Source of the DNA: Dehalococcoidia bacterium
Lineage (GTDB): Bacteria > Chloroflexota > Dehalococcoidia > Lucifugimonadales > CATOSD01
Reading direction: 5' to 3'
Assembly (NCBI GenBank): GCA_965206395.1
Contig: CBDBJK010000024.1
Coordinates: 1,979 to 25,978 of the forward strand
Length of the DNA: 24,000 nt
This document shows, in pieces, positions 1 to 24,000 of this stretch. Positions within the stretch are counted from its first letter, which is position 1. The number at the start of each line of letters is the position of its first letter. Below the pieces are notes generated by a model. That model worked only from the letters and a program-made list of their open reading frames with translations, did not search any database and had not been told where the DNA came from. Position numbers and translations under genes: made by a program.

Positions 1-1
1 C

Positions 2-166
2 GGACACCTTCGCACAGATATTCGCGGGCTGGCGTCGATGTACGCGAGCTATCTGACGCCAGCCGAACTCAAGGTCGTCGGCAGCACGGACGCGGCAGAC
101 GAGCATCTGACAACGGCAGGACTCATATTCTCCGGCCCGCGTCCCTGGATGCCCGACCAGTTCTAG
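2..166 (+). CDS. 3' end of a GNAT/Eis-like acetyltransferase (C-terminal sterol-carrier-like tail), 5' part outside the window
   Basis: The frame is open from the window edge and ends ...TTAGLIFSGPRPWMPDQF* (TAG 164-166). The tail pattern (LF..P.PW.PD.F) resembles C-termini of Eis-family GNAT proteins as I remember them. It is absent from the ORF track because it has no start codon. Confidence 0.4.
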   Translation, partial: GHLRTDIRGLASMYASYLTPAELKVVGSTDAADEHLTTAGLIFSGPRPWMPDQF

Positions 167-180
167 CTGTGCTAGGCCCT

Positions 181-192
181 TTCTAGCGAAGG
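181..192. repeat. Left copy of a 12-bp direct repeat TTCTAGCGAAGG bounding the AT-rich islet
   Basis: This is an exact 12-mer also present at 3133-3144. It lies 15 bp after the stop of the Eis-like gene, where base composition drops. Confidence 0.5.
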
Positions 193-1021
193 TATTTCCA
201 TCCCACCAACGAAGAATGGAGTGAGGAACGAGTGTAATAAGGTCTTGGGCACTTTAGGAATGATAAGTGTCGAATTGAGGGTACAAGCGGAACATCACAT
301 ACTTGCGCAAGCAAAAGGCCTGGCTGTTATTTCGGGGCGTTGTCATGGATATGGAGATAAATCAGACTCCTCCAGAGATACTTGGAACTTTTTGATGATG
401 CTCTCCGTCTTAATTATTGATGAGAAATCCATCCAAGCAGTCATAATTTGCCTATTTCCCACCTCAACTGAAGATTATCGTTGACTGTGCAAGAAAGTGA
501 TGCTAAGGTGTTCGCGCAACCCTGATTTTCCTCTCTGGTGACCTGATCGTGGAAACTTCCGCCAAGGCTTGACTATGAAAATCGGGACTTAAGCACGTCA
601 GAAAGACTTTACAAATGAGGTGCGAACATAGCAACTTATGTGCAAGCCCTTGAAGCAGTGCAGAAATATGGACTGCAAACGCTCTTGAACAGCAAGGGAG
701 TCCACGCGGTTGGCGTAGGTGTGAAGGATGACACTCCTTTCCGTTCAGCCAAGGGTAATGACTTCAGCGTTACGGCTGTAGTCAGTAACAAAAGAACTAT
801 CCGTGATTTGGCAGAAGAAAACATCCTCCCTTTTTCAGATGCATTCAAGAGAGACACAGCAAACACATCTGCCGAACCGGTAGAAATCAATGTTGTTGAG
901 TCAGGTGGGCCACCGCGATTGGAGATGTTGCTCGTACCAAAGATACAAAGAGGTCAATATGGAGGAAGGCGTCCTTTATTGGATACGCAGAAACGGTTCA
1001 ACTCCCTACGTTGCGGTATTA

Positions 1022-1839
1022 GGTTGTGTTGACATTTGGTGCATAATGGATACATGTCAACGACTGAATTACGCAATGAACAATGGTCGAAAATCCTTGA
1101 ATTTCTGCGCTCATGCCCAGACCTCTACGTTGGAGAGGAGGACGATTGCAGGCGCTACGTCGAGGCCATCCTGTGGATGGCACGAAGTGGTGCTCCTTGG
1201 AGACTGCTGCCTGAGCACTACGGTCACTGGAACAGCGTATATAAGCGCTTCGCACGCTGGTGTGAAAAGGGTGTATGGGAACGAATGCATCAGCATTTTG
1301 TGCAAGACCCCGATATGGAGCATGTCATCATTGATAGCACTGTGATAGCACTGTGGTTCGCGCTCATCCCTGTGCTGCTGGAGCCTCCAAAAAAACGGTG
1401 GCCAATCGGCCCAAGCTCTTGGCCGGAGCCGAGGCGGGTTCAGTACCAAGATCCACGTGAGCGTGGATGGATTGGGCAACCCGTTGCGCTTTGAGCTCAC
1501 AGCAGGTCAACGTCACGACATCACCCAGGCACAGGCATTGATAGCTGATTTCGAAACGAGCATGTGATTGCTGATAAGGGATACGATTCGATGGATTTTC
1601 TCCAATGCATCCTGGGCAGGGGCGCGTTACCTGTGATTCCACCTCGGTCAAATCGAAAGACGCCACGAGAGTATGATGAGTACCTTTACCGAGAGCGCCA
1701 CCTTGTGGAGTGTTTCATCAACAAGATCAAGCACTACCGGCATATCTTCTCTCGCTTTGACAAGCTGTCATCGCGTTTCCTGGGATTCTTGAACTTCGTC
1801 GGTGCTCTCATATGGCTCAGATGAAATGTCAACACAACC
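1022..1839 (+). mobile_element. 818-bp IS5-family insertion sequence (DUF4096 + DDE type), decayed copy, TA target duplication
   Basis: Perfect 16-bp terminal inverted repeats are GGTTGTGTTGACATTT (1022-1037) and AAATGTCAACACAACC (1824-1839). They are flanked by TA (1020-1021) and TA (1840-1841). The transposase stop overlaps the right IR. Confidence 0.85.
1054..1824 (+). pseudogene. IS5-family DDE transposase, multiply frameshifted
   Basis: The N-terminal part is MSTTELRNEQWSKILEFL...GAPWRLLPEHYGHWNSVYKRFARWCEKGVWERM...IDSTV. The middle part, in another frame, is NGGQSAQALGRSRGGFSTKIHVSVDGLGNPLRFELTAGQRHDITQA. The C-terminal part, back in the first frame, is HVIADKGYDS...IPPRSNRK...YRERHLVECFINKIKHYRHIFSRFDKL...ALIWLR*. 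Three frame changes are needed to read it. Confidence 0.8.
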
Positions 1840-2724
1840 TAGTATCTCATCTCCAAACGGGCATTATCCCAATATGTTGAGTGTAGGTACACTGGGTGCT
1901 TTTGCGCGAGACGATTTAAATGAGCTATATTTAATATCTAACAACCATGTCATCGCCCACTCAAATACGGGCGCCACGAGTGACCCCATAGTCCAAGTCA
2001 GAACGCTAGACCTAACGGAAATAGAAATGTCCCTTATGAGCGATACGCCTGCAGTTGCCAACACCCTGAAAATAGCGGAGCTTACTGACTTTGTCCCCAT
2101 TCAATTTCCGACGCCGCAGAATGTGCCCTTGAATAGAAGCGACACAGCAATCGCTAGACTAATCTCCAATGGTAGAGACACAGACGGGATTCACTGCCTA
2201 GCCTTCGCTGGCGCAATTATGGGGGTGGCTGACCCCATCGATGTAGACAATGATGGACACCCCAATGTACCGACTCGCGTGTACAAAATGGGACGAACCA
2301 CCGGACTAACCGAAGGCGAAGTGGATATGATCGGAGCGATTGTCCCGATACCGTATCCTCAAGGAGTCGCCTACTTTACCGATCAGATCATTGTCCACCC
2401 AACCGACGACAATGCAGGGCCTTTCAGTGACCAGGGTGATAGTGGAAGTATCGTCCTAGATGAACGACATCAAGTACTTGGACTGCTCTATGCCGGTAGT
2501 CCCAGAAGGACATTCATAAACCCAATAGAATTTGTCCTGGAAGACCTCAGTAATCAGATAAACAGGCCACTTACTTTGGTGACACTCTGAAAACCAAACC
2601 ATACGTTCGGGAATACCGTATAATATATAGGCAACTTCACCGGTGCCAATTCACGCATACAAAGTCTCCCACAGGATTGACCGCGCAAGCTGCTAAGCGC
2701 ATCCAAGTAATTAGAGGGTGACAA

Positions 2725-2979
2725 ATGGAAAATCAATTGACGCGCCGGAGAATACAGGAACTATTGAGATCACATACTCATGAGATAATGAAACAACTAG
2801 GTGATGAGGAAATCATAATCGGCATATCAATGTCTGATTCTAAAGCTTGTCTAAGTGTTTCGGTACTATCAGAGCGTGTATCCGAAATACCGCATTCAAT
2901 CACCATAATGACTGACGAAGGAGAAGTGGAGATTCCAGTCAAAGCAAAAGGAGACTACGAACCCATTCGTCTTCATTGA
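2725..2979 (+). CDS. Small hypothetical protein (84 aa) resembling the N-terminal domain of the adjacent protease
   Basis: An ATG is preceded by AGAGGGTG at good spacing. By eye, its pattern (helix, then IIIGISMSD, LSVSVL, IPHSI, VEIPVKAKGDYEP) parallels the protease N-terminus (VHAVGVGVKDD, FSVTAVV, LPFS, VEINVVESGGP). Confidence 0.5.
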   Translation: MENQLTRRRIQELLRSHTHEIMKQLGDEEIIIGISMSDSKACLSVSVLSERVSEIPHSITIMTDEGEVEIPVKAKGDYEPIRLH

Positions 2980-3042
2980 AGCTGTTCGACTCAAAGAACG
3001 AAACTGATAAGCTAGAGTCAATAACGGGATAAACGATGATAA

Positions 3043-3075
3043 AAGGGGTTCCAATGAGTTGCATTGGAACCCCTT
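3043..3075. terminator. Strong hairpin between convergent genes (bidirectional terminator candidate)
   Basis: AAGGGGTTCCAATG-agttg-CATTGGAACCCCTT forms a 14-bp perfect stem. On the minus strand it is followed by TTTATC. It lies between the small ORF (+) and the CoA-transferase (-). Confidence 0.6.
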
Positions 3076-3132
3076 ATGTGTTGGCATTTCCCCAGAGCTA
3101 TCAATGTCAGGCATAGCAACCCACATGAAAAA

Positions 3133-3144
3133 TTCTAGCGAAGG
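3133..3144. repeat. Right copy of the 12-bp direct repeat TTCTAGCGAAGG
   Basis: This is an exact copy of 181-192. It overlaps the last codons and stop (…L R *) of the minus-strand CoA-transferase gene. Confidence 0.5.
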
Positions 3145-4592
3145 CTCGCCTTTAGCGACTTGCGCAACTCACTGCGAAAGTCGGGATGGGCTATCGCAAT
3201 AAGAGCCTCGGCCCGCTCCCAGTGGTTCTTGTCTATCAAGCTGGCTAAGCCGTACTCGGTTACTATGGTGTCGGCAAAGAAACGGGGAATGGTTATCAAC
3301 GACCCCGCCTCCATCATGGGCACAATGCGGGAGACCGCACCACCCAACGCTGTGGAAAACAGGAGGGTGATTGCCCTACCACCCTTCGAGTACAGCGCGC
3401 CCATGTGAGTCTCGGGCTGACCGCCGATGCCGTTTATCATACGGGGGCCAAATACGCTCTCGGAGTTAATCTGCCCCGTCAAGTCCACGGATATGGCGTT
3501 GTTCATGCCTATCTGCCGTTCGTTCTGAGCGATAAGCATGGGGTTCAGCAGATACTCTGGGTCGTATAGCTCAAACAAGGGGTTGTCGTCGATGATGGAC
3601 ATCTCCTTGTCATCTGCGGACCTCCAGGAGACTGCAACCGCCTTGCCTTTATGAATGCTCTTGCGGCTTCCGTTAATCACGCCCGCTTCCACCAGCGGAA
3701 TTACTCCTGGCACGACCAGTTCCGTGTGCAGGCCCAGATCGACCCTATCGTCGAATATGCCCAACCTTGGCAGGTATACTGAAGGCGCGCCTACCCCGGT
3801 CTGGACGGTCGCGCCGTCTGGAATGAGACGCTTCACGTGTTCGGCGATGGCGTGCGCTTCTGGGGGCGGTTCCAGCAAGCCGAAACGGGTCTTGACGTCT
3901 TTCAAGTCAACGGTATCCAGACGCGGCACGATGGGGGCCAGTCGGCGCGGATTGACGTAGTTGATAATCTCCTCAAGCGCAGTCCGTCTCTCCACCGGGA
4001 AATCAGAAACAGCTTGCAAAAGCTCTTCCCTGGTCAGGGATGGGGGCGTCTCAACAAAATGGTCGAACATGGATATGGGCAAATAACAGTCGCCGCGTGC
4101 GCGGGCGAGCGAGGGGTCGACCTCGGCTATCACCTTCCGCGCCCGTTTCACGTAGCTACGCTTGTACCAGAGCTGCGGGCCAAACGAGACCAGACCATGC
4201 TTGTCTGGAGGAGTCACGGTCGTCATCACAACGTCAACAGGCTTTGCCTCGGAGGGGCGCTCATCCCCTACCTTGTGGCTTAACGAAAAGGGAAGCGGCA
4301 AGAATGGGGCGAGGCCGTCGTCATGAAACGGCCTCGCATTTGGGCCTATGAAGTTCTCGAACTCCACCTGGAAATTTCCTTCCTCGGAGGATAGGAACAG
4401 GTTCAGATCGAGTTCTGGGACCGAAATGGAGATGCTCACGCCTTGAAGCTCGTGCCTTCGGGCAGACAGGGCCTGGGCTAACTGGCGCGGCTGATCGGTA
4501 AGGGGAATGACTATTCTGTCACCATTCTCTACCAACCTGACCGCTTCTTCAGCCGAGACCAATTTGCGCTTGTATTCTTCCTGCCAGCTCAT
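3135..4592 (-). CDS. Acetyl-CoA hydrolase/transferase family protein (4-hydroxybutyrate CoA-transferase-like)
   Basis: This 485-aa ORF has the family's N- and C-terminal domain pattern (…GATVQTGVGAPS…, …ISVDLTGQINSE…, …GIGGQPE…). Coding is clean on the minus strand. Confidence 0.8.
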   Translation of the reverse strand: MSWQEEYKRKLVSAEEAVRLVENGDRIVIPLTDQPRQLAQALSARRHELQGVSISISVPELDLNLFLSSEEGNFQVEFENFIGPNARPFHDDGLAPFLPLPFSLSHKVGDERPSEAKPVDVVMTTVTPPDKHGLVSFGPQLWYKRSYVKRARKVIAEVDPSLARARGDCYLPISMFDHFVETPPSLTREELLQAVSDFPVERRTALEEIINYVNPRRLAPIVPRLDTVDLKDVKTRFGLLEPPPEAHAIAEHVKRLIPDGATVQTGVGAPSVYLPRLGIFDDRVDLGLHTELVVPGVIPLVEAGVINGSRKSIHKGKAVAVSWRSADDKEMSIIDDNPLFELYDPEYLLNPMLIAQNERQIGMNNAISVDLTGQINSESVFGPRMINGIGGQPETHMGALYSKGGRAITLLFSTALGGAVSRIVPMMEAGSLITIPRFFADTIVTEYGLASLIDKNHWERAEALIAIAHPDFRSELRKSLKASLR

Positions 4593-4709
4593 CGAATACT
4601 TCCAAGAGGTCTGAATTTACGCGGGCTATCTCGCTCCACTCGACGAGGATGAGAGATAGCCCGGAAGTCTCTAGTCGTGGCTAACATGAGTAAAACGTCA
4701 TGACAAGGA

Positions 4710-5381
4710 TTACCTAGTGTCCTCTGGAATTGCCGCATTTGCATTGCTGAACAGGTCTCGCAACTCGTTTGCGGACAGTGCTTGAGATGATGGAGCGCTT
4801 GTATCAATCAAGTCAAAGTCCCAGCACGCCATACCCTCCGATGTCGTCAGCGTTGTGAAGAACATGAGAAGACCTGAAGGAGGCACTGGCACCGAAAAAG
4901 TTGGCACGTGTGTCGGTGGATCGATAAGCACTATGATCGGTGCTCCCCAGAGCGGAATGAACTGGCCTCGGAAGATCAACCATACGTTCCAGAGCGCAGG
5001 TTCTTTTGCTCCAATAAGGAATCCCAGGTCGAGAGTGCCCTCCGCATAGTCAAGCTCTATGTCCAGAGTACATGCTGGAGTCGGCGTCGACATGGGTGTC
5101 GGCGTAGGGGGCCTTGGCGTTGGTCTAGCCGTAGCAGCAGGCGCTGGCGTAGCTGTTGGCGGTATAGCTGGTGGCGGCGTCGGAACCGGCGTTGGAGGCG
5201 CTGGCGTGGCTGTTGGCGCTGGCTTGGCTGTCGGAACTGGCGTTGGAGTCACAACACCGCCGGTTACGGGCGCGCGGAGGTCGTTTCCCTGTACGGCTGA
5301 TTGTTGCGCGATTACCGTCGCCGCAATAACCAGTGCGCCAAGCAGCATGGCAGTCACCAGCAAACTAATCTTGCGAAGCAT
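4710..5381 (-). CDS. Secreted hypothetical protein with a Pro/Thr-rich linker and an uncharacterised C-terminal domain
   Basis: The N-terminal signal-like segment is MLRKISLLVTAMLLGALVIAATVIAQQ. It is followed by ~70 aa of PT-rich repeats (PTPVPTAKPAPTATPAPPTPVPTPPP...) and a ~110-aa Cys-bracketed domain. The + strand G/V-rich ORF 5059-5385 is its antisense shadow. Confidence 0.6.
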   Translation of the reverse strand: MLRKISLLVTAMLLGALVIAATVIAQQSAVQGNDLRAPVTGGVVTPTPVPTAKPAPTATPAPPTPVPTPPPAIPPTATPAPAATARPTPRPPTPTPMSTPTPACTLDIELDYAEGTLDLGFLIGAKEPALWNVWLIFRGQFIPLWGAPIIVLIDPPTHVPTFSVPVPPSGLLMFFTTLTTSEGMACWDFDLIDTSAPSSQALSANELRDLFSNANAAIPEDTR

Positions 5382-5448
5382 ATAGAACCCTTTCGTATCA
5401 GATGAACCTCAAGCGCGCCGCATTCGTGCGGCATTATTATCTTACTAA

Positions 5449-6329
5449 GAGCGTCTAACAAAACCATTATTGGAACAGAAAGCGAGAGCAGATGATGGCA
5501 CAACCTATGGCCAAGAAAGCCTCATGTATGTCTGCCCTGCGCTCATATCGAACCCGTAAGCGTCGGAACTGATGAAGCCAACTCAGGCTTCTCTCAACCA
5601 CCCATCTATGCACACCCAACCCGCTGCCATGCGGCTCACCTCGCTTGGCCAGCAGCGGCCAGATATGTCGCTTCTTCAACTCCTTGCGAACAGGCTCAGA
5701 GTCATACCCTCTGTCTCCCTGCGCCTGAAGAGGACGCTTGCGAGGCCTGCCTCGCTTGCCCTTGACAGCAGGTATGGCATCCACCAACTCAAGGGCTTGG
5801 GTGACATCGTGAGCGTTCGCGCCAGTCAACCTGACCGCCAGTGGAATGCCCTGGGCATCGGTTATGATATGATGCTTGCTACCCGCCTTCGCCCTGTCCG
5901 TGGGGTTGGGGCCTGTTTTCTGCCCCCAAAAACTGCTCGCACTGAAGCACTGTCCAGCACTGCGCGAGTCCAGTCTATGCGCTCAGCTGCTTGCAGGCGC
6001 TCAAGGCATACCAAGTGGATGCGCTCCCAGACTCCCCGACTGGTGCCAATCTCTGAGGCGCCTCCAGCAGGTCATCCCACTGCCACAGTCCATCTCCTTG
6101 GGTAGGTCTTCCCAGCCAATGCCTGTCTTTAGCACGAACAGTATCCCACTTAGGACCTGTCTGTCAGGTATCCTGGGCCTTCCTCCTTTCGGCTTCGGTG
6201 GTTGTGGCGGCAGTAAGGGTTGCACCAGTTCCCAGAATTCATCGCTTACAAGGGGCTTAGACATTAGGTCATCCTCCTCCAGAGAATGTCCAGATTCTAA
6301 CCCCTTTTATTAGGTTTTGTTAGACGCTC
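5449..6329 (-). mobile_element. 881-bp IS5-family IS (two-ORF, -1 frameshift type), copy 1, inverted relative to copy 2
   Basis: The 17-bp perfect terminal IRs are GAGCGTCTAACAAAACC (5449-5465) and GGTTTTGTTAGACGCTC (6313-6329). Flanks are TAA (5446-5448) and TTA (6330-6332). All translated frames match copy 2 except for one extra base. Confidence 0.9.
5467..6264 (-). pseudogene. IS5-family transposase, orfA frameshifted by a 1-bp homopolymer expansion
   Basis: orfA is MSKPLVSDEFWELVQPLLPP...DWHQSG, then goes out of frame (SLGAHPLGMP*). Copy 2 reads ...DWHQSGVWERIHLV. The C-run at 6034-6037 has 4 bases versus 3 in copy 2. orfB (5467-5829) is identical to copy 2. Confidence 0.85.
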
Positions 6330-6389
6330 TTAGAATCGTTAATTCCAGGGCTTAAAACAATGTTAGAGATTCAATTGGAGTCTACTGTA

Positions 6390-7271
6390 TCACACCCGCA
6401 GGCTTTGCTCGTCGGCGTAACGGGCGTCCTGCGCCAGCAAATCATCAAGCCCGACGATGTTGAAGCAGTCTTCCAGGCTGTCCATGCTGTCCATCATGTG
6501 CGCCGTCGTGCCCTTTTGCTTCAACTCTCGCATGAGGTTAGAGACGACTTTGGAGACCATCATGAAGGCGCTTCCGGGGAAGATGACCAGCTTGTATCCC
6601 ATGCTCTCTAGCTCTGATACGGACAGCAGAGGGGACTTCCCAGACTCCACGAAGTTGTAAAGCAGTGGAATGTCAAAGGTCTGCGCGACGCGCTCCGCCT
6701 CCTCCGGCGTTCGCAGGGCTTCGACGAACAGAACGTCGGCCCCAGCCTTGATGTAGGCCTCGCATCGAGACATGGTGTCGTCCCAGTCGGTGACGGCGAG
6801 GGCGTCTGTACGAACGATGATGACGAAATCGTCGTCTGTGCGCGCGTCCACGGCGGCGCGGATTTTCTGAACCATGTCGCCAACCGGTATCACGCGCTTG
6901 TTGTCCAGATGGCCGCAGCGCTTGGGCGATTCCTGGTCTTCGATGTGAATTGCGGCCACGCCAGCGCGTTCGTACTGCCGGACTGTGCGCTGCACGTTGA
7001 GCACGCCGCCATAGCCGGTATCGGCGTCCGCGATGACCGGCACGTCCACCGAACCGGCAATGGCGGCGGCGTTGGCGACCATCTCGGTCACGGAGGCAAG
7101 GCCGAGGTCCGCGTAGCCAAGCTGCGCAATCGACGTTCCCGCGCCAGTCATGTACACGGCCTGGAAGCCTTCGTTCTGAATGATTCTCGCCGTCAGGCAG
7201 TCGTAGGCTCCCGGCGCTACCGTAATCCCAGGCTCTTTAAGCATCTGCCGCAGTCGTGTCGTAGTTCGCAT
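6390..7271 (-). CDS. Isocitrate lyase/PEP mutase superfamily enzyme (2-methylisocitrate lyase / oxaloacetate decarboxylase-like)
   Basis: The 293-aa product carries the signature KRCGH (EDQESPKRCGHLD), plus PGAYDCLTARI and DADTGYG motifs typical of the ICL/PEPM family. Confidence 0.8.
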   Translation of the reverse strand: MRTTTRLRQMLKEPGITVAPGAYDCLTARIIQNEGFQAVYMTGAGTSIAQLGYADLGLASVTEMVANAAAIAGSVDVPVIADADTGYGGVLNVQRTVRQYERAGVAAIHIEDQESPKRCGHLDNKRVIPVGDMVQKIRAAVDARTDDDFVIIVRTDALAVTDWDDTMSRCEAYIKAGADVLFVEALRTPEEAERVAQTFDIPLLYNFVESGKSPLLSVSELESMGYKLVIFPGSAFMMVSKVVSNLMRELKQKGTTAHMMDSMDSLEDCFNIVGLDDLLAQDARYADEQSLRV

Positions 7272-7521
7272 TGTTTTCTCCTTAGTTGAGTGAAGTTCCC
7301 TGTATCAAAGTGTATACATAGATGGGCGAATTTTAGCACTGCCTACCAAGTCGGTCAAAGACTCTCATTTGGCAGTATGATTCGGCTCTCTTTCGTTTCG
7401 ATAAAGAACCCGATGCGATCTGTTCTGTCGTAATTGACAGCTATCGATGGCACTGTTAAACTCGCGCTCGTCGATTATGCCTGTTACTTAACCCCACAAC
7501 AGTTTTTAAGGAGAAAAGGTC

Positions 7522-8229
7522 ATGAACAACAACACGCAGCGTATTATAGCCACATTAGAGGAGTCTCTGGGATTGCCGCGCCCTCCTATTGGGCTTGCCT
7601 TCGTCGATGGGCCGCCTGCTGGCGTCGAAAAATCCGACACAGGCGTGCCGTCGGCCTGCTCCTTCTGGCGCATGGCGGAAAAGAGTGTCTTCTACGCCTC
7701 AGAGGAAGAACATCTCAACTGTCCAATCGGCGTTATGACGATGGGCTTTCAGATTCCAGAAGAGCGCCAGGCAGAAGCTCAGACCATCGTCGAAACCATG
7801 TGCGAGTTGGAGTACATCACGCCAGAGGAGGCGAGCGCGATTCCGTCGGTCCCTGGAGGACACAAAGGGATTGTCTACGGCCCTATATCCCAGATGCCCG
7901 TCGACCCCGATGTGGCCCTATTCTTTTGCAAACCCGCTCAGGCGATGCTTCTAGTAGAGGCATCGGATAGCGTCACGTGGACAGGAGCGGGCATGACTGC
8001 CTTTGGTCGGCCTACCTGTGCTGCAATTTCAATGGCTATCAAGAGCAGCAACGCCAGCGCAAGTATGGGGTGTATCGGATTTCGAGTTTACACAGGCATT
8101 CCTGATGAGGAGATGCTGATCGTGGTTCCTCGTCAGCAGCTTGAGATACTCGCTAGAAAAATGGACACCATCGTGTCCGCGAATGGCAGCCTGGAAGAGT
8201 TTCACACCCAACGACGCGCCCTCGTGTAG
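7522..8229 (+). CDS. DUF169 family protein
   Basis: The 235-aa ORF has an ATG preceded by AAGGAG. The pattern PIGLAF...CSFW...NCPIG...RPTCAA...MGCIG matches my memory of DUF169 (COG2043) proteins. Confidence 0.6.
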   Translation: MNNNTQRIIATLEESLGLPRPPIGLAFVDGPPAGVEKSDTGVPSACSFWRMAEKSVFYASEEEHLNCPIGVMTMGFQIPEERQAEAQTIVETMCELEYITPEEASAIPSVPGGHKGIVYGPISQMPVDPDVALFFCKPAQAMLLVEASDSVTWTGAGMTAFGRPTCAAISMAIKSSNASASMGCIGFRVYTGIPDEEMLIVVPRQQLEILARKMDTIVSANGSLEEFHTQRRALV

Positions 8230-8238
8230 ACTGGATTA

Positions 8239-9003
8239 CTATTGGCTTCCCCGAAGTTCGTCGAGGAAGCGGTGGTCTTCCTCGGAAAGCTGCGCCGATT
8301 CCAGCAGGTCGGGGCGGCGCAGAAATGTCCTGCGAAGCGACTCCCGCCGACGCCATCGGGCTATCTCCGCGTGGTTGCCGGAGAGAAGCATATCCGGCAC
8401 GGCCCAGCCTCGAAACTCGGCGGGACGGGTGTACTGCGGATGCTGAATCAGGCCGGTGGTGAACGAGTCGTCCTGCGTCGATTCCAAGGAACCGACGACG
8501 CCCGGCACAAGCCGCGACACGGCGTCGATGACGACCATCGCCGCAAGCTCGCCACCGCTGAGAACGTAGTCGCCTATGCTAATCTCGTCCGTCGCCAGAT
8601 GCTCGCGCACACGCTCGTCTACGCCTTCGTAGCGTCCACAGATTAGCACCAGGTCGCTATGCGCTGAAAGCTCCTCCACGACCTTCTGCGTCAGAGTTCG
8701 GCCTTGAGGCGAGAGCAGAATTACGGGTGTGTCATCGTCCAGACGGGCGGAAGCGCGAACCGAGTCTACGGCCTCAAACAGGGGTTCCGGCTTCATCAGC
8801 ATGCCTGGTTCGCCACCGAAAGGGTAGTCGTCTACCTTCCTGTGGCGGTCGTGTGCGTGGTCACGGATGTCGTAGGTTTTAACATCGACCAGGCCGTTTT
8901 GAATTCCACGGGCGACGATGCTCTCGGCGAAAGGACTTACGAACATCGCCGGAAAGATCGTCACGACGTGAAATCGCGTACGTAGGTTCAGTGTGTCCGC
9001 CAT
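8239..9003 (-). CDS. trmD: tRNA (guanine37-N1)-methyltransferase
   Basis: Motifs are [70 protein letters not shown] and [11 protein letters not shown]. Its start overlaps the mogA stop by 16 nt. It is not in the usual rpsP-rimM-trmD-rplS context. Confidence 0.95.
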
Positions 9004-9485
9004 CCCTTGACCATCTCCAGCGCATGGGCTATGGCCGGAACCGCAACCTCAAGGGTCTCTCGAACTGCCTTTGGACTGCCTGGCAGGTTGATGATGAGGC
9101 ATCCAGACCTCACACCGGCCACGGAGCGGCTGAGCATAGCCAACGGCGTGTTCTTCAGCGTTTCGATCCGCATGGCTTCCGCTATTCCGGGCGCTTCGAT
9201 GTCGATAACGGCCCTCGTAGCTTCCGGGGTAACATCCCTGGGGCCAAGGCCAGTGCCGCCTGTAGTCAGTACAAGATCGACCTTTCCGCCGTCGCTCCAT
9301 TCGCGGAGCTTTTCGGATATAATATCTTTTTCGTCTGGAACGATATCACGAAGCACCTGCTCCAAACCTTCACGTTCCATAATTTCGCTTATGGTGTCGC
9401 CACTGGTGTCAGCCCGCTCTCCCTTAGAGCCAGCGTCGCTTATGGTAAGTATTGCTAGTTTGAAAATGGTTCGCCTCCTTCTCAA
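8988..9485 (-). CDS. mogA: Molybdenum cofactor biosynthesis protein, MogA/MoaB family
   Basis: Motifs are KLAILTISD...[21 protein letters not shown]...[22 protein letters not shown]. The track start is TTG 9485, but a strong AAGGAGG (9480-9474) sits 6 nt before ATT 9467-9465. The true start may therefore be the ATT. Confidence 0.85.
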
Positions 9486-9737
9486 ACAAGGGCAAGGGTT
9501 GATGCAGACAGACCGACCCTGAAAACACCTCGGAAAAATAGGGCTAATTCACCTTGCATGGGTCGGGCTACCTCTGTGACACTCGCAAAGAATGTTGTGG
9601 GTTCATACGCTCGAAGCCATCCTATACTACCATGATTGGATGGTCGGAGCCTATGTCGTTGGTCTGCTCAACGCAGAATGCCGAGGGTTAGGCTGGCGTA
9701 ATTGCGAAGGATTGGGGGGTGGCCCTCTTAGGAAGCG

Positions 9738-10661
9738 TTGGAAGTACGCCACACACCCGTAATGGCGCAGGAGGTTATCTCCGCCCTCGAAATCAAACCT
9801 CTTGGGACGTTTGTAGATTGCAACGTTGGGGAGGGTGGGCATTCTCTGGCGATTTTGAGCGCCGTTACCCCAGGGCCGCATCTCCTTGGAATAGACCTGG
9901 ATGCCGAATCGCTCATCGTGGCGCGGCGGCGGCTGGAAGCATACCAGGACACTGTTGTCCTGGTGCAGGGGAATTTCGCGGACGTGGGCACTATCGCCGA
10001 GGAACACGGCTTCAAGCCCGCAGACGGCATTCTCTTCGACCTTGGCCTGTCCTCGCTGCAAGTGGACACCGGCAGCAGGGGTTTCAGCTTTCGCCACGAG
10101 GCACGGCTCGATATGCGGTTTGACCCGGGCCAGGAAACGACCGCTTATAACGTGGTGAATGAGTATTCCGAGGAATCGCTGGCTGACGTTATTTTCTGGA
10201 TGGGCGAAGAGCGGAGAGCGAGAAGGGTAGCGCGGGCCATCGTTCGAAGGCGTCCGATAGAGACGACGACCCAATTGGCGGATGTGGTAACACGTGCTCT
10301 GGGTCGGCCTGCAAGGGGACGAATTCATCCTGCTACGCGAACGTTTCAAGCAATCAGAATGGCCGTCAACAAGGAGTTGGAAAATCTGGAGCGTGGCCTT
10401 GAACAGGCCCTGGAACTGTTACGCTCAGGCGGGCGTGTCGCGGTGATTAGCTATCATTCGCTTGAGGACAGGCTGGTGAAAAACAAGCTGCGGCACGAGG
10501 CGTCGGATTGCATATGTCCACCGGAAACGCCGATATGTATATGTGGCCATAAGGCCAGTATCAGGCTGATCAATCGGAAAGTGATAAAACCAACGCAGGC
10601 CGAGGTTCAGGCCAACCCTCGGAGCAGAAGCGCCCGTATGCGAGTGGCAGAGCGGATCTGA
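9738..10661 (+). CDS. rsmH: 16S rRNA (cytosine1402-N4)-methyltransferase
   Basis: Motifs are HTPVM..EV, FVDCNVGEGGHS, GILFDLGLSSLQVD, RGFSF and ISYHSLEDR. The start is TTG 9738 and an in-frame stop lies just upstream. No mraZ precedes it. Confidence 0.95.
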   Translation: MEVRHTPVMAQEVISALEIKPLGTFVDCNVGEGGHSLAILSAVTPGPHLLGIDLDAESLIVARRRLEAYQDTVVLVQGNFADVGTIAEEHGFKPADGILFDLGLSSLQVDTGSRGFSFRHEARLDMRFDPGQETTAYNVVNEYSEESLADVIFWMGEERRARRVARAIVRRRPIETTTQLADVVTRALGRPARGRIHPATRTFQAIRMAVNKELENLERGLEQALELLRSGGRVAVISYHSLEDRLVKNKLRHEASDCICPPETPICICGHKASIRLINRKVIKPTQAEVQANPRSRSARMRVAERI

Positions 10662-10722
10662 ATGCTATGGCAATGATGACAACGGCGGAAGTGTACACTC
10701 CGTTTTCAGAGGAACCAATATT

Positions 10723-11976
10723 ATGGCAGACGCAACGATAATAGCTGCGATAGACGTAGGCACAACGAAAATTTGCACTATCGTCTGCAAGAAAACCGGG
10801 CCGACAAACCTTCAGGTGCTGGCATATAGCGTCGTACCGTGCGATGGCCTCAAGAAAGGGAACGTCGCGGATGCTGCGGCAACGGAGGCGGCGATTCGAG
10901 CTTCCATCTCTGAGGTGGAGCATAAAGCAGGGCTTAGTATTCAGTCCGTCTACGTCGGCGTTACCGGCACGCACGTTGCTTTCGAGAACCGTTCGGATAC
11001 CCTGAATTGGGCCGGTGAGCGTGGCGTCATAACTAACGAAGACCTTGAGCGGGTTCCTCAAAAGGTTGCTGCCGAGAGCCAGGCGTCCGGGCGCAAGGTA
11101 ATTCACGCCATTCCGATGTCCTACTCTTTAGACGGTAAGGAGGGCATCAGAAGCCCGCTGGGAATGCACACCAATCAGTTAAAGGTCGAAACCCATGTCG
11201 TGACGGGGGCCTCTTATATTGTTAACAGCCTCGTGGATGCTGTAGAGAGGGCCGGAGTTAGAATAGAGTCGCTCGTGTTGGAGCCGCTGGCGAGCAGCCT
11301 GGCGGTACTGACACAAGAGGAAAGGGAGCAGGGAGTCGTGCTGATAGACATCGGCGGTGGCACGACCGATGTGGTTGTATTCAAGAGGGGGAATATCCAG
11401 TATACCTCTGTCTTGCCTATAGGTGGCTATCAGTTCACGAACGATATTTCACTCACTTACGACACCACTTACTACGCAGCAGAGGAAGCAAAGCTCAAGT
11501 ATGCTCACACCGAGATGAACGATGTCCATCCAAATGATGAGATTTCCTTGCCGGTTGTCGGCAGATCGACTGAGCTTAAAGTGCCACTACGGGATATTCG
11601 CCAGCTAACGCGCGAGCGCGCCCGGGAGTTGGTGCGTCTGATCAAGCTGAAACTGGAAGACGCAGGCATTGAGGACATCTCCAGCATGCAGCTTGTCATC
11701 ACCGGCGGGGCGTCTGTTTTGCCAGGGCTAAAGGAGCTAATCCAGCGAACTCTCACTCTTCACGTGCGCATCGGCGTGCCCGATGGTGGCGGGGATTTGC
11801 CAGACGAGCTTAAAGCCCCCGCATTCGCGACCAGCACGGGAATCCTTCTGTGGGCCGCAGCACAACACAGGCCAGAGACAACCAGAGCGACCAACGGGGC
11901 AAGCAACGGCACTAAGAACGGAGGCGGTGGAGTCGTTTCCCGGTTTGCCAGACAAGTCAGAGGGTTGTTGTCCTGA
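10723..11976 (+). CDS. ftsA: Cell division protein FtsA
   Basis: The actin-fold motifs are IAAIDVGTTKICTIV, DIGGGTTDVVVF and ITGGASVLPGL. The C-terminal tail GGVVSRFARQVRGLLS is a candidate amphipathic membrane-targeting helix. Confidence 0.95.
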   Translation: MADATIIAAIDVGTTKICTIVCKKTGPTNLQVLAYSVVPCDGLKKGNVADAAATEAAIRASISEVEHKAGLSIQSVYVGVTGTHVAFENRSDTLNWAGERGVITNEDLERVPQKVAAESQASGRKVIHAIPMSYSLDGKEGIRSPLGMHTNQLKVETHVVTGASYIVNSLVDAVERAGVRIESLVLEPLASSLAVLTQEEREQGVVLIDIGGGTTDVVVFKRGNIQYTSVLPIGGYQFTNDISLTYDTTYYAAEEAKLKYAHTEMNDVHPNDEISLPVVGRSTELKVPLRDIRQLTRERARELVRLIKLKLEDAGIEDISSMQLVITGGASVLPGLKELIQRTLTLHVRIGVPDGGGDLPDELKAPAFATSTGILLWAAAQHRPETTRATNGASNGTKNGGGGVVSRFARQVRGLLS

Positions 11977-12089
11977 ATAGTATTTGTAAATCTGAAAAGT
12001 ATATCTTTATCACCCTCAAAAGCGAGGGTTTGAATTGCCGAATAGAAGTCCGAAAGCAAATTTCCTAGAAACTGGAGAGGGAGGAGTCA

Positions 12090-13190
12090 ATGGCCGTCAC
12101 CAACAGAGACCCCGATGGAGTCGCACGGATTAAGGTAGTAGGCGTAGGCGGTGGAGGCTCGAACGCCGTCTCAAGGATGTTCAGGGAGCGCATGCCTGGC
12201 GTGGAGTATATGGTGGTGAACACCGATGCCCAGGCCCTGATGCGGTGCGACGTGCCCTTGAAGATTCGAGTCGGGGACCAGCTCACCGGCGGTAAAGGCG
12301 TAGGAGGCAACCCAGACCTGGGTATGCGCTCCGCCGAGGAAAGCAGAGAAGAGCTGTATGAGGCCATGCGCGACTCCGACATGGTGTTCGTCGCAGCAGG
12401 TATGGGCGGAGGCACTGGCACGGGCGCGGCACCAGTCGCGGCCCAGATGGCCAAAGAAACGGGCGCACTGACTGTTGGGGTAGTAACCCGGCCGTTCAGC
12501 TTCGAAGGTCTGCGGCGCGCTCAGGTAGCCGAAGAAGGCATCAAACGCTTGAGGGAGCATGTCGATACGCTTCTGGTCATCCCTAATGAGCGTCTCCACG
12601 TCATCTGCGAAGAGGAGATCACCGCCGAGAACGCCTTCAGGATGGCTGACGATGTTCTTCGTATGGGTGTGCAGTCTATCGCGGAGCTTGTGACCGTGCC
12701 GGGCGAGATCAACCTGGACTTCGCCGACATACAGGCAATCATGCGAGATGCTGGCCCTGCGTGGATGTCCATCGGCTTCGGCGTCGGCGAACACAGGGCA
12801 AGGGAGGCGGCGCAGCGTGCCATCACCAACCCATTGCTCGATGTGTCCATCGAAGGGGCTAGCGGCGTGCTGTTCAACATCACCGGGGGCAGCGACCTCA
12901 AGCTGTCGGAGTTGCACGAGGCCGCCGAAGTCATCCAGCGAGTCGTCGAGCCTGACGCCAACATCATCTTCGGCATGGTCACCGACCTGAAGCTGGAGAA
13001 CGAAATCAAGCTCACGATTATCGCTACTGGCTTCCCCACTACCGAGAATATTCAGGAGCGAGAAGACAACGTCGCCCAGATGCTGCGAGAAGCCCTCACC
13101 AGCGACGAGGCACAGCTTGACCTGCCGCCGTTCCTTCGCAGGCACACCAAGGCGCGTAAGGTAGACCCCTCTCAGATCAACACGCACTAA
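12090..13190 (+). CDS. ftsZ: Cell division GTPase FtsZ
   Basis: Motifs are IKVVGVGGGGSNAV, NTDAQAL, the tubulin signature GMGGGTGTGAAPV, and the C-terminal conserved peptide DLPPFLRR. The RBS is GGAGAGGGAGGAG. Confidence 0.97.
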   Translation: MAVTNRDPDGVARIKVVGVGGGGSNAVSRMFRERMPGVEYMVVNTDAQALMRCDVPLKIRVGDQLTGGKGVGGNPDLGMRSAEESREELYEAMRDSDMVFVAAGMGGGTGTGAAPVAAQMAKETGALTVGVVTRPFSFEGLRRAQVAEEGIKRLREHVDTLLVIPNERLHVICEEEITAENAFRMADDVLRMGVQSIAELVTVPGEINLDFADIQAIMRDAGPAWMSIGFGVGEHRAREAAQRAITNPLLDVSIEGASGVLFNITGGSDLKLSELHEAAEVIQRVVEPDANIIFGMVTDLKLENEIKLTIIATGFPTTENIQEREDNVAQMLREALTSDEAQLDLPPFLRRHTKARKVDPSQINTH

Positions 13191-13229
13191 TTCAGAAGAA
13201 TGCCCTTCACAGGGCGATAGCTTCTTCGC

Positions 13230-13262
13230 AACGGGGCCGCCAATTAAGGCGGCCCCGTTTAA
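13230..13262 (+). terminator. Hairpin terminator candidate downstream of ftsZ
   Basis: AACGGGGCCGCC-aattaa-GGCGGCCCCGTT forms a 12-bp GC-rich stem followed by TAATAA. The U-tract is weak. Confidence 0.55.
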
Positions 13263-13613
13263 TAAGTGGTCATAAGGACACTGGTGCAGGTAACACCGGC
13301 GTCCCCGCCTTTATTTAGTACCATCTATTACCCCTCCGCGCCTGTATCAAGGTAAAAAGTGCATTTTCACCGTCAATTAGCAAGCAGTGTTGTGCGTATA
13401 CCCTGACTGAATTATTACTACTGAACCAAAAGTGTCAGAACAGGCGTACCTATAGTGGGATTCCACCGCAAGAATCAGTGGCAAAAGCCCGAAAACGAGA
13501 CTAAGAAACCATAGACATACGGTTATCAACACTGTATCTTACTGTCGTAAGACAGCATGAAGGGATATTGGCGAGCATAGTTCGACCCTCCCACCTATCT
13601 GGGCTTAAAAGTT

Positions 13614-13702
13614 TGGTGGGGACGGAGGGATTCGAACCCTCAATCCGCATACGCGGCAGCTACTTCACAGGTAGCCGTGAATGCCAATTCCACCACGTCC
13701 CC
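13614..13702 (-). tRNA. Class-II (long variable arm) tRNA with a Leu-like D-arm, A73, encoded CCA and anticodon GTG
   Basis: Hand fold: GGGGACG|TG|GTG-GAATTGGCATT-CAC|G|GCTAC-CTGTGAA-GTAGC|TGCCGCGTATGCGGATT|GAGGG-TTCGAAT-CCCTC|CGTCCCC|A|CCA. All stems are Watson-Crick. T8, A14, G18G19, T54T55C56 and A58 are present. Confidence 0.85.
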
Positions 13703-13719
13703 GAATGTTGTTAATGGCG

Positions 13720-13804
13720 TGCCCAGGGCGGGATTCGAACCCGCACGGTTGGAATAACCACCGGAGTCACAATCCGGCGTGTCTGCCAATTCCACCACCT
13801 GGGC
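13720..13804 (-). tRNA. Class-II tRNA with a tRNA-Leu-type body and anticodon GTG (A73, no directly encoded CCA in the 7-bp fold)
   Basis: Hand fold: GCCCAGG|TG|GTG-GAATTGGCAGA-CAC|G|CCGGA-TTGTGAC-TCCGG|TGGTTATTCCAACCGT|GCGGG-TTCGAAT-CCCGC|CCTGGGC|A. An alternative 9-bp acceptor (GTGCCCAGG/CCTGGGCAC) followed by G-CCA would extend it to 13715-13806. Confidence 0.8.
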
Positions 13805-13962
13805 ACTTTTTTATGTGGCGACTTAGGCCACGCTATTACTATTACCACCTTTCTTCTAGCAACGTATAGCGACTTTCCACGCTCTTTTCTAGCACTAATG
13901 TCAATCCATATCAATGCACTTTGGGCACCTAGAAATACGGGTTTCTGCTTAGGAGGTACTTA

Positions 13963-14842
13963 GAGCGTCTAACAAAACCTAATAAAAGGGGTTAGAATCT
14001 GGACATTCTCTGGAGGAGGATGACCTAATGTCTAAGCCCCTTGTAAGCGATGAATTCTGGGAACTGGTGCAACCTTTACTGCCGCCACAACCACCGAAGC
14101 CGAAAGGAGGAAGGCCCAGGATACCTGACAGACAGGTCCTAAGTGGGATACTGTTCGTGCTAAAGACAGGCATTGGCTGGGAAGACCTACCCAAGGAGAT
14201 GGACTGTGGCAGTGGGATGACCTGCTGGAGGCGCCTCAGAGATTGGCACCAGTCGGGAGTCTGGGAGCGCATCCACTTGGTATGCCTTGAGCGCCTGCAA
14301 GCAGCTGAGCGCATAGACTGGACTCGCGCAGTGCTGGACAGTGCTTCAGTGCGAGCAGTTTTTGGGGGCAGAAAACAGGCCCCAACCCCACGGACAGGGC
14401 GAAGGCGGGTAGCAAGCATCATATCATAACCGATGCCCAGGGCATTCCACTGGCGGTCAGGTTGACTGGCGCGAACGCTCACGATGTCACCCAAGCCCTT
14501 GAGTTGGTGGATGCCATACCTGCTGTCAAGGGCAAGCGAGGCAGGCCTCGCAAGCGTCCTCTTCAGGCGCAGGGAGACAGAGGGTATGACTCTGAGCCTG
14601 TTCGCAAGGAGTTGAAGAAGCGACATATCTGGCCGCTGCTGGCCAAGCGAGGTGAGCCGCATGGCAGCGGGTTGGGTGTGCATAGATGGGTGGTTGAGAG
14701 AAGCCTGAGTTGGCTTCATCAGTTCCGACGCTTACGGGTTCGATATGAGCGCAGGGCAGACATACATGAGGCTTTCTTGGCCATAGGTTGTGCCATCATC
14801 TGCTCTCGCTTTCTGTTCCAATAATGGTTTTGTTAGACGCTC
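13963..14842 (+). mobile_element. 880-bp IS5-family IS (two-ORF, -1 frameshift type), copy 2, apparently intact
   Basis: The 17-bp perfect IRs are GAGCGTCTAACAAAACC (13963-13979) and GGTTTTGTTAGACGCTC (14826-14842). It is flanked by a TTA/TTA 3-bp direct repeat (13960-13962 and 14843-14845). Confidence 0.9.
14028..14824 (+). CDS. IS5-family transposase, orfA (14028-14429) fused to orfB by a putative -1 frameshift near 14359-14369
   Basis: orfA has a DUF4096-like N-terminus (…GRPRIPDRQVLSGILFVLKTGIGWEDLP…CWRRLRDWHQSGVWERI…). The -1 frame continues GGQKTGPNPTDRAKAGSKHHIITDAQGIPLAVRLTGANAHD...GDRGYDS...RWVVERSLSWLHQFRRLRVRYERR, which is the DDE domain. Confidence 0.85.
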
Positions 14843-14849
14843 TTAGAAC

Positions 14850-15023
14850 ATGATTTCTGGAAGTTTTTTTACCTTGGGCGAAACTGCTGCCTTGCATGGT
14901 AAGAACCGATACACCATTAGCCAGTGAATACAGAAAGGCAAGGTCAAGGGTCAGCGTGTGGGGAACATGGTGTTGATTACAGAAGACGAAGTGAAGCGAT
15001 TGCAAGAAGAACTTGGGGTATGA
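14850..15023 (+). pseudogene. Excisionase/MerR-type helix-turn-helix DNA-binding protein remnant with an in-frame TGA
   Basis: The ORF reads MISGSFFTLGETAALHGKNRYTISQ*IQKGKVKGQRVGNMVLITEDEVKRLQEELGV*. The TGA (14925-14927) sits where this HTH family normally has Trp (…tiyrWik.Gkl…). The ATG is 4 nt from the IS target duplication. Confidence 0.55.
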
Positions 15024-15234
15024 CTTTATGTGCGAAACCTCATCCCGCACAAGAAATGACCGACCTCAAATACTTCTTGTGCAAATGCCCATATTACGAT
15101 TGACATACCCCAACATGTAGTGGTATTGTAAATACATAGTACGATAAGTTGTGGTTTTTAACATAAGTCTTATATTTTAACTAAACAAAGAACAACACAG
15201 GAAATATGGACAGCAATCCCTGTAGAGTATTGAT

Positions 15235-15792
15235 ATGCATTGCCCGTTTTGCACTAACGACGACTCGAAGGTAATCGACTCCCGTGACACCGGCGAAAGC
15301 ATCCGGCGCAGGCGCGAATGCCTCCGGTGCGGGTTGAGATTTACCACGTACGAGCGCGTTCAAACGAGGTCGCTGCTTATAATCAAGCGCGACGGGCGGC
15401 GGGAAGAGTTCAACCGCGACAAGCTCTGGTCGAGCCTGACCACTGCCTGCGCCAAGAGACCATTGCCCATCGGCAGCATCGAGAAGGTGATAGACGAGAT
15501 AGAGACGCAGCTTTCCAACCTGGGCCGGGCCGAGATACCATCCAAAACCATCGGCGAGATGGTGATGGACAGGCTCAAGGGCCTTGACCGCGTGGCCTAC
15601 ATACGCTTCGCAAGCGTCTACCGCGACTTCAGAGACATAGAGAGCTTCAAGGAAGAGATAGAAGCCCTGCTGGAACCTCACGGGGCCGTCGTCGACGACA
15701 ACCAGCTTACTTTTCTGGAAGACGATGACCTGCCCGCCACGCCCCGTCGTCGGGGTCGGAGGCCCAACAAGCCTCAATCAGACCCCGCGTAG
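15235..15792 (+). CDS. nrdR: Transcriptional repressor NrdR (zinc ribbon + ATP-cone)
   Basis: It begins MHCPFC...DSKVIDSR...RRRRECLRCGLRFTTYE, followed by an ATP-cone (IIKRDGRREEFNRDKL...). It has an unusually long acidic/basic C-terminal tail. Confidence 0.95.
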   Translation: MHCPFCTNDDSKVIDSRDTGESIRRRRECLRCGLRFTTYERVQTRSLLIIKRDGRREEFNRDKLWSSLTTACAKRPLPIGSIEKVIDEIETQLSNLGRAEIPSKTIGEMVMDRLKGLDRVAYIRFASVYRDFRDIESFKEEIEALLEPHGAVVDDNQLTFLEDDDLPATPRRRGRRPNKPQSDPA

Positions 15793-16020
15793 GGGATTTC
15801 TGCCCGGATTTCCCCCAAAGAAACATAGACCGTATGTTCGTATTGTGTTATGCTTCGTCTGAATCCGAAATTGCCAAGAGCGTACAAAAGGGTCATAAAA
15901 ACCCTAGTGGGTAAGAGAAGAAAAGGGTTAAAAAGTAGTCTCTTGAAACCGATATGCTGACCGTTGGGCTTATTTTCTTCTAACCGTGATTAGAGATCAA
16001 TTATCAACCAGGAGCAGAAG

Positions 16021-18516
16021 ATGCTGAAAGACCAGACCTCCACAGGAACCGAAGGCTACGATAATGAGAAAAGGAGCGCCTTTACCCCGTTCATAAAGGC
16101 CAACGGGAATGGCAACGGCAATCACAATGGCAACGGTCATGCGGAAGGATTGCCAAAGGCAAGCGCGGTCAGCGAGCTATCCGAGAACGCGCGGGTCATA
16201 TTGGAGAAGCGATATCTGCGCAAGGGCGACGATGGCAAGCCCAACGAGACGCCGGAAGACCTGTTCAGAAGGGTTGCGCGCTCGGTGGCTCTTGGCGAGT
16301 CAAACCTACAACTCCGCGAGGCTTACGAAGAACGCTTCTACGACCTGATGTCGTCATTGAAGTTCATGCCCAACTCGCCCACGCTGGTCAACGCGGGCAC
16401 GGGTCGGGGCTGCCTGTCCGCCTGCTTCGTCGTGACTCCCGAAGACACGATGGACTCTATAATGGAGGTGGCCCACTCCGCCGCGATGATAGAGAAGTGG
16501 GGCGGCGGCATAGGCTTCGGCTTCTCGAAGCTGAGGCCCCGAAATGACAGCATCTCGACGACTCATGGCATGGCCTGCGGCCCAATCGCCGTAATGAAGC
16601 TATACTCGTCGGTGGGCGCGACGCTTACTCAGGGCGCGTTCCGACTGGGCGCGCACATGGGGCAGCTTCGGATTAACCACCCCGACGTTCGGGAGTTCAT
16701 CCACTGCAAAGACCATGACGACACGCTTGCGAACTTCAATATCTCACTGCAGATAACCGACGATTTCATGCGAGCCGTTGAAGCCGATGGCGATTGGGAG
16801 CTAGTCAACCCGCGAGACAACAGCGTCGTTGAGACCGTTTCCGCGCGTGCGCTCTGGGACGAAATCGCAGAGTCAGCGCACAAGACCGGCGACCCCGGCG
16901 TCGTGTTCATGGACAGAGTGTGGGAAACCGCGCCGAATCCGCAGCTAGGCCAGATCGAAACGAGCAATCCTTGTGGGGAGGAATTTTTGGAGAATTATGG
17001 CAATTGTTGCCTAGGTTCCATCAATCTAGACAGACATATTGTGTATAATCCCAACGACACTTCATCAGGCTCAAGGCAAGGCTTCGACTGGGAGAAGCTG
17101 GAAGATACTGTACGCACCGCCGTGCGCTTTCTGGATGACGTAATCGAGGTCAACCAGTTCCCGCTGGACAAGCTGCGCGATGTTAACCTTGCGACCCGAC
17201 GCATCGGACTCGGCGTCATGGGCTGGGCCGACGCCCTCGTGCGGCTCAACATTCCCTATGACGCGGATGAGGCGTTAGAGCTTGCGGACAAACTGGGCGG
17301 CTTCATCAATCAGGTTGCCTGGAACGAGTCCGCCAACCTCGCGGAGGAACGCGGCCCGTTCCCTGAGTACGAGAACTCCGCGCTCAAGCAGTGGGGCATG
17401 CCCCCGGTGCGCAACTCAAGCGTGATAACCATCGCACCCACCGGCACTATCAGCAGAATATCCGGCTGCTCAAGCGGCATAGAGCCTCACTTCGCCGCCG
17501 CGTGGTGGTCGAATGTGCTATGGGACGACGATACAGGAGGCAGCTCGCGCCTGCTCGACGCGCCCACGTCGGTCTGGGAAACGTTGATGAGCCAATTGCG
17601 AGACGAAGACAGGGTTAAGGACGTGCTAGGGCAGTTCGCTGACCATCCCGAAGACGCCGAGCGCATCTTGGGCGAGTGCGGCCTGGACGCCGCGATATTC
17701 CACACGTCTATGACTATCAGCCAGGAGCCGCACGTTCGTATGCAGGCCGCATGGCAGAAGCACGTTACCAACTCGGTGTCCAAGACCATCAACCTGCCCA
17801 ACAGCGCGACGGTGGACGACATCAAGGACGCTTTCTGGCTGGCGTGGGAGACGGATTGCAAAGCCGTTACCGTGTACCGCGACGGCTCGAAGGCGATGCA
17901 GGTGCTTGAGACGGGCGGCGCGGAAAGCGAAACAAGCGCAACCGAGGCAGGGGGAGAGCATTTGCTCGTTCCTCGACGGCGGCCCGGCTCGGTCAGAGGT
18001 ATCACAGACCGGATTCGCAGCGGCCATGGCAGCATGTACGTGACCGTCAATTTCGACGATGACGGCAAGCCGTTCGAGGTGTTTTCAACGCTGGGCAAGT
18101 CAGGAGGCTGCGACTCCGCGCACCTTGAGGGCATATCGCGCCTCGTATCGCTGGCCCTGCGCTCCGGCATAGACCCTGACCAGGTAGTAGAGCAACTGCG
18201 AGGCATCACCTGCTGTCCGGTCTGGGACGGCGGCACTCTGGTGCGCTCGACAGAGGACGCCGTGTCTCTGGCGCTGAGCCGCCACGTGCATGATGTGGAG
18301 CCGCTGCACGGGCGAGCAGAATCCAGCGAAGACTCGGCTCAGTTGGGGCTGTTTCCTTCGACTAAGGACGCCACGACGGAGGAGGGACACCTGGTAGTGC
18401 AGACCAACGGCAGCCAGGTCGCAAGCGGGGCCAGATGCCCTGAGTGCTCAGGCTTCCTGGTGCACCAGGAGGGATGCCTCCACTGCTACGACTGTGGCTA
18501 CAACAAGTGCGAATAG
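16021..18516 (+). CDS. nrdJ: Adenosylcobalamin-dependent (class II) ribonucleotide reductase
   Basis: The 831-aa product has LEKRYL, PNSPTLVNAG, an active-site NPCGE and VTVYRDGS. The C-terminal Cys cluster is CPECSGFLVHQEGCLHCYDCGYNKCE. The N-terminus carries an NGNGNGNHNGNG low-complexity tract. Confidence 0.93.
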   Translation: MLKDQTSTGTEGYDNEKRSAFTPFIKANGNGNGNHNGNGHAEGLPKASAVSELSENARVILEKRYLRKGDDGKPNETPEDLFRRVARSVALGESNLQLREAYEERFYDLMSSLKFMPNSPTLVNAGTGRGCLSACFVVTPEDTMDSIMEVAHSAAMIEKWGGGIGFGFSKLRPRNDSISTTHGMACGPIAVMKLYSSVGATLTQGAFRLGAHMGQLRINHPDVREFIHCKDHDDTLANFNISLQITDDFMRAVEADGDWELVNPRDNSVVETVSARALWDEIAESAHKTGDPGVVFMDRVWETAPNPQLGQIETSNPCGEEFLENYGNCCLGSINLDRHIVYNPNDTSSGSRQGFDWEKLEDTVRTAVRFLDDVIEVNQFPLDKLRDVNLATRRIGLGVMGWADALVRLNIPYDADEALELADKLGGFINQVAWNESANLAEERGPFPEYENSALKQWGMPPVRNSSVITIAPTGTISRISGCSSGIEPHFAAAWWSNVLWDDDTGGSSRLLDAPTSVWETLMSQLRDEDRVKDVLGQFADHPEDAERILGECGLDAAIFHTSMTISQEPHVRMQAAWQKHVTNSVSKTINLPNSATVDDIKDAFWLAWETDCKAVTVYRDGSKAMQVLETGGAESETSATEAGGEHLLVPRRRPGSVRGITDRIRSGHGSMYVTVNFDDDGKPFEVFSTLGKSGGCDSAHLEGISRLVSLALRSGIDPDQVVEQLRGITCCPVWDGGTLVRSTEDAVSLALSRHVHDVEPLHGRAESSEDSAQLGLFPSTKDATTEEGHLVVQTNGSQVASGARCPECSGFLVHQEGCLHCYDCGYNKCE

Positions 18517-18520
18517 AATA

Positions 18521-18556
18521 TTCTGCCCTGTTCTTTTGCAAGAGGACAGGGCAGAA
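18521..18556 (+). other. 11-bp-stem hairpin immediately after the nrdJ stop
   Basis: TTCTGCCCTGT-(14 nt loop)-ACAGGGCAGAA. There is no U-tract, so it is not a canonical terminator. Confidence 0.4.
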
Positions 18557-18582
18557 GGCAAGATATATACCTTAAGGAATCA

Positions 18583-18616
18583 GGGGACACGATACGTCGT
18601 GTCCCCTACTTTTTTG
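18583..18616 (+). terminator. Rho-independent terminator downstream of nrdJ
   Basis: GGGGACACGA-tacg-TCGTGTCCCC forms a 10-bp stem followed by TACTTTTTT. Confidence 0.8.
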
Positions 18617-18723
18617 CAGACGTGGAGAGTTATAATAAGATAAGTCATACACTCACTTCGGATGCAAGGCATCGGTGTATCGCGTGGCCCCAACAATTGC
18701 TGAAAATCAATCGGTGAAAGCTT

Positions 18724-19728
18724 ATGATCGAAAAGCCGTTTGTCGCCATAACAATGGGCGACCCATCTGGAATCGGGCCAGAGGTTACCGCCAAAGCCCT
18801 CCTAGACCAGCGCGTCTATGAGAAGTGCCGACCCTTCGTGATTGGCAGCGTCGCCGCTATGGACGTCGCCCTCCGGCTGATTAACGCTACGGTCTCCACT
18901 CGCGTCGCGCATTCGCTGGAAGAGGTTGTCGGACAGGCGGGCGCAATCGACGTGCTCGACCTTGAGAACCTGGACTACGCCGAAATCAGCGTTGGGCAGC
19001 TTTCTTCGGCGGCGGGCAAGGCGACCGTGGAATGGATACTCCTCGCGGGCGAGCTTGCAAGCGCAGGCCGGATACAGGCTATCGCGACTGCTCCCATCAA
19101 CAAGGAGGCGTGCGCTCTGGCTGGTCACAAGGACGTTGGTCACATGGAGATTTTCCAGCGTCAGACCGGGGCCAAAGAGGTCGCCACGATGCTGATGACG
19201 GGAACGCTGCGGGTAGTGCACCTGACGACACATCGCTCGCTGCGCGTGGCCTGCGACTACGTGACGAAGGACAACGTGCTGGCGAAGCTGAAGCTGACCG
19301 ATGAGTATTTCAAGAAATGGGGTTTCGCCGCGCCAAGAATCGGCGTTGCCGCGCTGAATCCGCACGGAAGCGATGGCGGGCTGCTTGGCGACGAGGAGGA
19401 GAAGCAGATTGCACCGGCTGTCAATGAGGCGCGCGCCATGGGAATCGACGCAACAGGGCCGGTGCCAGCCGACACGGTTTTCAACCAGGCTATCGACGGC
19501 AAGTACGACGTGACGCTGGCTATGTACCACGACCAGGGCCACATACCCATCAAAGTCCACGACTGGACGAGAAGCGTCGCCGTCAACCTGGGCTTGCCGT
19601 TTGTCAGAACGTCCGTCGATCACGGCACGGCGTTCGACATCGCGGGCAAGGGCATCGCCGACCACACGAGTATGTTGGAGTCCATCCGAGTCGCCGTAGA
19701 CCTTGCAAGCGACGGAAAGTTGATATAG
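18724..19728 (+). CDS. pdxA: PdxA-family 4-hydroxythreonine-4-phosphate dehydrogenase (or related 4-phospho-sugar-acid dehydrogenase)
   Basis: Motifs are ITMGDPSGIGPEV, ATAPINKEA, GHMEIF, LNPHGSDGG, YHDQGHIPIK and SVDHGTAFDIAGKG. Confidence 0.85.
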   Translation: MIEKPFVAITMGDPSGIGPEVTAKALLDQRVYEKCRPFVIGSVAAMDVALRLINATVSTRVAHSLEEVVGQAGAIDVLDLENLDYAEISVGQLSSAAGKATVEWILLAGELASAGRIQAIATAPINKEACALAGHKDVGHMEIFQRQTGAKEVATMLMTGTLRVVHLTTHRSLRVACDYVTKDNVLAKLKLTDEYFKKWGFAAPRIGVAALNPHGSDGGLLGDEEEKQIAPAVNEARAMGIDATGPVPADTVFNQAIDGKYDVTLAMYHDQGHIPIKVHDWTRSVAVNLGLPFVRTSVDHGTAFDIAGKGIADHTSMLESIRVAVDLASDGKLI

Positions 19729-19780
19729 CTATCGAAGCACTGAATATCAATATCCAAACTAGATTAATTACCGAACGCTT

Positions 19781-19862
19781 CACCCTCAACTCAATCCTCT
19801 CCCGTCAAGGGAGAGGAAGCTAACCCCTTCCCCCTTGACGGGGGAAGGTTGGGATGGGGGTG
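19781..19862. repeat. REP/BIME-like composite palindrome (two inverted ~36-bp units, each with its own GC hairpin)
   Basis: Hairpin 1 is CCTCTCCC-gtcaa-GGGAGAGG (19796-19816). Hairpin 2 is CCTTCCCCC-ttgac-GGGGGAAGG (19826-19848). The loops are reverse complements of each other. The outer arms CACCCTCAACTCAA and TTGGGATGGGGGTG are also imperfectly complementary. Confidence 0.7.
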
Positions 19863-19925
19863 AGACTTTAGCGGGCTATCAGGTCTGGATATTAGCATTC
19901 AAGGGTTAGTAGAAAGAAGCGTGAC

Positions 19926-20726
19926 ATGAGCATATCATTCGTAGGCGGCGGCGTCATGGCCGAGGCCATCATCGGCGGAATCCTTGAAGCCAGGCTCTCA
20001 TCGCCGGACGAAATAAAGGTCGGCGAGCCAGTAGAGGCACGCCGTTCGTATCTAGAGCAGAAGTACGGGCTAAAGGCTTATTCCGGTAATCTGGATGTCG
20101 TGAGCGGCGCGGATATAGTTGTGCTCTCTGTGAAGCCTCAGAGCCTTCCAGACGTGTTGTCGGAGCTAAAGACTGGCCTTGTGCAGGACACCGCCGTGCT
20201 GTCTATCGTCGCAGGCGCGAAGATGAAGACGCTCGTGTCTGGCTTGGGGCATTCATCCGTCATTCGGGTCATGCCCAACACGCCAGCACAGATAGGCGCG
20301 GGGATGACTGTGTGGACTGCCTCGTCCGATGTGCCTGAGGCGAAGATCGCCGCCGCGCGTGATATACTGGGCACGCTCGGCAAAGAGCTTTTCGTGAACG
20401 ACGAGAAGCTGATAGACATGGCGACGGCGTTGAGCGCCAGCGGCCCGGCCTACGTGTTTCTGTTCATTGAGGCGATGATAGACGCGGGGGTTTACCTCGG
20501 AATGCCGCGCGACATGGCTCGCACGCTGGTGCTTCAGACGGTTACCGGCAGCACAAGGCTGGTTGAGGAGTCCGGTCGCCATCCCGCCGAACTCAAGGAC
20601 ATGGTCACTTCGCCCGGCGGGACAACCATCGAAGCTGTCCTGGCATTTGAAGAAGGCGGGTTCAGGGGGACCGTCTTCCAGGCGGTCATAGCCGCCTACG
20701 AGAAGTCGAAGGAGCTGGGAGAATAG
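19926..20726 (+). CDS. proC: Pyrroline-5-carboxylate reductase
   Basis: Motifs are ISFVGGGVMAEAIIGG, VLSVKPQ, RVMPNTPAQIGAGMT and SPGGTTIEA. Confidence 0.92.
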   Translation: MSISFVGGGVMAEAIIGGILEARLSSPDEIKVGEPVEARRSYLEQKYGLKAYSGNLDVVSGADIVVLSVKPQSLPDVLSELKTGLVQDTAVLSIVAGAKMKTLVSGLGHSSVIRVMPNTPAQIGAGMTVWTASSDVPEAKIAAARDILGTLGKELFVNDEKLIDMATALSASGPAYVFLFIEAMIDAGVYLGMPRDMARTLVLQTVTGSTRLVEESGRHPAELKDMVTSPGGTTIEAVLAFEEGGFRGTVFQAVIAAYEKSKELGE

Positions 20727-20728
20727 AG

Positions 20729-20983
20729 TTGAACGAATTAATAGTCCAATTCATATCGTGGCTCGCCAATATCCTGTATCTGGCGCTTATCGGGCGGGTG
20801 ATACTTTCCTGGATCAACGTATCGCCATCGAACCCCATTGCTATTTTTATTCATCAGGTTACCGAGCCTATCCTTGCCCCGATACGGCGACTTCTTCCCA
20901 GAATGGGTATGCTGGACCTCTCGCCTATGATAGCTATTATCCTGATAACGGTCGTTCGAAGTATCATCATAGGCCAATTGTGA
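20729..20983 (+). CDS. yggT: YggT family membrane protein
   Basis: The 84-aa product has two hydrophobic segments and LIGRVILSW...PIAIFIHQVTEPILAPIRRLLP...LDLSPMIAI, typical of YggT. It has a TTG start and follows proC, as is common. Confidence 0.8.
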   Translation: MNELIVQFISWLANILYLALIGRVILSWINVSPSNPIAIFIHQVTEPILAPIRRLLPRMGMLDLSPMIAIILITVVRSIIIGQL

Positions 20984-21012
20984 TTCAAACTCTGTTGCGA
21001 ACGGGGCGATAG

Positions 21013-21273
21013 TTATCTGTCTGTCAGGCGCGTGATGATCTCGTCTTCGGTTAGACCCTCGATGTCCAGCAGCTTGTCCCGGCTCTTGTGGCCTTTGAGA
21101 ATCCTTATGTGGCTCTTGGCAACCCCCAGGCTTTTGGCAAGCAACGCCACGACGGCATCGTTGGCCCTCCCGTCCTCCGGCGCGGCGGTCACGTAGACTT
21201 TCAGCTTTGATCCTTCGACAACCTCGATGCTATTGCGCTTGGCCCTGGGCTGTACCCTAACCTGCAGCTCCAT
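21013..21273 (-). CDS. DUF167 (YggU) family protein
   Basis: The 86-aa product reads VRVQPRAKRNSIEV...LKVYVTAAPEDGRANDAVVALLAKSLGVAKSHIRILKGHKSRDK, which matches the DUF167 pattern. Confidence 0.8.
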   Translation of the reverse strand: MELQVRVQPRAKRNSIEVVEGSKLKVYVTAAPEDGRANDAVVALLAKSLGVAKSHIRILKGHKSRDKLLDIEGLTEDEIITRLTDR

Positions 21274-21292
21274 CTGAGATTACGAGCGGTGT

Positions 21293-22051
21293 CTAGCCGT
21301 GAGCGAGCGCGCCGCCGTCGATGAATATCGTCTGTCCCGTGACGAACTCGTCGGCGTCGGAAGCAAGGTAAACCAGCAGGCCGCAGAGGTCGGTTGGATG
21401 TCCCTTGCGCCTTGATGGAAGATATCTAACCAGAGGATCTCGCTTGTCCTCCTCTGTCGGCTCATCAGTCGTGAGCCAGCCCGCACCGATGGCGCTTACC
21501 CTGATGTTGCTGCGCGCCCATTCCAGGGCCAGCGCCGAGGTAAGCTGGTGTATCGCTCCTTGACTTGCGCAGGCGGCGACGGAGTTCCAGAGGCCACGCA
21601 CTGCCAGTCCTGAGCTTATATTGATGATGCGGCCCTTTCCCTGCTCTAGCATGTGCTTGCCGATCGCGTGGCAGCACAGGAACATGGAGTTGACGTTGAA
21701 GTCCATGACGGTCTTCCACTCGGCCTCTGTTACGTCGGCAAAAGGCTTGGCGAACTCGACGCGAGCGTTGTTCACGAGGATGTCCACCTTGCCGAACTCC
21801 GATACCACTTTTTGCAGCATCGAATCGATTTCCGCCGAGCTGGTCACGTCGGTTGGGACTGCCAGCGACTTTCTGCCCTGACTCTTCACTGCTTTGATCG
21901 CGTCGGCCATGTCCGATTTGTTGGAGCCTGCGACGGCAACGCCTGCGCCAGCTTCGGCCAGGGCAGAGGCGAGAAAAGGCGTCCAACCTCGTCTGTCGGC
22001 GGTGATGATGGCGACTTTACCTGTCAGATTCCACTCTTGTGGGATAGGCAT
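21293..22051 (-). CDS. SDR-fold protein with degenerate cofactor and catalytic motifs (probable non-catalytic partner subunit)
   Basis: It aligns colinearly with the neighbouring SDR. However, TGxxxGxG is TADRRGWT, NNAG is NNAR, and YxxxK is AACASQ (Tyr to Ala, Lys to Gln). The Ser in INISSG is retained. Confidence 0.75.
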   Translation of the reverse strand: MPIPQEWNLTGKVAIITADRRGWTPFLASALAEAGAGVAVAGSNKSDMADAIKAVKSQGRKSLAVPTDVTSSAEIDSMLQKVVSEFGKVDILVNNARVEFAKPFADVTEAEWKTVMDFNVNSMFLCCHAIGKHMLEQGKGRIINISSGLAVRGLWNSVAACASQGAIHQLTSALALEWARSNIRVSAIGAGWLTTDEPTEEDKRDPLVRYLPSRRKGHPTDLCGLLVYLASDADEFVTGQTIFIDGGALAHG

Positions 22052-22130
22052 GAACTTCTCCTCTCACTAATTGAAGGCCTTACTGACCTCTGCGAAAATG
22101 TCTCAGAATGCTTGATAGTATTGTTACGTT

Positions 22131-22200
22131 GTCATTCTGAATGAAACGAAGAATCTTAGCACTATGTTTAGATTCCTCGTCGCAAGCTCCTCAGAATGAC
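22131..22200. repeat. 70-bp imperfect palindromic intergenic element
   Basis: GTCATTCTGA...CGAAGAATCT-tagcactatgttt-AGATTCCTCG...TCAGAATGAC. The outer 10-bp arms are perfect. A third partial copy, CTCAGAATG, is at 22102-22110. Confidence 0.6.
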
Positions 22201-22225
22201 ATATAGCAGGTCTTTTTAAAGATTC

Positions 22226-23029
22226 CTAAATCTCCAGAGGTATCACAGGGGCGTATCCGGTTGGCGCGTAGCCGCCCGCTATTGCGCCGCCGTCAATGAT
22301 GAACATCTCGCCGTTCATGTAGTCCGACGCCGAAGACGCTAGGAACACCGCGATTGGCCCCATCTCCACAGGATCGCCGACCCTGCCGATGGGAATGAAG
22401 TCGTTTACGGGCAGACCACGTCCTCCCTCGCCTGTGGACTGAGTAGGAAGAAAGCCGGGCACAATGCAGGTGCTGGTAATGCCGTACCTGCCCAGGCTGG
22501 TCGCCAGCGTGCGCGTGAGCTGAATTACAGCGCCCTTCGCGCAGGCGTACATGTAATTGTCCCGACCGCCGCGAAGCCCGAAACCGGACGAGACGTTTAT
22601 TATTTTGCCCTGCCCCCTGTCAACCATGTGCTTTGCGACAGCGCGAGAGCAGTACAGGGAGCCGCTTATATTGGTGTCCATCCCGATTCTCCAATCCTCA
22701 TCGGTAATATCCCAGATGGGGATAGACCCCTGTTCACGAACGATGCCCGCGTTGTTCAGGAGGACATCGACTTTGCCGAACTCCTCAATGCTCCGTTCGA
22801 TGAGGCTGTTGACCTGAGTGGAGTCTGTAACGTCTGTGGCGACGGTGATTGCGCGCCTGCCCATCTTCCTCGCCTTTTCCGCTACCTCTTCGATAGGGCC
22901 TGTGCGACGCGACGCGATGACAAGGTCTGCCCCTGCCCTAGCCATCGCAAGCGTCATCTCCCTGCCCAGACCAGTGCCGCCTCCGGTAATGACAATCGAC
23001 TTGCCGTCGAGGCTTAGATTCTCAAGCAT
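22226..23029 (-). CDS. Classical short-chain dehydrogenase/reductase (FabG-like)
   Basis: Motifs are TGGGTGLG, NNAG and INVSSG...YACAKGAV (Ser-Tyr-Lys intact). The product is 267 aa. Confidence 0.85.
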   Translation of the reverse strand: MLENLSLDGKSIVITGGGTGLGREMTLAMARAGADLVIASRRTGPIEEVAEKARKMGRRAITVATDVTDSTQVNSLIERSIEEFGKVDVLLNNAGIVREQGSIPIWDITDEDWRIGMDTNISGSLYCSRAVAKHMVDRGQGKIINVSSGFGLRGGRDNYMYACAKGAVIQLTRTLATSLGRYGITSTCIVPGFLPTQSTGEGGRGLPVNDFIPIGRVGDPVEMGPIAVFLASSASDYMNGEMFIIDGGAIAGGYAPTGYAPVIPLEI

Positions 23030-23092
23030 GTTTCCCCCTTATTTCCTTGCCTTAAAATTCTAAATTGCTACCCACAGCCAGATATCTTCATA

Positions 23093-23917
23093 CTATAACG
23101 AGTGATCGGCAACCCTCTGAAGGGTTACCTCTCCGGCCACAGCCGTGAAAGTTGAGCCGTCGGGCCGCTTGAGGATGAGGTTCCCCTGTTCGTCTATGGC
23201 TTCCGCCGTGCCCTCTACCACCTGGTCTAGCCAGCGTACCTGCACAGTGCGACCCAGCGTTTCCAGGATAGCGGCCCAATCCTGAGTCAACGAGCCTCCG
23301 GCTTTGACCGTGCGATAGAGGTCATCGAAGTTCTTCAGGACGAGACGCAGCACCACCGTCCGGTCTGCCTTGTGGCCTGTTTCGCTGAACACGCTTGTGG
23401 CAAGAGAGGCAATCTCAGGAAATCGAGACGTGTCCATGTTCACGTTTACGCCAATGCCGACGATGGCGTACTTGACCTCTCTTGCTTCTATCGCCGTTTC
23501 GATCAATATGCCTGATATCTTGCGCTCGTCGATGCGAACATCGTTGGGCCACTTGACGGCTGTCTCAAGCCCTGTCACGCTTGCGACGGCCCTGGCGACC
23601 GCAAGCGTCGCCGCCATGTTCATGGATGGCAACTGAGCAGGCGCAGGCCGCAGCAACACCGAGAACGAGAGATTCTGACCATACGGCGAAACCCATGCCC
23701 GGTTGAATCTGCCTCTGCCTGCCGTCTGCTCCTCGGCTATCACGACTGTGCCTTCCGGCGCGTCCTGTTCGGCTAGCTTGCGGGCCTCGTCCATGGTAGA
23801 GCCGAGCGAGTCGTGATGGAATATCTGACGCCCTATCACGCGGTCGGACAGGGCGTGCATTACCATTTTGACATTAAGGTCTGATTCAATCAAGGCGGGT
23901 TTCAAAATTCCTATCAA
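23093..23917 (-). CDS. birA: Biotin--[acetyl-CoA-carboxylase] ligase (class I, no N-terminal HTH)
   Basis: Motifs are SLGSTMDEA, EEQTAGRGRFNRAW, KWPNDV and ISGILIE, plus a C-terminal SH3-like tail. The start is ambiguous: TTG 23917 or ATG 23866. Confidence 0.9.
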   Translation of the reverse strand: MIGILKPALIESDLNVKMVMHALSDRVIGRQIFHHDSLGSTMDEARKLAEQDAPEGTVVIAEEQTAGRGRFNRAWVSPYGQNLSFSVLLRPAPAQLPSMNMAATLAVARAVASVTGLETAVKWPNDVRIDERKISGILIETAIEAREVKYAIVGIGVNVNMDTSRFPEIASLATSVFSETGHKADRTVVLRLVLKNFDDLYRTVKAGGSLTQDWAAILETLGRTVQVRWLDQVVEGTAEAIDEQGNLILKRPDGSTFTAVAGEVTLQRVADHSL

Positions 23918-23934
23918 AACAGATTTTCGACCGG

Positions 23935-23963
23935 ATGATACTTGCGAGAAACCGGAGTGTCAA
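23935..23963 (-). promoter_or_regulatory. Sigma70-type promoter candidate for the birA-SDR-SDR-DUF167 transcription unit
   Basis: The minus strand reads TTGACA (23963-23958), a 17-nt spacer, then TATCAT (23940-23935), about 15-20 nt upstream of the birA ORF. Confidence 0.45.
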
Positions 23964-24000
23964 GGCGCGGAGAAATCAATAGGCGTTCATAGCATCGCCG

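Follow-up and report, generated by a model that had tools for sequence, protein, structure and literature searches.

Leucine-type tRNAs carrying histidine anticodons in an uncultured Dehalococcoidia bacterium

Can a bacterial tRNA with the body of a leucine tRNA carry the anticodon of histidine, and, if so, does it alter the genetic code of its host? This question is raised by two tandem minus-strand genes in a 24,000-nt stretch of DNA (hereafter the window; contig CBDBJK010000024.1, positions 1,979 to 25,978, assembly GCA_965206395.1) from an uncultured Dehalococcoidia bacterium. An earlier sequence-only reading described them as Leu-like class-II tRNAs with GUG anticodons, and that observation is confirmed here. 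They are strain-variable, horizontally acquired passengers related to a tRNA carried inside an IS1-type transposon, and are most likely accessory mis-decoding or non-translational tRNAs rather than signs of a changed genetic code.

Anatomy of the two genes

ARAGORN calls two tRNAs in the region, c[13614,13702] and c[13719,13804], both with anticodon gtg at position 35. The Rfam tRNA covariance model aligns both end to end, with scores of 59.7 and 55.8 bits against a gathering score of 29, and places UUGUGAC and CUGUGAA in the 7-nt anticodon loop, so that the assignment of GUG to positions 34-36 does not depend on folding by hand. The first gene, tRNA-A (13720-13804, minus strand; 59.7 bits), is an 85-nt class-II tRNA with a fully paired acceptor stem (7/7; GCCCAGG/CCUGGGC), A73, U at position -1, the tail CGC in place of an encoded CCA, the anticodon arm CCGGA-UUGUGAC-UCCGG and a 16-nt variable region with a 4-bp stem. 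The second, tRNA-B (13614-13702, minus strand; 55.8 bits), is an 86-nt class-II tRNA followed by an encoded CCA, with a fully paired acceptor stem (7/7; GGGGACG/CGUCCCC), A73, C at position -1, the anticodon arm GCUAC-CUGUGAA-GUAGC and a 17-nt variable region, again with a 4-bp stem. The Leu-type D-arm GUGGUGGAAUUGGCA, the 3-bp D stem and the UUCGAAU T-loop are as the sequence-only reading had described them. The two genes are separated by a 17-nt spacer (13703-13719), and their tandem, same-strand arrangement suggests a single transcript, although co-transcription is inferred.

The genes are divergent paralogs, identical at 57 of 81 positions. When tRNA-A, tRNA-B and the homolog L022 (described below) are compared, 100% of 69 pair cells are standard pairs and 14 of 23 pairs show changes on both sides, a result reached by 0 of 500 shuffles, whereas slid registers give 39-49% pairing. 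The sequences are identical in three independent assemblies (the window and those of strains L002 and L003), making sequencing or assembly error very unlikely, and the search pattern built from the two genes has 0 expected chance matches in the window.

The body of each tRNA is of the leucine type. The best BLAST matches in 50,697 phage genomes that carry an annotation are all tRNA-Leu; in 5,424 of 5,426 E. coli genomes the matching feature in all eight listed records is tRNA-Leu, a search that returned matches at E ≤ 10 but none at E ≤ 0.01 because of the size of the database. Nearest-neighbor typing against tRNAs from the pattern-selected loci was uninformative, as that reference set was biased toward the same D-arm. 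The E. coli leucine identity set, which comprises A73, the A15-U48 pair, G18G19 and A20a and does not require the anticodon (PMC9976931), is present in both genes, as are A14 and intact D/T-loop tertiary pairs, read from GGAAUUGGCA in the D-loop, the U preceding the T-stem and GGUUCGAAUCC in the T-arm. The leucine anticodon (NAG/NAA), needed for decoding but not for charging, is absent. The anticodon arm, conversely, is of the histidine type: that of tRNA-A is identical to the arm of a phage tRNA-His (L010), and both genes carry A37 rather than the G37 of CUN-reading tRNA-Leu, so that they are not simple A35U point mutants of tRNA-Leu(GAG). Compared with bacterial tRNA-Leu such as E. coli tRNA-Leu GAG, the acceptor stem (GCCCAGG versus GCCGAGG), A73, D-arm and class-II variable arm are shared, while the anticodon, position 37 and the His-like anticodon stem differ. 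Of three features of a canonical bacterial tRNA-His, only the GUG anticodon in a 7-nt loop is present; the encoded G-1 pairing with C73 and the short class-I variable loop are both lacking.

Genomic setting and the mobile-element link

The pair lies between ftsZ (12090-13190, plus strand) and nrdR (15235-15792, plus strand), in an insert rich in insertion sequences. A perfect 12-bp hairpin after ftsZ (13230-13259, plus strand) is probably the ftsZ terminator, a role that is inferred, and the acquired segment starts somewhere after it. An IS5-family insertion sequence with 24-nt terminal inverted repeats (IRs) occupies 13956-14849 (plus strand), its transposase in two frames (DUF4096 at 14028-14429 and DDE_Tnp_1 at 14462-14824), and a second copy lies at 5445-6333. 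Among 80 Dehalococcoidia relatives, 57 have ftsZ directly followed by nrdR, mostly 200-600 bp apart, and none of the 80 loci contains a tRNA. A pattern scan of 185,579 species genomes returned 0 hits, and exact-protein look-ups of the window's FtsZ and of the protein P0001 found nothing. A lineage-wide tRNA-His of unusual shape was rejected on the absence of a tRNA from these loci, the lack of pattern hits in the species genomes and the loss of the pair in strain L001, which is 99.7% identical but carries a recombinant A/B hybrid with only 3 of 7 acceptor pairs, in which ARAGORN finds no tRNA. The same strain lacks a 94-nt stretch downstream of tRNA-B (13440-13533) that is part of the strain-variable insert. 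The pair therefore appears dispensable, although this rests on a single contig.

The only other A73/GUG homolog found, L022, is 69/81 identical to tRNA-A and lies inside an IS1-family transposon, between IRs GGTAGTGGGTCAGTTTGA at 6697 and 9513-9530, with a perfect 8-bp target duplication AACCTGGC; the element also holds a ParE toxin and an IS1 transposase. Six IS1-family elements from viral contigs and two distinct elements from the nearest relatives (three loci) carry a tRNA 70-180 nt upstream of the transposase (115-180 nt in the nearest relatives), and where both IRs were found the tRNA lies between them. This placement holds for L022 and for the elements L177, L193, L198, L216, L232, L251 and L253, whereas in L237 only the left repeat was found. 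The IR of this type of IS1-family element reads GGTAGTG(G/T)NTCAGTTTGA. The tRNA varies as a cassette together with the preceding 160-190-aa ORF, and other odd tRNAs occupy the same slot, among them that of L193, a Leu-like A73 ochre suppressor with anticodon UUA whose acceptor and T-arm nearly match those of tRNA-A.

In the window itself, a search beside the pair found no IS1-type inverted repeat, transposase remnant or decayed third tRNA, and its transposon origin is thus inferred from L022 and from an IS1 element inserted next to it in strains L002 and L003. There, an internally deleted IS1-family element of 1,545 bp (IR GGTAGTGGTTCAGTTTGAA) is inserted 66 nt upstream of tRNA-A with an 8-bp duplication of the site CGACTTTC, which is empty in the window (13870-13877). 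A 327-aa ORF next to the tRNAs in L002 was first considered as a functional partner, but its homologs in the loci L164 (between phage terminase and portal), L168, L169 and L170 have no tRNA nearby, and it proved to be a passenger of this separate element. Element-specific recoding of CAY to Leu was likewise rejected: the ORF has 14 His, its invariant His residues are His in all 17 aligned sequences, and its variable His positions align mostly to Tyr, Asn or Met in homologs and only sporadically to Leu. PADLOC and PHROGs gave nothing for the adjacent ORFs, and only an OLD/AriA-like ATPase lies outside the L022 transposon, such that no link to a defense system was shown.

The interpretation offered by the sequence-only reading is partly supported by these data. 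Its anatomy (a Leu-type class-II body, A73, no G-1, GUG in both genes and divergent paralogs), its argument against wholesale reassignment and, strongly, its guess that the genes are accessory and horizontally acquired are borne out, but the link to IS1-family transposons carrying such tRNAs as cargo was not recognized. The excisionase remnant it placed beside the genes was not found. The promoter-like TTGCTA-N18-TAATAG it proposed is present (13833-13862, minus strand) but weak, ends 29 rather than about 20 nt upstream of tRNA-A, and was not called by a consensus promoter scan. Its statement that no class-II tRNA uses GUG holds for the 185,579 species genomes scanned but not for phage tRNA arrays, where dozens of tRNA-His genes with G-1/C73 use the same D-arm, which is thus not exclusive to tRNA-Leu, and five of these also have long variable arms. 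Its inference that GUG has been kept twice is weaker than it sounds, because L022 was found with a pattern that required TGTGA and only the comparison of tRNA-A with tRNA-B is unbiased.

Charging, decoding and alternative explanations

The best explanation, held at a probability of roughly 0.5, is that the two genes are intact, structurally maintained mosaics of a bacterial tRNA-Leu scaffold (acceptor stem, A73, D-arm, long variable arm) and a tRNA-His-type anticodon arm (U33-GUG-A37) that lie outside the host's core translation set, in a horizontally acquired insert in the otherwise conserved ftsZ-nrdR spacer of one Dehalococcoidia species. In this view they belong to a rare family whose other known member is cargo of an IS1-family transposon, in a transposon family that repeatedly carries tRNAs whose body and anticodon do not match. 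If transcribed and processed, they would be charged by LeuRS, which reads A73 and the D/T-loop tertiary elements and ignores the anticodon, and would then compete at CAC/CAU codons with the host's own tRNA-His (itself inferred from L001 and from relatives rather than seen), causing low-level His-to-Leu missense decoding without reassigning the codons. The structure, the mosaic sequence, the accessory status, the mobile-element link and the reading of CAY as His in core genes are shown by the analysis, whereas expression, leucylation and use on the ribosome are inferred only. The leucine identity rules come from E. coli and a few other organisms, not from Chloroflexota, and a constitutively expressed His-to-Leu tRNA should be harmful, which argues for silence, tight control or a role outside translation. 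In addition, comparable irregular tRNAs were charged in vitro but did not decode in E. coli (Mukai et al., 2017; PMC5389517).

A possible, though less likely, alternative is that the tRNAs are stranded cargo not used in translation, either as unexpressed or uncharged relics of a decayed transposon or as tRNA-shaped RNAs whose role belonged to the mobile element, for example as an RNase P/Z processing signal upstream of the transposase or a partner of the variable ORF next to it. The fixed slot and cassette-like variation of the tRNA in IS1-family elements, the absence of transposase and IRs from the window, the loss of the pair in one strain and the lack of a clear promoter favor this view. 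Against it, both genes keep perfect cloverleaves, all conserved tertiary nucleotides, a canonical 7-nt anticodon loop with U33 and A37 and, in tRNA-B, an encoded CCA; they are only 70% identical to each other with compensatory differences and are identical in three strains, whereas a pure relic would be expected to show stem damage, as the L001 hybrid does.

It is doubtful that the genes are genuine extra tRNA-His genes, charged by HisRS through the anticodon and A73 as in the alpha-proteobacterial system or supplied with G-1 after transcription by a Thg1-like enzyme that recognizes GUG. The anticodon arm is His-like, class-II bodies with this D-arm serve as the His slot in phage tRNA clusters when they carry G-1/C73, Caulobacter HisRS needs no G-1 and reads the anticodon, A73 and U72 (PMC3064791), and tRNA-His with A73 and no G-1 occurs in alpha-proteobacteria and their phages (PMC5389517). 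However, G-1 and C73 are absent, position 72 is C rather than U, the host is not an alpha-proteobacterium, the architecture is absent from all scanned genomes, including many Dehalococcoidia, and the pair is dispensable; the acceptor stem, A73 and D-arm make the tRNAs good predicted LeuRS substrates, so that identity would at best be dual.

A more speculative and unlikely extension of the mobile-element link is that a subfamily of IS1 transposons spreads functional tRNAs with mismatched bodies and anticodons, including Leu-type bodies reading His codons (GUG) or ochre stop codons (UUA) and a class-I body reading AGY, each as a cassette with a fast-evolving coiled-coil/winged-helix-like protein. 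On this reading a transposon can install missense or nonsense suppression in a new host, and the window's pair would be a retained, active copy causing regulated His-to-Leu decoding in a Dehalococcoidia population.

Charging by TyrRS, with insertion of Tyr at His codons, is very unlikely: A73, G34, U35 and a long variable arm overlap the E. coli tyrosine identity set and the tRNA-B loop CUGUGAA is one base from CUGUAAA, but the D-arm and acceptor stem are Leu-type, position 36 is G rather than A, and no annotated match is a tRNA-Tyr. Finally, reassignment or ambiguous decoding of CAY as a fixed trait of the lineage, or a sequencing artifact, is suggested only by the existence of the two genes and is effectively refuted by CAY at 14 conserved His positions in PdxA, MraW and an ICL-family enzyme, by the lack of a consistent His-to-Leu pattern in the neighboring mobile ORF family, by the absence of the pair from relatives and its loss in one strain, and by the identical sequence in three assemblies.

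Relation to other mismatched tRNAs

Natural tRNAs whose charging identity and anticodon disagree are rare, with allo-tRNAs, tRNAProX and nev-tRNAs as known examples. The allo-tRNAs and "polycistrons of irregular tRNAs" (Mukai et al., 2017; PMC5389517) are likewise bacterial or phage tRNAs with long variable arms and mismatched body and anticodon, found in metagenomes next to transposon-related genes and toxin-antitoxin systems, sometimes in tandem, and in both cases some members may not be used in translation; here, IS elements are adjacent in the window and the L022 homolog lies inside an IS1 transposon with ParE. They have 8/4 or 9/3 acceptor/T-stem geometry and serine identity, whereas the tRNAs described here have the canonical 7/5 geometry, fully paired, and a leucine-type body; a Leu/His combination is not reported in that paper. 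The nev-tRNAs of nematodes are class-II, Leu-type tRNAs with non-Leu anticodons (Gly CCC, Ile UAU) that LeuRS charges with leucine in vitro (PMC3333845, PMC4300185), and represent the closest functional analogy, but they are eukaryotic nuclear genes conserved across nematodes, are not on mobile elements and use different anticodons. The tRNAProX (ProA/ProN/ProT) of Streptomyces and Kitasatospora are natural bacterial tRNAs of dual or mismatched identity that cause deliberate missense decoding, with a class-I proline body and Ala, Asn or Thr anticodons (PMC11415595). They are also paired with a dedicated ProRS paralog, while no dedicated synthetase is seen here. The alpha-proteobacterial tRNA-His, recognized by a divergent HisRS (PMC3064791), likewise has A73 and no G-1, with recognition driven by the anticodon, but is class I with U72, whereas the tRNAs here are class II with C72 in a chloroflexotal host. 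The phage-cluster tRNA-His genes identified in this analysis share the D-arm GUGGYGGAAUUGGUAGACRC and the GUG anticodon arm, and five have 14-18-nt variable arms, but they carry G-1, C73 and a His-type acceptor stem (GUGG...) and sit in full phage tRNA arrays; they therefore satisfy the canonical histidine identity rule, which the window tRNAs do not.

In the literature searched and read, no report of a bacterial leucine-scaffold tRNA with a histidine anticodon was found. Mismatched tRNAs are the raw material both for genetic-code change and for engineered orthogonal or mistranslating tRNAs. The window's tRNAs, the IS1-transposon cargo tRNA and the phage tRNA-His genes with G-1/C73 share one D-arm and anticodon-arm design, and together form a natural series in which acceptor end, variable arm and anticodon arm have been recombined, making Leu-to-His identity switching directly testable. 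If the tRNAs are inactive, the result still guards against over-reading anticodon-based "tRNA-His" calls in metagenome annotation; if the transposon-borne tRNAs are active, mobile elements can move decoding changes between hosts.

Structure and identity elements of the two tRNA genes

The report of two tandem minus-strand tRNA genes with the histidine anticodon GUG, made by the sequence-only reading, holds. ARAGORN finds exactly two tRNAs in the 24-kb window, both on the minus strand, at 13614-13702 and 13719-13804, and both with anticodon GTG. The Rfam tRNA covariance model aligns both from model position 1 to 71, with scores of 59.7 and 55.8 bits against a gathering score of 29, places UUGUGAC and CUGUGAA in the seven-base anticodon loop, and treats 13-14 bases as a variable-arm insertion. 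The upstream gene is referred to here as tRNA-A (13804-13720) and the downstream gene as tRNA-B (13702-13617, plus an encoded CCA to 13614). Parsing anchored on the D-loop and T-loop shows that tRNA-A has U at position -1, 7 of 7 acceptor pairs, A at position 73, a 3' tail reading CGC, and a variable region of 16 nt, while tRNA-B has C at position -1, 7 of 7 acceptor pairs, A at position 73, an encoded CCA tail, and a variable region of 17 nt. The two genes are 57/81 identical, and the same two sequences occur unchanged in two other assemblies of near-identical strains (L002 and L003), making a sequencing error in the GTG triplets very unlikely.

To assess whether the genes are maintained as tRNAs, tRNA-A, tRNA-B and the one metagenomic homolog that shares A73 (L022) were aligned and the cloverleaf was scored. 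All 69 pair cells are standard pairs, 14 of 23 pairs show changes on both sides, none of 500 column shuffles reaches any of these measures, and sliding the 3' partners by one to three columns drops pairing to 39-49%. The GUG of L022 is present by ascertainment, since this homolog was found with a pattern that required TGTGA, and only the comparison of tRNA-A with tRNA-B is therefore an unbiased sign that GUG is kept. The invariant columns include U8, A14, G18G19, U33, GUG, A37, the T-loop and A73.

The body of both genes is tRNA-Leu-like. In 50,697 annotated phage genomes, every match that carries an annotation is tRNA-Leu, with matches covering up to the full length of either gene at 75-79% identity. 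tRNA-A matches 5,424 of 5,426 complete E. coli genomes, and in all eight records listed, which were sampled evenly across the ranking, the feature under the match is tRNA-Leu, the first 28 nt being 93% identical. The acceptor stem GCCCAGG...A73 differs by one base from that of E. coli tRNA-Leu(GAG). The E. coli leucine identity set summarised by Giegé and Eriani (PMC9976931), which consists of A73, the A15-U48 pair, G18G19 and A20a and requires neither the anticodon nor the long arm, is present in both genes. The anticodon arm, conversely, is tRNA-His-like. The arm CCGGA-UUGUGAC-UCCGG of tRNA-A is identical to that of a phage tRNA-His (L010), and is close to that of E. coli tRNA-His. Position 37 is A, as in His and Gln tRNAs, whereas CUN-reading Leu tRNAs have G37. 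The two genes are thus mosaics and not single-base A35U mutants of tRNA-Leu(GAG).

Distribution, genomic setting and host decoding

A pattern built from the Leu-like D-arm, the GUG loop and the T-loop returned no hit in 185,579 species-representative genomes, 59 stretches in metagenome records, and 18 hits in viral contigs. Almost all of the 45 distinct hit sequences are tRNA-His genes inside phage tRNA arrays (among loci L007-L083, with L010 and L008 as class-I examples) that have G-1, C73, a His-type acceptor stem and a short variable loop, but the same tRNA-Leu-type D-arm (GUGGYGGAAUUGGUAGACRC). Five also have variable arms of 14-18 nt (L013/L050, L015, L039, L040/L053, and L078), and the arm of L013 (UGCCCGAAAGGGCUU) resembles that of E. 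coli tRNA-Leu(GAG). The "Leu" D-arm, and even a long arm, can therefore go with canonical histidine identity in phages. Two otherwise identical phage tRNA-His genes, L040/L053 and L044/L072, differ by a tandem duplication of 11 nt (GGTTTTACTGC) in the variable region that changes it from 7 nt to 18 nt, which is a one-step route from a short to a long variable region. Only one hit, L022, has the design of the window's genes, with C at -1, A73, a 17-nt variable arm and the anticodon arm CCGGG-UUGUGAC-CCCGG, and it is 69/81 identical to tRNA-A.

FtsZ places the window in uncultured Dehalococcoidia (Chloroflexota), the best species representative being 87% identical. The neighbourhood is core chromosome, comprising trmD, mraW, ftsA and ftsZ, then the tRNAs, followed by nrdR, ribonucleotide reductase, pdxA and proC. 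At 9738-13190, mraW is followed directly by ftsA and ftsZ with no ftsL, ftsI or mur genes between them, a reduced division cluster that fits Dehalococcoidia, many of which are reported to lack peptidoglycan genes. In 57 of 80 relatives, ftsZ is followed directly by nrdR, mostly 200-600 bp away, and ARAGORN finds no tRNA in any of the 80 loci. In the window the ftsZ-nrdR gap is 2,045 bp and holds the tRNA pair plus an IS5-family element (13956-14849) that has a second copy at 5445-6333. These two copies of an 889-bp element lie in opposite orientation, and each has 24-nt inverted repeats and a transposase split into a DUF4096 frame and a DDE_Tnp_1 frame, which suggests a programmed frameshift. 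Strains L002 and L003 carry a further 1,545 bp, 66 nt upstream of tRNA-A. A fourth strain, L001, which is about 99.7% identical, has a single hybrid gene at about 8483-8567 on the minus strand, corresponding to window 13614-13804, in which the 5' part of tRNA-A is fused at the shared D-arm to the rest of tRNA-B. Only 3 of the 7 acceptor pairs of this hybrid can form, ARAGORN calls nothing there, and the same strain lacks window 13440-13533. The pair is therefore acquired, strain-variable and dispensable, and it is inferred that the host has its own tRNA-His elsewhere.

Translated with the standard code, the proteins of the window align to solved structures with His opposite His at conserved motifs, namely 8 positions in PdxA (among them YHDQGH and DHGTAFD), 4 positions in MraW, and 2 positions in the ICL-family enzyme (including KRCGH). 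The possibility that the mobile ORF beside the tRNAs in L002 (7319-8302, minus strand; 327 aa with 14 His) uses CAY for Leu was also examined and rejected, as its invariant His residues are His in all 17 aligned sequences and its variable His positions align mostly to Tyr, Asn or Met in homologs and only sporadically to Leu. This ORF belongs to a small unannotated protein family of ~330 aa (homologs P0001-P0026; L164 3740-4780; L170 6001-6978) with three invariant Cys residues (C35, C56 and C59), the last two forming a CxxC motif, invariant THFWY and THW motifs, and no Pfam, PADLOC or PHROG hit. It travels as a passenger of an IS1-family element, and in L164 it sits between a phage terminase and portal gene.

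Association with IS1-family transposons

The extra 1,545 bp in L002 and L003 is an internally deleted IS1-family element with terminal repeats GGTAGTGGTTCAGTTTGAA and an 8-bp target duplication CGACTTTC, for which the window shows the empty site at 13870-13877. A full copy of this element sits next to rpoBC in locus L170. In L022 the related element is complete (6697-9530), with repeats at 6697 and 9513-9530 and a perfect 8-bp duplication AACCTGGC on both flanks. Between the repeats, all on one strand, are a 105-aa ORF, a ParE toxin, an 80-aa ORF, a 188-aa ORF, the class-II tRNA(GUG) and the transposase, so that in L022 the tRNA is transposon cargo. An OLD/AriA/GajA-like ATPase-Toprim defence protein (L022 3367-5295) lies about 1.4 kb outside this transposon, which thus sits in a defence-island-like neighbourhood. 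In the window itself, no IS1-type repeat or transposase remnant was found around the pair, and its transposon origin is therefore an inference.

A scan of 80 viral loci that encode this transposase family showed that six have a tRNA 70-180 nt upstream of the transposase on the same strand; in five of them the tRNA lies between both repeats, while in L237 only the left repeat was found. L193 (3518-4840) is a 1,323-bp IS whose only cargo is a Leu-like, A73, class-II tRNA with anticodon UUA, an ochre suppressor; L216 (2947-4852) has a class-II tRNA with anticodon GUA and G73; L237 (from 3090) has a tandem pair; and L198 (2451-5565) has a 74-nt class-I tRNA with the serine anticodon GCU. Among the closest relatives of the L022 transposase, L251 (95% identity; 1015-3256) and L253/L254 (L253 1183-4358) also carry a tRNA in that slot, and L252 does not. 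Homology between L022 and L251 covers the small ORF and the transposase but not the middle ORF plus tRNA, which behave as a variable cassette. All of these tRNAs score 53-63 bits with the Rfam model. The L193 tRNA shares its acceptor stem and T-arm almost exactly with tRNA-A, and GUG and UUA are both U35 versions of the leucine anticodons GAG and UAA.

These loci, with L232 564-2214 and L177 938-4680 among them, represent a subfamily of IS1-family transposons (IR GGTAGTG(G/T)NTCAGTTTGA, 8-bp target duplication) that carries a tRNA gene in a fixed slot 70-180 nt upstream of the transposase. The anticodon often does not fit the body, as in the Leu-like bodies with UUA (ochre) or GUG, the class-I body with GCU, and the class-II body with G73 and GUA. 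In the closest relatives, the tRNA and the preceding 160-190-aa coiled-coil/winged-helix-like ORF vary together as a cassette between a conserved ~80-aa ORF and the transposase. At L182 4841-4937, one IS1-family element ends 3 nt from an outside tRNA-Pro(CGG) gene on the opposite strand, which, together with the insertion 66 nt upstream of tRNA-A in L002 and L003, hints that the family tends to land next to tRNA genes.

Predicted charging and relation to described tRNAs

The closest described systems are the allo-tRNAs and irregular tRNA polycistrons (Mukai et al., 2017), which have mismatched identity and anticodon, lie near transposon genes and toxin-antitoxin systems, and are sometimes charged but not decoding; the nematode nev-tRNAs, class-II tRNAs with Gly or Ile anticodons that are charged with Leu; and tRNAProX of Streptomyces. 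The tRNAs described here lack the 8/4 or 9/3 geometry that defines allo-tRNAs, are bacterial and not nematode, and have no dedicated synthetase nearby. The papers searched and read report no bacterial Leu-bodied tRNA with a His anticodon and no IS1 elements carrying tRNAs, although this is absence from the literature consulted and not proof of absence.

The most likely reading, to which a probability of roughly 0.5 is assigned, is that these are accessory mis-decoding tRNAs. The analysis establishes two well-formed tRNAs with a leucine-type charging surface and a histidine-reading anticodon loop in acquired, dispensable DNA, whereas their transcription, processing, charging and use in decoding are inferred. 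If they are transcribed and processed, LeuRS should charge them, because bacterial LeuRS uses A73 and the D/T-loop hinge and ignores the anticodon (PMC9976931), and they would then insert Leu at CAC/CAU in competition with the host's tRNA-His. A less likely but still possible alternative is that they are cargo not used in translation, either a relic or an element-related RNA. Genuine histidine charging, either driven by the anticodon and A73 as in Caulobacter (PMC3064791) or following G-1 addition, is unlikely, and tyrosine charging is more doubtful still. Codon reassignment or an artefact can be all but dismissed.

The interpretation offered by the sequence-only reading is partly supported, in that its anatomy is right and the cautious options it listed, namely a special-purpose or ambiguous decoder of accessory origin, point the right way. 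To this the present analysis adds the demonstration that the pair is accessory and dispensable, its mosaic Leu-body/His-arm nature, the phage tRNA-His relatives with the same D-arm, and the IS1-family transposon vehicle, the last being inferred for the window's own pair. The pair is real and rare, though any function remains a prediction from sequence, and there is no change of genetic code.
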